This document shows positions 1 to 64,000 of a DNA stretch of 64,000 nt, one piece after another. A program made the position numbers and the translations under genes. This DNA comes from a phage: sequence record NC_101838.1; one strand, 5' to 3'. Under the pieces are notes generated by a model that was given only the letters and a program-made list of their open reading frames with translations, was not told where the DNA came from and did no database searches. Each line of letters opens with the position of its first letter. Position 1 is the stretch's first letter.

Positions 1-584
1 CAGAACGTGTATTTCAATCTGTTGCAATTGGTGGTGGTGCTAAAATAAAGAGAAAAGAAACTATCGAGAAGTCAAAGAAAGATAGGGATAAGGTCTATGT
101 ACATCCAAATGAGGATATTGAAGGATTTTATATCGCAAATGGTAGGCAAATGGTCTTTTACTCCAATAGGCTTTTGGAAATTGACGGGAAAATGCAACCT
201 GCGGAACTAATAACTGATGTTTGGACAGACATTAGTTGGAATGGAATAGCAAATGAAGGCGGCGTTAGTTTCAAAAATGGGAAAAAACCAGAAGCGCTTT
301 TGAAGCGGATTTTCGAAATGTGTACGCGAGAAGGTGATTTGGTATTGGATTCATTTGGTGGTTCGGGAACTACTGCTGCTGTAGCTCACAAGATGAAAAG
401 ACGTTGGATCTCAATCGAGCTAGGTGATCATTGTCATACCCATATTATTCCGCGCTTGGAAAAAGTGATCGATGGTGAAGATCAAGGTGGTATTTCTAAG
501 TCTGTAAACTGGCAAGGTGGTGGTGGTTTCCGTTATTACAAACTTACCCCGACCTTAATTGCGAAAGATAAGTCTGATCAATAA
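1..584 (+). CDS. DNA N6-adenine/N4-cytosine methyltransferase (beta-class), C-terminal part; 5' end lies outside window
   Basis: Frame open from window start; SAM-binding motif DSFGGSGTT near C-terminus. Confidence 0.7.
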   Translation, partial: ERVFQSVAIGGGAKIKRKETIEKSKKDRDKVYVHPNEDIEGFYIANGRQMVFYSNRLLEIDGKMQPAELITDVWTDISWNGIANEGGVSFKNGKKPEALLKRIFEMCTREGDLVLDSFGGSGTTAAVAHKMKRRWISIELGDHCHTHIIPRLEKVIDGEDQGGISKSVNWQGGGGFRYYKLTPTLIAKDKSDQ

Positions 585-597
585 AGAGTACAATCAA

Positions 598-903
598 ATG
601 ATGAAACGTTATAAACCATACACTTTTGAAATCGATTTCGAACTTGACGATATGTTCACTGTGGAAGCTCAGGCAGTTGTCCAGTTGCCAGACCCAGAGT
701 GCCGTGATTCTGATGTTGACTATTATGGATTTAGACAGATCACTGATGTACATGTTTACCACAACGGCGAAGAGATTGACTTCCACCAACTGCCAAACGC
801 TGTGCGCCACTCAATTTACAAACGTGCAGCCCGTGAACTAGAGTCCTATCTGGATGCAGCTACAACAGCGGCTGCATTTGCTGAAGAAGTAGGAGGTTTC
901 TGA
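598..903 (+). CDS. hypothetical protein
   Basis: ORF track 559..903; internal ATG chosen; start uncertain. Confidence 0.4.
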   Translation: MMKRYKPYTFEIDFELDDMFTVEAQAVVQLPDPECRDSDVDYYGFRQITDVHVYHNGEEIDFHQLPNAVRHSIYKRAARELESYLDAATTAAAFAEEVGGF

Positions 904-1298
904 TGATTACAGGTGTGAAGGTTATCCAATACCACTTAACCAAATTGGAAGATGCTGAAAAAGAGCTTGCAGAAGTTCTGAACAGCGGGTATACTTTTCT
1001 ATCATGCGCCTGCTCAGACACCTACGTTGTGTGGACACTTATCCGGAAGGAAGAGCCTGCAGGGATCTTGGTGCCAAATCCTAAGATTATTAGTGAGGTG
1101 GATGACTACTCTCAGGACGGCCTGCCAGAAGGTTGGGAAGTATGGGAAGGTGGTGAAAACCCTGCACCAGGTAAGTGGGTAAAATACAAACTACGTAGCG
1201 GTGCACAGTACGCTGACTACTCTGATGACCTAGACTGGAGTCATTCTTCACCAGGATCATCTGCAAGTTCATATGATATCGTAGCTTTTCAGGAATAA
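903..1298 (+). CDS. hypothetical protein
   Basis: ORF with AGGAGG RBS upstream; ATGA overlap with previous stop. Confidence 0.55.
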   Translation: MITGVKVIQYHLTKLEDAEKELAEVLNSGYTFLSCACSDTYVVWTLIRKEEPAGILVPNPKIISEVDDYSQDGLPEGWEVWEGGENPAPGKWVKYKLRSGAQYADYSDDLDWSHSSPGSSASSYDIVAFQE

Positions 1299-1310
1299 GG
1301 AGAAGAAGGT

Positions 1311-1793
1311 ATGTCAGATTTTATGTGGAAAGTAGGTTACGCAACCCCTGAAATGTGTGAGGCTTGCTTTGTTAAAATAGGCCGCGAGGATATCGACAAA
1401 GTGATCCTTAAGTTTCGTGATGTGGCTGTGATCGGCAACCGAGTGCTTAAGCACTTAAAGAATCTGAAGCTCACCAAAAAGAAGTTCTTCGGACTTTTCG
1501 AAGAGAAGGTTGATGCTTGGACTCATTGCATTCAGGAAGCCAAATCCCACTACAGTGCCATCGTTACTCCAGAACGGGTAGCAAAGATGGAAGGATTCAT
1601 CAACAGCACAGAATTTGAGTGCCTAAAGGCTGCCCTTGATAGCTATCCAAAGTGCCTCAAACACCTTGACAAGTATGCAGAAAAGGATGGTGAAATGTAT
1701 CTCACCCTGGACGCATATTATGAGATGCAAGAAATTTTAAATTTAGATTTGACATTGGTATCCACCGAGTATACAATAGGTATCCGGGTTTAA
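1311..1793 (+). CDS. hypothetical protein
   Basis: ORF with AAGGAG RBS; followed by intrinsic terminator. Confidence 0.55.
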   Translation: MSDFMWKVGYATPEMCEACFVKIGREDIDKVILKFRDVAVIGNRVLKHLKNLKLTKKKFFGLFEEKVDAWTHCIQEAKSHYSAIVTPERVAKMEGFINSTEFECLKAALDSYPKCLKHLDKYAEKDGEMYLTLDAYYEMQEILNLDLTLVSTEYTIGIRV

Positions 1794-1801
1794 CACTAGG
1801 C

Positions 1802-1826
1802 CCTGCCCGAAAGGGTGGGGCTTTTT
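1802..1826 (+). terminator. rho-independent terminator
   Basis: Hairpin CCCTGCCC-GAAA-GGGTGGGG followed by TTTTT directly after stop at 1793. Confidence 0.6.
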
Positions 1827-1844
1827 GCATTAGGAGACAGCAAA

Positions 1845-2609
1845 TTGAAATTTATCTACAAAGAACACTACCACAAAGGTGTTGTGTGGAGTCTATTTGA
1901 CGGGTCTGGTGGTGCAGTCATTGACTGGGCAAAAGCTGGGTACCTGTGCCTGTGCTTTAATGCAGAAGGTGCTGATCACGGCAGTTATGCAGAGGTTATA
2001 ACCGATCATCCCAACATTCACTATGTGGATTATTGGATTGACCCATGGTTCCCTCAGGAAACTTTTTGCATGTACCCAGCTCCAGACTTTATTCTTGCAT
2101 TTCCTCCGTGCACGCATTTAGCGGTATCAGGTGCTGCACATTTTAAGAAAAAGCTGGCTAAGGACCCCATGATCCAAATTAATGCTGTAAAGGATGCTCG
2201 GGTTGCGGAAGAGCTGGGAGAGATTTACGATTGCCCGTGGCATGTAGAGAATCCTGTGGGTGTTATGTCCACACTGTGGCGTAAACCTGATTACCGTTTT
2301 CATCCTTCTGACTATGGTGGGTATTTACCGGAGGATGATGTAAACCCTTGGTTTCCTGAATTTATAGCTCCACGTGATGCCTATCCAAAAATAACTTGCG
2401 GCTGGATAGGTAATGGATTTATAATCCCGCCCACAAAACCTGTCCCGCAAATAGTTGACGCGGTTAGCGGGTATTCCATGCAACACGCCAAGCTGGGTGG
2501 GAAGAGTGCAAGAACGAAGATGATCCGAAGCCTCACACCACGTGGCTGGGCAAAAGCTGTATTCTTAGCAAACGAGCCTGTAGTAAGGAGCAGAATTAAT
2601 GGGAAGTAA
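1845..2609 (+). CDS. DNA cytosine-C5 methyltransferase-like protein (short form)
   Basis: Motifs LFDGSGG (motif I-like), FPPC (PC motif), ENPVG (ENV-like); no ATG, probable TTG start after AGGAG RBS. Confidence 0.45.
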   Translation: MKFIYKEHYHKGVVWSLFDGSGGAVIDWAKAGYLCLCFNAEGADHGSYAEVITDHPNIHYVDYWIDPWFPQETFCMYPAPDFILAFPPCTHLAVSGAAHFKKKLAKDPMIQINAVKDARVAEELGEIYDCPWHVENPVGVMSTLWRKPDYRFHPSDYGGYLPEDDVNPWFPEFIAPRDAYPKITCGWIGNGFIIPPTKPVPQIVDAVSGYSMQHAKLGGKSARTKMIRSLTPRGWAKAVFLANEPVVRSRINGK

Positions 2610-4677
2610 ATTTATGGCATCTGCATACAACCGTTTCGGTGAGCCAAACCCGAAAGCAACTAAGTATAAAAGCGGGGGAAGTGTGAAACGAGACTATCGT
2701 GATGAAAAAGAAGTTGAAACTGTAGAGACTGTTTTAGAAAATACTAAAATTGTCCCTGTCCCACAACAAAATATCGGTCTGATGGCTGCACAATATTTTG
2801 GTGTGCGATCAGCATTGTCCCAAGAAGACGGTGTGACAGTCACTGCAACATATTTCCCATATTACGACCGCTACGGAAATCTGTCCGGTTTCAAAAAGCG
2901 CGACTGGACGATTCCTAAAGAGCAAAGGGGCCATTTCTCCGTTGTTGGCATAGTAAAGGCTAACTCTCAGATGTTTGGTCAAAAGCTGTGTGCATCTTCC
3001 AACAACCGTAAGCAGATTAACGTTTGTGAGGGAGAAGGTGATGTTATTGCAGCATGGCAGGCTGCATATCAGATACAAGTAAAAGGGATTCTCACCAACG
3101 CTAAAGCCCCGGCAAAGGTGAAGCAGTGGGCTAAAGAGGTCCAGGACGGGATCGACGCAGTTATCAACGGTGGTGATCTGGCAGGAAAACCCTGCCTGCC
3201 TTTTGTTGGAATTAACTGTGGATGTGCAAACGCAGTAGATACTTTTGCAAACAATGAGAAGTTTATCCGCAGCTATGGAACAGTTGTGCTGGCAATGGAT
3301 AACGATGCAGCTAACGAGGTAGAGAAGCAAAAACACGTCATTAAAGGTGTTGAGGCCACGCACAATATCGCAGCATTTTTGATGGCTGATAACGTTTACC
3401 ACGTAGAATACCCTGGTGAAGTAAATGACCCTGACGGGGTAAAAGATATCCGTGACATGCTGAAGGCTAAAAAGCTGGAAGATATTGTCAACATGTTCCG
3501 GCACCCTGTTAAATATGTGCCTGATGCTGTGTCGGATTTAGAAGACTTCTCTATCGAGTCTTTGCGGAAAAAGACTTCCAACGGGGTAGATATCAGCGCA
3601 GAGTTCCCAAAACTGCAAAAAATGCTAAAAGGCTTGCACAAAGGGACACTCGTAATGCTTACAGGGCCATCAGGGGGCGGTAAAACAACTGTAGCTAAAA
3701 AACTGGAACATTGTATTGCAAGATACCTAATGGACCCGACATGCCCGAAGGCTGATGACTATGAAGAGGATGATCGTCTATGTATGATCCATCTTGAGGA
3801 GGACCCAGAGGAAGCAATTAACTCCTTGTATGCAAACCAGTTAGGGTTTGATGTTAAAGAGTTTGTTGAAGATCCTAGCCAGTTTTTAACTGATCAAGAA
3901 CACGCAGAGATTCACCAATCATGGGCAAAAGCTGGAAAAATCAAAGTGTTCAAACATTTCGGATCTATTCCGGTGGACGAGTTGATTACCAAGCTTAAGC
4001 AAATGGTTTGCCTGTACCATTGCCGTTATATTGTGCTGGATCACCTGTCCATGGTAATTTCAGGGCTTAATGTTAAGGATGAGCGAAAAGAACTGGACAT
4101 GGCTATGACTCAGCTGGCTGCGTTTTGTAAGCAGTTTAACGTGTTTATCTTGGTGATCGCTCACCTCAAACGTACAGAGATTGTGCCTCCTAAGGACAAG
4201 GATGGTAACCCGTTACCTTTCTGGTATCCTGTGCGAAAAGAGAATTTGCGAGGATCGGCGGGGCTTGAACAGTTGAGTTGGGTAGTCATAGGTGTCGAGG
4301 CCGAAGAAATGGTGGATCGTTCTCGTGGACGTGTCCGTCTGGTAGGTCTTAAAAACCGTCCAGCAAAAACTCTAGGTATTGCTGACACTTTGGTTATGGA
4401 CCCGCACACAGGTAAGTTCCATGATGCCAGTAATTGGTACTGGGACAAAGAAATGCAAATGTTTACAGACGGAGAAGGTGGGGAGGTTGTTTGGAGACCT
4501 CAGGCTATGTTTGAGGATCAGGAGCATGCAGTTGTAGAAACACCTATGGGCAAGGTTGTGGCTGATAAGGTTGTAACTCCTACTGTTAAGCCTGTTGACA
4601 CGCAGGAAGACCTCCAGTACGATGATCCATCCTCTGACCCGGTCCCTGGTTTTGAGGATGATGAAACGCCTTTTTAA
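2599..4677 (+). CDS. DNA primase/helicase fusion (toprim primase + DnaB-like helicase)
   Basis: Toprim motifs CEGEGD and MDNDAAN; Walker A GPSGGGKTT; Walker B IVLDHL; acidic C-terminal tail EDDETPF. Confidence 0.85.
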   Translation: MGSKFMASAYNRFGEPNPKATKYKSGGSVKRDYRDEKEVETVETVLENTKIVPVPQQNIGLMAAQYFGVRSALSQEDGVTVTATYFPYYDRYGNLSGFKKRDWTIPKEQRGHFSVVGIVKANSQMFGQKLCASSNNRKQINVCEGEGDVIAAWQAAYQIQVKGILTNAKAPAKVKQWAKEVQDGIDAVINGGDLAGKPCLPFVGINCGCANAVDTFANNEKFIRSYGTVVLAMDNDAANEVEKQKHVIKGVEATHNIAAFLMADNVYHVEYPGEVNDPDGVKDIRDMLKAKKLEDIVNMFRHPVKYVPDAVSDLEDFSIESLRKKTSNGVDISAEFPKLQKMLKGLHKGTLVMLTGPSGGGKTTVAKKLEHCIARYLMDPTCPKADDYEEDDRLCMIHLEEDPEEAINSLYANQLGFDVKEFVEDPSQFLTDQEHAEIHQSWAKAGKIKVFKHFGSIPVDELITKLKQMVCLYHCRYIVLDHLSMVISGLNVKDERKELDMAMTQLAAFCKQFNVFILVIAHLKRTEIVPPKDKDGNPLPFWYPVRKENLRGSAGLEQLSWVVIGVEAEEMVDRSRGRVRLVGLKNRPAKTLGIADTLVMDPHTGKFHDASNWYWDKEMQMFTDGEGGEVVWRPQAMFEDQEHAVVETPMGKVVADKVVTPTVKPVDTQEDLQYDDPSSDPVPGFEDDETPF

Positions 4678-4693
4678 TGTTTAACAAAGAGTG

Positions 4694-4724
4694 GGAGGGG
4701 TAGTACAACCGCCTCCCCTTTAAG
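4694..4724 (+). terminator. hairpin between helicase and polymerase genes (weak terminator/attenuator)
   Basis: GGGAGG...CCTCCC stem followed by short T stretch. Confidence 0.3.
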
Positions 4725-4735
4725 GAGAACTGTAT

Positions 4736-7513
4736 ATGAGTATGTGGTCTTTCGATTTTGAGTCATCCGGTTTGCTGGAAGACCCAGATCTTTATTATCA
4801 CTGCGGTCTGTTTAAAGAGCTGAATAAGAACCGTTTTATGCTGTTCCTTCCTCTAAATGACCGCACACACTACTCCGAGGAGGATATAGAAAAGGCTAAG
4901 AACTTCATTCTGGCAAAGAAAACTCTTTATAAAGATTTTGAAGTTCGCATAGCAGATTTTTCGGAGTTGGAAGGTTGGCTTACAGGCAATTCTGACTGGT
5001 CACCAACAGCTTTGAACTGCCATAACTGCTACAGTTATGACTTTATGCTAATGGAAAGATTATCCGGTATTCATTTTGATATGTTCCGTGATCCTAAATG
5101 CATGGGGACTATCAACGACCACCAGGTTAACCTGTTTGATACGTTGGCGATGAGCAGAATCTTGTGGCCTGATCGCCCTTTACCAAAAGGTTGTCCGGAC
5201 TCTGTATTCAACCCGGTTACTAAGAAAATGCAGCCTGTTGGTCCTCACGGCCTTATGGCATGGGGCTACGCCCTTGGTAACCAGAAAGTTCAAATTGATG
5301 ACTGGCGAGATCTTCCGTTGTGGAAGTATGTGGATCGTGTATTCGAGGACGTTATCATCCAGGAGCTGCTCTGGAAAGAGCTGGTAGCGGAATCAAAAGG
5401 TGTATTCTACGGCAAATCTGACATGCAGAACTTTATGTACGATCCAGCCAAAGAGAAGCCGAAAGGGTTCAAGAAAATCACCTGGAAGAACGCATTACGC
5501 CGAGGCATGCTGCAGCACTTCCTGATGGAGCTGCAGGCCCGTCAGGGTGTGTATTTCGACATAGATGGGGCTATTGCTTTACGTGACCGTTGCGATGCGT
5601 GGATGAAAGAGATCGCTGATCGTGTTGAACCTCAACTTCCTTTAAAAGAGTTGTCAATGTCTCAGCGGCCCAAGTTCCCTGAAAAGCCGTTTAACCAAGA
5701 TGGGACAATCTCCAATAATGGTTGGAAATGGTTAAAAGATAAGCTTGGCTATCCTGTAGACATGAGCGCTTTAGAATTCAAAGCCCCGCCTAAGCGAGCA
5801 TTTACCTCCACAGGAGATGTCAGCAAGATGGGGATAAAATGGTGCGAAGAGATGGGCTGCAAAGACCCCGACAAGATGGCTGATTTCTTGAGAGGTTATA
5901 TTAAGGGCACCTCCACACCACAACCTTTACCTAAAGAGCTGATGGATCAGGCAATAAGTGATCTGCAGCAGAAGCGAATGCCTGACTGCAAGATACCTAT
6001 GAAAATCAGCAATCAGGACGACATTAAGCGATACCTGATCAGTGCTGGTTGGCTTCCGACAATGTGGAGAACTAAGGATGTAACTAAGGACAGCAAGAAG
6101 AAAGCTCTACCTGATGCAGATGTTGATGCACGAGTATATGCATACATGGACGAGCTTTTAGAGTCAGAGTATTGTGACCTAATTATCAACTTCTGGAACA
6201 AAACTGATGCTAAGTTTCAGACAACAGTGCACAAGTTCCGAAGCTTTCCTAACTCCGAAAGGATTAAAAAGGAAGTGTTCGGGAAAATACGCAGAAAAGC
6301 CAGGGCACTTATTACTTCTCCGCAACTGAAAGATACGTTTGGACACCTATGTCCGAATCTTGAAAAATTGAACGGAGAGATGGCTAAAGATATCGTCTTG
6401 TGGTTATCATTGCGAAACCGCAGATCGGTCCTTGATCCAATCAAGGAGGATAAGGTTGATACTGGTCTTCTTAATCACCCACGTTTGAAGATTGACCATA
6501 AGCTTCCTGCTAAAAGCTCTGGATTAACAAACACTTCCCGACAGAAACACAGTATTTGTGCAAACATGCCTAAACCATCTCCTAAAGTGGTTATGGGTAA
6601 AGAGATGCGTAGCTTGTGGGGTGTTCCTCCTGGATATTTTGAGATCGGTATTGACGGGTCCAACTTAGAGCAGCTTATCGGGGCTTGGGGTGCCTTTGAG
6701 TTCGACAACGGCTTGTACTATGATGTTGTAAGTAACGGAGACGCACACCAAAACAATGCTGAGGCATATACAAAAGTAGCAGGCAGAGAGGTGTCTCGTA
6801 ACGACGGTAAACCTATCACGTATGGGGTTATGTACGGGGCACAAAAAGATAAAGTTGCAGATATGCTGGATATCTCCCCAGAGTTGGGGCAAAGGGTGAT
6901 CGATGCACTTTGGGATGCCAACCCCGGTCTTAAGGGGCGCAAAGAGGATCTGGAGAAATTCTGGGAAGCAACAGGTAAGAAGTTTATCTACTCTTTTGAT
7001 GGTCATGCTATCTGGACCCGATCTAAACACTCTTTACTTAATGCATACCAACAAAATGGTGGTGCATCGCTGTGTGACTTAGTTGGGATACTCATGCACC
7101 ACCAAATGGTGAAGCGTGGGTGGTACGATGAAGGTGTCCGTCGTATTATCTATTACCATGACGAATATCAGCTTCAAGTGCCTGACACACCGAAGTATAA
7201 GACTGTGTACACCTTCGACACAATTGAAGAACTGGAAGCATTTAAGGCAGAGCAGGAAGCCAAACTTCATGTGTTCGACGGTCATAAGTACAAAAAGGCA
7301 CGCAAGGATGAGGACGGAAACGAAGTGGTTGACAGAGACGGAAACACGGTGTACGATCCTATCCTGAACGATGACGGAAAGCTTGAACTTATCTGGAGCC
7401 CTGTGGGTGAAATGGTGGTGCATTGCTTCTGGCAAGCTTCTAAAATGATGGGAGTCCCGTTCCAGATCACAGGTGAATACTTGTGTGGTCGTAACTGGGG
7501 TGATTGTCACTAA
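4736..7513 (+). CDS. DNA polymerase, family A (Pol I-like) with 3'-5' exonuclease domain
   Basis: Exo I motif FDFESSG; Pol A motif B KPITYGVMYGAQ; motif C YHDEYQ; AAGGAGA RBS. Confidence 0.9.
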   Translation: MSMWSFDFESSGLLEDPDLYYHCGLFKELNKNRFMLFLPLNDRTHYSEEDIEKAKNFILAKKTLYKDFEVRIADFSELEGWLTGNSDWSPTALNCHNCYSYDFMLMERLSGIHFDMFRDPKCMGTINDHQVNLFDTLAMSRILWPDRPLPKGCPDSVFNPVTKKMQPVGPHGLMAWGYALGNQKVQIDDWRDLPLWKYVDRVFEDVIIQELLWKELVAESKGVFYGKSDMQNFMYDPAKEKPKGFKKITWKNALRRGMLQHFLMELQARQGVYFDIDGAIALRDRCDAWMKEIADRVEPQLPLKELSMSQRPKFPEKPFNQDGTISNNGWKWLKDKLGYPVDMSALEFKAPPKRAFTSTGDVSKMGIKWCEEMGCKDPDKMADFLRGYIKGTSTPQPLPKELMDQAISDLQQKRMPDCKIPMKISNQDDIKRYLISAGWLPTMWRTKDVTKDSKKKALPDADVDARVYAYMDELLESEYCDLIINFWNKTDAKFQTTVHKFRSFPNSERIKKEVFGKIRRKARALITSPQLKDTFGHLCPNLEKLNGEMAKDIVLWLSLRNRRSVLDPIKEDKVDTGLLNHPRLKIDHKLPAKSSGLTNTSRQKHSICANMPKPSPKVVMGKEMRSLWGVPPGYFEIGIDGSNLEQLIGAWGAFEFDNGLYYDVVSNGDAHQNNAEAYTKVAGREVSRNDGKPITYGVMYGAQKDKVADMLDISPELGQRVIDALWDANPGLKGRKEDLEKFWEATGKKFIYSFDGHAIWTRSKHSLLNAYQQNGGASLCDLVGILMHHQMVKRGWYDEGVRRIIYYHDEYQLQVPDTPKYKTVYTFDTIEELEAFKAEQEAKLHVFDGHKYKKARKDEDGNEVVDRDGNTVYDPILNDDGKLELIWSPVGEMVVHCFWQASKMMGVPFQITGEYLCGRNWGDCH

Positions 7514-7562
7514 TGTAAACTATCAGCACAGGGAGGTGCTGTTGAGCAAAGAGGAGACTTTT

Positions 7563-7847
7563 ATGGTAGTAGAGCCAACAAAAACATTTACATCCATGAC
7601 CATTCCTGTTATTATGCAGGTGGAGTGTGTTCAGGTATCTCAAGTGTGGCCTGGCACCAAAATCCCAACAGGGCCTGATTTCTTTCAGGTTGGGAAAGTG
7701 TACAATGTCTGGAAGGCACCAGATTGTTACCCTTTCATTAAAGATGACCGTGGGATGCTGTGGTATCTTGGAAATGACTTGACACTGCACCTTGGGAATG
7801 CTATTATTGCAGTATTCAGACTTAACAAGAAGGAGACCGATCAATGA
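7563..7847 (+). CDS. hypothetical protein
   Basis: Internal ATG with GAGGAG RBS chosen over track start 7473. Confidence 0.45.
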   Translation: MVVEPTKTFTSMTIPVIMQVECVQVSQVWPGTKIPTGPDFFQVGKVYNVWKAPDCYPFIKDDRGMLWYLGNDLTLHLGNAIIAVFRLNKKETDQ

Positions 7848-8071
7848 CGACTTTGGTTAAAGCTACCTTTGTAGAAGAAAAGATGACAGACCTGTCATTC
7901 TTTAAAGAAGGAAAGACCTACGAGGTTTATTACGATAAAGCTCGTGCAAACAAAATGATTAAAGACGAGGAAGGGGTTGCCTGGTATATCTCTCACCTGG
8001 CAAACGGTGAGTATCATATCTACGGAACCACTTTGCTTGCCAAGTTTGTAGTTGTTGAAGAGGACCTATGA
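7844..8071 (+). CDS. hypothetical protein
   Basis: ORF, ATGA overlap with upstream gene. Confidence 0.45.
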   Translation: MTTLVKATFVEEKMTDLSFFKEGKTYEVYYDKARANKMIKDEEGVAWYISHLANGEYHIYGTTLLAKFVVVEEDL

Positions 8072-8262
8072 AAGTAAAGTATCTTGCTGAAGGTATGAAT
8101 AGGTATTTTACCCTTGGGGAAGAATATTGGCCCTTTACAAACAACGGTGATGTCTACGTGAAAGATAATTTCGGCACGCCGTGGTTTCTGCACTCTAATG
8201 GGCTGGGATACTCCATTTACTGCGGTGCAGTGAACAACACAACTCTTGCAGAGTTCGTTTAG
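8068..8262 (+). CDS. hypothetical protein
   Basis: ORF, ATGA overlap with upstream gene. Confidence 0.4.
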   Translation: MKVKYLAEGMNRYFTLGEEYWPFTNNGDVYVKDNFGTPWFLHSNGLGYSIYCGAVNNTTLAEFV

Positions 8263-8272
8263 AGGAGGTAGG

Positions 8273-8644
8273 ATGTTAGTAAAAGGTACCCACACAGTCA
8301 AACAACGTATTGAAGTTGAGATTGATGATTGTGAGCTGAAGCATATTTTACGGTCATGCTCCAACGTTTTGCTCCTTAGTATTCTTCAGGAGCGAGCGGA
8401 GAACGAGTTCTTAAATGCATTGGCAGGCCGTCCCGGTGACTTCTGTGTGCGTAAGCGTGGTGACAACAAGTCATGGTTGTGGGAAATCGATGCCGACTGG
8501 GATTACCACAAAAATGAAGGTATAGATGAGCCTATTCGTGAACTGACTGACAAAGAGATTCAGATGTACAATGAAGTTTGTCATTGGGCAACACGCCAAC
8601 AAATTTACCTAGACCCTGTGTGGCTGATTGAAAATAGCCATTGA
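8273..8644 (+). CDS. hypothetical protein
   Basis: ATG after AGAGGAGG RBS (track start 8246). Confidence 0.45.
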   Translation: MLVKGTHTVKQRIEVEIDDCELKHILRSCSNVLLLSILQERAENEFLNALAGRPGDFCVRKRGDNKSWLWEIDADWDYHKNEGIDEPIRELTDKEIQMYNEVCHWATRQQIYLDPVWLIENSH

Positions 8645-8669
8645 CAAGAAGTAAGATTAGATATAAGAT
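8641..8669 (+). promoter_or_regulatory. sigma70-like promoter
   Basis: TTGACA then TATAAG/ATAAGA -10. Confidence 0.45.
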
Positions 8670-8720
8670 GCTTCGCACAAACAGAGTGTTGATTTTTAAA
8701 TAACTAAGGAGACTGCTAAG

Positions 8721-8975
8721 ATGAAAATTACTTTGAAGTCAGAATGCGTTGCAAATGACCGAGCTTTTAAAGATTGCACAGTCGGTGCAATTTATGAAGC
8801 AGAGTTTTGTGAGAACCCTCTGGTAAAAGCCCTCCTGGAAGAAGGGGCCCCTTTATCACAAGAAGAGATCGATGAGCTGGAAAACTCAGCACAGTGCCTT
8901 ACCTTTAAAGATGATGAAGGAGACTCTGTATGGTGCACTGTTAATGAAGTAGTTTTTGTAAAACCTGAACATTAA
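8721..8975 (+). CDS. hypothetical protein, Cys-motif family (paralog of 9039..9299)
   Basis: AAGGAG RBS; motifs DRAFKDCT and GDSVWCT shared with next gene. Confidence 0.55.
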   Translation: MKITLKSECVANDRAFKDCTVGAIYEAEFCENPLVKALLEEGAPLSQEEIDELENSAQCLTFKDDEGDSVWCTVNEVVFVKPEH

Positions 8976-8978
8976 TAC

Positions 8979-9007
8979 TTGACAACAGTGATGGGGCCTA
9001 ATATAAT
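8979..9007 (+). promoter_or_regulatory. sigma70 promoter
   Basis: TTGACA-N17-TATAAT. Confidence 0.55.
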
Positions 9008-9038
9008 GGCCCTATCAAAACGAAAGGGGACCACAGCA

Positions 9039-9299
9039 ATGACCAAACAATACCAACGAATTAAAGCCAAGGTTAAGCCAGACTATCTGGAGAAAGACTC
9101 TGCTTTTCGGGACTGCACAGCCGACAAAGTTTACACAGGGACTGTCCTGTTGAACGATAAACTTGAAGTAGATGTGCTGGGTAAAGAGGCCGTTATCGAG
9201 GATGACAACGGTGACTGTGTTTTCTGCACCACACGGGAGCTAGAAGTCTTAGAATACTTCGGTGAAATCTTCAACTCTTTAGACGACGAGGAAGCGTGA
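9039..9299 (+). CDS. hypothetical protein, Cys-motif family (paralog of 8721..8975)
   Basis: ATG downstream of promoter; motifs DSAFRDCT and GDCVFCT. Confidence 0.5.
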   Translation: MTKQYQRIKAKVKPDYLEKDSAFRDCTADKVYTGTVLLNDKLEVDVLGKEAVIEDDNGDCVFCTTRELEVLEYFGEIFNSLDDEEA

Positions 9300-9688
9300 T
9301 GAAAAATATTTGGGATATTGATATCTTTGAAGCCTCTAAGCTTGACGGTGCTGATGGAGTTATTATGGTGTCTGATGGCAAGGCAACACTAACTTCCGGA
9401 GATATCATCTATGCCTTGGACGAGCTGGCGCTTCTGAAATCTACCGGTAACACTTTAGAGGAGCGTCTTCAAGGCTTCGCCTTCAAAGAAGGTACAAATA
9501 CCGCCATGATGTGCACCACACGGACAGTTCAGGTTGGTAACGGTGTCTATATGATCATTGCGGTGTGTTATAAATTCAGCAACGTCAATAAAGATGATGC
9601 TGACGCTGTCAACGATGTGGTTGTTCTCTTCGTAGGTGACGCTATGGCAGACCTGATGAATGCAGGAGAAGCGGCAAATGAAGACTGA
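9296..9688 (+). CDS. hypothetical protein
   Basis: ORF, overlap-coupled. Confidence 0.5.
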   Translation: MMKNIWDIDIFEASKLDGADGVIMVSDGKATLTSGDIIYALDELALLKSTGNTLEERLQGFAFKEGTNTAMMCTTRTVQVGNGVYMIIAVCYKFSNVNKDDADAVNDVVVLFVGDAMADLMNAGEAANED

Positions 9689-9980
9689 AAACATTACCCC
9701 AGCAGGGTTCTTAAAAGTATACCGTGAACTGCTATATACTACAGAGGACAGTGTTCTAGAGTATCCAGAATATCTTTTGCTGTATAAGTATCTGCAGGAG
9801 GCTGGTGAAAATCTGCCAGTTAGTGCAGAAGGTGGTCCGAACTGGATATACAGCGCATGGAGAAAGGTTGACATTCTCCCAGATCCAGGTAAAGATATGG
9901 TAGTTTGGCAGCTTATCAACAACATTGGGATTCCAATCTTTGATGAAGCTGTTAAAATCTATTTTGAACTTGACGATTAA
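9678..9980 (+). CDS. hypothetical protein
   Basis: ATG after AGGAGAAG RBS (track start 9660). Confidence 0.45.
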   Translation: MKTENITPAGFLKVYRELLYTTEDSVLEYPEYLLLYKYLQEAGENLPVSAEGGPNWIYSAWRKVDILPDPGKDMVVWQLINNIGIPIFDEAVKIYFELDD

Positions 9981-9997
9981 TATCAGGAGACCTTAAG

Positions 9998-10243
9998 ATG
10001 ACTGAAGTAGTTGCTCGCGCAGGACAGAAAGTACGTTGTGTTGAAGTAGGTTTTGGTGGCAAAGGGTGTCAAAACTTGACTCAAGGTAAGGAATACGCTG
10101 TTATTTCTGGTGGTGGCGACGAAAGTATTGTGTTCGAGGGCCACATCCTGGATGCTGAAAACTTTGAAATCTTTGACGACGATGGGGATCCAATCACCTG
10201 CCTGCTGGACGGGAATTGGGGAACTTTCGAAGTGATTGGCTAA
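9998..10243 (+). CDS. hypothetical protein
   Basis: ORF with CAGGAGA RBS. Confidence 0.5.
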   Translation: MTEVVARAGQKVRCVEVGFGGKGCQNLTQGKEYAVISGGGDESIVFEGHILDAENFEIFDDDGDPITCLLDGNWGTFEVIG

Positions 10244-10326
10244 CAAATACCTATTGTAATTTGCAGAAGGGGATGCTAAAATAGTGTCTCCTTCTATGTT
10301 GTTCAAATAAAATCGGAGATTCCATA

Positions 10327-10692
10327 ATGGAACAAATGAACGATCAAGCGTCGGTTGCGATGAACGAGCAAGAACAACCTCAAGAATTTTTCTTAGGGTT
10401 AAGTAAAGATCAAGTGTCTCTTCTACTAGTGCTTTCTTCTTTCATGGGAAGACTTCAGGAGCTCACACAACAACCAGAGGCTGAACAATTATTTCAAGCT
10501 CTGCGTGAAGAAGAAAAATATCGTCGTTTGGACTATGCCTTAGGTTGGGTAGCTCAACAACGAGATATGCTGATGGCCCTCTCTGGGACCACAAGTTTTG
10601 CAATGGGGCTGTTGGCTCAAGTTCAGGACAAATTAATTCAAGCAGGGTTTGCACACACGGCAAACACTAACGAAGAACAAGGAGACAAATAA
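10327..10692 (+). CDS. hypothetical protein
   Basis: ORF with GGAG RBS. Confidence 0.5.
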   Translation: MEQMNDQASVAMNEQEQPQEFFLGLSKDQVSLLLVLSSFMGRLQELTQQPEAEQLFQALREEEKYRRLDYALGWVAQQRDMLMALSGTTSFAMGLLAQVQDKLIQAGFAHTANTNEEQGDK

Positions 10693-11918
10693 TGAGCGTT
10701 ATTCAACAATTCGCTAACCCGATGAATCCGCGTGAAACTGTTTTACTGGCTCACGGCATGATTAAACGTGTCAGCATCAAGCCTATCAAAGGTGCTGATC
10801 CTACAACAGGTATTAAAACCACTGTGTGGCAAGGTAAGAAAATTGAATCCAGCCACACCATCTCTTTACTGATTTCTGAACTGGATTCCTCTGATAACCT
10901 GCTTCAAGGTGGTGAAGAAGTTTGGATCAGCATGGGTGATAAGCTGCTTAAACCTGGTCATCAAGACTCTGTCTCTGTTAAAATTGATGACAAGTGGGAA
11001 ACCGTAACGCCGGGATGGATCGTAAATATCCCTTTGAAGGCAAACGAGCATAACGGTAAGACCTATTACAAAGGCTCACTGGCTAAGATGGTCAAGCTGG
11101 GTGCAGGAGAGGCTCCAGCAGCGACTCAGCAGCAAAAACAGCAACAAGGTGCACAATCACAAGGCCAGAAGCAGAAACCTCAGCAGAATGCCAATCAGGA
11201 CGTTTTACGCATCTATGGCGATGTGACTCAGATTGTTGGCAACGTGGTTACTGTTAATGACCACAAGATTGGCGAAGGTGCTATGGTTGTAACTGATGAG
11301 CAGCTTAAAGACCTGGTGGTAGGTGGTCGTGTTGCAGCCATTGTTGACAAAGACACCGGAAACATTATCAGTGGTTTCAAAGCCTATCCCCCTAAGGCAG
11401 AGAACGGCACTCAAGGCTCCGGTGGCAAGCGTAAATCCTCTTACGACCCTATCGGTGTGGAAACGGGGCATAGCATCAATGCGTTGCAGATCATCCTGGA
11501 TCGCGGGTTTAAGGTAGACGACCCACTGGGCGTGGCTAAAACACTGCACGTAGTCACCATTGAGCTTAAGAAAGAGTATGCTCAAGCCACCAACCGAACT
11601 GAAGATGAAGTAGGTGCCAGTGTCGGTAATGCGGTGTTGAACGCTTGTCGCCGTATTGACAAGAAAACGAAAGTTGATGATTTTGCAGCGGCAATTACTG
11701 CAGAAGCAAAAGATGTCTTGACTAATCTGGCTGAACCGTTGTACGATTGGATCAAGAACGGTGCTGGGTCAACTGACTATCAAGAACCCCAGGCTGCCAA
11801 ACAGGAAGCAGCTCCACAGCAAAACACTGTAGACGCTCCTCCTGTAAATGATGAGGAAGATGACCCAATGGATCAGAATCCAGCACAGTACACCTTTGAT
11901 GATGACATCCCTTTTTAA
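10692..11918 (+). CDS. putative ssDNA-binding protein (SSB-like C-terminal tail)
   Basis: Gln-rich linker and C-terminal DDDIPF identical to the canonical bacterial SSB tail; N-terminal fold not verified. Confidence 0.45.
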   Translation: MSVIQQFANPMNPRETVLLAHGMIKRVSIKPIKGADPTTGIKTTVWQGKKIESSHTISLLISELDSSDNLLQGGEEVWISMGDKLLKPGHQDSVSVKIDDKWETVTPGWIVNIPLKANEHNGKTYYKGSLAKMVKLGAGEAPAATQQQKQQQGAQSQGQKQKPQQNANQDVLRIYGDVTQIVGNVVTVNDHKIGEGAMVVTDEQLKDLVVGGRVAAIVDKDTGNIISGFKAYPPKAENGTQGSGGKRKSSYDPIGVETGHSINALQIILDRGFKVDDPLGVAKTLHVVTIELKKEYAQATNRTEDEVGASVGNAVLNACRRIDKKTKVDDFAAAITAEAKDVLTNLAEPLYDWIKNGAGSTDYQEPQAAKQEAAPQQNTVDAPPVNDEEDDPMDQNPAQYTFDDDIPF

Positions 11919-11934
11919 CATCTAGTTAACATAG

Positions 11935-11961
11935 CCCTGCCCGAAAGGGTGGGGCATTTTT
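11935..11961 (+). terminator. rho-independent terminator
   Basis: Same hairpin as at 1802 (CCCTGCCC-GAAA-GGGTGGGG) followed by T-run. Confidence 0.6.
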
Positions 11962-11980
11962 GTATAAGGAGATCTGAAAA

Positions 11981-12397
11981 ATGACATTAGAAGATATCAT
12001 TGTTAAGCCTGAGAACTATGACCAATACAACCTGTCAACTCAATCTGTAGACCTTGGATGCGCCACGGTCAGTGCGTGGCTGGTTAACGGAAAAGAGCTG
12101 GATAAATGCTTAGAAGCTCACATGTCTATTAACAAGTTTCTGGATGAAAATACTCACTGGCTTGAGGGTGCAGGCGTATATGCTTCATGGTTGGATAGTA
12201 TGGGATTCGACTACCAATCTGAAGAGGGGTGGTGGAGCTATTTAGCTATCTGTCCAGAGACGCTACAATGCTTCATGAAATATTCTGAAGATTTGGAGTA
12301 CCGGGCGGTGGTTGATAGTGCTATTGCCCGTTATAGCCGTAAACCTTTTTCCCACGACATTAAAACTGTGGAAGAATTTGTTGAAGTTTTCTGTTGA
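11981..12397 (+). CDS. hypothetical protein
   Basis: ORF with AAGGAGA RBS. Confidence 0.5.
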   Translation: MTLEDIIVKPENYDQYNLSTQSVDLGCATVSAWLVNGKELDKCLEAHMSINKFLDENTHWLEGAGVYASWLDSMGFDYQSEEGWWSYLAICPETLQCFMKYSEDLEYRAVVDSAIARYSRKPFSHDIKTVEEFVEVFC

Positions 12398-12425
12398 CAC
12401 AGATTGAAAGGTGTGCAATTATAAC
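12394..12425 (+). promoter_or_regulatory. sigma70-like promoter
   Basis: TTGACA with AT-rich -10 (ATTATA). Confidence 0.4.
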
Positions 12426-12493
12426 TTCATAGAACGGGAGGACGTGATGAACGAAGAAAACTGGGATGTATAACTAACAGGAGGCCACTGCCC

Positions 12494-12691
12494 ATGATTT
12501 ATCGAATCCGTGTAAGAGAAGATGCACCAGGCTGTTACTTTGACTGGCGTGGGTGGTGGTTTATCCACCCAATGGATGGACTCACAGATAGAATGCTGGA
12601 TGCTGCCCTTTACACAGATACCGACATAGAATATAATCTCTATCTGAAGGACGGTATAGATAACGGCCTGTTTGAAGCAATTCCTGTGTAA
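12494..12691 (+). CDS. hypothetical protein
   Basis: ORF with CAGGAGG RBS. Confidence 0.45.
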   Translation: MIYRIRVREDAPGCYFDWRGWWFIHPMDGLTDRMLDAALYTDTDIEYNLYLKDGIDNGLFEAIPV

Positions 12692-12759
12692 GAGACTGTG
12701 ATAGCTATGTTTTATGATCTTCCTGTAGCGCCACCACCTGTTGAACCAGGAGAACTAAG

Positions 12760-13185
12760 ATGATCTATGAAATGCCAAAACTGATTCGTGACGATGCCCA
12801 AAACGCTCACACCATTATTATGGGCAAACGCATGGATATTATTTGTCATAAAGATTTCTGGGAAGGAAGTTACTTCACAGAGTATTTTGGTAAACTGGAC
12901 AATGGTCTGCTGATCCAGTTCTACACCGATGCGGAAAACAACATTCCCTGGGAGTTCGAAACTGAAGATGTCCATAAACTTTTCACCTTCCTCGGTATTA
13001 AGGTTAAGGCCAAGTTTGAAGAAGGTGAGTGCGACGATTGTGGATTTTATGAGGTAACAGATTTCTACCTTCCTAGCGGTAAGAACCTTTACTATGAAAG
13101 CCACTTCGGTAACTCCAATATGCCACAGTGCTGGACTGAGTTTTTTGAAATTGCGGAAGAGGAGCTGGCTTACCGTGATTATTGA
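12760..13185 (+). CDS. hypothetical protein
   Basis: ORF with CAGGAGA RBS. Confidence 0.5.
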   Translation: MIYEMPKLIRDDAQNAHTIIMGKRMDIICHKDFWEGSYFTEYFGKLDNGLLIQFYTDAENNIPWEFETEDVHKLFTFLGIKVKAKFEEGECDDCGFYEVTDFYLPSGKNLYYESHFGNSNMPQCWTEFFEIAEEELAYRDY

Positions 13186-13633
13186 TACTGTAGAGGGAGA
13201 TTTAATCTCCCTTTTTAAGAGCGGTGCTGGTCACCTGATCCACGGTTGTAACTGCTTCCACACAATGGGCAAGGGTATAGCAAAACAGATTGCCCGTGAG
13301 TTTCCTCAAGCACTGTCAGCCGACAAAGAGACTAGATACGGTTGCCTAAGTAAACTGGGTGCGTTCTCCCGATGGGAGCACTTATCTCCGGTAGGTATTG
13401 TCTACGGAATCAATCTATATACCCAGTTCTACCCAGGACCTAATGCTGAGTATTTCTCAATCCTGAAAGGCTTTGAGCTAGTCAATGAAGTATTCAGCGG
13501 ATCGACTTTACCATTCTACATCCCTAAGATCGGGTGCGGCATAGGCGGTTTGAAGTGGGAACACGTAGAGGACGTTATTAACCTTGCCACTTTCGACATA
13601 GATATTGTCGTGGTGGAGTACAAAAAGTGTTGA
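13175..13633 (+). CDS. macro-domain protein (ADP-ribose binding/processing-like)
   Basis: Motifs LIHGCNCFHTMGKGIA and IPKIGCGIGG resemble macro-domain signatures; probable GTG start overlapping upstream stop. Confidence 0.5.
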   Translation: MIIDTVEGDLISLFKSGAGHLIHGCNCFHTMGKGIAKQIAREFPQALSADKETRYGCLSKLGAFSRWEHLSPVGIVYGINLYTQFYPGPNAEYFSILKGFELVNEVFSGSTLPFYIPKIGCGIGGLKWEHVEDVINLATFDIDIVVVEYKKC

Positions 13634-13658
13634 CGACCATCTTCTGAGGTGATATAGT
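13630..13658 (+). promoter_or_regulatory. sigma70-like promoter
   Basis: TTGACG-N17-TATAGT. Confidence 0.45.
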
Positions 13659-13687
13659 TTCCACGACAACTAAGAGAGGAGAGCACT

Positions 13688-13858
13688 GTGGAGACTAAAA
13701 TCTTAATTCTTGCTGTGGTAGATACAACCGAAGGAGCTATATTCGAATCTGCAGGAGGGTATTTCTACCTACCATACGGAAAAAGAACTTCCGAGCCAGG
13801 TAAAGATTCAATCCTCAAAGTGTTCCCGTGTGCTTTCTGGCTGGAGATTTTGGTATAA
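13688..13858 (+). CDS. small hypothetical protein (not in ORF track)
   Basis: GTG start after AAGAGAGGAG RBS, 56 codons. Confidence 0.3.
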   Translation: METKILILAVVDTTEGAIFESAGGYFYLPYGKRTSEPGKDSILKVFPCAFWLEILV

Positions 13859-13884
13859 GATTGCAGAGGATTTGGGAGAGAATT

Positions 13885-14079
13885 ATGAGAAACAAGAAAG
13901 AACTTTACTCCGGTGAGTGGATCAACGATCAACAGGTGGGAGAGGTAACCTGCTTCCGATGTTTTACCAGGTACAATCTTAAAACTGCACCAAAAAGTGT
14001 TCCAAAGACTGACGGTTACTACATAAAAGAACCTCATTGCCCAAAATGTAAATGCCGATTGTACTGGAGCAATCTGTAA
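13885..14079 (+). CDS. small zinc-ribbon protein
   Basis: CxxC...CxxC pairs; ATG after GGAGAG RBS. Confidence 0.45.
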   Translation: MRNKKELYSGEWINDQQVGEVTCFRCFTRYNLKTAPKSVPKTDGYYIKEPHCPKCKCRLYWSNL

Positions 14080-14083
14080 GAGG

Positions 14084-14111
14084 TTGACATCTGAAAACTG
14101 CAGTGTATAAT
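14084..14111 (+). promoter_or_regulatory. sigma70 promoter
   Basis: TTGACA-N16-TATAAT. Confidence 0.6.
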
Positions 14112-14142
14112 ATACGCATAAACTAACAGAGGGTGATGTATT

Positions 14143-14334
14143 ATGGTAATTTTTAACCGGGATGGTATCATAGTTAGACAGCACCCGTTCCTTGAATACT
14201 ATCAAATTGAGCAATGGTGCTACGGGGATTGCAGTCACTCCTATGGGCAAAGTTGGGGATATCGTACAGTTTTTGAATCCACAGACCTTGACAAAGTAAA
14301 ACAGAAAGTTTTAGAACTTCTTAACAACAAGTGA
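14143..14334 (+). CDS. hypothetical protein
   Basis: ORF downstream of consensus promoter. Confidence 0.45.
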   Translation: MVIFNRDGIIVRQHPFLEYYQIEQWCYGDCSHSYGQSWGYRTVFESTDLDKVKQKVLELLNNK

Positions 14335-14344
14335 GTATCGTGCC

Positions 14345-14677
14345 ATGGTAACATTGGAAAGACGTAAAGCTATTGCCGCCACACTGGCAGACATCTTTTG
14401 GGATTGTAATTTAAAATCTACCCGAAATTGTGGTGCATCTGTAGATGTATTATTCCCACGGCCTACTATTGTTGCAATGGGCAACCTGCTCGATGTGGTA
14501 TATGGAGCATGGGACAAGGAAGGTGGATTCTATATCTGGCAACCTGACTACGGGACTTGGAAAGAGGTTAGTGGTTCTTCGGACTTCACTCCTGCAGTGG
14601 CTAAAATGGATGGCTGGAAAATCTATGTCGGTAACGACATGGAACTGAAAGGCGAAATTGTTTACTGGTTACCTTAA
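14345..14677 (+). CDS. hypothetical protein
   Basis: ORF. Confidence 0.45.
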   Translation: MVTLERRKAIAATLADIFWDCNLKSTRNCGASVDVLFPRPTIVAMGNLLDVVYGAWDKEGGFYIWQPDYGTWKEVSGSSDFTPAVAKMDGWKIYVGNDMELKGEIVYWLP

Positions 14678-14698
14678 GAAAGTCCAGGAGATAAAGTT

Positions 14699-14944
14699 AT
14701 GAACAAAGGGTGGACATTTGTAGACGGCGTTAAAAACATGCCTCTAGGAAAGTATATTGTAGCCATGGCAGATGAGAATGGCAAGGTTGATTTCGGAGTT
14801 TGCGAGGTTGTTCTTGCAGGATCTGGTGACTATGCTCACAAAACTGGGATAATTAACGGTCATTTCTACTTTGATTACAACCCTGTTGTGGCGTATATGG
14901 CTATGCCAGAGTTCGAGCTCCCAAAGGAAGGTGCAGATGTTTAA
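14699..14944 (+). CDS. hypothetical protein
   Basis: ORF with CAGGAGA RBS. Confidence 0.5.
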   Translation: MNKGWTFVDGVKNMPLGKYIVAMADENGKVDFGVCEVVLAGSGDYAHKTGIINGHFYFDYNPVVAYMAMPEFELPKEGADV

Positions 14945-15134
14945 GCTTAAATCTGCATGGAACATCGCTGTGGGGGACGAGATCCGTATCCCAGGTGGAA
15001 AGACCATTATGAAAATATCTCGTATCGAGTACGAAGGTGATCGTGTATTTCATATCTTTGCAGAAGATGGTCGAGAAATTTATATACAGGCAGGCTCTCA
15101 CATCTATATTCGTAAGAAAGGGGAGGACAAATGA
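14937..15134 (+). CDS. hypothetical protein
   Basis: Internal ATG after AAGGAAGG (track start 14871). Confidence 0.4.
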   Translation: MFKLKSAWNIAVGDEIRIPGGKTIMKISRIEYEGDRVFHIFAEDGREIYIQAGSHIYIRKKGEDK

Positions 15135-15460
15135 CAGAGATCATCATTTCAACTGCAGGGTATGTATTCCTGACAATCATTGCGCTGGCTATTCTGGTGG
15201 CGGTGTATGGATTTGTTATCCTTCCTATCCTTGAGACATTTAGTTTGTGTCGGTGTTGGAGAAAAGCTTACGGTCCACAACCATGGAAGGACTGGCCCCA
15301 CCTGGTGCGCTTAGCGTTCTCTTATGCTTACGATCACTCCAGTAGTGCATGCATAACCGGATACCACGCCCACAACTGGAGCTGGGAAGGGTTGAGGAAA
15401 TGGAATGTTACAAAGACCATACCTCTGCGCATGTACAAACCTAAAAACAAAGACAACTGA
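15131..15460 (+). CDS. membrane protein (N-terminal transmembrane helix)
   Basis: Hydrophobic N-terminus; GGGGAGG RBS. Confidence 0.5.
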   Translation: MTEIIISTAGYVFLTIIALAILVAVYGFVILPILETFSLCRCWRKAYGPQPWKDWPHLVRLAFSYAYDHSSSACITGYHAHNWSWEGLRKWNVTKTIPLRMYKPKNKDN

Positions 15461-15499
15461 TACTTGAAAATTCCTGGCATATCAAGTATAAGGGGGATT

Positions 15500-15960
15500 T
15501 CTAAAATGGATTTCCTCCTTTTGATATTTCACCGGGCTGGATATTTTAAAATTCTTAGAAAATCAGAAAATGGATCGAAAACTAAAATGGATTTTTCAGA
15601 GTAGGCGCGACAAGCTGAATAACTCATCCTATCGTTTGCACCATATTCCAGGCCACCATTATAGATTTCCCACACATGCTAACCTCCCTCTACTAGAACT
15701 TCCTCCACTTACCCTTGACCTTCTATGGTAACAATCTAACCGCTATCTTGAAGTTGCGGTGCAGCTTTCCAGGTACTCGATCTACTTTTCATTTCAGGGC
15801 TTGGATTTTCTGAAAATTTTTCTCGATAAATTTCTCAGTACTCGATCTGTTTTTCGTTTTCTGAATCGGATTTTCTGGAAATCGTTCCGGCTCTCAACCT
15901 GAAATTTTTGGGGACGAAATCGATTTTTCGTTTTCAGAAATGGATTTTTAAAATTTCTAT
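15500..15960. repeat. iteron-like direct repeat cluster (candidate replication origin or packaging-related site)
   Basis: Repeated AAATGGATTT, GGATTTTCTGRAAAT and ACTCGATCT...TTTTCRTTT units in a non-coding region. Confidence 0.55.
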
Positions 15961-16065
15961 ATGGGAATATTTTAGTGGATACTATTTTATAGTAAATTGT
16001 TACGGAGGGTAATTAGCGTGCTAATTAAATTTATTAAATGCGAGGAGTTCTCATTTAGAATCTTG

Positions 16066-16084
16066 AATGATAATCATTCTCGTT
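16066..16084. promoter_or_regulatory. Fur-box-like site
   Basis: GAATGATAATCATTCTC closely matches Fur consensus GATAATGATAATCATTATC. Confidence 0.45.
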
Positions 16085-16197
16085 TGCAGAATAACGGGCA
16101 GGCCCGGTGATTGTCTCCCGGCCCCTGTTGCCCCGGCTTGTTATTATAGTATCACACAGGACAAAGAAAGCAAGGATTTTTTGCATAAATTTTTAAA

Positions 16198-16216
16198 TGA
16201 TAATGATAACCGTTCT
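16198..16216. promoter_or_regulatory. Fur-box-like site (second copy)
   Basis: GATAATGATAACCGTTCTC; about 130 bp downstream of the first. Confidence 0.4.
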
Positions 16217-16473
16217 CATTTTATGCAGCGCTCATCCCTGGTGGTTGTCTCCCCCGTCACCGGTGCCTGCCGTCCTTTCGATAGGTATATTGTGCCACCT
16301 GTCGGGGCCGCTGTCAACACTTTTCAAAAAATTTTTCTAACCTGATGCGCTAACCGCTGCAACCTGGCGGGGCCAGCCTGGCAGGACCTAACTGACCAGG
16401 TGGGAGAGGGTGAAATCTTGCAAACCTGGTAGGCCCATGCTGTAGGGTAAACAATTGAAGAGGAGGTACAAAA

Positions 16474-16611
16474 ATGAAAGGTAATGCTACTCACCTGGGA
16501 AATGTAGTGATTAATGATACAGAAGCGCGGGAACATAAAGAAGAGTACGAAAAAATGGTGGTTAACCTGGCGGGGGGGCGGCAGGTGGATTCTATCATAA
16601 AAATAATTTAA
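16474..16611 (+). CDS. small hypothetical protein (45 aa, not in ORF track)
   Basis: ATG after GAAGAGGAGG RBS. Confidence 0.3.
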   Translation: MKGNATHLGNVVINDTEAREHKEEYEKMVVNLAGGRQVDSIIKII

Positions 16612-16619
16612 AATAATCG

Positions 16620-16649
16620 TTGACAACAAGGTTAATCATGGTATTATTA
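16620..16649 (+). promoter_or_regulatory. sigma70 promoter
   Basis: TTGACA-N17/18-TATTAT. Confidence 0.55.
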
Positions 16650-16697
16650 CCCTACAAGGTGAACAACACCGCACTAACCAGTAAAGAGGATAAATTT

Positions 16698-16895
16698 ATG
16701 AACGCATACGGGATCAAAGTACGTCGCAACACTCGCCAGGTGGTCACCGATCAAATGGTTTGCCAGGTGGACGTAACCATCAACAACGGGCAAGGCCTTT
16801 ATAAATTCCGTCGCGGTCAGAGCTATACCCGGCAACAGCTTAATCGTTGCGCCCTGACAAAAGGACAGATCAACCACTGGTTTAATAAAAAATAA
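16698..16895 (+). CDS. hypothetical small basic protein
   Basis: ATG after AAGAGGA RBS (track start 16620 lies inside the promoter). Confidence 0.5.
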   Translation: MNAYGIKVRRNTRQVVTDQMVCQVDVTINNGQGLYKFRRGQSYTRQQLNRCALTKGQINHWFNKK

Positions 16896-16898
16896 GTA

Positions 16899-16927
16899 TT
16901 GACATATAGTCCGACACCAAATACACT
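16899..16927 (+). promoter_or_regulatory. sigma70-like promoter
   Basis: TTGACA-N17-TACACT. Confidence 0.5.
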
Positions 16928-16959
16928 AAAAGCACAAAAGACACTAAGAGGATAAAATC

Positions 16960-17358
16960 ATGAAAACCACTACCTTTAATTTTGATAATGCGGACTTTTC
17001 TTTTTCTGATGTCAAGAACTGCCGCCGTGATCGTGGATTTTACAAGGCTTATAATCTGGTGGGCCTGGACGATGACAATAATTTGCACGAAGTAGCTGAG
17101 ATCCGGTATTATGCCGCCGTCAGCGGGAACACTCACTACTGCGTGTTTTGGATTCACGACAACAAGAACAATAAGTACGGTTATACTGGCGGCAAGGCGA
17201 GCGGTCACGGTTACGATAAAGCTAACGCAGCACTTGAGAGCGCATTAAATGCTATGGGGATCACTGCCGACGGCTGGATCTACGAAGAAGAGTTTTTGTC
17301 GGCACTTGCTGACCACCTGGGCTATAAAAAACACATTGTAACATGCGCCCACGAATAA
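16960..17358 (+). CDS. hypothetical protein
   Basis: AAGAGGA RBS. Confidence 0.55.
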   Translation: MKTTTFNFDNADFSFSDVKNCRRDRGFYKAYNLVGLDDDNNLHEVAEIRYYAAVSGNTHYCVFWIHDNKNNKYGYTGGKASGHGYDKANAALESALNAMGITADGWIYEEEFLSALADHLGYKKHIVTCAHE

Positions 17359-17364
17359 AAATCA

Positions 17365-17392
17365 TTGACACGCTGCAAAATTTAAGTAAACT
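17365..17392 (+). promoter_or_regulatory. sigma70-like promoter
   Basis: TTGACA-N16-TAAACT. Confidence 0.5.
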
Positions 17393-17440
17393 AGACACAA
17401 AAGGCGGGAATGTTTCCCGCCAGCACAAAGGAAAAAGATC

Positions 17441-17836
17441 ATGAATAAGAACGTACGCCGCATCATGAACGAACTGGCAAACGATGAAAAAATTATTGAT
17501 ATGCATTTGGTCAACATTTGCCGCCGTTGTGTAACATATAACAACCGCGCCGCAAAAGCGCGTGAGATGAACGCAAAAGGCACCTTAAAGCCCTTTCAGG
17601 TGGTTGTAAAATCTATAACTAGCGCAGCAGGCCAGGCGCAGGACCACAACAACGAGAGCGCTAATATTGATCCGTCTTACGTAATGAAACGGATCCGGAC
17701 TTGCAAGAATAAAGAGCAGGTATATAACGTCATAGATTGGCTGGACTCCCTGGGCGATGTGGTTTACAATAGGTTTTCTGCAGCTATCGAGATCCAGCTT
17801 GACAGATTGGACGGGAAAGTACTAAAAACTTATTGA
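17441..17836 (+). CDS. hypothetical protein
   Basis: AAAGGA RBS. Confidence 0.55.
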   Translation: MNKNVRRIMNELANDEKIIDMHLVNICRRCVTYNNRAAKAREMNAKGTLKPFQVVVKSITSAAGQAQDHNNESANIDPSYVMKRIRTCKNKEQVYNVIDWLDSLGDVVYNRFSAAIEIQLDRLDGKVLKTY

Positions 17837-17837
17837 G

Positions 17838-17883
17838 TTTATTTTTAGATGGCCTTGACACCAGGGCCATCAATAAAGTAAAC
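17838..17883 (+). promoter_or_regulatory. repeated palindrome/promoter element, copy 1
   Basis: TTATTTTTAGATGGCCTTGACACCAGGGCCATCAATAAAGTAAAC; palindrome GATGGCC/GGCCATC flanks a TTGACA box. Confidence 0.5.
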
Positions 17884-17916
17884 TAACCACAGTTGAGCGG
17901 AAAAGGAGGCTTAAAG

Positions 17917-18036
17917 ATGAGCACTACACGCCAGCACACAAAGGTAACCATCATCGTTTGCATCATTGGGTACATCCTGGCGCAAATGTTGATGGGTAGC
18001 GCCAACGGTGTCGCAAAATTTTTCTTAAACTTTTAA
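17917..18036 (+). CDS. small membrane peptide (39 aa, not in ORF track)
   Basis: ATG after AAAGGAGG RBS; hydrophobic core. Confidence 0.3.
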   Translation: MSTTRQHTKVTIIVCIIGYILAQMLMGSANGVAKFFLNF

Positions 18037-18064
18037 TTGACAAGCTAACTTAAATCGATATAAT
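18037..18064 (+). promoter_or_regulatory. sigma70 promoter
   Basis: TTGACA-N16-TATAAT. Confidence 0.6.
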
Positions 18065-18115
18065 AAGCACATAAACGGGAAAACTTCCCAGAACACACAA
18101 AAGGAGAAAAACACC

Positions 18116-18457
18116 ATGACTACTATGACCGCCTCAGAAAAAGCTATGCAGATCGCTGAACTGAAAAAACAGATCGCAGACCTTGAGAATAAGATCGATA
18201 ACTTTGAAATCGACGAGGACAAGTACGACGAAAACTATGATGAATGGTTAGACGAGATCTACGGCGAAATTATGATCGGAAACATTTCTTTTCTTCCGTC
18301 GCGTATCCTCAAGGAGCTAGATCCTATCGCTTACCGCTGCGGATTTAGCGACTACATCGACAGCCTGGATATTGAGGACGATGAAGAATACCAGGAATTA
18401 CAGACAGAGTTAGAAGAAGCAAAAGAAGAGCTTGCGGAGCTGGAAGAAAACGAGTAA
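18116..18457 (+). CDS. highly acidic coiled-coil protein
   Basis: AAAGGAGA RBS; Asp/Glu-rich sequence. Confidence 0.55.
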   Translation: MTTMTASEKAMQIAELKKQIADLENKIDNFEIDEDKYDENYDEWLDEIYGEIMIGNISFLPSRILKELDPIAYRCGFSDYIDSLDIEDDEEYQELQTELEEAKEELAELEENE

Positions 18458-18503
18458 GCTTATTTTTAGATGGCCTTGACACCAGGGCCATCAATAAAGT
18501 AAA
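18458..18503 (+). promoter_or_regulatory. repeated palindrome/promoter element, copy 2
   Basis: Same 46-bp element as 17838..17883. Confidence 0.5.
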
Positions 18504-18546
18504 CTTTATACTGTTAACACTGAACTAATGCATAGGAGTTAAAACC

Positions 18547-18792
18547 ATGGCAGCACTAATCACCAAATATTATGCCCCTACCAACACCAAAAGCGCCCGT
18601 ATCATGGTAAAAGGCTTCGGACGTAAAAAGGTGTACACCTGGGATTATGCCTTAGACATGGAAGACAACTACACCAACGCAATGACCGATTTTATTAATG
18701 AACTAAATAAGCAGATCTTGACAAGTTATAAAGTGACCGATATTGCTTATATAGGTGAAGGCGGGATCTGTTTTGTAGGCATTGTGAAATAG
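18547..18792 (+). CDS. hypothetical protein
   Basis: ATAGGAG RBS. Confidence 0.55.
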   Translation: MAALITKYYAPTNTKSARIMVKGFGRKKVYTWDYALDMEDNYTNAMTDFINELNKQILTSYKVTDIAYIGEGGICFVGIVK

Positions 18793-18840
18793 TTATTTTT
18801 TCGGTGGTCCTGGCTGCAGGGCCATCTATAAAGATAATTT
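18793..18840 (+). promoter_or_regulatory. degenerate variant of the palindrome/promoter element
   Basis: TTTTTTCGGTGGTCCTGGCTGCAGGGCCATCTATAAAGATAA. Confidence 0.35.
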
Positions 18841-18866
18841 ATCAACACCATGAAAGGAGAAAGTAC

Positions 18867-19220
18867 ATGATCAGCGGGGCTAGTTTTATTATTGGCGCTA
18901 TTGCTACGGCTTTAATTGTAAACAAGATCCAATCTAAAAACGAAAAAGATAGCAACGCGCTCACAGAATACCCATTTTGGGTATTCAACGACAACGAAGA
19001 CTACATAATCAAGTACAAAGATGAGAGAGGCGACCAGGTAACACCGCGACCGATCCCAGCTTACAAGATGCAGGAAACACTATACCGCCTAAAGGCCGGA
19101 GGCGCAAAGATCGTAGACTTTTGGGGATATGATTGCAAGGATCAGGAGGTCATAAAACGTCGTATCCGGGCGATTCAGGCAAATATTGAAATTAGTAAAG
19201 GGGAAATTTATGAAAATTAA
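18867..19220 (+). CDS. membrane-anchored hypothetical protein
   Basis: ATG after GAAAGGAGA RBS; hydrophobic N-terminus. Confidence 0.5.
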   Translation: MISGASFIIGAIATALIVNKIQSKNEKDSNALTEYPFWVFNDNEDYIIKYKDERGDQVTPRPIPAYKMQETLYRLKAGGAKIVDFWGYDCKDQEVIKRRIRAIQANIEISKGEIYEN

Positions 19221-19407
19221 TTTCGAAAAAATTGTAAAGCGCCCCCACGATTCCGAAGAGCTGCCGGAACGCCGCCAGCGTAACAATAAACTGAATAAAC
19301 CGAAAAGGTTCGGGAAGATCTGGAGGAATCACTATGATCGCAAATTACCGGGCCTGCTTTTGGAACGTGAACGACAGGCGGAACGATACCGCCACAAAGG
19401 CAAATAA
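19210..19407 (+). CDS. small basic protein
   Basis: ATG after AAAGGGG; Arg/Lys-rich. Confidence 0.4.
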   Translation: MKINFEKIVKRPHDSEELPERRQRNNKLNKPKRFGKIWRNHYDRKLPGLLLERERQAERYRHKGK

Positions 19408-19423
19408 CAACCAACGCCCCGCC

Positions 19424-19452
19424 ATTGTGCGGGGCTTTTTATTTCTATCCTA
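19424..19452 (+). terminator. rho-independent terminator
   Basis: CGCCCCGC-loop-GCGGGGC followed by TTTTT. Confidence 0.65.
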
Positions 19453-19577
19453 CGAATAGCGCCCCTGGTTGGCCCCACAAACGCCACAAAAGCCCCTACC
19501 TATGCAATCCCCTTTCTTAGCCTGAAAACATCACCCAGGACCGTTTTATGGTGTTAAAAATATCTTTTATTTAAAGC

Positions 19578-19606
19578 TTGACACCTTGGAATCGCCTGGA
19601 TATACT
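19578..19606 (+). promoter_or_regulatory. sigma70 promoter
   Basis: TTGACA-N17-TATACT. Confidence 0.55.
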
Positions 19607-19641
19607 AACCACATCAAAGCAAGAAGAAAGGAGTAAACGCC

Positions 19642-19902
19642 ATGCGTAAATTAAAAAATTTTGATAAAGTCGATGTTGTCCTGAATAATTTTTACTACTG
19701 CAATAATAAGGCCGTTTGGTGGCGTGATAGTTCCACCGATAAAGTTAAAGCGCGCTTTCTCCAGGGGCACTGGCAAGGCCGCCCAGTGATTAAGATCCGG
19801 GGGCAATTGGTAGCGTTTAAAAATTGCCGCCGTGTTGATGACGTTGAAGAGATTCTAAACATTTTACGCCACAATAATTTAAAAAATAGTGTTGACAAGT
19901 AA
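19642..19902 (+). CDS. hypothetical protein
   Basis: AAAGGAG RBS. Confidence 0.55.
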   Translation: MRKLKNFDKVDVVLNNFYYCNNKAVWWRDSSTDKVKARFLQGHWQGRPVIKIRGQLVAFKNCRRVDDVEEILNILRHNNLKNSVDK

Positions 19903-19920
19903 GCCTCAATAAGTATACTT
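19893..19920 (+). promoter_or_regulatory. sigma70 promoter
   Basis: TTGACA-N16-TATACT. Confidence 0.55.
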
Positions 19921-19976
19921 AAACACACAGGCGGGAAAACTTCCCGCCACTAACAAAGAAAATAGGAGAAAATATC

Positions 19977-20600
19977 ATGACCACCGTTAACATTACCGCA
20001 GGTTACAATTTATCTTTCGACGTGCTGACCGACGAACAAAAAGAAAAAGCCGTTGAAATGGTCCGCGAAAGAGAAGAACACAGCGGGGATAACTTTTTTG
20101 CAGAAAGTGTAATTGAATACTATAAAGAATATGTTTTTCCAGAGTATGGCCTTGAAGATACCGAAGTACATTGGTCAGGCTTTTGGTGCCAGGGTGACGG
20201 CGCGTCAATCAGTGCTGAAAACGTGGATTTAGAAAAATTTTTGCGTAAAGTAAAGGCCCTGACCAAGTTCCGATCAATTCGTCACTTGTTCGGCACAATG
20301 CACGATGGCGAGTTATCAGCCAGTGTTGAGCGTGATCCATATAGCCGCTATAGTCACGAAAACACTGTAAGCGGATACATTGATACCACCTGGCTAGATC
20401 TGACCGCCAAACAAGAAAACAAAGTGGAAGACCTGGAAGAGCTGATCACCGAGACGGTACGGGAGCTATCCCGCAAGGTTTACGTAGACCTGGAGGAGGC
20501 CTATCTTGAACAGTTTACTACCGAAAACCTGATCGGCCTTATTGAGGCCAATGATTGGCGGTTTGATGTGGATGAATATGGCGAGATGACTTTTTCATAA
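19977..20600 (+). CDS. hypothetical acidic protein
   Basis: ATAGGAGA RBS. Confidence 0.55.
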   Translation: MTTVNITAGYNLSFDVLTDEQKEKAVEMVREREEHSGDNFFAESVIEYYKEYVFPEYGLEDTEVHWSGFWCQGDGASISAENVDLEKFLRKVKALTKFRSIRHLFGTMHDGELSASVERDPYSRYSHENTVSGYIDTTWLDLTAKQENKVEDLEELITETVRELSRKVYVDLEEAYLEQFTTENLIGLIEANDWRFDVDEYGEMTFS

Positions 20601-20689
20601 ATAAAGTGTTGCAATAACCTAAAAACCTGCTATATTAAAACTCAAGGGGGCAAGACGTTTGCCCCACACAAAACAAAGAGGAAAACATT

Positions 20690-21070
20690 ATGAAAAACAC
20701 TACCAAGGCTATTGACACCGTTATGTTTAACCTGGTTACATTCCGTGAAGATATGAAAGATCTTCCACGTGAAACAGTGTGCGATCACATTGAAAACTAT
20801 CGCAAACTAATCAAAGAGTTGCCCCTAAAACGTGACCAGTATGCGGCTAACGCTATGCTCAACGCCATGATCAAAAAGATGATCCAGTGTGATTTAACCC
20901 TGGCCTATGACTATGCGGGTGGTCGTTTTGCAGTATACAATCAGCCCGTGCCTGGTATGGGCACCACCGAAGAATTGCACGCGCTCAATCTAAAACAAGA
21001 CGTATGGGATAACATGCCCCGCGTGGTGGTGTGGGCAGAAAGCGGAAAGATTTACGGCGATAATTTTTAA
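20690..21070 (+). CDS. hypothetical protein
   Basis: AAGAGGA RBS. Confidence 0.55.
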   Translation: MKNTTKAIDTVMFNLVTFREDMKDLPRETVCDHIENYRKLIKELPLKRDQYAANAMLNAMIKKMIQCDLTLAYDYAGGRFAVYNQPVPGMGTTEELHALNLKQDVWDNMPRVVVWAESGKIYGDNF

Positions 21071-21079
21071 TCAGGTAAC

Positions 21080-21103
21080 AGGCGGCAAATATGCCGCCTT
21101 ATT
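21080..21103 (+). terminator. weak intrinsic terminator hairpin
   Basis: GGCGGCA-loop-TGCCGCC followed by TTATTGTT. Confidence 0.35.
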
Positions 21104-21134
21104 GTTAAACAGAACTGCAAAAGAGGTACATAGA

Positions 21135-21506
21135 ATGGAATTTATTATTTTGGCTGTAGTAGTTGCCTTGTTCAACGCCTGGATCGCTGGCAAGATGGGT
21201 AGATCCGCCTTTTTATGGTTTATTATATCTATTTTCCTGGGGGTGGTTGCAACTATTGTACTTGTTATCCTTGCAATTGTTGACAAGGGGAATAATAGAA
21301 AGGGTAAAGTATTTTCAGACCTGTACGACGCTCAAACGTTTGTCAACGCCTATTATAGTGATCTTCCAGTCTCCCTACGCTGCAGCCTGGCACAACAAGT
21401 TTTCGATGAGGCTAAAACCAGAGATCAAGCCCATGAGATATGTTTAACTGAGGCGGATCGCCTATTTGAGAGGAATAGAAAATATGTGGGCCAACCGTTT
21501 AAATAA
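21135..21506 (+). CDS. membrane protein (two predicted transmembrane helices)
   Basis: ATG after AAAGAGG RBS; hydrophobic segments. Confidence 0.5.
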   Translation: MEFIILAVVVALFNAWIAGKMGRSAFLWFIISIFLGVVATIVLVILAIVDKGNNRKGKVFSDLYDAQTFVNAYYSDLPVSLRCSLAQQVFDEAKTRDQAHEICLTEADRLFERNRKYVGQPFK

Positions 21507-21705
21507 TGCCACGTTAATTAATCCCTTTAGTGAAGATTTGAAGCCAGCCGCCTGGCGTGATGGATTCAATAACGAACGCTTTATTTTCAAGCCTGATCTT
21601 GAGGAATTTTATAACAATGGATCGAACAACGACAGAGATAATTTTTCTTGTGGTGTGCGTAGTGATGGTACTCCTGGGGGCCATTGTAAACCACGTCACT
21701 ACTAA
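21484..21705 (+). CDS. hypothetical protein
   Basis: ORF overlapping the end of the previous gene. Confidence 0.35.
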   Translation: MWANRLNNATLINPFSEDLKPAAWRDGFNNERFIFKPDLEEFYNNGSNNDRDNFSCGVRSDGTPGGHCKPRHY

Positions 21706-21725
21706 CAGGGGGAAAGGGGGAGACG

Positions 21726-21845
21726 ATGACACCCAAGGATAAGCCCCGCACCGATAAGGCGCGCCGTGTTATGGTATGGCTTGAGATCATCGCCCTTGAA
21801 ATATTGTTAGGGGTAGGGATGTACTTTATCGCTGTAAGTAACTAA
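21726..21845 (+). CDS. small membrane peptide (39 aa, not in ORF track)
   Basis: ATG after AAGGGGGAG RBS; hydrophobic C-terminal half. Confidence 0.3.
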   Translation: MTPKDKPRTDKARRVMVWLEIIALEILLGVGMYFIAVSN

Positions 21846-21849
21846 GAAC

Positions 21850-21878
21850 GGCCCCCCGATCATGGGGGCCTATCTTTT
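21850..21878 (+). terminator. rho-independent terminator
   Basis: GGCCCCCC-GATCAT-GGGGGCC followed by T-rich run. Confidence 0.6.
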
Positions 21879-21904
21879 AAAAAAAAAAAAAATTCTTCCG
21901 GGGT

Positions 21905-21933
21905 GTTGCAATCCGGTCCGGAATGTGGATAAT
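21905..21933 (+). promoter_or_regulatory. sigma70-like promoter
   Basis: TTGCAA-N17-ATAATA. Confidence 0.45.
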
Positions 21934-21989
21934 AACAATCAACGGGGAGCTAATCCCCACCACCACAAAAACCAGAAAGGAGAAACAAA

Positions 21990-22190
21990 ATGAGCAACAA
22001 TATCCGCGTTATTAACTTCAAAAAAGAAGAAAAAATTGCCGTGCTGATTGACGGTCAAGAAATCTTCAAGGGCGACTATGAAGATCATCAAACGGCGATT
22101 AGTATCACTCGCGTGATTGGTTACCATAATTTTTACCCCCAAGGCGCTGAGGCAGCGGTTAAACGAATCAAAGAGATTGTAGGCCTGTAA
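21990..22190 (+). CDS. hypothetical protein
   Basis: AAAGGAGA RBS. Confidence 0.55.
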   Translation: MSNNIRVINFKKEEKIAVLIDGQEIFKGDYEDHQTAISITRVIGYHNFYPQGAEAAVKRIKEIVGL

Positions 22191-22193
22191 AAT

Positions 22194-22238
22194 TTATTTT
22201 TAGATGGCCTTGACTCCAGGGCCATCAATAAAGTAAAT
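22194..22238 (+). promoter_or_regulatory. repeated palindrome/promoter element, copy 3
   Basis: Same element as 17838 with TTGACT in place of TTGACA. Confidence 0.5.
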
Positions 22239-22284
22239 TTAAACCCTGTTAAAAATACCACGCAGTTAACAAGGAGTGATAGAC

Positions 22285-22584
22285 ATGTTTATCCAGGCTA
22301 ATAATCTTTATTTCTTTGATGGTCAGATCGTAGACGGTGTGGAAGTGGAGATCACCGGGTGCCCTGGCGGTCAGGCTATGACTTTTCGGAATAATGCCTT
22401 TGATGATTCTCATATCGTTATGAGAATGGAAGTTACGAAGCTGGACGACAAGAAAACACTTATTGACTATTCTGTGAAAGATCATCCAGACTACCGCATG
22501 ATCCATGGCGATTTGTGCATTGTTGACCGTGACAAGGTGGGCGGCATTGTGATCGCTATTGTGAACGATGTTTTCTCAAACTAA
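22285..22584 (+). CDS. hypothetical protein
   Basis: ATG after AAGGAG RBS. Confidence 0.5.
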   Translation: MFIQANNLYFFDGQIVDGVEVEITGCPGGQAMTFRNNAFDDSHIVMRMEVTKLDDKKTLIDYSVKDHPDYRMIHGDLCIVDRDKVGGIVIAIVNDVFSN

Positions 22585-22601
22585 TTTCAGCAGGTGATTT
22601 T

Positions 22602-22952
22602 ATGAAAGTCAAACTATATTACCTTAATGAGCTTAACCCCCTTGCCCAGGTCCGCGCCCTAGCTAATACCTTGATTTGTGAGAAATCTGCATATTGTGTT
22701 GAGCTTAACGCCATGCGTGAACGTCTCAAAGGGGGTTACTTTGACATCCATGCTGCAATCAACGGCCTGAATATGGAATTTATACGCTTACGTAACAGCC
22801 GCCGGAATCTGGCAAGAATGGAACAAGATCCGGCCCACCTTCGTAAGCTGGTTATTGAAAATCATCTGATGTTTAATGCCGAGGGTGATTATTACCATTT
22901 TCACCGCAAACGCTGGTACCGTGGCGGCAATACAGGCAAGAATGCAAAATAA
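22602..22952 (+). CDS. hypothetical protein
   Basis: ORF. Confidence 0.5.
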   Translation: MKVKLYYLNELNPLAQVRALANTLICEKSAYCVELNAMRERLKGGYFDIHAAINGLNMEFIRLRNSRRNLARMEQDPAHLRKLVIENHLMFNAEGDYYHFHRKRWYRGGNTGKNAK

Positions 22953-22990
22953 GGCCCCAGGCAGGGCCTGCAGCGATATAATCACATAAA

Positions 22991-23021
22991 GGCTATGCGG
23001 TTGCATGGCCTTTATTATTTT
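22991..23021 (+). terminator. intrinsic terminator
   Basis: GGCTATGC-loop-GCATGGCC followed by TTTATTATTTT. Confidence 0.5.
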
Positions 23022-23072
23022 AGCGTTACAGCGGCCCCAAGGCGCTTAAAAAAAAAATTTTTAAAGAAGTAC

Positions 23073-23101
23073 TTGCATCAAGTCCTACAATATGGATAAT
23101 A
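23073..23101 (+). promoter_or_regulatory. sigma70-like promoter
   Basis: TTGCAT-N17-ATAATA. Confidence 0.45.
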
Positions 23102-23157
23102 GGACGTGTCAGGGGGGCGGCCCCCAATCATTAACCGGATAGATAGGAGTTAAAATC

Positions 23158-23442
23158 ATGACTATTGTCACCGTTGGCGATGTAGTGGAAATGGAAGCAA
23201 AATACTTAAAAGCGGGTATGCATATCCTACGGAATGATCAAGAATTGTTATTAACGATGGTAGACTATAATCCCGGCCAGGATTATCCAAGCATCGACTA
23301 CTTTTTTGAGTATGTTGATGAAGAATTGAAAGAGGATGAGGCTTATCAGGGTGAATTCTGCAATTTCTTTTGCCCTGATGAGGTTGTAAAAGTTATCTAT
23401 CAACCTGGAGTACCTTTCCCGCTGCACGCTATCAATAAATAA
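23158..23442 (+). CDS. hypothetical protein
   Basis: ATAGGAG RBS. Confidence 0.55.
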   Translation: MTIVTVGDVVEMEAKYLKAGMHILRNDQELLLTMVDYNPGQDYPSIDYFFEYVDEELKEDEAYQGEFCNFFCPDEVVKVIYQPGVPFPLHAINK

Positions 23443-23496
23443 ACCTGGTGGGGCCGAAAAGGCCCCAATTATGAAAATAAAGAGAGGTAAATCATC

Positions 23497-23730
23497 ATGA
23501 TGGAACAAATTAAACGCGCTGAGTCTATTAATGGCAATGTGATCTATTTTGTCAGCAAAAACGAAAAAGGCGTACCATATGCGGCGGTAATAGTACAACC
23601 TGACGGCGATTATTGGTTTACTGTATACGGATCTTATTCTTTCGGGCGTCCGGTTCATGATAGAATTTTGAAAGTAGCAAATCCGACCGGGAAAAATATC
23701 ACAGCAGAAAAATTTTTTGAAAATAGTTGA
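23497..23730 (+). CDS. hypothetical protein
   Basis: AAGAGAGG RBS. Confidence 0.5.
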   Translation: MMEQIKRAESINGNVIYFVSKNEKGVPYAAVIVQPDGDYWFTVYGSYSFGRPVHDRILKVANPTGKNITAEKFFENS

Positions 23731-23756
23731 CATGACCATATAAGACTGTAATATAT
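23728..23756 (+). promoter_or_regulatory. sigma70 promoter
   Basis: TTGACA-N16-TAATAT. Confidence 0.55.
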
Positions 23757-23807
23757 AAATCAAAGGGGGGGCAACAAGCCCCACCAACCACAAAGAGGAT
23801 AAAAATC

Positions 23808-23987
23808 ATGGCTATTATTGCAAAGACTGAGATCGTAGGCTTAGATTCTATTCTCCTCGCATATGAGGAAGCTATAGAAATGTATGTGGTTTCCTATGGT
23901 GAGTATATTCGTGAATATAAATCTATTGATCTGGCTTTTGAATGTTATATTCGCCAGGTTAATAAAGCGTACGATGATTATCGTTAA
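23808..23987 (+). CDS. small hypothetical protein (59 aa, not in ORF track)
   Basis: ATG after AAGAGGA RBS. Confidence 0.4.
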   Translation: MAIIAKTEIVGLDSILLAYEEAIEMYVVSYGEYIREYKSIDLAFECYIRQVNKAYDDYR

Positions 23988-24077
23988 AATAGTTTGACAA
24001 CAAACAACCATCTAACAAAGCATAATACATAAGGCGGTGGAATGGTCCGCCACCTGGAACAAGAAGAGGAAAACAAG

Positions 24078-24182
24078 ATGAAACAGAAATTAATTGATGC
24101 GGTGATCCTGGTTATTGCCCTGGGTATTGGCCTGATTGCAACCATGGCTAATATGATCTTGTCTTCCAACGGTATCGGGTGA
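24078..24182 (+). CDS. small membrane peptide (34 aa, not in ORF track)
   Basis: ATG after GAGGAAAA; hydrophobic. Confidence 0.3.
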   Translation: MKQKLIDAVILVIALGIGLIATMANMILSSNGIG

Positions 24183-24191
24183 GGTTGGCAA

Positions 24192-24407
24192 ATGATCACT
24201 AACAAAACAGGCAAAACAGAATTTTTACGCAACTTACAGATCGGTAAGTCTGAGATCTGGTATTGCACTAAAACACCCCGTGACGAAATGAAAGACTTCA
24301 CCGCCACGCTGCAACGGGTAAAGATATCCATCACGCAGAAAAAGGCCTTACTAGTGGTGGAAGGTGAGATCCCCCAAACCGTTGTTATAGTTGAGCGTAC
24401 AGCATAG
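24192..24407 (+). CDS. hypothetical protein
   Basis: ORF. Confidence 0.45.
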   Translation: MITNKTGKTEFLRNLQIGKSEIWYCTKTPRDEMKDFTATLQRVKISITQKKALLVVEGEIPQTVVIVERTA

Positions 24408-24498
24408 TTTAATTTATACAGATACCTTAAAATTAACCAACAAAGCATAAACAGGCGGTTACCGCCGCCTTAAACGTAGCAGAAAGAGGATAGACACA

Positions 24499-24783
24499 AT
24501 GAAAAAGATGATCGCAGTTGTTGCCCTGGTTGTTGGACTTAATGCGCCTGTAATGGCTAAAGAGCTGGCAAAAGAGGTTAATCTAACGGATATTCATGCC
24601 GTCAATCAAATAGGGGTTACTTATCGCTTATGCCTTGCCGCTAAAACTTTTAAGGACGGCACAACAGAGTACTACGGCTTCGAGGGTGTCCGGTGCGGTG
24701 AACTTGCTCGCGACCTTAAAGAAGATCCAGACCTGGAAGATCTGCCCATCACCGTAAATGGTAAAGCTTACGTAAACCGTTAA
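24499..24783 (+). CDS. secreted protein with N-terminal signal peptide
   Basis: AAAGAGGA RBS; N-terminus MKKMIAVVALVVGLNAPVMA. Confidence 0.55.
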   Translation: MKKMIAVVALVVGLNAPVMAKELAKEVNLTDIHAVNQIGVTYRLCLAAKTFKDGTTEYYGFEGVRCGELARDLKEDPDLEDLPITVNGKAYVNR

Positions 24784-24785
24784 CC

Positions 24786-24920
24786 ATGAGAAAGATAATC
24801 ATCACCTTGGGGATTGTGGCGGGATCGCTGGCGCTCTTTCTCCTTATGGTTAGGTATGTGCTGATCGGTATTGTCCTGGTAGTCAGCGATCTGTTGGAAA
24901 CGGTTGGCACCTTGTTTTAA
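24786..24920 (+). CDS. small membrane peptide (44 aa, not in ORF track)
   Basis: ATG 2 nt after upstream stop; hydrophobic. Confidence 0.35.
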   Translation: MRKIIITLGIVAGSLALFLLMVRYVLIGIVLVVSDLLETVGTLF

Positions 24921-24932
24921 AGAGCGGTAAAA

Positions 24933-25124
24933 ATGAATATCGAACAAGTTAGAAAGGTATTGGCGGTACTGCGTTATCATAATCATAGAAAGGTCATAGA
25001 CGATCCTGATTATGTCGATTCAAGCCTGGAAGGGGATACACTACAAGCCATAAGTAACATGCAAGAATTGCTAAAGCGCATGACAGAGAAAAACCGACCG
25101 GACTACATAGGCGAAAAAATATAA
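24933..25124 (+). CDS. hypothetical protein
   Basis: ORF. Confidence 0.45.
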   Translation: MNIEQVRKVLAVLRYHNHRKVIDDPDYVDSSLEGDTLQAISNMQELLKRMTEKNRPDYIGEKI

Positions 25125-25140
25125 TCCTTATAAACTACAA

Positions 25141-25172
25141 AACAGGGCTTGCAATGGTCCTGTTTTTTGTTA
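25141..25172 (+). terminator. rho-independent terminator
   Basis: AACAGGGC-loop-GTCCTGTT followed by TTTTTGTT. Confidence 0.6.
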
Positions 25173-25255
25173 TACTTGTTTCACGGCAGGCACCTGGCGA
25201 CGGGGGGGGGAGACAATCACCGGGTGTGCCTGCTATATAAAAACTATAAAAACCG

Positions 25256-25284
25256 TTGACATCTGCCAGGTGGTGGGGTAGCAT
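25256..25284 (+). promoter_or_regulatory. sigma70-like promoter
   Basis: TTGACA-N17-TAGCAT. Confidence 0.45.
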
Positions 25285-25339
25285 TTATCTCGAAGGGGGC
25301 AAAAGCGCCCACACAACAACTGGAAGAGAGGAAAACGCC

Positions 25340-25612
25340 ATGTTAAGCTGGATTAACCAAGAAGTTGAATCACGTTTTAATGCTATTTGGGATCTCATCG
25401 AAAAAGAGGACGGAACATCAAGCCCTTATCTCAATAATCTTGAATTCCATTTCGTGGAAGCGATGAACGCAGAACATGATCACGAAGGTGGTGCGGATGA
25501 ATTCGCTAAAGGATATGGCTTCAACAATGCCAACGAAATGATCGAGGCGGTTGTACTCCAGGCTGAGGAAGATTATCAATTAAAAACGCTTGAATTCTGC
25601 CGCCGTAAGTAA
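25340..25612 (+). CDS. hypothetical protein
   Basis: ATG after GAGAGGAAAA RBS (track start 25256). Confidence 0.5.
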   Translation: MLSWINQEVESRFNAIWDLIEKEDGTSSPYLNNLEFHFVEAMNAEHDHEGGADEFAKGYGFNNANEMIEAVVLQAEEDYQLKTLEFCRRK

Positions 25613-25674
25613 TAAGATAATGACACGGGCCAAAAGGCCCACTAAACAAAAACCACATAAAGAGGAAAAACATC

Positions 25675-25938
25675 ATGAAACGCCTTGATCAGCTCAAATT
25701 AGTTCAATATATGGCTTATCGTGTTCTTGAAGTCCAGAAAGGTAGCAAAAAAGAGGTTTGCGAGAAAGCTTATAAGATCTTCACTCGCAAAAAAGATGAC
25801 TGGATGCTGCGCCAGACTAAAAAGGCTGACATCTTGGGGTACCTGGAAGAAGAGATCCGCCTTGAAGAGCAAGAAGAGATCCGCCGTAGTGAGGCAGATT
25901 ATCAGGCAGCTTGGGAAAACTGGATGAGCAACAAATAA
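25675..25938 (+). CDS. hypothetical protein
   Basis: AAAGAGGA RBS. Confidence 0.55.
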   Translation: MKRLDQLKLVQYMAYRVLEVQKGSKKEVCEKAYKIFTRKKDDWMLRQTKKADILGYLEEEIRLEEQEEIRRSEADYQAAWENWMSNK

Positions 25939-26003
25939 TACAACAAGTTACGGTCAGGGGGTAATAAAGCCCCTTGATCACATAAAAATTATGCTATCCC
26001 TGG

Positions 26004-26032
26004 TTGACAGGGATCGGCAGTTTTGCTATATT
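26004..26032 (+). promoter_or_regulatory. sigma70 promoter
   Basis: TTGACA-N17-TATATT. Confidence 0.55.
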
Positions 26033-26081
26033 CTTTTTTGAAGGGAAGTTGTAAGAAAATTAACTAAGAGGTAAAAACACC

Positions 26082-26501
26082 ATGAACATTAAATCTAATA
26101 ATCCGGCATATAGCTTTGATAACGCTTTTTGTCACGGTCCGGCGGCGAAAGGATTCGAAATCGATGGTAAACTAATTATTGTCAATGTTGACGGGGAAGA
26201 GGTTGCAGTATATCCGGTGGCAGACGTAAAAAGCCGTTTACAATGCCGCATGGATGTTACCGCCTATCAGCTTGATCCGGTTCGCATAGTTGCCCTGGTC
26301 CTGGAAGAAGAAATTAAAGCCATGCACCATAGCAACAGGTTTATTGGTGACGCTCAGGATAATATGAAGGTGTGCCGCCATAAAGTTAATGAAGTGCTTA
26401 AAGAGTACGGCTATAAAGATCTTATGATCAAACGTGATGAAAAATTCCGCTACCGTAACGACCTGGCAAATCGGATTTTTGAAATATACGAATCATTATA
26501 A
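26082..26501 (+). CDS. hypothetical protein
   Basis: AAGAGG RBS. Confidence 0.55.
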   Translation: MNIKSNNPAYSFDNAFCHGPAAKGFEIDGKLIIVNVDGEEVAVYPVADVKSRLQCRMDVTAYQLDPVRIVALVLEEEIKAMHHSNRFIGDAQDNMKVCRHKVNEVLKEYGYKDLMIKRDEKFRYRNDLANRIFEIYESL

Positions 26502-26519
26502 TTTTTTAACTGAATTATC

Positions 26520-26546
26520 AAGGGGCTTAGCCCCTTTCTTTTTGTC
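26520..26546 (+). terminator. rho-independent terminator closing the plus-strand block
   Basis: AAGGGGC-TTA-GCCCCTT followed by TCTTTTT. Confidence 0.65.
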
Positions 26547-27464
26547 TGCTCTTCCCCCTACCATAAACGGCCCTACCTGGAAAGTGGAATAATTGACGAG
26601 CCATCAATCCCACACACTGTACAAACATACATGTAAAATAGCTATTGCATAACCTTTCATTGTGTGGTAGCGGTGCTATTTTTTACCAGTTTTCCTTCCA
26701 AAATTGCACGTAATGCAGCTATTGCATAAATTTTAACCTGATGCATATCTTCAATATCTTGTCAACAAATAAAAATTCTTATAAGTCATACACTTATACC
26801 CCCACAAAAGCGTTCTCTACGTGAAAAATCGGGCATAACTATAGCCGCCAGATCTCAGAATTTACGTACGCTCGCCATTCTATAGCCTGCTAAGTATTTA
26901 TTCCAACCATAGAATAATGGAATAGTCAATACCTGAATAAAATAATTATTCGTTTAAACTGCATAACATAAATCAGCTCAGGTGTCAACATTTTTCGTAA
27001 ACAGTCTTAAATTGTCACTGTGAGTTATCATAAACAGAGAAATCTTTAGTCGTCTAATGTTTACTGTACGTTACTATACTGACTGGAATCATTAGATGAC
27101 TAATAGAAAGATAAGAAATAATTAACGATACAATTATTTTACCTGTAACAATAAGGCAACTATGCAAACGAATGGCATGGCGCGACGGAGTCGCGACATA
27201 ATATAAAAGCAGTAACCATCACCCCCGTGATAGTTTGTCTGCAAACTATTAATCAGATCATAGTTGCCTTGTATTTAGTTAATCATGACATAACAAGCAA
27301 GGCAACTATAGATCTTCTAATAGTTGCCCTGCTTTTATATTATGTCATGCTAATTATAATCAGTGCGATTATTGTCATGCAAACGAATGGCATGGCTTAT
27401 CATCTCTGTGTAAACAATCTATGCGTGAACAGTGAAACATGAAATAATAACAGTCGTTATTGTG

Positions 27465-27520
27465 TCAAGTATTCCGATTGTGTCACCATTGTGTCTAAAG
27501 TGTCATATTGTGTCAGACAA
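27465..27520. repeat. four closely spaced ATTGTGTCA-type direct repeats
   Basis: ttattgtgtcaag, attgtgtcacc, attgtgtctaa, tattgtgtcagac in tandem. Confidence 0.5.
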
Positions 27521-27969
27521 GTTTTTCTCCTCTTTGTCAAGTGCTGCATGAAAAATTTACAAACTGGTATGGTAGCATTTTTGCGGACCTGTTTACATTC
27601 AGGAGTGTATGTATAATCCTTGTTGTGTGGGCGTTTATACGTCTGGACGGTCAGAAGTCTGCAGGTTAATATCTAATCTATTGGCTGCTAACTATATCCC
27701 ACACAAATGATAAGAAATATAATTGTTATATGCGTAAACTGTAACTCATGTTATCAATCCCTGTATGGATCGCCAGTGGTGCGCATAATGGGTATTATGT
27801 TAAATTGCCCGTAATGATAAAGGTTCTCACAATGATAGGTATTCTCATTCACCCTCACAAAATAGATTGCAAATGTTGTGCCACTGTGTGAACGGCCTCA
27901 CCTATTAATTTGCCTCACTGCCTCGATATTTGAGAATTATTATAAGAATGAGAAGTATTCCCATTCCGT

Positions 27970-28330
27970 CCGCCTGGCAGCACTCCTGTAGGTCCTGCAA
28001 GGACTCTAGCTTTCAGCTAGACCCTTCGGGCCTCCCTGTAGGTCAGGTCAAAATCGGGGTAGAATTGGGCCTATTCAGATATTTCTGGCTGACTCTTCAG
28101 GTCTGTGTGGGAAAAGCCAACCTCTCCGGCGGGGCAGGGGGATATCTGCGGGAAAATTGCAGGTCAATTAAAAAATTTACGTGGTATATGAAGCGCTCTT
28201 CAGGTAAGGCATGTATTATGGGATGAAACCCTCTTCAGGCAATGATATTTGTGGGTGTGATATTTGCTGGAAAGCCAGATATGACGGGACTCCCGGCGGG
28301 GCAGGGGTGGTACAGACAGGGAAAATATGA
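27970..28330. repeat. degenerate repeat cluster in non-coding DNA
   Basis: Recurring CCTGTAGGTC (x2), CCGGCGGGGCAGGGG (x2) and CTCTTCAGG units. Confidence 0.45.
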
Positions 28331-29005
28331 AGGATGTGGTTGGGTAGATTGATCAGACAGGTAGAGTATGGAATATGTTACAAGTATGTTAAATATGGAG
28401 GTTGAATATCTGTAGGATTTGTGTGTAAAATCAAAGACTTAAGTGGTGTTGTGGTATTTTCTATAAATAATTCAAGTTTAATAGGCAATATTTGTCTCTA
28501 TCCGCTTTGTGTGGTAAACAGATTCAGATTAGATTGGTTTACAAGTGTATACATAATATACAAATTAAAGATACAAGAAACCCCCCCTCCCCCCTTCGGC
28601 TACCATTCACCTTTTCCTCTGACTGGTACTTAAACACTTATTCAGACTCTTCAGGTTATCACCCATATATCATATGGCAGTGACTGGTGTCCTCCGGCCC
28701 CTCTTTCGTCACCCGTCCGCTTCGCCATGCTAATGCCATAGCTAATGGTTCGGTTGTTCACCCTGTTCACTCAGGTGTATCTCTATACCCCTTCAAACCG
28801 AAGAGAACAGAAAACCCGAATTACTCGGTAAAAGAAAAGAGAAGAACTTAATTTTATCAGGATAGGCAAGAATGTCAAGGTATGACTGCTCACTAAACAA
28901 GCAAACAGTCATGTGTGGGAGGTAAGTGATTGTGGTGGTAGGAAATTTAGTTGAAAGATGTGTTATAGGTGCTTCCAGCACTTTAGCCGGGCAGCTAATT
29001 GTGTG

Positions 29006-29221
29006 TCAGTCCAGCGGTTCATCCTCTACTTCACTGAAATCAATGTTCATGGTCTCTTCCCAACCATCGATCTCAGCACAAGAGTGGAGTTCTTTAGGGT
29101 TTACTCCCAAAGCCTCAGCAACAGAGTCTATATTTAACACCTCTGGCAGGTATGATTCATCGAATTCAAGGTAAATCAGGCCACGAGTGTTGTCAGCTCC
29201 ACCAAATATCTCTATCTTCAT
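29006..29221 (-). CDS. hypothetical acidic protein
   Basis: AGAGGAGA RBS. Confidence 0.45.
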   Translation of the reverse strand: MKIEIFGGADNTRGLIYLEFDESYLPEVLNIDSVAEALGVNPKELHSCAEIDGWEETMNIDFSEVEDEPLD

Positions 29222-29342
29222 AAAATCTCCTCTGGGAATGAAAGTGTGAACAGGGTTTTATACGTTCTAATGCACAGGAATTATACACGTTTGCCTCTTC
29301 AGGCCATGCTTTAGCATGAGGAACCTGTGTGGGCTCGGTGCT

Positions 29343-29555
29343 TCATAGTCTACCACCTCTGAACTCTTCGTGCTCAGGCATAATAGAGAACCAGATATCT
29401 ACGATGTCTTCCCACGTTAGGTCATCAGCCTCAGGATCTACCTGGAGCGAAGATGGAGAATCTTCAGAATCTAAGTTTTCCTCTTTCACTGGCTCAGCCA
29501 AGGGACATATAGTCACTCCTTTGGATGTCTCTTCAGATGCATGTGTGTTTATCAT
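29343..29555 (-). CDS. hypothetical acidic protein
   Basis: ORF. Confidence 0.4.
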   Translation of the reverse strand: MINTHASEETSKGVTICPLAEPVKEENLDSEDSPSSLQVDPEADDLTWEDIVDIWFSIMPEHEEFRGGRL

Positions 29556-29653
29556 GTTCCACCCGTGAGTATTCCGGCAACAGCCGCTATGGACGTAATG
29601 ATCATCAGGATCACCACTAAAACTTCGGACAATGTTCTCATTGTGTACTCCAT
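29552..29653 (-). CDS. small membrane peptide (33 aa, not in ORF track)
   Basis: ATG downstream of promoter; hydrophobic core; stop overlaps next start. Confidence 0.3.
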   Translation of the reverse strand: MEYTMRTLSEVLVVILMIITSIAAVAGILTGGT

Positions 29654-29668
29654 ATTCTACAAACTATG

Positions 29669-29699
29669 TGTGGATACTATCACTGGATCGGTAATGTGT
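29669..29699 (-). promoter_or_regulatory. sigma70 promoter for the last minus-strand genes
   Basis: On minus strand TTGACA-N17-TAGTAT; the -35 lies inside a tandem 17-bp direct repeat. Confidence 0.5.
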
Positions 29700-29883
29700 C
29701 AACAGTCGGTAATGTGTCAACAGAAACGCCGCGAGGGTTTGGTTAAAATCCGAGCGTATGGTGATTTGGGTCAAAACGGACGTGCGTTCTCGCTACGCTC
29801 GAAATATGGAGTTGTTTGTAGGGAGCTCTTAAACGCTCTGTAATGAGATTAACTGCCCAAGGTATGCAATCGTGCACCAGATA

Positions 29884-29912
29884 AAGAAAAGGACGCCACA
29901 GAGCGTCCTAGG
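29884..29912 (-). terminator. rho-independent terminator (minus strand)
   Basis: GGACGC-loop-GCGTCC followed on minus strand by TTTTCTTTAT. Confidence 0.5.
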
Positions 29913-29933
29913 TGTCTTAAATTTGATATTTTG

Positions 29934-30245
29934 CTATACCCACGAGGGCTTATCAAGGTTGGAGTAGCTGAAAGGTGTCAAAAGGTGACTGTCAAAATCT
30001 CTCAAACTATCCAAATCTTTTTCCTCGTCCTGACACCATCTGTGCCTACATTTGTTGTTGTAGTGCATGGAATGCATAGCGTTCTGCAACTTAACAGGCA
30101 CAAGTGATTCAGGAGTAGATAGTATTGTTGGGTATGCCAGAACCACCTCAAACAGTGGAAACACATCGAAACTAAAGTCTACCTCTGCAGAGGTTGATGG
30201 CATGTAGGAGTATTTAGCCGCCTTTGTAGACATAATCCACCTCAC
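29934..30245 (-). CDS. hypothetical protein
   Basis: ORF, overlap-coupled. Confidence 0.45.
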   Translation of the reverse strand: MRWIMSTKAAKYSYMPSTSAEVDFSFDVFPLFEVVLAYPTILSTPESLVPVKLQNAMHSMHYNNKCRHRWCQDEEKDLDSLRDFDSHLLTPFSYSNLDKPSWV

Positions 30246-30574
30246 ACAGGTTTGATAATACCTTCACCGAATAGCTCTTCGTATCTAATCTTGTCCGGAT
30301 CCCACTCCTGGATAATTTCGAAGACAATATCCAACCCAGGGACAATCACTTCTCCAGTGTCAAGCTTAGCAAGAACAAAACCGGAAGGTTGAATGGTTTC
30401 CCAGTTACGGCGATCAGAATAAAATACTTCGAAAATATCACCAACCTCAATCCGTTTCTGTTGCTCAAGATGCTCAAGGTTCTCTTTCATACGGATGCAG
30501 CGTATTTTTCGTGCAGGCCATAGACCACCTGCATCACGTTCATTCAATTCTTTTACAGTGATCGGTATACCCAT
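30242..30574 (-). CDS. hypothetical protein
   Basis: ORF. Confidence 0.5.
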   Translation of the reverse strand: MGIPITVKELNERDAGGLWPARKIRCIRMKENLEHLEQQKRIEVGDIFEVFYSDRRNWETIQPSGFVLAKLDTGEVIVPGLDIVFEIIQEWDPDKIRYEELFGEGIIKPV

Positions 30575-30629
30575 CTCAAATCTCCTTCATAGATAGTAAA
30601 AAGAGGGGCCCAAGCCCCTCTATTTGTCA

Positions 30630-30935
30630 TTATTCTACAGAGCGTTTGAACAGAATGTCTGCCTCGGACATGTGCTCAACCTCTTCTTCGATTTTAGCTC
30701 GACGTTTTTCAGCCTCATAGCGAATATCGAACTCGGTAGCCACCAGAGATTTGATGAATTTAGGAGAATACAGGTGATCCTGCTTCTCAACGAGAATGAT
30801 ATCCTTAATGGCATCTTTCAGATCTTTAATCTGAAGTTGGAGTTCCACCAGTTCTTCGATTGTCTTGCGAAGGCGATCACGCTCTGCAGTGTCAGAAGGA
30901 AGAGAGGTGAACAGTTCAACTTTAGATTTAGCCAT
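30630..30935 (-). CDS. coiled-coil protein
   Basis: Charged heptad-like sequence. Confidence 0.5.
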   Translation of the reverse strand: MAKSKVELFTSLPSDTAERDRLRKTIEELVELQLQIKDLKDAIKDIILVEKQDHLYSPKFIKSLVATEFDIRYEAEKRRAKIEEEVEHMSEADILFKRSVE

Positions 30936-30963
30936 AGTAAGAGTCTCCTTATGTTGTTTTAAA

Positions 30964-31215
30964 TTAACGTTCTACAAAAATACCGTTCAGTTCAATAACC
31001 AGGAATTTCTGGTCTTCACTGTCGTCTCGTGCCAGCACCTCACAGACGTATCGGTCATCTCCATCATCATCGCAGTCAAATACAAGACTGAGGACTTTAT
31101 CATGATAAACCTTCGCCACTACCGCCTCGTAAGTATTGCCGATTGTGAATCCAAGATAATCTCCGATGCATTTGACAACAACATGGTCGCCAGCATTCAA
31201 GTCAATCTTCGTCAT
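30964..31215 (-). CDS. hypothetical protein
   Basis: Internal ATG after AAGGAG RBS (track 30964..31281). Confidence 0.45.
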   Translation of the reverse strand: MTKIDLNAGDHVVVKCIGDYLGFTIGNTYEAVVAKVYHDKVLSLVFDCDDDGDDRYVCEVLARDDSEDQKFLVIELNGIFVER

Positions 31216-31370
31216 TACTGCGCTCCTTGGGTAATAATACTGTATGTAAAACTTTAACCAGAGATGTGAATAACGCCCCAAAACACACCGATAGCGCTAA
31301 AACAGACAAGGCCATCATTAAAGCTTCAGTAAAATCAGTCACTCCTCACCTCTTGTTAGTCACTATACTG

Positions 31371-31634
31371 TCATTTATCCTTGCCGTCAAGAACTTTTTT
31401 AAATCTTTCAGGGATATCGCCTGTTCTTAGATAGCTCATGACCTCACAAGGTTCCCACTTGAATTTCTTACAAAGCAGGGCGGCTGAGATTGTTTCATTG
31501 CGAAAAGAAAGGATATTAATATCCCATTCTGAGAACCCCAACTTCCGAAGGGTAGCTACAGAAATCCTCACCGCAACCCAGCAGCAAAAACATGCAACAA
31601 ACGCCACTGCTATAACCCACATCAGGATGTTCAT
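31371..31634 (-). CDS. membrane protein
   Basis: Hydrophobic N-terminal helix. Confidence 0.5.
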   Translation of the reverse strand: MNILMWVIAVAFVACFCCWVAVRISVATLRKLGFSEWDINILSFRNETISAALLCKKFKWEPCEVMSYLRTGDIPERFKKVLDGKDK

Positions 31635-31723
31635 ACAAGCACCTCACTGAAATACAAGACACAGTGTTAAGGTTACAGACCAGCAAATAATTAACAGTGC
31701 CGTTGCAACCTTGGCAAGATTTA

Positions 31724-32011
31724 TCATAGTGCCTCTAAGATTTCATATCCTTCGGGTCGGAATACAAGCCACTCCGTGGCTCCGTTTGGTCGATACGCTT
31801 TATACAGAACAACCTGATCTCGGCACATGCACATAGCTACATAGTTTTCATCCACACCTGCAGCCTGCATTGCAGCTTCTTCTCCGGCAACTGCTTTGCT
31901 TACAACCTCCTTAGTAGGCAGGTGTGCGATCAGCTCGTCACCATCATTAATTCCAAAATGGCTGAGTTCTCCATTGGTATCTTTAATCTTAATCTTAACC
32001 AGATCTTTCAT
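31724..32011 (-). CDS. hypothetical protein
   Basis: ORF. Confidence 0.5.
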   Translation of the reverse strand: MKDLVKIKIKDTNGELSHFGINDGDELIAHLPTKEVVSKAVAGEEAAMQAAGVDENYVAMCMCRDQVVLYKAYRPNGATEWLVFRPEGYEILEAL

Positions 32012-32340
32012 TAGTCTTCCTCCAGGTTCAAAGGCCCTAAGATTTCATATGCCAGATTAGAAGTTACCAGAGGGTCTTCTGCATCTTTAGTATTATACCA
32101 CCCGTGAATAACCAGAGTCCCACTCTGTTTCATATCTAACTGGAACTGTTCTGCAGTTTCCTCATCCATCTCTAAGATCTCCATAAGGTACTTGATGTTA
32201 GGAAGGTATGCAGCTGTTACAGTTCCCTCTACCAGACCTTCGGGCCAACCTACATCCGGATGACAAGTAGGAACCAGGTTGGTCAGCTTAATGGTGTACG
32301 CTTTTTCTGCACGAGCCTTCAGTAACTGGTCAATCTTCAT
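32011..32340 (-). CDS. hypothetical protein
   Basis: ORF, stop/start overlap. Confidence 0.5.
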   Translation of the reverse strand: MKIDQLLKARAEKAYTIKLTNLVPTCHPDVGWPEGLVEGTVTAAYLPNIKYLMEILEMDEETAEQFQLDMKQSGTLVIHGWYNTKDAEDPLVTSNLAYEILGPLNLEED

Positions 32341-32690
32341 TATTCGTCCTCCTCTTCGGTGCCTGCTTCCAGTAATAAGTTAAGAATATCTTCTGCACAA
32401 GGCTCATAGAACTCTTGGCCTTCATTATCGATGATTTTGTAGTCATCTCCGCGAATAATCAGAGGATCACTCTCAAAATTATCGAGACCTTTAACAACGA
32501 CAACACGATCGATTGCCATCATTGTAAGAACTTTATCGACATCTTCCTCTGCTACACCATACTGCAGCAGAATGTCTTTGGTAGGAGGAACAGCATCCAC
32601 CACAACACCGTTACCAAAACCTTCCGGTAAGTTAGCTAAAATATCTTCCGGAACCACACTAACATCAAAACCAGTAATTTCTACTTTCAT
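32340..32690 (-). CDS. hypothetical acidic protein
   Basis: ORF, stop/start overlap. Confidence 0.5.
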   Translation of the reverse strand: MKVEITGFDVSVVPEDILANLPEGFGNGVVVDAVPPTKDILLQYGVAEEDVDKVLTMMAIDRVVVVKGLDNFESDPLIIRGDDYKIIDNEGQEFYEPCAEDILNLLLEAGTEEEDE

Positions 32691-32951
32691 TTACAGCACC
32701 TCTTCGTCAACTACTTCATAAAAATGGCCTGGGATTGCAATAGCGTTCTCACCTTCACCTACAAACACAGTTCCGTCAAGAATCAACATCATAAGAGTTT
32801 CTGGAATATCCTCTTCCTGAACGTTGCCAAAACCTTTAATCAGCTCGTAGGTTGGAAGATTTACCTCTAAGATGTCACCATCTTTAGAGCGGAAATCAAC
32901 ACCATCCTGAATCTCTGCCATTTCAAGGTTTTTCAGTTTAATCTTCATCAA
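32691..32951 (-). CDS. hypothetical acidic protein
   Basis: ORF. Confidence 0.5.
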   Translation of the reverse strand: MMKIKLKNLEMAEIQDGVDFRSKDGDILEVNLPTYELIKGFGNVQEEDIPETLMMLILDGTVFVGEGENAIAIPGHFYEVVDEEVL

Positions 32952-33027
32952 TCAGTCTCCCGTCTTGTTAAGATGAAGGTATTATTTCACACAGGGTTGG
33001 CGTTGTCAACACCTGTGTGCAAGAAAA

Positions 33028-33423
33028 TTACTGAAACAGTGCGGATAAATTACCTTCTGGTGGGAACTTATCTGCCAAAAACGGTGTTAGCACAGTAGCC
33101 TTCTGAAGATCTGGGGTCCACTCGTTGTTCAGAACATCCCAGTAGTACGCAATGTTGCTGTGTGGGTGCCGCATTACGAACTTTTTCCCTTCGTAGTCAT
33201 CTGAAACCTCTACAGAAGAAATAACAACAGAATCTTCAAGGGTTTCTTCATAGAAAGATCCACCTTCAAATTTCCAACGAGATGCAAGAGCTCCTGCCTT
33301 GAACGCTGCAGATAACGGACTGTCGGCAAGAACATACATTTCTTGCACTCTGTCGCTGCGATCTTTGCTTCTTACGTTGTATACAGTATCTGAGCTATAC
33401 TCAACACGGTATAGGCTTACCAT
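33028..33423 (-). CDS. hypothetical protein, paralog of 35230..35628
   Basis: Shared motif HPxS..YW..W.TWTP. Confidence 0.5.
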   Translation of the reverse strand: MVSLYRVEYSSDTVYNVRSKDRSDRVQEMYVLADSPLSAAFKAGALASRWKFEGGSFYEETLEDSVVISSVEVSDDYEGKKFVMRHPHSNIAYYWDVLNNEWTPDLQKATVLTPFLADKFPPEGNLSALFQ

Positions 33424-33782
33424 TACCGCACCTCCTCAATAACTTCCACATCTGAGCCCACCACAAATGCAAAAGGACAGGTTTCATGAAAGACATCCGG
33501 ATCGCCGCCAAGCTTGCTAACAATCTCTCCACCACTAATAAACACAAGCTCACCGATATTCATCAGATTGCTGAAATAGTACCCATAATGATTAAAGAAT
33601 GCAGCAGGGTCAGGTAGACTAGTAGCCTCAAGCACTACATCAGTTGAGGTTACTTTCTTATCATAACCTCTCGCCTTTTGAGATGCAAGATCTGCAGAAT
33701 CCTCAGGCGACCGGAGATGCACAGGAATTGTTTCACCAATAAAGCGTACTTTCATATTATCACCCAACAACCATAGCTTCAA
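33423..33782 (-). CDS. hypothetical protein
   Basis: ORF. Confidence 0.45.
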   Translation of the reverse strand: MKLWLLGDNMKVRFIGETIPVHLRSPEDSADLASQKARGYDKKVTSTDVVLEATSLPDPAAFFNHYGYYFSNLMNIGELVFISGGEIVSKLGGDPDVFHETCPFAFVVGSDVEVIEEVR

Positions 33783-34023
33783 AAGGGGTCATGAACGAAT
33801 AAACGGCATCATCATCTGCTTCAGGGAATGCTCCCAAAGACTTCATGTCTGAGCCCTTGACAAATACAAGGTTTTGATCAAAAGCTTCTTGAGGATCAAT
33901 CCGATACATATTTCGTAGAATATCGCCTACCTCCTCATCAAGAGGTGAGTATGCTGTGCACGTTTTTCCGATCAAGCTTTGAGAATCAGGGTATCCACCT
34001 GAAGTTTTAAAATAAACAATCAT
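33760..34023 (-). CDS. hypothetical protein
   Basis: ORF. Confidence 0.45.
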   Translation of the reverse strand: MIVYFKTSGGYPDSQSLIGKTCTAYSPLDEEVGDILRNMYRIDPQEAFDQNLVFVKGSDMKSLGAFPEADDDAVYSFMTPFEAMVVG

Positions 34024-34114
34024 ATAGTATCACCTCTGGTAAGAGATTGGGATTCCTTTCCCACAAATAATTACAAACCTTCCTTATCGAGGAAGTATGC
34101 TAATCCAAGCAGGA

Positions 34115-34384
34115 TTATTCCTCTACAATCTCATACACATCCGGAGTTACAATCAACTCTTCTCCGTTACCCGGTGCAACAAACACCACCATGCCTTCAG
34201 GTGTGTGCTTTTTAGCCATCTCGATAACATCTTCTCGCAGAGCTGGCTCCATCAGATCAAAACCTTCACCCAGGGCATCACGAACCACCTTCATATAGTC
34301 AACTGGTTGTGCTTCGACAATCATACCTTCAACCAGTCCACAGTTTTTGTCTGCCAGCTCAGTTTTGAATAATTTAATTTTCAT
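34115..34384 (-). CDS. hypothetical acidic protein
   Basis: ORF. Confidence 0.5.
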   Translation of the reverse strand: MKIKLFKTELADKNCGLVEGMIVEAQPVDYMKVVRDALGEGFDLMEPALREDVIEMAKKHTPEGMVVFVAPGNGEELIVTPDVYEIVEE

Positions 34385-34521
34385 TTAGAGGTCTCCTCAA
34401 TTATTTGATATTAATAGCCGTAACCTAACACATTAACTACAACTGCGATTGCAAACATAATTTCAAAGCATGCAATCTCTACATTTGGGACTAATTTCTT
34501 GATCACACCCATTGTAGCACC

Positions 34522-34839
34522 TCATTCTCTAAAGTCAATCTTTACTTTGCCTTTCCCCTTACCTTTCTTTCCACCGCATTTAGCCAGTTGACGTGCTGCA
34601 ACATCTACCATACGGTCAGTTGCCTCGTAAGCATCACTGCCTTTAGCTTTGGCAATAACTTCTTTTCCAGAATTGTCAAAAATGAACGCCATAACTTCCT
34701 GGTGATCATTTTCAACTTTTACACTCACACGTGCATAGTTGGCAGAGGGATGCAAACGCTCCAGCTTAGACATTTTGTGGGAAATGAAAGACACCATACC
34801 TTCAGTGATTTCTACGTTGCCAGTGATTTCAATTTGCAT
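34522..34839 (-). CDS. hpf: ribosome hibernation promoting factor / RaiA (YfiA) family protein
   Basis: N-terminus MQIEITGNVEITEGM and overall pattern resemble bacterial HPF/RaiA; basic C-terminal tail. Confidence 0.6.
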   Translation of the reverse strand: MQIEITGNVEITEGMVSFISHKMSKLERLHPSANYARVSVKVENDHQEVMAFIFDNSGKEVIAKAKGSDAYEATDRMVDVAARQLAKCGGKKGKGKGKVKIDFRE

Positions 34840-34921
34840 AACGTGTTCCTTTTAAAGAAGAGGGAACCAAACCCTCTTTGAAAACAATGATACTAAATCT
34901 GAAGCGTTGTGTCAACAGTTT

Positions 34922-35212
34922 TTACAGATTGTTGTCGATAGTTTTTAAAATATCCACAGCAAGATCTGCCATTTTTCGAACATACTCTGCAAACTCAACA
35001 GGATCCTTGATCAAAGAATTCACAGGGTCGTACCCTAGAGCGTTCAAAATGGCTGCAGCATCTACAACCTTCTCATCATTTGCGAAGATCTCTCCATCAA
35101 ACTTGTAGGTCCATTTTGAGTCAATCTTGGCAGGGAATGATTGGTCAACGCTTGTTACACCATCCTTTTTAAACGCTCCGGTGTTATCAGTGTCTAGAAC
35201 TAAATCCATCAT
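34922..35212 (-). CDS. hypothetical protein
   Basis: ORF. Confidence 0.5.
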   Translation of the reverse strand: MMDLVLDTDNTGAFKKDGVTSVDQSFPAKIDSKWTYKFDGEIFANDEKVVDAAAILNALGYDPVNSLIKDPVEFAEYVRKMADLAVDILKTIDNNL

Positions 35213-35229
35213 GTTAGTACCTCACCGTT

Positions 35230-35628
35230 TCAGTTTAGCTTTTCTTCAACAACCCCATAGCTCGGGACAGAGTCAAGAGCTTTCTGGTTTAAAAGTGGTG
35301 TAGCAGAATCTGCAAACGGTGTCCAAGTTTTTGTTCTGGCATTCCAGTAATGCTTCACTCTGGAATCTGGATGCACTATAACAAAAACTTTTTCACTTGT
35401 CAACACATTAATTTCTTCTACACCCTTGCTGATAATTTCTCCGTCATAGCCACCAGTCTGGTATCCTTCGTACCAGGTTCTTGCATATGCATAGCCAGCC
35501 TGCCAGCATGCAGCCTCCTCCGAGGTGGAGACTACGTAGAAGTCTTTCTCAAATTCTGGGATACGCCCTTGCTTTACGCTCCAAGCTCCGCGAATTTTCA
35601 TTGTAACTTTGAACAGTTTATTTTTCAC
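35230..35628 (-). CDS. hypothetical protein, paralog of 33028..33423
   Basis: Shared motif VIVHPDSRVKHYWN..TKTWTP. Confidence 0.5.
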   Translation of the reverse strand: MKNKLFKVTMKIRGAWSVKQGRIPEFEKDFYVVSTSEEAACWQAGYAYARTWYEGYQTGGYDGEIISKGVEEINVLTSEKVFVIVHPDSRVKHYWNARTKTWTPFADSATPLLNQKALDSVPSYGVVEEKLN

Positions 35629-35640
35629 AACGGTTACCCA

Positions 35641-35895
35641 TCACAGCTCTACAATCTCTGCATCTGACCCTGCCCCAAAGGCATAATAGGATTCTTCCCC
35701 GAAATAATATTCCGGTGCACCAGCAGCGATCAGGTCTGATCCCAAGATAAACACCACGTTGTGGCCTACATAACTGTGATGTTGCCGCACAGGATCATCC
35801 CACGGCAACCCTTCAAAGTATACCGCAGGAACGACCTTTCCCTTCAGGAAGGATTGTCCCAAGTAGACGTTAGAATCAAGAATTTTAACCTTCAT
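35641..35895 (-). CDS. small protein, MKVK family member
   Basis: MKVKILDSNVYLGQ...DLIAAGA; paralogous to 35885..36112 and 39525..39758. Confidence 0.5.
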   Translation of the reverse strand: MKVKILDSNVYLGQSFLKGKVVPAVYFEGLPWDDPVRQHHSYVGHNVVFILGSDLIAAGAPEYYFGEESYYAFGAGSDAEIVEL

Positions 35896-36112
35896 TCTCG
35901 TCCTCCACTATCTCTACATCCTCACCAAGGGCAAAGTTGTAGGTCCACTGGCTGTCAAAGCAGTCCTGAGATGCACCAGCGGAAATAAGATCTGCACCTT
36001 TTATTTTTAAAAGGTCAGGATAATCTTCGTTAGGGATAGCGGTAAACACTTTCCCCACTAAGGGCTCCTGACCAATATAGAAGCTTGAATCTAAAACTTT
36101 AACTTTCATCAA
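35885..36112 (-). CDS. small protein, MKVK family member
   Basis: MMKVKVLDSSFYIGQ...DLISAGA. Confidence 0.5.
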   Translation of the reverse strand: MMKVKVLDSSFYIGQEPLVGKVFTAIPNEDYPDLLKIKGADLISAGASQDCFDSQWTYNFALGEDVEIVEDENEG

Positions 36113-36396
36113 CGGTCTCCCTCAGGCGGTTGTGGGACGTAAACACTGTTACGAATATCGTCAGCAGTGTAGTAATAAGTGGTTCCAACCCTATCTCGGG
36201 CTGCAATGTACTCTGCTATACCAATAAGTGCCATTGATTTGGTGGCGTATCTTCCCCACTCGTTAGCTCCCCAGTAGAATTTAGACCAGTAGGGAATAAT
36301 ACCGAACAAATATACCTTTTGACGAACTTCCCAGTAAGTGCCTTTTCCGACAAGTTTAAACTCTACTTCACTACTGTTAATCTTTTTCATTATCAA
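36109..36396 (-). CDS. hypothetical protein
   Basis: ORF. Confidence 0.45.
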   Translation of the reverse strand: MIMKKINSSEVEFKLVGKGTYWEVRQKVYLFGIIPYWSKFYWGANEWGRYATKSMALIGIAEYIAARDRVGTTYYYTADDIRNSVYVPQPPEGDR

Positions 36397-36689
36397 TCTC
36401 CCTCTACCGTGGTCGGATTGTCAGTAAGAAATTGAGCATTGGCTGGAGGCACGCCTGACATTTTCCACACAACCATAAGTTTGTAACCAGGAACTCTATT
36501 AAGTGCAGATCGAGTAGAGTTTGTGCACGTATACTTTCGCTTTCCAAACCCGTTCTCCATCATAATCCAGTACCCAGTATCTTTGTCACCAGGTATCGGT
36601 AGACCACCTTCATCAACCCACTGAATGGACCACGGCACGATGGCTACAGCTTTATATTTAAACTTTTTAAACCACTCAAAAAGTTTCAT
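36393..36689 (-). CDS. hypothetical protein
   Basis: ORF. Confidence 0.45.
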   Translation of the reverse strand: MKLFEWFKKFKYKAVAIVPWSIQWVDEGGLPIPGDKDTGYWIMMENGFGKRKYTCTNSTRSALNRVPGYKLMVVWKMSGVPPANAQFLTDNPTTVEGD

Positions 36690-36784
36690 AATTCAGCCTC
36701 GCATAGACATAATCACTATAAACAGGCAAACAATGAATCCGAATGCCACGCCACCCATAAACGTTAATATTGATGCAATCATAG

Positions 36785-36970
36785 TCAATCAGCCTCGCTT
36801 GGCAACTCTTCTACCTTAACATGCCGAAAAGTGTTACCGTAATGGTTGATCCATGACATCAGCTCGCTTTCTTGCTCTTCCTCTGGGATGAACTCTCGAA
36901 TGCTGACAAGTTTTAAGAAAACCCAATCACAATCTGCACCCATTCTACCAGACAGGCAATAGTGCTTCAT
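36785..36970 (-). CDS. hypothetical protein
   Basis: Internal ATG after GGGAGG RBS. Confidence 0.4.
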   Translation of the reverse strand: MKHYCLSGRMGADCDWVFLKLVSIREFIPEEEQESELMSWINHYGNTFRHVKVEELPSEAD

Positions 36971-36987
36971 AAAACCTCCCACCTGGT

Positions 36988-37182
36988 TTAGAATATTGCT
37001 TCTTCCATTGCACCTGAGAGCAACAAAGAGGTGATCTGGCTAACATTCATCTCAGACTCTACTTCCTCCCCTTTGAAAGGTTCGCGGCAGAATAGGACTG
37101 TTTCAGGACTTTTACTTCGAACAATATAATACAAATCATTCAATGTGTTGTAGTAATAAGTGTTAAAACGTAAGTTTTTCAT
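36988..37182 (-). CDS. hypothetical protein
   Basis: ORF. Confidence 0.4.
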   Translation of the reverse strand: MKNLRFNTYYYNTLNDLYYIVRSKSPETVLFCREPFKGEEVESEMNVSQITSLLLSGAMEEAIF

Positions 37183-37466
37183 TTTCTAGTCCCCTTCTTA
37201 GATTTTTGTGTAGAAACGCTTTCTGCAATACGAGACAAACGTTCTTCTGAAGCCTTGCCTATTCCAGGTTTTTTGAGTGGGTTATCTTTATGACCACACT
37301 CCAATTGGATATTGGATACCTCTCCAACCTTGTAAGTCAATTCTAGCAAAAGGTTGTCGTCCTTGTCAAATGTTCTTACGATAAATTTTTTATCGTTCTC
37401 CTGAACTTCGTATCGGGTACCCGCAGTATACAGCATGGTGCCATCCGCATAGGATATCCAGATCAT
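37179..37466 (-). CDS. hypothetical protein
   Basis: ORF. Confidence 0.45.
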   Translation of the reverse strand: MIWISYADGTMLYTAGTRYEVQENDKKFIVRTFDKDDNLLLELTYKVGEVSNIQLECGHKDNPLKKPGIGKASEERLSRIAESVSTQKSKKGTRK

Positions 37467-37810
37467 TGAACCTCCTTCTGCTGCAACAGCATTAACTCTT
37501 TGTTGGAGATTTTTACTGCTGTTTTTATTGTTCCATCTTCACGAAACCACGACCAGAACTCTACAGTGTCCCCACTGTCAAGCAAAGCATACCCGTGGTA
37601 GAAGTCTTTGTCCTTAGACAGTTTCTCATCTATGTCTGCATCGACACATTCGTGATCCATAGCATTTTGCCTGAATGCATCGGTTATACCAATGCACGCC
37701 TTGCTCTCAAGACTGGTATATCCGATATCTTTTAATTCAGTTTCCCAAGTCCAGTACCCTATAAAAGCTAAAACAGCTACCCACATTAATAACGTTTTAA
37801 TCTTTGGCAT
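37463..37810 (-). CDS. membrane or secreted protein (N-terminal hydrophobic segment)
   Basis: N-terminus LLMWVAVLAFIGYW. Confidence 0.5.
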   Translation of the reverse strand: MPKIKTLLMWVAVLAFIGYWTWETELKDIGYTSLESKACIGITDAFRQNAMDHECVDADIDEKLSKDKDFYHGYALLDSGDTVEFWSWFREDGTIKTAVKISNKELMLLQQKEVQ

Positions 37811-37872
37811 TCTCTCTACCTCTTTCTTAGTTTATTTCACTATGGCACATCCTTTGTGCCATATCTCAACCA

Positions 37873-38334
37873 CTACTTAAATAGTAGTCCAAAATAGTGC
37901 AAAATTAACAGAAGTTGAACTACACCTAGTGCAACGGCGAGTATGTTAATCTTAGAATCGAAAAACTTCTTAACTTTTACTCTAAAAGGTTCCTTAATGT
38001 CCTTTACGATCCTATTTATAGATGATTTCATATCCCTGATTACCATCCTAAACATTAGAGACGGATCTTCCTTCTCTGTAATAGAATCGAAAACATACTC
38101 TCTTCGGTCATAAGGGCCTCCAGATCTGCGTATTAACCTCTCCACAGAGACCTCGTACGACACACCTGTAACGTAATCATCTATGATAAGTAGTGACGGG
38201 TCTTTATCGTCCAAGGGTATTAAAGTTATCTTTCCAGATTTTGTTAAAATTTCTCCTTTTTCAAGCAAGGTGTACCAATGCTCTCTACCAAGATTGTTGA
38301 GGCACGTTTTTACATATTTAACAAACATCGTCAC
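37873..38334 (-). CDS. C-terminally membrane-anchored protein
   Basis: C-terminal hydrophobic helix ILAVALGVVQLLLILHYFGLLF. Confidence 0.5.
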   Translation of the reverse strand: MTMFVKYVKTCLNNLGREHWYTLLEKGEILTKSGKITLIPLDDKDPSLLIIDDYVTGVSYEVSVERLIRRSGGPYDRREYVFDSITEKEDPSLMFRMVIRDMKSSINRIVKDIKEPFRVKVKKFFDSKINILAVALGVVQLLLILHYFGLLFK

Positions 38335-38534
38335 CCCTCATCGCACGTCTGATATAACCACTCTATGAAATCTTGATACCATTCGCCCTCTGAGCGCTCC
38401 GTAGGCCAATAATCTTCACCCTCTCGTGCATTAAAATCTGAGTATTCAACTTTCCACTCCTTTACCAGCTCGTGGAGAAGGTTTTCAGCCTGCTCTAAAG
38501 ATTTATTTTTTGCCATTGCTGTCTCCTTTTTCAA
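38331..38534 (-). CDS. hypothetical acidic protein
   Basis: ORF. Confidence 0.45.
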   Translation of the reverse strand: MKKETAMAKNKSLEQAENLLHELVKEWKVEYSDFNAREGEDYWPTERSEGEWYQDFIEWLYQTCDEG

Positions 38535-38735
38535 GATAGTTATACATCAGAACTGCACCACCTAAGATGGCTACCAGTAACAATATCCCAGATAGCATCT
38601 CAATAAACATGGCTTGAAACACTGGAAGGTCTCCCTAAATTAACGCACCATTTTAAATACATGCTCTTTTCCCATAAAGGTGCCTGGCTAAGATCTGCGT
38701 AGAACGCAATCTCTTTAAGAACAGTATAGATAGTT

Positions 38736-38963
38736 TTAGGTGCGGTCTCCATCCCTACTCTCCTTCCTGATATTCTTGTAGTAATCAACTAGGCACATTA
38801 TTACGATGAAGATAACAACAGGCCAAAAAGGTGCAGCAGTGATGATGGTGATAAAATCATCAAACTTCACCCTTCGTCTGGACACGATGCATACACCTGT
38901 CAAGAATACCGCTGTTATAACGGACATTACCAGGTAACCTATTAGCACAACATTTATACTCAT
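38736..38963 (-). CDS. membrane protein (two hydrophobic helices)
   Basis: Internal ATG chosen; hydrophobic segments. Confidence 0.4.
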   Translation of the reverse strand: MSINVVLIGYLVMSVITAVFLTGVCIVSRRRVKFDDFITIITAAPFWPVVIFIVIMCLVDYYKNIRKESRDGDRT

Positions 38964-38994
38964 TGGTCCTCCCCTTTGTAGGTTAAATTGTATA

Positions 38995-39528
38995 CTACAA
39001 ATGGTCGCTGAGGGTGTCAAGAAAATTATCCCGTTCTTTCTCAGAGTTTTCATGTGTGTAGCTGAAAAACATATCGAGAATAACCTTATTGATATATTCC
39101 AGCTCCTCTGTGTTCAGATGCTTAGCAGGATCTACAATGACATCCCAAATATCATACAGACCACACTCATGATACCCATAACGCCACTCAATTGTCAAGC
39201 TGAGCGGCAAATCTTTACCTTCACAAACAACCTTCCATCTACATATGTTGGTATCTGGTCGTACCTGTGCACGGTAAACCTGCACAAAATCCAATTTGAA
39301 TTTGAGGTACTCGTCATACAATTTAAGCACAAAGCTCTCGATTTGTGGAGACACTTTTGCAGCAAACTGTGCGTATTTGTACTTGCACTGGATGATCTTT
39401 CTGCGTTTTGCAGTTAAATTTTTTGCCGCCAGTTGTTCTTCAGTGTATCTCCACCTACGATCAACAAACGCAACAGGGTCTTTGTCCCCATAGAGGTCTT
39501 CCCAGTTAATCAGAAGCATACCTGTCAC
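38995..39528 (-). CDS. hypothetical protein
   Basis: ORF. Confidence 0.5.
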   Translation of the reverse strand: MTGMLLINWEDLYGDKDPVAFVDRRWRYTEEQLAAKNLTAKRRKIIQCKYKYAQFAAKVSPQIESFVLKLYDEYLKFKLDFVQVYRAQVRPDTNICRWKVVCEGKDLPLSLTIEWRYGYHECGLYDIWDVIVDPAKHLNTEELEYINKVILDMFFSYTHENSEKERDNFLDTLSDHL

Positions 39529-39758
39529 TCCTCCACAACTTCAAGGCCTTTACCGCCTCGCTCTGGCAGATTACTTAAAGATAGGTAATACATATAATCA
39601 GGAGAGATCCTGCCAGACTCTGCACCTGCAGCTAGTAAATCCTTCCCTTTAACCAGGACAACATTCTCGTTTGCAGATAGCCGTTTTGCTTCCACAATTT
39701 TACCAACACAGTCAACCAAGGAAGGGTACCCTAAATCTGTAAGAAATTTAACTTTCAT
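39525..39758 (-). CDS. small protein, MKVK family member
   Basis: MKVKFLTDLGY...DLLAAGA. Confidence 0.5.
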   Translation of the reverse strand: MKVKFLTDLGYPSLVDCVGKIVEAKRLSANENVVLVKGKDLLAAGAESGRISPDYMYYLSLSNLPERGGKGLEVVEE

Positions 39759-39795
39759 GCTACCTCCTACCTACCGTCCCTGGTAAGATAAATTA

Positions 39796-40194
39796 TTACT
39801 GAACAGAGCGCGGTGCTGGGAAGGATAACTCTTCTAAAGAGAAGATTTCATTTCCTACCACCCAAGTTGCTGGGTCATCTGGATCAACAGGTTGGATAAT
39901 CATTACCTCATCCGCCTCGCACACACGTTTCCCACCCATAGTAGCGTCAGCCACTAACATACGCGGCTCTTCAGAAATGCACAGGTAGCCACCTCGGCCC
40001 ACTGTTCCTTCCACGGGATCCTGCCCTTTGACCACAATGAATACCTTCTCTCCTGTGGAGATATTACTTTTCACACTAACAGTTTGACCAACTTTAGATG
40101 TACCGATCTTGGTGGCTTCAAACATTAAATCCCGAATTACTGTTGCATAGTTGCCGGACACTTTCTTACCTTCTTTAGTAATCTCAATCTTCAT
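39796..40194 (-). CDS. hypothetical protein
   Basis: ORF. Confidence 0.5.
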   Translation of the reverse strand: MKIEITKEGKKVSGNYATVIRDLMFEATKIGTSKVGQTVSVKSNISTGEKVFIVVKGQDPVEGTVGRGGYLCISEEPRMLVADATMGGKRVCEADEVMIIQPVDPDDPATWVVGNEIFSLEELSFPAPRSVQ

Positions 40195-40463
40195 AATCTA
40201 GGCTCCTTAAATGAATCTATGTAATCAATTAAATCCCAAGCATCCCTATGACCTGTCAGAGGGTATACTTCTCCAAGAGGGATCATAGCAATAAGTCTAT
40301 CAAAAACCCAATCTGGACGCAACATTTTATGGTGATACTCCCACTCACCTTCTACAGACTTTTTCTGAGTGATCAGGATCTCTGTGTAGTGTTTCGCCTG
40401 TCTTGAGTAGATTGAGAATGACTTGTACATAAATGGCCCCCTCTTGTTGAAAACAAAATACAC
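40191..40463 (-). CDS. hypothetical protein
   Basis: ORF. Confidence 0.45.
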   Translation of the reverse strand: MYFVFNKRGPFMYKSFSIYSRQAKHYTEILITQKKSVEGEWEYHHKMLRPDWVFDRLIAMIPLGEVYPLTGHRDAWDLIDYIDSFKEPRL

Positions 40464-40465
40464 TA

Positions 40466-40750
40466 CTACCAGGTCACTGTCAAGTAGGCAACTGTGTTAT
40501 TTTTCTCCGGAGAGATGCCAACAACATCCACCTGCAGACCTCCTGCCCTCAAATCCCCAACAATGTGTGGGAAGTAGTCTGAGAGGTGTGATGGGAGATT
40601 TATCGAAAATCCACATCCCAGAAAGCCTGCTAACGCTTTATTTTGTATCTCCCCAACAATCGCATCATAAATAGAGTTAAGCTCGTCAGGAAGCGTTACA
40701 GGACGTTTTAGCGCTAACTGGTGTAATTTGTCCTTAGCACTCATTTTCAT
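40466..40750 (-). CDS. hypothetical protein
   Basis: Internal ATG giving ATGA overlap with upstream stop. Confidence 0.4.
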   Translation of the reverse strand: MKMSAKDKLHQLALKRPVTLPDELNSIYDAIVGEIQNKALAGFLGCGFSINLPSHLSDYFPHIVGDLRAGGLQVDVVGISPEKNNTVAYLTVTW

Positions 40751-41280
40751 TTCAGGTCTACCTCTGGTGGTGCCAACCACATAAATGGCGGCAAGTCTAG
40801 ACGGTTTTTCTTGTCCCATACAAAATATGCATATGCCTGCCCATCCGTTCTACCATTAGATTGGAATGACGGACGCTTAGATATTGTGATCACAGTGGTA
40901 GGTGCATTATCAAGCCACCATTCAAATCTGGCCTTGCTTTCCAGAAAATTAAGACGCAAAAGCATAATAACTACGTCGGCATCTTTCAACGCCTTGTCCA
41001 CAAACTCACGAGCCAGGCTGTACGGCGGGTTGGTGATAATACAGTCAACATGGTTGTATTCTGTATTCAGATAGTCAACACCTTCTTGGATTTCTCCCCA
41101 TGCAGATCCTAACGGCATACGGGAGTAGAACACACCTGAGGCACTATTCCTGCAAGGCTCTAAGTAGGTCCAGTCTTCTGGGAACGGAATAAGGTCATAC
41201 AGCCCTTCTGCACACCACTCCGGTGTCACATACTCATCGTAGGCGTTACGTTGTTCATCAGGTTTTCTAGCACAAGTCAT
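40747..41280 (-). CDS. dam: DNA N6-adenine methyltransferase (phage Dam-like)
   Basis: Catalytic motif IITNPPY. Confidence 0.7.
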   Translation of the reverse strand: MTCARKPDEQRNAYDEYVTPEWCAEGLYDLIPFPEDWTYLEPCRNSASGVFYSRMPLGSAWGEIQEGVDYLNTEYNHVDCIITNPPYSLAREFVDKALKDADVVIMLLRLNFLESKARFEWWLDNAPTTVITISKRPSFQSNGRTDGQAYAYFVWDKKNRLDLPPFMWLAPPEVDLK

Positions 41281-41331
41281 GCAAATCTCCAGATCATAAA
41301 AGCCCTCCGAAGAGGGCTTTAGAATTAATGT

Positions 41332-42381
41332 TTAAGCTTCTTCGACAATTCCTGCACCCAGGATTTTTTCATTGAGCTCTTTTGCTGTTTTAATAATATT
41401 GTCCACCAGACGCTTGCGAGTCTTATCTTTCACCTTAACCTCTTCACCTCCGTTCAGAGTAGTCTTCAATTGAGACAGAATATCCTGAAGTTCAACGACA
41501 GAGAATCTCTGCAGATCTTCTGAAGTAATCTCACTCAGGGCAATTCTGACGGTCTCGCCACTTTCCATCTGCAGATTCAGGAACACAGTGTGAACATCAC
41601 CTTTCGAACCACCCGCTTTTGCAGATTCAACAGCATGAACTAACTCATCTAAAGATGTGCACTGGTGAATCTCCGGAAGACCTGCTTCACCTAACACGCC
41701 TTCTTCATCACCTTTTGCCAGAAGCTTTTTCGGTTTTTGTCCGTTCTGGATGCGTTGTATGTTGCCTTCATCCAGAATAATAGCTCCAGTGCGTGCTGCC
41801 AGCTCTTCTCCGTCCAACCACACTTCGCCACCAGCTGTGATGGATGCGATCTCATCTTCTGTCAGCACCCCACCGTAGTATTTTTCGATCAGGCGTTCAA
41901 AACGTTTTTTCCAGTAGCTGACCTGAGTATTCATGTTCACACCGTTACCATAAGTGCCACCTTGATAGTAGTGGAACATAAACTCTGTGTCCGGAGCCAC
42001 AGTACGTTCTTTACAACCAAGCCATAAGATTGTTCCAGCAGAGCAGCACATCCCTTCAGCATGTGCAACAACGCTTGCCTGAGACTCTCGGAATGCCTGC
42101 AGATAAGCCATTGCAATGTGCACGCAACCCCCAGGGCTATTGATGATCACCCGAATGCTCTCTTCCGGCTGAGCCATACGGATCGTCTGCAGACGAGACA
42201 TATGATCTTGTAAGTCTTCCAAATCGTCGATATAAAGAACGTGGTCAACAACAGGTGTTGGGTAGCTGTATGTTTCCATGATACCGCCCGGCATACCAAA
42301 CATTTTATTACTCATAGGTTCGAAACCGTTCTGTTTTTCTTTCATGCCGTGTACCATGGTTCTGCGAGGTGTTAAATTCAT
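41332..42381 (-). CDS. ClpP-family (S14) serine protease-like protein with C-terminal extension
   Basis: INSPGGCVHIAMAYLQAF resembles ClpP signature; candidate Ser in GMCCSAG. Confidence 0.65.
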   Translation of the reverse strand: MNLTPRRTMVHGMKEKQNGFEPMSNKMFGMPGGIMETYSYPTPVVDHVLYIDDLEDLQDHMSRLQTIRMAQPEESIRVIINSPGGCVHIAMAYLQAFRESQASVVAHAEGMCCSAGTILWLGCKERTVAPDTEFMFHYYQGGTYGNGVNMNTQVSYWKKRFERLIEKYYGGVLTEDEIASITAGGEVWLDGEELAARTGAIILDEGNIQRIQNGQKPKKLLAKGDEEGVLGEAGLPEIHQCTSLDELVHAVESAKAGGSKGDVHTVFLNLQMESGETVRIALSEITSEDLQRFSVVELQDILSQLKTTLNGGEEVKVKDKTRKRLVDNIIKTAKELNEKILGAGIVEEA

Positions 42382-42441
42382 GAGAAATCCTTAATATTGG
42401 AAGTTGAAAGCTATTTATTTAAACCTGATTCACATTTACCT

Positions 42442-42753
42442 TTATTTAGCAATCACTATGGAATACTTACGATTGTCAGAAGCATCACAACTCAATGATT
42501 GCCAGTCTACCACATACCACGTATCATTGTCAACAATTACTTTATCGCCTGTTCTGTAGCAAGTGCTGCTTTCAATAATTCGAGACTCGATAAAGAATCT
42601 GTGTCGGCGCTCACGTAGCAACGCTAAGTTAATTATATTACCACCGCTGTCCTTGGTCCACACATTCTTGGATCCCTTATTTGCCAAAATTGTCTCGCCG
42701 TTATAGACAAACAGGCAGTATATTTTATTCAGTTTCTCTTGTATTGTAGCCAT
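42442..42753 (-). CDS. hypothetical protein
   Basis: Internal ATG chosen. Confidence 0.4.
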   Translation of the reverse strand: MATIQEKLNKIYCLFVYNGETILANKGSKNVWTKDSGGNIINLALLRERRHRFFIESRIIESSTCYRTGDKVIVDNDTWYVVDWQSLSCDASDNRKYSIVIAK

Positions 42754-42854
42754 ACTGTCCTTCTCTCTGTTTTGTCCGATAATAATATCTAAAGCTTGCC
42801 TATTTGTCAACAACTGTTTTAGATATTTAAGGGTGGAATAACCACCCTTCTGTA

Positions 42855-43643
42855 TTACTCGGAAACAGGGGTCCAAATATGATTTGCACGATCCTCAATA
42901 AGATTGAGTGCGATTTGACGACCCAACCCGGAACGAACGACATCGTCTGGACTATCAAAGCTGATCATTCCAACCTCAGGATCTGGATGACGAGTAAAGA
43001 AATCCGTCACCCATGCAAGGCCAGATTTACCAGGGATGTCACGTTGGCTATTATCACCCATAATTACAAGGGTGGCTTGATCAGAGATCCTTGTGATAAT
43101 TGACAACATTTCTTCAGGGTTAGTTTGCTGTGCCTCGTCAATCAGGACAAAGCATCGCTCATCGAAACTACGACCACGAATGCTTTCAACTTCACAAATC
43201 TCGATACGACTGTTCTGACCGTCTCCCAGCATTGCGGCAAAAGCACCTTTGCCAACACGACGACAAATCGTGTCCATCATGCTTCGAAGATAGGGCCACA
43301 GTTTCTGCATTGCATTTCCGGGTTTAAATCCTGAAGTCTTTCCTGTCTGGACGTAAGGACGTGCAACAATGATCTTATCAATCTCGTTCTTACGCAGAAG
43401 ATCACCTGCATATGCAGATGCCATAAATGTCTTACCGGATCCAAACACACCGTTTACAATAATAATCTTACGTGACCCTAGATAATCAAGATACTTTTGC
43501 TGCTTCTTATTCATTGGTCGGAGAGCTGGAGCGGTGTGCTCTCTTTCGTCAGCAAATTTCTCAGCAGCCTTACGCAGGCGATCAGATTTGCGAGCCTCTC
43601 TAGCTTCATCACGCATGCGTTTTGTTTCTTTAGCTCGACCCAT
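42855..43643 (-). CDS. phoH: PhoH-like ATPase
   Basis: Walker A GVFGSGKT; Walker B FVLIDEAQQ. Confidence 0.8.
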   Translation of the reverse strand: MGRAKETKRMRDEAREARKSDRLRKAAEKFADEREHTAPALRPMNKKQQKYLDYLGSRKIIIVNGVFGSGKTFMASAYAGDLLRKNEIDKIIVARPYVQTGKTSGFKPGNAMQKLWPYLRSMMDTICRRVGKGAFAAMLGDGQNSRIEICEVESIRGRSFDERCFVLIDEAQQTNPEEMLSIITRISDQATLVIMGDNSQRDIPGKSGLAWVTDFFTRHPDPEVGMISFDSPDDVVRSGLGRQIALNLIEDRANHIWTPVSE

Positions 43644-43681
43644 GTTGGGACTCCTTTCAGATTGAGATGTGCCAAGTACTT

Positions 43682-44032
43682 TTACTGCAACAGTTTTTCA
43701 ATAGCCGCTTCCATGCTGCTTGCAACAGCCTGAACTCGGATATTCATCTCTTCTTGGTGGATCAGCTCCTTAAGCTCTTTAATGGTAAATTCTTTAGAGA
43801 AACCTTCCACCATAATCTTGTGCAAGGCTTCTTGCGTGTCTACTTGCAAGAACTTTTCCAGTTTGTTGGCAGAGGCTTCTAAATCAGCCCGAATACGAGG
43901 GTCATCTGTGCGATTCAGCATTAGGCGTAAGCCATCAAGATTAGTAGAAATAGCATCTGCATGTTGAGTAACTAACCGTGGCAAAATGAGATCTACAAAC
44001 TTATTAGCCAAATCGATACGTTCTTGTGTCAC
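43682..44032 (-). CDS. hypothetical protein
   Basis: ORF (GTG start in track). Confidence 0.45.
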   Translation of the reverse strand: MTQERIDLANKFVDLILPRLVTQHADAISTNLDGLRLMLNRTDDPRIRADLEASANKLEKFLQVDTQEALHKIMVEGFSKEFTIKELKELIHQEEMNIRVQAVASSMEAAIEKLLQ

Positions 44033-44204
44033 TGTTGCACCCCCTCTTCATCTTCATGATGTTTCTTTTCACGCTTGTGTTTTTTCTTAAGCTCAAGCGC
44101 AATCTCTTTCTTGTACGCCTTCTTCAAGGCTTTTTTAGCCATTTGGCACCTCCTCTGCTTTCATTACGACAATTATAACCGACTTAACAAAGCTTTGTCA
44201 ACGA

Positions 44205-44678
44205 TTAGTCAACCTGAACCCAACCATCTGCTACCTTTTTAAACATTCTTTGGTTATCACTGCCTCTAAAGGGTTTTTTGGTGGGGTTATCTTTTTCGTA
44301 CTTACCGTCCATAATGTAATCAACACTATCTTTAATGTAATCGGGGACTTCTTCAAACAAATACCCTGTGTACACCCAGATAGTTTTTGTGTTGCCGAAG
44401 TGTTCACGGATAGCGCGAATGATCGAGTACATACCATCAATATTGTAAGGCGCTAAAGGTTCGCCACCGCATAATGTAACGCCAGTAATGTGTTTCGGCT
44501 TTATAGAGTGAAGTATACTCTCAATAGTGTCATTTGTTAACGGTTCCCCTTTAGCTGGTGACCAAACACTTTTGTTTTGGCAACCGACGCAGTGATGTGG
44601 GCAACCAGAACAGAACACCGTTGTCCTAATGCCTGGGCCGTCAACCATGCTACACTCTATAATATTAACAACATTCAT
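44205..44678 (-). CDS. nrdG: anaerobic ribonucleotide reductase activating protein NrdG (radical SAM)
   Basis: VDGPGIRTTVFCSGCPHHCVGCQN: CxxxCxxC cluster typical of NrdG. Confidence 0.8.
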   Translation of the reverse strand: MNVVNIIECSMVDGPGIRTTVFCSGCPHHCVGCQNKSVWSPAKGEPLTNDTIESILHSIKPKHITGVTLCGGEPLAPYNIDGMYSIIRAIREHFGNTKTIWVYTGYLFEEVPDYIKDSVDYIMDGKYEKDNPTKKPFRGSDNQRMFKKVADGWVQVD

Positions 44679-44911
44679 TCCTTATCCTCTTTTAGGTAAG
44701 GATATTCAGGCCCACAATAAGCTCTATCCAAGAAAACAGCTTCTTCCCCTCTGGAATCAGTAGATCTATAATACCCATCACCATGGTAACTAACGAACCA
44801 GTGGCACCCATCATCGCTTTCTACTGTTGTGGCTCTGTCCGAATGAAAGATAATTTCGTAATCCTTACCGAATGTAAACCATCTGTTAGCTTTTACACAG
44901 ACACCTATCAT
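44675..44911 (-). CDS. hypothetical protein
   Basis: ORF. Confidence 0.5.
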   Translation of the reverse strand: MIGVCVKANRWFTFGKDYEIIFHSDRATTVESDDGCHWFVSYHGDGYYRSTDSRGEEAVFLDRAYCGPEYPYLKEDKE

Positions 44912-45231
44912 AAGGAACCTCTCTTCTGTGATGTGCTTCTATTCAAGATAAACCTATAAAAGTCCATTTGATGAAGCCGTATAACTTTTTATACTTACGC
45001 TTCAGTGCTAACAATTTTATCTTGATTTTCTTGATAGATTTCCGCATTTCGACCCCTTATGCTTATAAGTACTCCGCATCGCATTCAGGGCAATGCCAAA
45101 TAAAATCGTCCAGTGCCTTGCACCAACGAAGATTGCAACGACAACCACACTTGCAAATTTTATAAATACCTGATGACATACTGCACCTCCTTAGTTAATA
45201 GCATGTTTAAGATATGCATATCTTTCTACAA

Positions 45232-46164
45232 TCATTTACCACAAATCTTCTTGTATACCTCTTCTACCGTGTCAAACACTTCAGGCCTGTAGTAGAAAAA
45301 CTCAGTGCTACCGTCAAATTTTACAGGAAAGTTTATTTTATACTTGCTCAAGGCCTTATGCACAGATTTTTCTAAATCTACCATGTTTTGAGTTGATCCG
45401 CTCCATGTTTTTACTACGTGAAGAGTGTGGACACCTGCGCCAGATTTACGAGCACTGTTAAGCACCTCATTTTTCCTCCTGTGCATTTTAACGCATACAC
45501 CGATTTTCATAAGTGTTGGCACTTCTAAGTCATCAACCATAATGTAGAGTTTACCGTACTCATGAGATAAGAATCCATTTTGTGCGCATTTACAGCAGCC
45601 ACGACCACTTTTTAGGTTATTAGGTTTAGCAGACCACTTATACCCACAAATTTTGCACCTACATTGCACTTTTGTGTTATCATTGGCAATTTTCTCTAAT
45701 ATTTCTATGTCTGGGTTGGCTTTGTGGATAATTGCAGCGTGCTCCTTATGGGTTAACGCTTGACTTTGCCCACGTCTTAAGTCATAGCACTCTGGGCAGC
45801 CGTTTCTTTGGTATAAGTGGTTTTCAGGGTATTGTTCAAACACACCGTGTTCAGGGCAAACAATTTTTACAGGCGTTCTCATGTTCGCATATTTGACTAA
45901 TGAGTAATCGTACTTGTCCCCATGAACAGCCATAGCCTCTTTTATGAACTCTTCAGTGTTCTTTTTCGCTGACCCACCACACCTTGGACAACCATGATTC
46001 TTGAAAGCATGTGCCACAGGGGTTTGCCAGAACTCACCGTGCTCAGGACAAATTATACACACAGGTGTCTTGTTGTTTTTATACTCCACTTTGAAGTAAT
46101 CATATTTGTCACCATGTATAGTCTGAGCTTTTTCTATAAACTCTTCGGTTGTTAGTCTTCTCAT
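45232..46164 (-). CDS. free-standing homing-endonuclease-like protein (duplicated zinc-binding module plus T5orf172-like domain)
   Basis: Two repeats of HGDKYDY...CPEHG...GCP(R/E)C; C-terminal KIGVC...GSTEFF resembles T5orf172-type domain; own promoter. Confidence 0.55.
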   Translation of the reverse strand: MRRLTTEEFIEKAQTIHGDKYDYFKVEYKNNKTPVCIICPEHGEFWQTPVAHAFKNHGCPRCGGSAKKNTEEFIKEAMAVHGDKYDYSLVKYANMRTPVKIVCPEHGVFEQYPENHLYQRNGCPECYDLRRGQSQALTHKEHAAIIHKANPDIEILEKIANDNTKVQCRCKICGYKWSAKPNNLKSGRGCCKCAQNGFLSHEYGKLYIMVDDLEVPTLMKIGVCVKMHRRKNEVLNSARKSGAGVHTLHVVKTWSGSTQNMVDLEKSVHKALSKYKINFPVKFDGSTEFFYYRPEVFDTVEEVYKKICGK

Positions 46165-46236
46165 TACCAGACCAGACCCTTCCGCTATTCACTTTATATT
46201 GCATACTATAGAAAAGAGGAATAGAAGTCAATAAAA

Positions 46237-46275
46237 ACAAAAAAAAAAATGAGAGCATCCTTGCTCTCCACCTCT
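46237..46275 (-). terminator. rho-independent terminator after nrdD (minus strand)
   Basis: GAGAGCAAGGATGCTCTC hairpin followed on minus strand by a long T-run. Confidence 0.6.
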
Positions 46276-46279
46276 TTCC

Positions 46280-47557
46280 TTATTTACTCAACGGACAACA
46301 GTCTACATTCCCAACATGTTTAACACGTTCGATAACCTCTGCTTGTTTACCTGTGTTATACGGCCTACTGTTCGGGCTGGAGAGATAGCCAGACACTCTT
46401 CGGATCACTGAGATATATTGTTCATCGTGGCATCCGCACGCAGGGCAGCAGAACCCTTTAGCTGTTGCACTGAACTCACCAGAGAAACCACACTTGAGAC
46501 ATTTATCCACAGGTTGGTTAATACCAAAATACATAATGTGTTTATACCCGAAGTCAACAAGAGCCTCTAAAGCATCAAGGTTGTTTTTCAGGTTAGGTGT
46601 CTCTACGTATCCGATGTTGCCACCGGAGGAGATCATAGCAAAACCTTCCTCATACTCCCACTTATCAAAAGGAGAGCTATTGATCCATACTGGCTGATGG
46701 AAACTGTTGGTGAGATATTCATGCTCGTGCTTTAACACTTCTGGATATTCACGATCCAGACAGGTTGCAGCTTTATAGCATAGACTCTCAGAAGGAGTGC
46801 CGTACAAGCTAAATGCTAGTCTACTTTCCTTCTTGTATCGCTCACAAGCATCTCTCATGTGCTGAAGGATTCCAAGAGCTAAAGCCTTGTCACCTTCTCT
46901 GCCCAAAATCTGACAGGTTTCATACACACCAATGTACCCAATGCTGATGGAAGCGTACCCGTCATAGAAGAGTTTATCAATACTTTCTTCAGGATCCAGG
47001 CGAGCAAGAGCGCCTTCACACCACATGATGGGGTTCTGCCCTGCCTTTGTTCCTTTTAGACGGTTAACCCTTACAAGGTGAGCCTCGTATGCAAGATCCA
47101 AGTATTCGTCAAGAACTGCAAAGAAATCAACACCTTCCGTCTTAGCTTTTGCCGCAATCATTGGCAGGTTAAGGCTAACAACGCCTAAGTTAAATCTGCC
47201 AAGGTATTTCTCCTCGCCTGTTTCCAAGTCATTGTATTTGCTAAGAAAACTCCGGCAACCCATGCTCGTTACTTTGCCATCTGTCGAGCCTGTCACTTTT
47301 CTATTTAGTGGTACAGATACGAAGTCAGGATAGATACGTTCTGCACAGCATTCCAGAGCTAATCGTTTCAAATCATAGTTAGGATCTCCAGGGTTCATGT
47401 TGACACCCTCTTCTAGGAAGAACAGCACTTTAGGGAACACAGGTGTGATCCGTTCTTCACCAAGACCCATTTTGTGGACTTTCAAGTAATTTTTGGTAAT
47501 CATTCTACCAAAGACCGAGGTATCCAGTCCTAAACTTAATGTGATGAATGGAGTCTG
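46280..47557 (-). CDS. nrdD: anaerobic ribonucleoside-triphosphate reductase NrdD, exon 2
   Basis: Begins QTPFITLS, continuing exon 1; CCPACGCH zinc site; glycyl-radical motif RRVSGY near C-terminus. Confidence 0.8.
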   Translation of the reverse strand, partial: QTPFITLSLGLDTSVFGRMITKNYLKVHKMGLGEERITPVFPKVLFFLEEGVNMNPGDPNYDLKRLALECCAERIYPDFVSVPLNRKVTGSTDGKVTSMGCRSFLSKYNDLETGEEKYLGRFNLGVVSLNLPMIAAKAKTEGVDFFAVLDEYLDLAYEAHLVRVNRLKGTKAGQNPIMWCEGALARLDPEESIDKLFYDGYASISIGYIGVYETCQILGREGDKALALGILQHMRDACERYKKESRLAFSLYGTPSESLCYKAATCLDREYPEVLKHEHEYLTNSFHQPVWINSSPFDKWEYEEGFAMISSGGNIGYVETPNLKNNLDALEALVDFGYKHIMYFGINQPVDKCLKCGFSGEFSATAKGFCCPACGCHDEQYISVIRRVSGYLSSPNSRPYNTGKQAEVIERVKHVGNVDCCPLSK

Positions 47558-48354
47558 CTGTCTCCTCCCTGTGTTTCCACAGGGCCAGACTATCTCTTAC
47601 TCTACTTCAATAAGATAATAACCCTTTATTGTGAGATGCTTACCTTCGGCATTTCCTTCGATAGCCCTATGAACGTTACCTACGTTCAAATTTAAGGCTT
47701 TTGCACAGGCATAGAGTGAAGGATATTCACCCACCAAGGTTTTCCCTTTGTATGCCTGCACTTTCCTATAGCACTTACCTGGACAAAGTCCTGTTCGGAA
47801 AGCATGTCTCTTATTATCTTCCGGCAAAACCCACTCTAGGTTAGACGGATGATCATTCAATGTATTGCCATCTTTATGATTCACTTCCCAGTTTTCAGGG
47901 TCTTCTGGGACATCCGGCAAACAATACAAGGCAACAATCCTTGAGGTTTGGATTCGAATCTTTTTACCTTTGTGGTTGAAAGAGTACATATAACGGCGTT
48001 TAACATGCTTGTTACCTTTTCCATAACCTCCCCACAATATTGGGTGTAGCATTCCACGTTTCCCGTATACGTTTCCAACCTCATCAATCACATAGTTTGA
48101 TTCTTCACCATTAAGAATGATCTTTTTCATAGAGCCTCTCCATTTCGAAGTTAGTATTTCAACTAACCCCTACACTACTTGGTTCAGAAATGTTTGTCAA
48201 GCATCTCTGCCTTTCGTTAGTCGTTACAACCGTTCCAACTCCTGTAAGAACTAGTCACGGGATTGGCATAGCTTTCGCCTTAGCGTTCCCCGTTAGCCGG
48301 ATTTACCGACCCCTCTTATGAGGTTAGGAGAGTTTTACAACGGCCAGTTTGTTA
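47558..48354 (-). mobile_element. group I intron interrupting nrdD
   Basis: In-frame stop right after exon 1; conserved NrdD sequence resumes at 47557; core-like elements ACGGGGAAC and CAATCCCGTG; exon 1 ends in U, intron ends in G. Confidence 0.7.
47597..48130 (-). CDS. HNH homing endonuclease (intron-encoded)
   Basis: EVNHKDGNTLNDHPSNLEWV HNH motif; GGAGAGG RBS inside intron. Confidence 0.8.
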   Translation of the reverse strand: MKKIILNGEESNYVIDEVGNVYGKRGMLHPILWGGYGKGNKHVKRRYMYSFNHKGKKIRIQTSRIVALYCLPDVPEDPENWEVNHKDGNTLNDHPSNLEWVLPEDNKRHAFRTGLCPGKCYRKVQAYKGKTLVGEYPSLYACAKALNLNVGNVHRAIEGNAEGKHLTIKGYYLIEVE

Positions 48355-49215
48355 ACCGTTGACAGAAGTTAACGTATTGATTTGATAGAGCAAAGTCTGC
48401 ATGCTGTCAAATACGTCTTTATCTGTCATTTGCATTGCAACAGTCTCAGCATCTGGCAACCAATGTTCCTGGCAAAATTTAAGGTTCTTCTCATAGGTCG
48501 CTTCAGCATACTGTGCCAGATAATGATCAATATGGCTCATAGTCTGACCCCCATATTGAGCACTAGCTACTGCACTAGAGATTTGGCTAAGGATTGTTGT
48601 TGCAACCCCTATTGACTTAGGCTTACTGACATGGGCGTTACCAATGTTGAATCCGTTTTCCAACATATCTGGATAATTTACCAAACAACAGTTTGTTAAC
48701 GGACTGATCAAGTAGTCAAGATCATGCACATGGATGAAGCCTCTATTGTGCTCTTCTGAGACACGGTCTGGCAGGATCTGTGTTGATGCAAGGTGTTTGC
48801 TAAGAATGCCTGCAAGCAGGTCACGATGAGTGTGTACATGATTGGTAGGCTTATTTGCGTTTTCTTTTGTAAATTCATCACAAGTGCGATCCAAGAAGCC
48901 ACTAATATCTGCAAGCAGTTTTCCACCTGCCTCTCTGTTATTATCTCTTGTCTGCCTATACTGGATGTATTCTCTGGCTGCACATTTTAAACCCATATCC
49001 ATAAGAGCGTCTTCAACAAGGATATGGATATTTTTTACAGAGATCGTGCACTGGTCGGTTGGTAGATTGTTAGCAACAACTTCATTAACCGCGCAGGCGA
49101 TCCGGTAAGCTTCTTCTTCAGTATGTCCAGACTCAAGTAAGGCGGACTCTGCCGCCTTGATCACCTTAATTCCGTTATAGACCTCTTCTCTACCGTCCCG
49201 TTTTACAACTTTCAC
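48355..49215 (-). CDS. nrdD: anaerobic ribonucleoside-triphosphate reductase NrdD, exon 1
   Basis: ATP-cone start MKVVKRDGREE; NrdD blocks GFIHVHDLDY, TNCCLV, MLENGFNIGNA, PKSIGVAT, QYGG. Confidence 0.85.
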
Positions 49216-49490
49216 TTTTTCTCTCCAAAACCATTCTTAACAAAAGAGATGAAATCGTCGGCACCGCCTATATGGACACTTTCAAGATTACTTTCTAAGA
49301 AGATCTGCGGCAACGTTCTGGGTACGATTGGACTGCACTTCTCAATAAGCTCTTCTTTTGTGTAACCCTCGCCAAGTGTCTTATATACAAAAGGCAGACC
49401 TTTACTGACTGCAAATTCTTTTGCTCTTACACAATGTGGGCAGTTATCTTTACCGTAAATAATAAAGAAAAAAGATTTTTCACAGCTCAT
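49212..49490 (-). CDS. glutaredoxin-like protein
   Basis: CPHC active site in glutaredoxin-like context. Confidence 0.75.
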   Translation of the reverse strand: MSCEKSFFFIIYGKDNCPHCVRAKEFAVSKGLPFVYKTLGEGYTKEELIEKCSPIVPRTLPQIFLESNLESVHIGGADDFISFVKNGFGEKK

Positions 49491-49493
49491 GTA

Positions 49494-50582
49494 TTAAAAC
49501 TCCCAAATTTCTTCTTCAGCGTCATTAACAGTTGTGTTGACGCGGTAGTCAGTGTTCGACATTTCTTGGTTCGCCGTCTGTTGCAATGAAGGTTTCATCC
49601 ACACCTGCATAAACGGTAGAGGGTCCTTTGTTGGCGGCACAAAGTCTTTGTCGATGCCGTAGTAATCATAAATCGGTGAGCAGTTATAGTCAACCCATTC
49701 TTTAAGCAACGGTGAGTTAAGACCTATAATCGCTCTTCCTTCGCTGAAAATATAGTCACTCCAACCGTACTCTTTGGTTCGTACTTCATCAAGAATCTCT
49801 TTTAACTCCCCCTTTATCTCAAGGAAGCTTTTCTCCCATGCGGGATCGTTAAGCAAGATATCAATGATGGCAAAATCACCTTTCGAATGTAGCATTTCGT
49901 CAAGCATGATTTTTTGAACAAGCTGCGCCACCTGAACAAAAATACCCTGTTCAGCTACTGCGAAAGTGCATGCAAAACTTGCAATAAACTCAATACTTTC
50001 CAGGGCTAAAAGTGCAAAAAGCGCTCTAAGAATGCATTTCCGCACAATATCTTCTTCAACACTAGAAGGATCCAGGCGGTATTTTGCACCAATAACCTCA
50101 AGCTCTTGCATGTATTTGACAATAACGCCGGATCTGCTCAGAACGTTTTGGTTTTCCTGAATCTCTTCTATAATCTCACGGGCATTGGGGAGGCATTGTC
50201 TAACAATCTCTGAGTAAGTTAGTGCGTGAAGAACTTCAATCTCTGACTGTTTCATCAATAGAGTGAAAAGCTCACTATTAGTGATGAATGGTGAAAAGAG
50301 GCAGATGATCGATCTTGCCGCAACGCTATCAGCCTCCCATTGCCACATCAAGGTCTGCACCATCACGTCATAAGTTGACTTTGAGCATGTTACAAAATCT
50401 GAAATAGATTGCGACAAATCCACTTCATCCTCTGCCCAATCTTGCTCTTTTTGTTTTTTGTATAGTTCAAACAGTTGTGGATATTTTTTGTTGATAGAGT
50501 CGTACATACCCATTTGCTGTCCCAGAAACAGCGGATAGTCACCAGTTTTATGAGCGGTGTTCTCAGCATTAAATACAGCCAT
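49494..50582 (-). CDS. nrdB: ribonucleotide reductase class I small subunit
   Basis: Di-iron ligand ExxH motifs; acidic C-terminal tail EEEIWEF. Confidence 0.85.
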   Translation of the reverse strand: MAVFNAENTAHKTGDYPLFLGQQMGMYDSINKKYPQLFELYKKQKEQDWAEDEVDLSQSISDFVTCSKSTYDVMVQTLMWQWEADSVAARSIICLFSPFITNSELFTLLMKQSEIEVLHALTYSEIVRQCLPNAREIIEEIQENQNVLSRSGVIVKYMQELEVIGAKYRLDPSSVEEDIVRKCILRALFALLALESIEFIASFACTFAVAEQGIFVQVAQLVQKIMLDEMLHSKGDFAIIDILLNDPAWEKSFLEIKGELKEILDEVRTKEYGWSDYIFSEGRAIIGLNSPLLKEWVDYNCSPIYDYYGIDKDFVPPTKDPLPFMQVWMKPSLQQTANQEMSNTDYRVNTTVNDAEEEIWEF

Positions 50583-50621
50583 TATTCTAACCTCTAAAAT
50601 GGGGCCGAAGCCCCTTTAAAA

Positions 50622-52937
50622 TTATAGTGCACAACTTTCGCAATACTGATCTTCAACTGAACTATCTGCATTCAAAGGATAGTTCTTTCTGGTTTCATCT
50701 TCAGCCTGTTTCTTGGCATGAAGTTCCTCTGCCAAGGAGTCGCCAGCACCAACCCTAGAGTTTAAATAATACCATGTCTTCATTCCGAATTTAGTGGCAC
50801 GGATAAGGTACCCTAGCTGCTCCTTCATTGAAATTTTACCATCTTTCAACTTGGTGTAGTCTATGTACAAATCCGCGCTGATTGCCTGACCTGTGAATTT
50901 TTGAATCACAGCATACATATCGATCATGTCGTTAGTATCAACGTCCCAAGCCGAAGTGTAATACTCTTTCAACTCATCATAGTCAGGAACGATAAACAGC
51001 ACCTGCCCTTGTGGCGACTTTTTAAAGATAATGTGCTCACGGACAGGATAAACCCCGTTAGTGGTGTTTGTTGCCAGCGAAGAGCTTTCATTAGGCATAT
51101 ATGCTTCAAGAACGCTATTACGTAGCCCACCATTCTCAATGATTTCTTTACGTAACCCTTCCCAATCCTGTTTAAGAGAAGGATCTTTCACCACGCTATC
51201 GACCTCTTTGTTATAGGTGTCGATTGGTAACCAACCTTCTGGATATTTTGTTTTATGCATCCACTCGCAGACACCACGCTCTTTTGCCAACCGTAAACTT
51301 GCCTTATGCAAGCTGTAGCTGTGAAGTTCTGCAAGATCGTGAACGAGCTGTTTACTTTCAGGAGACCCGTAAGTAACCTTGTGGCTGGCAATAAAATGTG
51401 CAACATTGGTAAGGCCAACCCCGATGGATCTGCGTTTTTTAACTGTGCTTTCCATATTTTCATACGGATATGTCATGATTTCCATAACATTGTCAATCAT
51501 AAGCACCGTATAGTATGCAACATCCTCATACTCCTCTGGAGTAACCCTCCCAGCTACAAGAGATGACAGGAAGCACAATGCAACCTCTCCATCATCAGCA
51601 TCGTACTTGAAGATATTACGCATATCTGAATAGCCTTTTGTCGGGAGGGCTATTTCTGCACACAGGTTGCTTGAATAGATCACATCTTTAAAAGGTGTAT
51701 GTCTATTCATCTCATCTGTCCAGTATACGTACAGCCTTCCCACCTCAGTGCGCTGCGTGATCAGTTCAACAGCAAGATCTCTAGCTCGGATCCATGTTTT
51801 AGGAATACTGTCATCTTTAGCAATACGATCAACCTCTGCATCAAACTCCTCCATAGACATGGTGAAGATACCCTCATGCAGTTGAGGCGCGTGCTTATAA
51901 GAAACAAGCATCCAATCTAAATTCTTAGCCACACGGTTGATAAACGACCTATTAATACCGATGGAGTAGTCCATGGTGTTGATTCTTTTTGAAGCAACAG
52001 TCATAGGGTTTCTCAAACGGATTAGCTCATCAATCTGCGGGTCCAGTGCAAGGAATGATACTGTTGCAGAACCACCACGTGATTGTTGTCTGTTCTCCTT
52101 AACCCCAGCATCAATACCTCGATAATATGGAATCTTACCCATATGTTTAATAGTGTTACCACGAACACCATCGCCTGCAGATCTTGAGGATAAGTAGTAG
52201 CCGATACCTGCTTGGTTAACCGTCATTGTGTACGCAACTTCACGTGCCACACCAATAGATTTTGCTGTATCGTCAGCTTTTATTACACAACAAGATGCAT
52301 ACCCTGTCTTACCTGTGCGCAGCCCGTTTAAGTACGGTGTTGGGGCATTGATCTTTAAGTCGGACAGATAAGTGTATAATTTTACAACATCGTTGATACG
52401 ACGTTCTTTCGGCATATTCTTCATGACAGCCATTGCTATCCCCATAAACATCATCTGGGGAGATTCAAACAAGGTGTCTTTAAGAGTATCCTTGATCCCG
52501 TATTTGTCGCGAAACTGTTTAAGGACTGCATAGCCATAACCGAGATCTTTACTGTGGTCAATAACAGCGTCTAAAGTGTTTAGCTCGGTAAAGCTATAAC
52601 CCATATCCTCCCAATAACCTTTCTCAACCATGTCATTGTAAAATGATGGTAAGGAAGGGATCTTTGTAAACCCTCCAAAAGCCTCTTTATAGATCTGACC
52701 AATAAGAACACGACCAGCCATACGGGAATGTGCTTCGTCTTTACGGCTAACACAAGAGTCTATAATAGCTTGGTTAACTTCTTTGGTTGTACATCCATCA
52801 TACAACCGCTTGTAGGCATCCAGTGCAATATGTGACCAATTGCCGTTACCATCGTCACCGAAAATAGCTGCCTTATTTAAACGTTCTGGATCGAATGCCA
52901 CTTCACATCCGTTGCTTTTAATTACCTTGGTGATCAA
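50622..52937 (-). CDS. nrdA: ribonucleotide reductase class I large subunit
   Basis: N-terminal ATP-cone; active-site motif SNLCAEI. Confidence 0.9.
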   Translation of the reverse strand: MITKVIKSNGCEVAFDPERLNKAAIFGDDGNGNWSHIALDAYKRLYDGCTTKEVNQAIIDSCVSRKDEAHSRMAGRVLIGQIYKEAFGGFTKIPSLPSFYNDMVEKGYWEDMGYSFTELNTLDAVIDHSKDLGYGYAVLKQFRDKYGIKDTLKDTLFESPQMMFMGIAMAVMKNMPKERRINDVVKLYTYLSDLKINAPTPYLNGLRTGKTGYASCCVIKADDTAKSIGVAREVAYTMTVNQAGIGYYLSSRSAGDGVRGNTIKHMGKIPYYRGIDAGVKENRQQSRGGSATVSFLALDPQIDELIRLRNPMTVASKRINTMDYSIGINRSFINRVAKNLDWMLVSYKHAPQLHEGIFTMSMEEFDAEVDRIAKDDSIPKTWIRARDLAVELITQRTEVGRLYVYWTDEMNRHTPFKDVIYSSNLCAEIALPTKGYSDMRNIFKYDADDGEVALCFLSSLVAGRVTPEEYEDVAYYTVLMIDNVMEIMTYPYENMESTVKKRRSIGVGLTNVAHFIASHKVTYGSPESKQLVHDLAELHSYSLHKASLRLAKERGVCEWMHKTKYPEGWLPIDTYNKEVDSVVKDPSLKQDWEGLRKEIIENGGLRNSVLEAYMPNESSSLATNTTNGVYPVREHIIFKKSPQGQVLFIVPDYDELKEYYTSAWDVDTNDMIDMYAVIQKFTGQAISADLYIDYTKLKDGKISMKEQLGYLIRATKFGMKTWYYLNSRVGAGDSLAEELHAKKQAEDETRKNYPLNADSSVEDQYCESCAL

Positions 52938-53164
52938 TTTGCTTCCTCCACTTCACTAACGTATTTATCAAGGCAGGTATCAGTATCTTGCTGGATAAAA
53001 GTATCCTCTTCTACAGAGATATTTATAATTTTACCTGTATACTCGTCATAATAGACATCATCATACATTTTAATATCGTTTGTCAGGCCATTGAACCAAA
53101 GCCAACCAACATACTCTGCCCGACTTGCAAAACCAAGATCCTTCCACTTGGAGTTATGACTCAT
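52934..53164 (-). CDS. hypothetical protein
   Basis: Internal ATG chosen (track 52934..53242). Confidence 0.4.
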   Translation of the reverse strand: MSHNSKWKDLGFASRAEYVGWLWFNGLTNDIKMYDDVYYDEYTGKIINISVEEDTFIQQDTDTCLDKYVSEVEEAN

Positions 53165-53174
53165 CTTCACCACC

Positions 53175-53675
53175 TTAGCTTTCAATACCGAATAATTTTT
53201 CCAGGCGATGCAGATCTTCAAAATTGAAAGGTTCATCAACAATATGAATATCTTCAGCCTTTTCAGATTGTTTTGTATACTTTCTTACATTAACACGATC
53301 CTCTACAGGGATATCATACGGGAGATTTTGAACAAGCATTGCCTCACCAGGTGCTTTATCTACATCTAAAATATCTACACCGTTATACATTTGTGGGTAT
53401 CTAAAGTCTGCACGCATGACACCAGCAAATACATCTGCCTTTCGATAATGTGTTGGCTTATTTTTGCATCGAACGTTTTTTCCACGAAGAACATCAATAC
53501 TTTTTAAATCAAACCCTACGGCAAAGAGTGCAGCTCGGAGACCGTTTCGTGTGCGAACGTTAAACCCGGGGACGGTAGATAGAAAATCTAAAGTAACTGA
53601 AATAAATGTCTTTTTAGGAATCATAACATTACTCATATCTGTCTCCATTTCTGGCTCACCAACAAAGTGAGCCAT
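53175..53675 (-). CDS. hypothetical protein
   Basis: ORF. Confidence 0.45.
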   Translation of the reverse strand: MAHFVGEPEMETDMSNVMIPKKTFISVTLDFLSTVPGFNVRTRNGLRAALFAVGFDLKSIDVLRGKNVRCKNKPTHYRKADVFAGVMRADFRYPQMYNGVDILDVDKAPGEAMLVQNLPYDIPVEDRVNVRKYTKQSEKAEDIHIVDEPFNFEDLHRLEKLFGIES

Positions 53676-53734
53676 TATTATAGATTATCTAATACTATTA
53701 GTCAACACAAAAGTTACCTATCGCTGTGATAGGA

Positions 53735-54718
53735 TTAACCTTTCACGAAGTGGTTATTAAGCAGTTGTCTGTGCTGAACCCACCCACAAAAGTTGGCAGA
53801 CCAGAATTTACCATCACGGTCTTGATGGGTTACACCTTCCTGCCAAGTACTGATGTCTTGTGTGATTTCACATGAAGACAGGTAGTAGTTTAAACGTTCC
53901 ATTGCGTTATCGTGATCCATAGGTGTTGCCTGGTGCTCGTAAGGGCTTGCATGAATACGATCCCCACCAATCAATTTTTTAGCCACACTATCTGCCTTTT
54001 CAAACGTGCTGTCAATATTTCGATAAGATACTTGTGCACAGCAACTAGCACTGATAGACAGAGCTTCTTTAGTATCGAGAATGCAGAGCTTTCCTTCTGT
54101 GTCACGTACAGCGTAGTTAAACTCTCCGTCCAAATAAACGTGCTCTACATATGGGGTGTGCCATTGACCCGGTTTAAGGATTTCAGGAGTGCTATTCTCA
54201 AGAGCCTCCCACATACAATTAGCTAACATCTGAATCGTAGGATCCGCATCGTGCCAGCAACGGAGGTGGAAAAAATTATTCCACTCGGTGCTTGTTACAA
54301 CTGTTTTCATGCGCTGGAACGGCTCCACTAAGCGGTTACATACTTGCTTATGGTAACCAGCAAGGGCGAACTTCTCTGCATGCCAAGCGGCGTTTTTTGC
54401 AGCTTCTTTCCAAAACTCTTCAGGAGTTAGCTCCATGTCAGTGTACTCTACACGGATCTTTTGATCGTGTTCCCCACCATCTTCCATTCCTCGCTTATTT
54501 ACACCGAAGCGAACTGGCATTGCCGGATTCTCCACAATCTGTTGCAGCATCTTGCCGACAGGTACTGCACGGGAAGACATGGCGTTTCGGCTGAACACTC
54601 GGTGCGTCATAAGCTCTGAGTGAATAATTCGAGGATACTCTAGTTCAAAAGTGGTGATACGCTTACCTTTCTCGGAAATGCTGTCAGCAATAATCTTTGC
54701 AGTGCACAGTTTTAGCAT
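53735..54718 (-). CDS. thyX: flavin-dependent thymidylate synthase (ThyX-like)
   Basis: THRVFSRNAMSS fits ThyX signature (R)HRx7S. Confidence 0.65.
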   Translation of the reverse strand: MLKLCTAKIIADSISEKGKRITTFELEYPRIIHSELMTHRVFSRNAMSSRAVPVGKMLQQIVENPAMPVRFGVNKRGMEDGGEHDQKIRVEYTDMELTPEEFWKEAAKNAAWHAEKFALAGYHKQVCNRLVEPFQRMKTVVTSTEWNNFFHLRCWHDADPTIQMLANCMWEALENSTPEILKPGQWHTPYVEHVYLDGEFNYAVRDTEGKLCILDTKEALSISASCCAQVSYRNIDSTFEKADSVAKKLIGGDRIHASPYEHQATPMDHDNAMERLNYYLSSCEITQDISTWQEGVTHQDRDGKFWSANFCGWVQHRQLLNNHFVKG

Positions 54719-54918
54719 TATTTAGCTCTCCTTGTTTTAATTTTGGAAATTTCGTCTGGGTTTATGTTGGCCTTAAATGCAAGGTATCTGTTGAACATGT
54801 CAGAGCACATATCTTGGGTGATCCTAGAGGCATACACTAGCTTACCTCCTAGATCATACACCTCTAGCCAGTCACCGTATCTGACTACAGGATCGCCACC
54901 TTTAGAACATCTGCCCAT
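54718..54918 (-). CDS. hypothetical protein
   Basis: ORF. Confidence 0.45.
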   Translation of the reverse strand: MGRCSKGGDPVVRYGDWLEVYDLGGKLVYASRITQDMCSDMFNRYLAFKANINPDEISKIKTRRAK

Positions 54919-54919
54919 T

Positions 54920-55513
54920 TCAAATACCTTCTAAAAATTTTCCTATTTTATACCAGCTATTAGCGGTATAGTCAACACTGACCTTTAACTCCTCGAATTG
55001 CTCATAAGGCGTATCTTTTAGGATTTTAATAACTTCAGGTCGTGAAGCGAATTGGTTCAGGTATTCATGCCTGTCGTCAATTATAACATCTACAGCCACA
55101 TTCCCTTTGAAATGTATGGCGTAGAAGCCGTGGCCCTGGGTGTGATCGTCCAGATCCATAAAATCACTGGTCCAACGCTTTAAGAACCTTGATTTAGATG
55201 CAAGGTGACCTTTCTTGCATACCGAGATAAATGCAAGCTTGTGACCACGAGCCACCAAATCTTTCATAACCTCAATAGCCCCCTCTTCAGGCTTAAGGAA
55301 GTCGTAGAGGAACGGATCACTCCAGAAATCAAAAGGTCCTATGATGTTTTCTTTGGGACGATCAGGCCAATACTTTGACAGATCGTAATACATTAGCCCA
55401 TTAGAAGGTTTAGCTACTGTCTTACTGGCTGGACCATACAAACGCTCCAACCACTCCCACCATGCTGTTCCTGAATCTACCAGTGTCAGATCTACATCAA
55501 TTCCGATTAACAT
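54920..55513 (-). CDS. HAD-superfamily phosphatase, probable 5'-deoxynucleotidase
   Basis: HAD motif I DVDLT at N-terminus; C-terminal DDR. Confidence 0.5.
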   Translation of the reverse strand: MLIGIDVDLTLVDSGTAWWEWLERLYGPASKTVAKPSNGLMYYDLSKYWPDRPKENIIGPFDFWSDPFLYDFLKPEEGAIEVMKDLVARGHKLAFISVCKKGHLASKSRFLKRWTSDFMDLDDHTQGHGFYAIHFKGNVAVDVIIDDRHEYLNQFASRPEVIKILKDTPYEQFEELKVSVDYTANSWYKIGKFLEGI

Positions 55514-56121
55514 TCTTCTTGGGCCTCTTTAGCATCAATATACTTGCACACAATCTCCGATGCACACTCCCAAGGTGCACCTTCAGGGTTTACAACATCA
55601 AACTCAACCCCTTTTATTCCGTTCTTTTCCAGACTTAGATAGGTTCTGGAATCATTTCCCCAGTCATATCCTACACGGTGAATACGGAACAACAACAGAT
55701 CTCCACCTGTGCTGTATGCGTACTCGCTAAGGCATGCCAGTTCCTCTTTGAATCCACCATCGGAGTAAACAATAACCCCTTTACTTTCAGGAAAATCTTT
55801 CTTCAAAGATGCGACTGCGGCTTTACCGAAAGCATCTTCACCAAAGATAGGTTTAATCAGATTTTCACTACAATGGATCATCCATTCTCGCGGAGAAACA
55901 TGCTTGCCGTCTATCATTAAGAAAGGGCAAGGCTCTTCTTTGTAGTGGCGGTCATAAAGTGCATTCCAGAGTTGAGGAGTTACACCAGCTGCCTTAATTG
56001 CCACGCTGAAGAGCATTTCCTTAACCTCGCGGTGGTGTGAGTTAGGAATAGCTTCCAACAAGAGATCTGCAATGTGATCCTTACCACTGCTGGGCGGGGC
56101 GTTAAGAACAATAATATCCAT
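55507..56121 (-). CDS. P-loop nucleotide kinase, probable deoxynucleoside monophosphate kinase
   Basis: N-terminal P-loop NAPPSSGKD. Confidence 0.55.
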   Translation of the reverse strand: MDIIVLNAPPSSGKDHIADLLLEAIPNSHHREVKEMLFSVAIKAAGVTPQLWNALYDRHYKEEPCPFLMIDGKHVSPREWMIHCSENLIKPIFGEDAFGKAAVASLKKDFPESKGVIVYSDGGFKEELACLSEYAYSTGGDLLLFRIHRVGYDWGNDSRTYLSLEKNGIKGVEFDVVNPEGAPWECASEIVCKYIDAKEAQEEC

Positions 56122-56324
56122 TAAAAACCTCCGTGGTATTCTTCAACTGCATCAATAATACTTTTACACTTATCTACCAGCTCGTTAGCCACTACAGCAT
56201 CGTCTTCCCAAACAGCCTCCTCAATCTGATCAAGCAATGATCGCATCTTACTCATCATTTCTGGGATAAAGTTTTCTGAAAAGCTGTCTGGAATTGTTAA
56301 CTCTAGTGTCATTTCGGTCTCCAA
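56121..56324 (-). CDS. hypothetical acidic protein
   Basis: ORF. Confidence 0.45.
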   Translation of the reverse strand: METEMTLELTIPDSFSENFIPEMMSKMRSLLDQIEEAVWEDDAVVANELVDKCKSIIDAVEEYHGGF

Positions 56325-56339
56325 TCATACTATACGTTA

Positions 56340-56798
56340 TTAGAAGTTTGTTTTTACACGTCCCTTTTCATCAACCTCGTTGTTAGCTAAAAGCGTTACA
56401 AAGTCTGTGAAACGAACATGAAGAACCCTTTTCTTATCAAGGTATCCTAAAGCCACCCCTGAGAAATTTAGCATCAAAGGGGCTAAAGAAGCTCTGGCAC
56501 TGAAATGCTGTTGTTCTACCCTTCCAACACCCTTAGTGTAGGATGGGTTAAGATTGTAAGTTCTGAATCCCAGTTTTGTTGGAGCTTTAGAATTAAAAAC
56601 GACTTTATAGCGTTTCTTACTCAACTTATGTTCCAGGATAAGCATTCCCTTATCACCTTTGATAAGTTGAAAATCTGTAAAGTGCTCTTTTAAGACGAAA
56701 GGTAGTGCCAGTCCCATCGCCTGTCCTCTTTGTACCGCTGTCTCACCAAAAGCTTTTGCATCAGTAAGTTCTTTGGTCAAGTCTATGCTTTTGATCAT
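56340..56798 (-). CDS. hypothetical protein
   Basis: ORF. Confidence 0.5.
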   Translation of the reverse strand: MIKSIDLTKELTDAKAFGETAVQRGQAMGLALPFVLKEHFTDFQLIKGDKGMLILEHKLSKKRYKVVFNSKAPTKLGFRTYNLNPSYTKGVGRVEQQHFSARASLAPLMLNFSGVALGYLDKKRVLHVRFTDFVTLLANNEVDEKGRVKTNF

Positions 56799-57609
56799 AC
56801 CTGGTCTCCAAAATGTATTGTAGTTCTTTCTTACCTATACTCTTCATTCCAGCAGTCTTACCTGCTTCTTCTTGAAAAGAAGAATAGCATTCAGCAAACA
56901 CTCTGTCAACACCGTCAACTAAAGATTTTATGAAATATGTAGATTCTTCAGATTTTGGGTCATCCTCCCCCAATACTTTTCCAGCATTATACCCAACACG
57001 TCTTACACAGAAGTCGTAGTCATCTGGTGTGCTAAAAGAAAATAACTTATTCTCTCCAATCTCTACAGGATCCCTATTGCACGCCTTTTTCTCCCAAATT
57101 TGGAAAACACATGGCACGTCATAAGGTTTGCCATTAAGTAAAAACGAGTTCTTAGGGCACCTTTCGCTGTAGACAAGGTGCATCGACATGTCCAATTTGT
57201 TTGCAAAAAATATTTTTTCAAATGTCCGTGGCAAGATGAAGGCTATAGCCCCTCCAAGCTCTAGCAATGATGCACAATGGTTAAAGAATTTGCAAGCTAA
57301 GGATGAATTCTTGCCAAATGGTGGGTTACCTATGAAGACATCTGCCTTGGGATGCACCTCTAAGAAGTTTGCCTGAATGCACGGTGTTGGTCCTTCAAAT
57401 TCAGGATCTGGTACTAAATCGTACGACAGTATCTCTGAAAATAGTTTTGAAAAAGAACCCCTTCCAGCAGAAGGCTCAACGTATGCACAATTCCCATACC
57501 TATCTTTTACTTTACCAACAAGATATTCTGCATACTCAGGGTTTGTGTAATATTTGTCGTTGGACTCTTTCTTGCTCAAAGTGCCTCCAAAAGGAAAAGG
57601 GAGGCGCAA
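56761..57609 (-). CDS. DNA adenine methyltransferase
   Basis: SAM motif EPSAGRGSF; catalytic motif GNPPFG. Confidence 0.65.
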   Translation of the reverse strand: MRLPFPFGGTLSKKESNDKYYTNPEYAEYLVGKVKDRYGNCAYVEPSAGRGSFSKLFSEILSYDLVPDPEFEGPTPCIQANFLEVHPKADVFIGNPPFGKNSSLACKFFNHCASLLELGGAIAFILPRTFEKIFFANKLDMSMHLVYSERCPKNSFLLNGKPYDVPCVFQIWEKKACNRDPVEIGENKLFSFSTPDDYDFCVRRVGYNAGKVLGEDDPKSEESTYFIKSLVDGVDRVFAECYSSFQEEAGKTAGMKSIGKKELQYILETRYDQKHRLDQRTY

Positions 57610-57624
57610 GCCTCCCTATAGTTG

Positions 57625-58608
57625 TTAGATTATCTGAATCAGGGTGTTTTTCATTTCTTCTCTGGTGCGGATGTTGTTACGGTCACGAACAACAGATCCA
57701 CAACCTTCGCAGCGGTATGTTTTAAATGCACTCAGTTGAGTATACGCCAAAGCTTCTTCCTCGTGAAGGTGTTCTCCACCACAGCGTGGACAACGAACTT
57801 TTGGCTCCTCGTCTTGATAGTACAATGACATGTTTGGGTGCTGCTTAGCAAACGGGCGAGCCAGCAAATACAGGCCTTCCAGAGACAAGATATCACCAAC
57901 ATTGTACTCCCGCATCTGTTTAAACGCCTCAAGGTCACCGTGAACACACTTGATCCACATTTCAAATGTGTGGTCAATCAGTTTCTGTCGGGCAAGTTGG
58001 AAGTATTTGCATGCATACTCCAAAGTGTTTGCATTCAAACGGAATGCCTTCTTGATCATTTTAAGGGTGTCAACCTCTTTGTAGGGGCTTGTTGGAGGCA
58101 ACCCGTGAAATGCAAATCGTTGGTTGGCCCACCCACAGTCAAAACCTGAATTGTGGGCTACTGCGACATCACATTTATCCAGATAATACCACAAATCCTG
58201 AATCAATTCGAGATCATTGTGAATATCCTCATCCCACATTTTGTAATCGGGAAGAGCGCAGTCAACCACACTAGGACTGTCTAACCACTTACCTGCGAAA
58301 GTTAGCATGTAGGGCATAATTTCAATACCGCAGGTTTGAATGTTGGTCTTATAGTGCCCAAAGAACCAGCCGTTTGTTGGAGATGTCTCTGTATCATACA
58401 CCCAAACTTTAGCACCTTTGTGCTCTTCAAGGAAGCGCTCCGTTGCTTCTCCTACAATCTCTGACATATTCTCCTGTGCACGTTTAAGCTGTAGTCGGAT
58501 CCAGCTCTCACGTGACTCACGGCCTAAAAATTCACGAGCAATTTGTCTATTAGTGTATCCCTGTTGCTTTAGTGTTAAAATTTGCTCAAGAGTTAACTTT
58601 GTCATCAT
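57625..58608 (-). CDS. DnaQ-like (DEDD) 3'-5' exonuclease with N-terminal HTH and C-terminal zinc ribbon
   Basis: Exo I VYDTETS; Exo II AHNSGFD; Exo III YNVGD; CPRCGG...CEGCG. Confidence 0.7.
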   Translation of the reverse strand: MMTKLTLEQILTLKQQGYTNRQIAREFLGRESRESWIRLQLKRAQENMSEIVGEATERFLEEHKGAKVWVYDTETSPTNGWFFGHYKTNIQTCGIEIMPYMLTFAGKWLDSPSVVDCALPDYKMWDEDIHNDLELIQDLWYYLDKCDVAVAHNSGFDCGWANQRFAFHGLPPTSPYKEVDTLKMIKKAFRLNANTLEYACKYFQLARQKLIDHTFEMWIKCVHGDLEAFKQMREYNVGDILSLEGLYLLARPFAKQHPNMSLYYQDEEPKVRCPRCGGEHLHEEEALAYTQLSAFKTYRCEGCGSVVRDRNNIRTREEMKNTLIQII

Positions 58609-58620
58609 CGTTAAGATTCC

Positions 58621-58842
58621 TTAGTAAAACTGAAGAATGTCTTTTAAAGCGAAGTCACGATATTCGCCCTTGTCTACATCGAAGGCACGCATCAACCACT
58701 GCTCTTCTTTATGATACTCTGTAGAGCCAAACCATAAATTAGGCTCAGTAACGCAGCGATCTGCAACAACACCTTTCCAGTTACGGTATTTCATCCTGAT
58801 CAGGACTGAGTCGCAAGGATTGAATACCTTTTTCATCCCCAT
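58621..58842 (-). CDS. hypothetical protein
   Basis: ORF. Confidence 0.45.
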   Translation of the reverse strand: MGMKKVFNPCDSVLIRMKYRNWKGVVADRCVTEPNLWFGSTEYHKEEQWLMRAFDVDKGEYRDFALKDILQFY

Positions 58843-59386
58843 AGAAATCTCTCTCCTCAGTTTTCTTTATAAACTCTTGCATGTAGAACTCAATAGCCTC
58901 ATGCTTGGTGCACTCTGGATTAATGACAATATTGAGATCTGATTCTGCTCGTGCAATGATCGTAGCTTTAGAGCATCTCCTCAAGAACTTTGTCATATCA
59001 TCTCTGTAGTTTTTGTGGAGCGGGAAGTCGCTGTAGTCTTTCTCCAAATAGTCAGCCATCCGGCGCAACGCCTCTGATAAACTGCAATCTGTATACTCGT
59101 TACAGTATTTCATCCAGTATTTAAGCACATACCCCTCAAAGGTATTAGTGCACTGAGACAAAACACCCCTGCAACGACCAGTCAGATGATCATGATCTAA
59201 ACAAGGCTTACGAAGTGGCTCGCACAAGATCGGATCAAGACCATCCTGCTCCTCTGACAATTCTTTTCGAAAGTTGGCTATGTCCTTAGAATCTTTTAAC
59301 CACCCGTTATGAACGGGGGCTTTGACAGCTTTCTTTCTTATTTTACGCTTTGCGATAATCCCTCCAGATGCGCCCTGCCTATCCAA
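58781..59386 (-). CDS. endonuclease VII-like Holliday junction resolvase
   Basis: CEPLRKPCLDHDHLTGRCRGVLSQCTNTFEG matches T4 endo VII core. Confidence 0.7.
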   Translation of the reverse strand: MDRQGASGGIIAKRKIRKKAVKAPVHNGWLKDSKDIANFRKELSEEQDGLDPILCEPLRKPCLDHDHLTGRCRGVLSQCTNTFEGYVLKYWMKYCNEYTDCSLSEALRRMADYLEKDYSDFPLHKNYRDDMTKFLRRCSKATIIARAESDLNIVINPECTKHEAIEFYMQEFIKKTEERDFYGDEKGIQSLRLSPDQDEIP

Positions 59387-59967
59387 TAAGCATCTGCGAG
59401 ATCGGCCTTACCTTGTACCAAATTGATCCCATCTAGGAACCCAGGTTCAGATACTTCGCAGGCCTTAACCATCAACTTTTTATCCATCGTAACAGGTTTC
59501 TTCACAGTATGCTCTTTACCTGTCTTTTTGTCAAGCTTTTTCTTCTCCTCGAAAGCAAGTTCCTCAGGAAGATGACCACGAGCAAACTTTTTGGCAGTTG
59601 TTGGTGTCACTGTGTGGACCTTAAACAGGCCGTCATTTTCACAATCAGCTAAGGCATCCCAAAGCATAACTTCAAGACCGTAAAACAACCCAGCCAGTTC
59701 ACGTGTGGCATCCCCGCGTGATCCAAAGGAAAGCCCTTCCATAACTACAGTGTCAACGCCGTGCGTGTGGATATAATATCTGACCTGTTTGCAGATCCAG
59801 TCAATACGCTCAGCAGCTGTTGCAAAAGAAACCGTCCCTGGTTTCTTCTCTTTTGCAGATGAGCTTTGAGTTCGTAACACAACCTTATGAACAGGCTTTC
59901 CATCGTCCCATACAACGCAAGCTGTGTGTGTCAACGACTGGTCTATGGATAATAGACGCTCTCTCAT
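59338..59967 (-). CDS. putative RuvC/YqgF-like (RNase H-fold) nuclease
   Basis: N-terminal LSIDQSLTHTACVV resembles RuvC/YqgF first motif; weak. Confidence 0.35.
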   Translation of the reverse strand: MRERLLSIDQSLTHTACVVWDDGKPVHKVVLRTQSSSAKEKKPGTVSFATAAERIDWICKQVRYYIHTHGVDTVVMEGLSFGSRGDATRELAGLFYGLEVMLWDALADCENDGLFKVHTVTPTTAKKFARGHLPEELAFEEKKKLDKKTGKEHTVKKPVTMDKKLMVKACEVSEPGFLDGINLVQGKADLADAYWIGRAHLEGLSQSVK

Positions 59968-60299
59968 GCTTCCTCATCCTCCTCTCCTTCATCAGGAGCA
60001 TAAGCCTTATCTTTGAACAATACGAGAGAGCAAAGCTTAACATCTGTTTCCACACTGGTGAACATGCATAACCGCTCGCCCTCAATCAGCTCACAATCCT
60101 CTTTTAAAACAGCAGACCATACACGGTCATCTGCGTAATCATCCGTGTACAGGATGTATGAAATGGTGTCATCTTCATACAACCGCCACATACCTGTGGC
60201 AACAACGAATGTATTTTTTGTTTTAAGTGTCCCTGTTGTGTGATCATCCTCAAAAACAGCTTCCATAATTGCGTTATCTACAGAATTTTTAGTCATCAA
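59964..60299 (-). CDS. hypothetical acidic protein
   Basis: ORF. Confidence 0.5.
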   Translation of the reverse strand: MMTKNSVDNAIMEAVFEDDHTTGTLKTKNTFVVATGMWRLYEDDTISYILYTDDYADDRVWSAVLKEDCELIEGERLCMFTSVETDVKLCSLVLFKDKAYAPDEGEEDEEA

Positions 60300-61435
60300 A
60301 TTGCTCCAACATTTCTAAGAACGTTAACAAGTTTTGTTTGATCATTGAATGTTCGCTTCATATACAAACAGTCAAAAATTATACTCATCCATTGACCTAC
60401 GGAGATTCTACGATCAATACCATTGAAGTCAGTATACTTAACAACACCTTTCGGGAACCACTTCTTGTACTGATCAATAATAGCCACCCACATCTCCTTT
60501 GGAGTGCTGCACTGAGACAGTAGGTAGAATGCTGAGGCATCTCCGAACTTACCCTTACCGATAAGTCCTTGATACGGCTTGATATTGTCAGCAGAGTCAC
60601 CACACAGCATTTGGTATCCGAAGAACAGCATTCCGTAACCACCAACCTCTCCATTAGGCTTCATGAAGATGTTTCCCATACCGTTATCGATCAGCATAGG
60701 GGTTTCCCTTACAAAATCTCCCTTATCGTTTCGCATGGGATCGAACACAAGCCCCGGTAGTGTTCTTTGGTCCTTATCAATAGAGATAATAAACTTGTTG
60801 AACTTACCTGTTTTTTGGTAGTGGTTCCAACCTTCAAATTGCTGGATAGCTAACCAGTCGTCAGCCTCGATACCGTTGATCACTTGAGCATTATACTGCT
60901 TTTGGAGATACTGTCTTGCATCTCCAAGCAGCAGTGGTCGAAGAGTATTGTTACGGTTGGCTTTGTATCTTTCCGGCATGGGAAGATCTAGTCTGAAATT
61001 ACCTGTGCCTCCAAGTACCCCCACGCACCGATCTTCCGGAATACCGAGATAATTAAGGACTGCATTAGCTTTACACTTAATTGTGTGCAAGCAGTTCTCT
61101 ACAGGATCAGGGGTTTGGATATCCAAGACATCGAAATCTTCTCGTGTCCACGGAATAAACTCCTTGCCAGCCTTTTTACATGCAGCTTCACGGTTGGTAT
61201 TCTCAGCTTTTAACCAACCACCAACGGTGTTCTTCTGCCGCCCCCAGAACTCTGTTCGTGTTTTAAACATCTTCTTACGTCCGGAGGCTTTGTGTGTTAC
61301 CTCAATTGTCCTTTTTTCACAACTTGCTGCAGCTTGATATGCAACCTGATCGAAGTCATAATAAACTATAGCGTCAGGTTCAAGAAGATCAGCCAGACAA
61401 TCTATGGACTCAATAAGTGGATATTCTCTACTCAA
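60296..61435 (-). CDS. 5'-3' exonuclease / flap endonuclease (FEN family)
   Basis: GIEADDWLA and ISIDKDQRTL match FEN motifs. Confidence 0.75.
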   Translation of the reverse strand: MSREYPLIESIDCLADLLEPDAIVYYDFDQVAYQAAASCEKRTIEVTHKASGRKKMFKTRTEFWGRQKNTVGGWLKAENTNREAACKKAGKEFIPWTREDFDVLDIQTPDPVENCLHTIKCKANAVLNYLGIPEDRCVGVLGGTGNFRLDLPMPERYKANRNNTLRPLLLGDARQYLQKQYNAQVINGIEADDWLAIQQFEGWNHYQKTGKFNKFIISIDKDQRTLPGLVFDPMRNDKGDFVRETPMLIDNGMGNIFMKPNGEVGGYGMLFFGYQMLCGDSADNIKPYQGLIGKGKFGDASAFYLLSQCSTPKEMWVAIIDQYKKWFPKGVVKYTDFNGIDRRISVGQWMSIIFDCLYMKRTFNDQTKLVNVLRNVGAI

Positions 61436-61736
61436 AGACCCTCCTGTTAGTTATTCTGCAAGATGGTTGGATGCTGTAATGGAAGGCATCATCACTCTCT
61501 GCAATAAGTGACTCAACATCCCAATACTTTTCAAAAAGGAACGGATTAGACCCCCAGTGGTGGGTTATTTTCATCAAGGAGTCTGGTATCATATAACCAC
61601 AGATCTTAATTACATCGCCAGGTTGAATTGTGTTTTCATGAAGGTTGCTTGCCTTCTTCAGAATCATACCTTTATGATTCTCGTTTGCATACAACTGGAC
61701 AATATCTTTATCTTCAACAATAAAAATTTTAAGCAT
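61428..61736 (-). CDS. hypothetical protein
   Basis: ORF. Confidence 0.45.
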   Translation of the reverse strand: MLKIFIVEDKDIVQLYANENHKGMILKKASNLHENTIQPGDVIKICGYMIPDSLMKITHHWGSNPFLFEKYWDVESLIAESDDAFHYSIQPSCRITNRRVFE

Positions 61737-61795
61737 ATCTAGTTCTCCTAGTTTATAGATATCTTACCGATAATATCAGATTAATAACACTTTTG

Positions 61796-62089
61796 TCAAG
61801 ACTCTTTAGTCTTTCTTGGAGAGCTTTTTGTTGATCTTTTCCTTTTGTGGTAGATTCCAAGTGCAGCGTTTTCTTGGGCGCACGTTTTAACAGTTCTCAG
61901 ACAAGAACTTTCAGCTTTAGGCAGGTTTAACTCCCACCAACCAAGCCAGTAAAGTTCTGATTCAGACAACTGCTCAGATTCAGCCTTCCGATACAAGGCT
62001 TGCATACCTCTGATGATATCGTCCAGAGGTGTATCGAATACAAAAGCTGTCTTATCGAATTTCTCTTTTACAGGTTTCTTAGCCATCAA
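61796..62089 (-). CDS. hypothetical protein
   Basis: ORF. Confidence 0.45.
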   Translation of the reverse strand: MMAKKPVKEKFDKTAFVFDTPLDDIIRGMQALYRKAESEQLSESELYWLGWWELNLPKAESSCLRTVKTCAQENAALGIYHKRKRSTKSSPRKTKES

Positions 62090-62543
62090 GGTAACCCTCT
62101 ATCCACGAAAAGTCAGTCTTCCACTCTGGAACTTTACTAAGCTCACGCCACTCTGCAAAGCAGTCTCGGTAATACGCCTCTGCCATACCTTTGGTGATCT
62201 TATTCACCTTAGCCAACTGATTAACTGCCTGAGCATACTTTCCACGAATATTTGCTAACCCAGGATGCACCGATGTGTGACAATCTGGGCACAACGCTAT
62301 CAGTCCGACAAGCCGGATCACTCCCTCTTCGAAAGTGTAAAGTTCATGACACTCCACTGGATGTTTGCTGCCTTTACCGCCGCACACCTCACAGGTGTAG
62401 TTGGCTTCTCTATAGCACTTCTTGCGGATCTTATCCCACTCACTCTTCTTTACAGCGTTTCGGAGGTTATTATACCAAGCTGTTTCTGGGATCAGTTGCA
62501 CAATAAGCCTGCGTTCAGACTTCATTAAACGTCCGTCTTCCAC
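62079..62543 (-). CDS. zinc-binding protein, possible HNH-type nuclease
   Basis: CEVCGG...ECHE...CPDCH arrangement. Confidence 0.4.
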   Translation of the reverse strand: MEDGRLMKSERRLIVQLIPETAWYNNLRNAVKKSEWDKIRKKCYREANYTCEVCGGKGSKHPVECHELYTFEEGVIRLVGLIALCPDCHTSVHPGLANIRGKYAQAVNQLAKVNKITKGMAEAYYRDCFAEWRELSKVPEWKTDFSWIEGYLDG

Positions 62544-62552
62544 GTATCCTCC

Positions 62553-62759
62553 TCATTCAAAGAAATGGGTGCGAGGGCAGGAACCTGCCTCTCCTTGTTT
62601 CACAAGTTCGTAGAGCTCACCTTGGCTTGTCTCATAAAGGCAAATACGTTTACCATTGTCCCGATATACATCGACAAGATACGCTGTTTCACCTGCAAAC
62701 ACTACACCACAGGCCAGACATGCCGCCATGAACAAAATTGCCAACAGAAAATCTTTCAT
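62553..62759 (-). CDS. small secreted or lipoprotein-like protein
   Basis: Hydrophobic N-terminus with Cys residues (LAILFMAACLACG); directly downstream of endolysin. Confidence 0.45.
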   Translation of the reverse strand: MKDFLLAILFMAACLACGVVFAGETAYLVDVYRDNGKRICLYETSQGELYELVKQGEAGSCPRTHFFE

Positions 62760-62822
62760 GGTTAAACCCTCTCAAACATTTTATGAGGTGACAATACCAC
62801 GTCCGTGTGGTTATGTCAATGA

Positions 62823-63293
62823 TCAATCCAGGGCAACACCGCCTGCCTTTTTAAACACCTCGATCAACTTCTCGATCTTCTGTTCATGCTGACCATATCC
62901 AGCGCCGGGTAACGAAGCCCAGCGGGAACGGCATTTGCGGATAGCTTCGTGGATACGCCCTTCGTCAATGTCGGCGAGAGCCTTGCACTCACGGATCAGT
63001 TGCAACGCAATCTTGTCCTGACTGGCAGGGCCAAAATCTGGTAATCCTAACTGTTTCATGTAGTGTTTAGCAAACTTCTCCAAAACCTGGTAACGACCAG
63101 CAGCGGAGGAGGTAAGTTTAGCATTTAGCTTAACGTAAACACCTGGATGCTTGCTGTAATCGCTGAACAGCTTGCCGCCGACTATGACATCGTACCCCCG
63201 ATCCTTGGTAGGTTGTCTACCATTATCTGTTCCTTCCGAATATGCGATCATATCCAAGAAAGCTTTTCGTTGAACATTTTTATCAAGTTTCAT
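62823..63293 (-). CDS. endolysin, lambda R-like lytic transglycosylase
   Basis: QRKAFLDMIAYSEGTDNGRQ...GYDVIVGG...WASLPGAGYGQ closely parallels lambda R. Confidence 0.9.
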   Translation of the reverse strand: MKLDKNVQRKAFLDMIAYSEGTDNGRQPTKDRGYDVIVGGKLFSDYSKHPGVYVKLNAKLTSSAAGRYQVLEKFAKHYMKQLGLPDFGPASQDKIALQLIRECKALADIDEGRIHEAIRKCRSRWASLPGAGYGQHEQKIEKLIEVFKKAGGVALD

Positions 63294-63417
63294 TTTTCAT
63301 ACTCTCCAGTTTGCTCATAACTAACCCGATCAACAACACTGCATAGTGTGGTTATGTAGGTGCCAATTGAAAAACCATCATTCAATTGGCTACCGTTACC
63401 TACTAAACCATCCTACA

Positions 63418-64000
63418 TCATTCCAGAACCTCCCAAGTGTCTGGGTTAACATTTCGGACGCAGATACCGACAGGGAATTGGTAGTTGTTGTCTTCTGTCC
63501 TTGCTTGATATTTGAAGGTGACAAACTTGCCGATCATTTCCTGCATCCTGTCATAGCTACGCTCCTCGTGCGTGCCTTTCATCTTCATTTTAACAACAAC
63601 ACCTTCCTTGTCAACACAGATAAGAACACCTTCATCATTCTTATCTTTCTCAACGTCAATAACTTTCACCTCTGCGTCGTTGAACTTTTTCCATTTCAAT
63701 GCTTCAGATGTTCGCTGACCATACTCATATTTACCGCAGAAGTTACGCATAATGGTACCTTCATATCCTTCAGACATAAATATACCAACAGACTCTTCGC
63801 ACCGATCAACCGTATATGCAAGCTCTGCATCAACAACCTTAATATGATCAAGCATCAAAGAAGTAATAGCACCGTTTGCCTCCATAAGATCCTTACAGCG
63901 ACCAGACTCTGTTTCAGGATCCCACCACACCTTATCGCTAGGGATATCGAAAATATGATACTCTAGGTCGTAGCTGCAGTACCCACCGTAACGCAAATCA
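63418..64000 (-). CDS. ATP-dependent DNA ligase-like protein, C-terminal part; N-terminus lies beyond window end
   Basis: Frame open to window edge; motif IV-like EGYEGTIMRN; motif V-like ALKWKKF. Confidence 0.5.
   Translation of the reverse strand, partial: DLRYGGYCSYDLEYHIFDIPSDKVWWDPETESGRCKDLMEANGAITSLMLDHIKVVDAELAYTVDRCEESVGIFMSEGYEGTIMRNFCGKYEYGQRTSEALKWKKFNDAEVKVIDVEKDKNDEGVLICVDKEGVVVKMKMKGTHEERSYDRMQEMIGKFVTFKYQARTEDNNYQFPVGICVRNVNPDTWEVLE

Follow-up and report, generated by a model that had tools for sequence, protein, structure and literature searches.

The nrdD locus of this phage raises the question whether it represents two gene fragments with an endonuclease gene between them or a single gene interrupted by an intron. 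The window analysed here, a 64-kb stretch of DNA (64,000 nt, sequence record NC_101838.1), derives from a Vequintavirus (rV5-like coliphage). On its minus strand nrdD, encoding the anaerobic ribonucleotide reductase, is very probably one gene which is split by a 797-nt group I intron with an HNH open reading frame (ORF). The locus consists of four parts.

48355..49215, minus strand: nrdD exon 1 with a GTG start at 49215 and 287 codons; ATP-cone and N-terminal part of NrdD, ending with ...NTLTSVNG.
47558..48354, minus strand: predicted group I intron of 797 nt; it opens with a UAA in the reading frame of exon 1 and closes with a G.
47597..48130, minus strand: HNH ORF of 177 aa, a putative I-HmuI-like homing endonuclease located in loop L8 of the intron.
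46280..47557, minus strand: nrdD exon 2, from QTPFITLSLG... to the glycyl-radical C-terminus.

The initial annotation placed the stop of the NrdD frame right after ...NTLTSVNG, and indeed the last codon of exon 1 (GGT, 48357..48355) is directly followed by an in-frame TAA (48354..48352). According to Pfam, residues 1-91 of exon 1 correspond to the ATP-cone and residues 118-287 to positions 1-154 of the NRDD profile; the alignment to T4 NrdD reaches up to the end region of exon 1. The proposed resumption with QTPFITLS... at 47557 is found in the translation and agrees with the profile, as exon 2 covers NRDD positions 156-562 followed by Gly_radical and is 45% identical to T4 NrdD exon 2. Since the profile runs from 1 to 154 in the first piece and from 156 to 562 in the second, no part of NrdD is missing between them. 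nrdB is located in the window as well, and the annotation of related phage records places nrdA upstream of nrdB.

The ORF within the insert, taken for an HNH endonuclease from its sequence, exceeds the Pfam cut-off for HNH_3 (29.3 versus 24.8 bits, E = 6.8e-7) and matches the HNH endonuclease family PHROG 59 with E = 1.5e-26. A C-terminal match to an I-HmuI NUMOD-like domain remains weak, with 18.4 bits where the cut-off is 27. Among solved structures I-HmuI (1U3E) comes out best, again as a weak match (E = 2.7e-4) in which residues 8-160 are aligned, the HNH-motif stretch NHKDGN...SNLEWV being opposite to DHKDGN...TNLRWV. At NCBI an identical protein goes by the name 'H-N-H homing endonuclease'; 138 contigs carry the intact ORF. 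It starts 224 nt into the insert and carries a ribosome binding site of its own, as had been supposed: a GGAG motif is located 7 nt upstream of the ATG. A sigma-70-like promoter for the ORF was not found within the intron.

To define the junction, related genomes were compared. In ~76 related Vequintavirus records including rV5 (NC_011041), the joined exons form one uninterrupted sequence with up to 99.5% identity, whereby this count of records results from 90 records covering the joined exons in one place minus 14 with an ORF-less intron. The NTL.S.NGQTPF block, expected to be contiguous in other phages, is uninterrupted in these intron-less records. The one nrdD site occurs in three allelic states, namely with the HNH intron (27 records), with the ORF-less intron (14 records) and empty (~76 records). 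Among the 27 isolates, which come from several countries, the intron is 97-99.9% identical. In IMG/VR scans almost no Vequintavirus junction alleles were found. If the locus of Escherichia phage WalterGehring is spliced at the homologous bases, the GenBank protein QXV85697.1 is obtained exactly. Together with the intron-less alleles this proves the proposed splice sites to be exact, and the comparison supports that excision would restore the nrdD frame. Exon 1 ends in U (T 48355) and the intron in G (47558), both as previously claimed.

The exons differ with the presence of the intron. At exon position -1, the codon is GGT in five of five intron-containing alleles and the synonymous GGG in seven of seven sampled intron-less alleles, where the 12 fetched alleles stem from lineages that are not independent. 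HNH-type alleles moreover show CAG in place of CAA at positions +1 to +3 of exon 2, which completes a 3-bp P10. The intron-less nrdD sequence (e.g. rV5, JeffSchatz), a putative target of the endonuclease, contains TCTGTCAACGGGCAAACTCCATTC.

The window was searched with the Rfam models. At the gathering threshold (50 bits for RF00028), which is a detection criterion and no biological definition, there was no match in the whole window. The best RF00028 match in the window has 27.7 bits (E = 9.5e-5 for a 1.3-kb stretch, 0.0047 window-wide) and lies at the intron locus, the sole group I match within the 64 kb. A covariance-model search, suggested as a check by the initial annotation, therefore finds the expected model at the expected place but falls short of the gathering threshold. 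The low score is likely caused by the 534-nt ORF in L8 and two hairpins between P3 and P4, all of which count as insertions. The ORF-less variant scores 29.3 bits versus 50 for gathering (E = 1.4e-5). The top match puts the model's 5' half inside the ORF, away from the true 5' core, and a second match (48217..48293) represents model positions 60-149. The J8/7-P7'-P9 part is aligned with high posterior probability in the window and in the ORF-less variant; herein AAGAGAUAGUC is placed on the consensus AAGAUAUAGUC of RF00028. Since the permissive Rfam search misplaced the 5' half, the 5' core was rebuilt by hand and by comparison, resulting in the following elements, all on the minus strand.

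48338..48361, minus strand: P1, formed by the exon end CAACGGU (48361..48355) and the internal guide GCCGUUG (48344..48338), 7/7 pairs.
48327..48332, minus strand: P3 5' strand CUCUCC, 6/6 pairs with GGAGAG (48141..48136).
48296..48323, minus strand: hairpins P3.1 (CCUC/GAGG) and P3.2 (GUCGG/CCGGC) between P3 and J3/4.
48229..48293, minus strand: P4-P6 domain with P4 ACGGGG/UCCCGU, P5/P5a with a GAAA tetraloop cap, and P6/P6a.
48218..48222, minus strand: P7 5' strand GACUA, preceded by J6/7 UGUAAC, 5/5 pairs with UAGUC (47592..47588).
48147..48209, minus strand: P7.1 (CAGAGAUG/CAUUUCUG) and P7.2 (GGGGUUAGU/ACUAACUUC), 8/8 and 9/9 pairs.
48136..48141, minus strand: P3 3' strand GGAGAG, which doubles as the Shine-Dalgarno motif of the HNH ORF.
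48120..48134, minus strand: predicted P8 5' strands CUCUAU and AAGAU, pairing with GUAGAG (47605..47600) and AUCUU (47616..47612).
47588..47616, minus strand: predicted P8 3' strands within the ORF end, J8/7 UAAGAGA and P7 3' strand UAGUC.
47558..47584, minus strand: P9 hairpin CCCUGUG-GAAA-CACAGGG, 3' tail AGGAGACA and omega G (47558).

The secondary structure of the ORF-deleted intron was evaluated without constraints. The minimum free energy is -108.4 kcal/mol (z = -5.0; 0/100 shuffles fold as well), and the fold recovers P1, P3, P3.1, P3.2, P4-P6, P7.1, P7.2, P8 and P9, the pseudoknotted P7 being the exception. All drawn core helices are made of standard pairs. Hence a P1-P9 fold is achievable with the proposed splice sites. 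In P1, U 48355 and G 48344 form the U·G pair of the 5' splice site, and CUG at 48347..48345 can form a putative P10 with the first exon 2 bases CAG (3/3 standard pairs). Both sequences that had been pointed out as resembling group I core elements, ACGGGGAAC and CAATCCCGTG, occur in the insert and make up helix P4, one strand each. This P4/P4' motif recurs on at least 120 contigs in IMG/VR. An alignment of 18 sequences shows no variation in P7 and J8/7.

P3 was examined for covariation. Among 17 related introns 97.1% of the cells are paired versus 54% in shuffles, with 0/500 shuffles as high; 41 cells are changed on both sides, and slid controls reach at most 64%. A permutation test of cognate versus non-cognate strands gave 0/5000. 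Pairs were counted in a gap-free alignment of segments set by position. A whole-intron MAFFT alignment of 18 relatives was dropped for this purpose, as the P3 5' strand was misaligned in UUUUCC-type sequences. A P3 5' strand adjoining J3/4, as in T4 td and as suggested by aligning the ORF-less variant to the Rfam model, was rejected due to poor pairing in the window. The true strand is located upstream of the two hairpins, which is borne out by the covariation in the family. P3.1 and P3.2 are names of convenience coined here, and a literature search on them gave nothing useful; the layout of two hairpins after P3 recurs in SPO1 as well as many introns from IMG/VR.

P8 is presumed as a long-range pairing across 510 nt by analogy with SPO1 alone, and covariation gives it no backing. 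The A and the U of the HNH start codon (AUG at 48130) belong to its strand CUCUAU. J8/7 in turn opens with the stop codon of the ORF (47599..47597).

Taken together, the helix set, the unconstrained fold and the covariation of P3 bear out the reading of the nrdD insert as a group I intron with an HNH ORF. Judged by its sequence, it is an intron of the T4/SPO1 type (IA2-like) with P1 and P3 to P9 along with P7.1/P7.2. Extra helices at this place, between P7 and P3', are typical of subgroup IA (IA2-like phage introns), the definition of which reportedly goes back to Michel and Westhof in 1990. The T4 nrdD and SPO1 introns likewise have helices at the place of P7.1/P7.2.

The layout is closest to the intron in the DNA polymerase gene (gene 31) of the Bacillus phage SPO1, which encodes I-HmuI, and not to the T4 nrdD intron. 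As read directly from the SPO1 sequence, its P3 (CCCAGU/GCUGGG) is followed by a 3-nt linker and two hairpins before J3/4 UAA, and P7.1/P7.2 are located between P7 and P3'. Moreover its ORF is in L8, closed by a long-range P8 (11 bp in SPO1) with the 3' strand in the ORF end, and the stop abuts J8/7 (AAGAUAUAGUC). I-HmuI (174 aa) and the HNH ORF (177 aa) are aligned end to end, though at low similarity (E = 2.7e-4). I-HmuI is a nicking enzyme that cuts intron-containing DNA, too. The two introns differ in host gene (DNA polymerase versus nrdD), phage group (Herelleviridae versus Vequintavirinae) and host (Bacillus versus E. coli), and P3.2 is much longer in SPO1.

The T4 nrdD (sunY) intron shares the host gene and the conserved stretch ...EVNTLFSSNGQTPF... 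with the window. It also lacks P2 and has UAAAA between P1 and P3, P7.1/P7.2, the core strings AACGACUA and GAAGAUAUAGUCUG and a P9 hairpin; core strings are common with the SPO1 intron as well. In contrast, the T4 site is 32 nt upstream and splits a Tyr codon (AYEY|EVNTL), whereas the Vequintavirus intron is inserted between NG and QTPF. In T4 the intron has a length of 1033 nt, its ORF begins at intron position 236 past P9, and hairpins between P3 and J3/4 are missing. Its ORF, I-TevII, is of the GIY-YIG family according to the T4 record and not HNH. Identity with the T4 nrdD intron was therefore rejected on account of the distance of 32 nt and the other endonuclease family.

Within the genus, an ORF-less intron of 257 nt (e.g. 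Shigella phage CM1, MK962749) occupies the identical insertion site in other Vequintaviruses. It shows 86.7% identity over the first 139 nt, a similar J8/7-P7'-P9 end and the same helices with compensatory changes in P1, P3, P3.1, P3.2 and P6. In P1 an A-U pair is changed to C-G (AAACGGU/GCCGUUU versus CAACGGU/GCCGUUG in the window), and both additional hairpins are kept despite sequence changes (CCUCA/UGAGG and GUCAGC/GCUGGC). The 3' end reads ...GACCG in place of ...GACAG (47558). Apart from the missing ORF, flanking exon bases differ and the sequence of the whole part between P7.1 and P8 shows no relationship. Hence the two intron variants are mosaics and not related by a simple ORF deletion.

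In Escherichia phage WalterGehring (BASEL, MZ501111) the intron is 99.9% identical over 797 nt. Its nrdD CDS is deposited as a two-piece join with the same exact junction, and the inner ORF as 'putative homing endonuclease'. However, no RNA class or structure is given there, and NrdD starts at Met72 such that the ATP-cone is cut off. Intron boundaries in the BASEL phages were set by comparative genomics (10.1101/2021.03.08.434280).

Three other readings were weighed against a functional group I intron. First, the intron could have decayed so that it is spliced inefficiently and nrdD is a pseudogene, which would be tolerable given the aerobic nrdAB. Most relatives lack the insert, nrdB is encoded in the window with nrdA annotated upstream of it in related records, and transcript or splicing data for any Vequintavirus nrdD intron were not found in the literature searched. 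But both exons are open and conserved, the core helices are all intact with standard pairs, the intron is nearly invariant in 27 isolates with an ORF intact on 138 contigs, and all sampled alleles with the intron have the U at exon position -1 that splicing requires. We consider decay very unlikely.

Second, a free-standing HNH gene might have been inserted into nrdD, the halves being translated separately and assembling without any splicing. This has a precedent in the nrdA of Aeromonas phage Aeh1, split by mobE, whose separately translated halves are described to assemble in work that is cited in PMC3653736. Most GenBank records also list nrdD as two CDSs on either side of an HNH gene, and Rfam shows no group I intron at the gathering threshold. 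Against this, a start codon is lacking where exon 2 begins; an in-frame ATG first appears 18 codons downstream (47503), within the conserved QTPFITLSLG... block. Moreover the 257-nt variant has the same ribozyme core at the same site without any ORF, and in the window the sequences on both sides of the ORF make up an entire group I core, for which covariation is seen. A split gene without splicing is hence even less probable than decay. An intein or a group II intron, finally, is next to impossible and already refuted by the sequence itself, for although phage ribonucleotide reductase genes often harbour inteins and other intervening sequences (PMC3653736), the in-frame TAA at the insert start and the ORF's own start preclude translation as part of NrdD, the Pfam search gave no Hint/intein or reverse-transcriptase domain, and no group II model matched even at permissive E-values.

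For the preferred reading, an active group I intron, we infer the following course of splicing and homing. nrdD would be transcribed into a single pre-mRNA, and ribosomes on exon 1 would halt at the UAA made of the first three intron bases. The intron would fold P1 to P9, with P7.1/P7.2 and the two additional hairpins past P3. A free guanosine in P7 would attack 3' of the U (48355) of the P1 U·G pair, and the released exon 1 end would then attack after the terminal G (47558) such that ...AACGGU is joined to CAGACU.... The ligated product would encode a NrdD of 712 residues with ...NTLTSVNG-QTPFITLS... at the junction.

L8 would encode the 177-aa I-HmuI-like HNH endonuclease. As the ribosome binding site is a strand of P3, the start codon overlaps P8 (2/3 bases paired) and the stop is located in J8/7, the ORF may be translatable only from RNA with an unfolded ribozyme core. 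In a mixed infection the endonuclease would cut or nick the intron-less nrdD of related phages near the insertion site, and repair from the intron-containing genome would copy the intron together with adjacent exon bases (homing). The observations related to homing are the presence/absence polymorphism at one site and the intron-linked exon changes. Additionally, the 3' tail of the intron can pair with positions +5 to +8 of exon 2, whereby both sides co-change between the two intron variants (GGAG/CUCC versus GGGG/CCCC). It is conceivable, yet rather doubtful, that the overlap of helices and translation signals along with the tail pairing is a real switch coupling endonuclease translation, splicing and 3' splice-site choice, and not a by-product of compaction.

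Phage ribonucleotide reductase genes with group I introns that encode homing endonucleases have been textbook knowledge since T4. The nrdD intron is not new, since MZ501111 already joins the exons at the exact junction, and it is an ordinary phage mobile intron; as an element of a classical kind it brings a small biological gain. For annotation it means that nrdD is one gene and not two fragments with a stray HNH gene, as which most deposited relatives show it. Moreover, genuine phage introns of the SPO1 type with an ORF in L8 escape the Rfam group I model at the gathering threshold, and at least 120 viral contigs have the same core. The same conserved part of nrdD gains two further independent intron sites, the second and the third. 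Within the genus, the clean polymorphism with three states (empty, ORF-less and ORF-containing) is suited to homing experiments. If the switch were true, the genus would represent a natural system for the whole homing cycle, with all three states, >100 sequenced isolates and, among these, several laboratory-ready BASEL phages.

The window derives from an rV5-like coliphage of the genus Vequintavirus, and its 2.9-kb nrdD region matches 120 phage records at 93-98% identity, almost all of them from this genus. All genes treated here (the nrdD pieces and the intron ORF) lie on the minus strand:

49215..48355, minus: nrdD exon 1 from GTG 49215; ATP-cone and Pfam NRDD profile positions 1-154
48130..47597, minus: 177-codon ORF within the 797 nt separating the nrdD pieces
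47557..46280, minus: nrdD exon 2, frame QTPFITLSLG... from 47557; NRDD positions 156-562 and glycyl-radical domain
45232..46164, minus: 310-aa ORF just downstream of nrdD; T5orf172 and repeated DUF723/CapR-type zinc-finger motifs; PHROG 681 'endonuclease'

The initial annotation had the NrdD frame stopping after NTLTSVNG at 48355 and resuming with QTPFITLS at 47557, which agrees with the split of the NRDD profile. The last codon, GGT (48357..48355), is directly followed by TAA (48354..48352). Judged by the profile, the two pieces together make up a complete NrdD with no stretch absent between them. The Pfam ATP-cone covers residues 1-91 counted from GTG 49215. In the BASEL annotation NrdD begins at Met72, whereby the stretch 49002..49215 (minus) and with it most of this domain are lost. 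The frame opened by the GTG shares its first 4 nt with the end of the glutaredoxin gene, which points to the long form as the real one.

A query joining the 200 exon nt on either side of the insert matched 118 records of the phage collection, 90 with coverage in a single place. About 76 records, including rV5 (NC_011041), are uninterrupted across the junction with identities up to 99.5%, while 14 of the 90 hold a 257-nt insert. The 797-nt insert occurs in 27 records (97-99.9% identity), among them BASEL phage WalterGehring, whose nrdD is annotated as a two-piece join. When that locus is spliced at the corresponding bases and read from the annotated ATG, it yields QXV85697.1 / YP_011997805.1 residue for residue; the predicted exon junction is thus exact. 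GenBank and RefSeq records already contain these boundaries, and the BASEL paper used comparative genomics to set intron boundaries beside homing endonucleases (10.1101/2021.03.08.434280). The rV5 genome paper describes introns in the terminase gene only (PMC3606486), which fits with rV5 nrdD being intron-less. Our literature search turned up neither a published structure nor a splicing experiment for the Vequintavirus nrdD intron. The same three intron states are seen in 19 records named 'Campylobacter phage' (MG0656xx), whose nrdD shares 96-97% identity with that of E. coli Vequintaviruses; probably the hosts were wrongly labelled or the isolates were contaminated.

A covariance-model search, proposed with the initial annotation, returned a group I match that missed the gathering score (RF00028, 27.7 of 50 bits; E = 9.5e-5 for a 1.3-kb stretch, 0.0047 window-wide), the sole such match in 64 kb. 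Its 3' part aligns well (AAGAGAUAGUCUGG, then the hairpin CCCUGUG-GAAA-CACAGGG), the model's 5' part being pushed into the ORF. The ORF-less 257-nt variant (Shigella phage CM1) scores 29.3 bits. To rebuild the structure, we compared the insert with the T4 nrdD intron, the Bacillus phage SPO1 DNA-polymerase intron and at least 120 viral contigs (IMG/VR) carrying the P4/P4' motif UAACGGGGAA...CAAUCCCGUG.

Predicted elements of the nrdD intron (all minus strand; P3.1 and P3.2 are our names for two hairpins between P3 and J3/4)
P1: 48361..48355 / 48344..48338; CAACGGU / GCCGUUG, U·G at splice site
P10: 48347..48345 / 47557..47555; CUG / CAG
P3: 48332..48327 / 48141..48136; CUCUCC / GGAGAG
P3.1, P3.2: within 48323..48296; CCUC/GAGG and GUCGG/CCGGC
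J3/4: between P3.2 and P4; UAA
P4: 48293..48288 / 48262..48257; ACGGGG / UCCCGU
P5/P5a: within 48284..48266; GAAA tetraloop cap
P6/P6a: within 48255..48229
J6/7: before P7; UGUAAC
P7: 48222..48218 / 47592..47588; GACUA / UAGUC
P7.1: 48209..48202 / 48192..48185; CAGAGAUG / CAUUUCUG, 8 bp
P7.2: 48170..48162 / 48155..48147; GGGGUUAGU / ACUAACUUC, 9 bp
P8, first part: 48134..48129 / 47605..47600; CUCUAU / GUAGAG
P8, second part: 48124..48120 / 47616..47612; AAGAU / AUCUU
J8/7: 47599..47593; UAAGAGA
P9: 47584..47567; CCCUGUG-GAAA-CACAGGG
Omega G: 47558; terminal G

Helices P1-P9 could be drawn with the splice sites proposed initially, using standard pairs throughout, and the expected U at the exon 1 end (last base of GGT, 48355) and G at the intron end (47558) are present. 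An unconstrained fold with the ORF interior removed recovered every tabulated helix except the pseudoknotted P7; the ORF-deleted intron folds at -108.4 kcal/mol (z = -5.0), matched by 0 of 100 shuffles. On this comparative evidence the insert is a group I intron.

P3 is odd in that its 5' strand precedes two hairpins instead of adjoining J3/4. Hence we tested it for covariation in 17 related introns, with both segments defined by position only (the hexamer ahead of the 3-nt linker preceding the first hairpin, and the hexamer behind the conserved GAARY motif following P7.2). Standard pairs fill 97.1% of cells versus 54% in shuffles (0 of 500 as high), 41 cells are altered on both sides, and the covariation score is 1.13 versus 0.26. 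Slid controls reach 64% at most, and the test of cognate versus non-cognate segments gave 0 of 5000. The two Vequintavirus variants also differ by compensatory changes in P1 (C-G vs A-U) and P3 (C-G vs G-C), an extra A-U pair in P3.1, and GUCGG/CCGGC vs GUCAGC/GCUGGC in P3.2; in P6 the sequence differs with pairing kept.

Exon bases are linked to the intron as well. The last exon 1 codon is GGT (Gly) in 5/5 intron-containing alleles read and synonymous GGG in 7/7 sampled intron-less Vequintavirus alleles, a small sample of mutually related alleles. U at -1 is a requirement of the P1 U·G pair, and HNH-type alleles, those with the 797-nt form, begin exon 2 with CAG, not CAA, resulting in a 3-bp P10. 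Co-conversion during homing would explain this, as would selection for splicing. A pairing is also possible between the intron 3' tail and exon 2 bases +5..+8, with the 3' splice site then lying in the loop (window 47550..47565, minus; GGAG/CUCC in the HNH type, GGGG/CCCC in the ORF-less type, 2608..2626 of its locus). This is no canonical group I helix, both exon variants occur in intron-less alleles, and with only two independent states the pairing may be chance.

The gap ORF, enclosed by P8, carries an HNH_3 domain and its own ribosome-binding site (GGAG 7 nt before ATG). The factual statements of the initial annotation were all correct. Its best solved-structure relative is I-HmuI (1U3E; residues 8 to 160 of 177, E = 2.7e-4), with NHKDGN...SNLEWV aligned to DHKDGN...TNLRWV; it matches PHROG 59 (HNH endonuclease) at 1.5e-26, and the identical protein is found on 138 contigs as 'H-N-H homing endonuclease' (NCBI). 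No sigma-70-like promoter was found within the intron. As the Shine-Dalgarno motif is the P3 3' strand, the start codon overlaps the P8 5' strand and J8/7 begins with the stop codon, translating the ORF and folding the ribozyme should be mutually exclusive.

A decayed, non-splicing intron is disfavoured, since the core and both exons are intact and 27 isolates conserve the insert. A split gene giving two polypeptides is unlikely, given that the first start codon of exon 2 lies 18 codons in and the ORF-free variant keeps the ribozyme. An intein is excluded by the in-frame TAA, and no Hint domain was found in the insert. The initial interpretation holds: the element is a phage group I intron of the classical kind that carries a homing-endonuclease gene.

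Two further elements belong to this region. Some Vequintaviruses (Escherichia phage JEP1 and, judging from size, phita32 and 'Campylobacter phage C2') hold a second 797-nt group I intron in nrdD, which the window lacks (JEP1 locus 3459..4255; between codons SMG and CRSFL of exon 2, homologous to window ~47258/47257). It is T4 td/sunY-like with another HNH ORF in P6. The 310-aa ORF is probably a free-standing homing endonuclease, positioned like mobC of T4 between nrdD and nrdG; the gene there varies among Vequintaviruses (310, 331 or 270 aa; a short hypothetical protein in rV5).

By RNA architecture and protein, the SPO1 intron is the closest known relative. Its sequence reads in the same layout: P3 (CCCAGU/GCUGGG), a GAA linker and two hairpins ahead of UAA-P4, P7.1/P7.2, and I-HmuI in L8 closed by a long-range 11-bp P8, the stop codon abutting AAGAUAUAGUC. 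Bacillus phage S4-2 has a related group I intron (~2440..2590 of its locus) that splits a DNA polymerase III alpha-like gene. Its P4-P5 shares 90% identity over 42 nt and the same two hairpins follow P3, but the ORF begins in P6, not P8.

The T4 nrdD (sunY) intron shares the host gene, a UAAAA-P3 start without P2 and core strings. However, its site lies 32 nt upstream, within the Tyr codon of AYEY|EVNTL, it lacks hairpins after P3, and it encodes the GIY-YIG enzyme I-TevII after P9. We therefore reject identity with it; the intron of the window is a separate invasion of the same conserved nrdD stretch. The ORF-less Vequintavirus variant resembles the HNH type in the first 139 nt (86.7%) and at the 3' end, but is unrelated from P7.1 to P8, which makes the two variants mosaics. 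Among the matches listed for the motif-bearing contigs, most show P3, two hairpins and then P4, with two 5' types (GUGAAC... and UUUUCC...). Both members checked against Rfam score well under the RF00028 threshold, and introns of this type may therefore be under-annotated.
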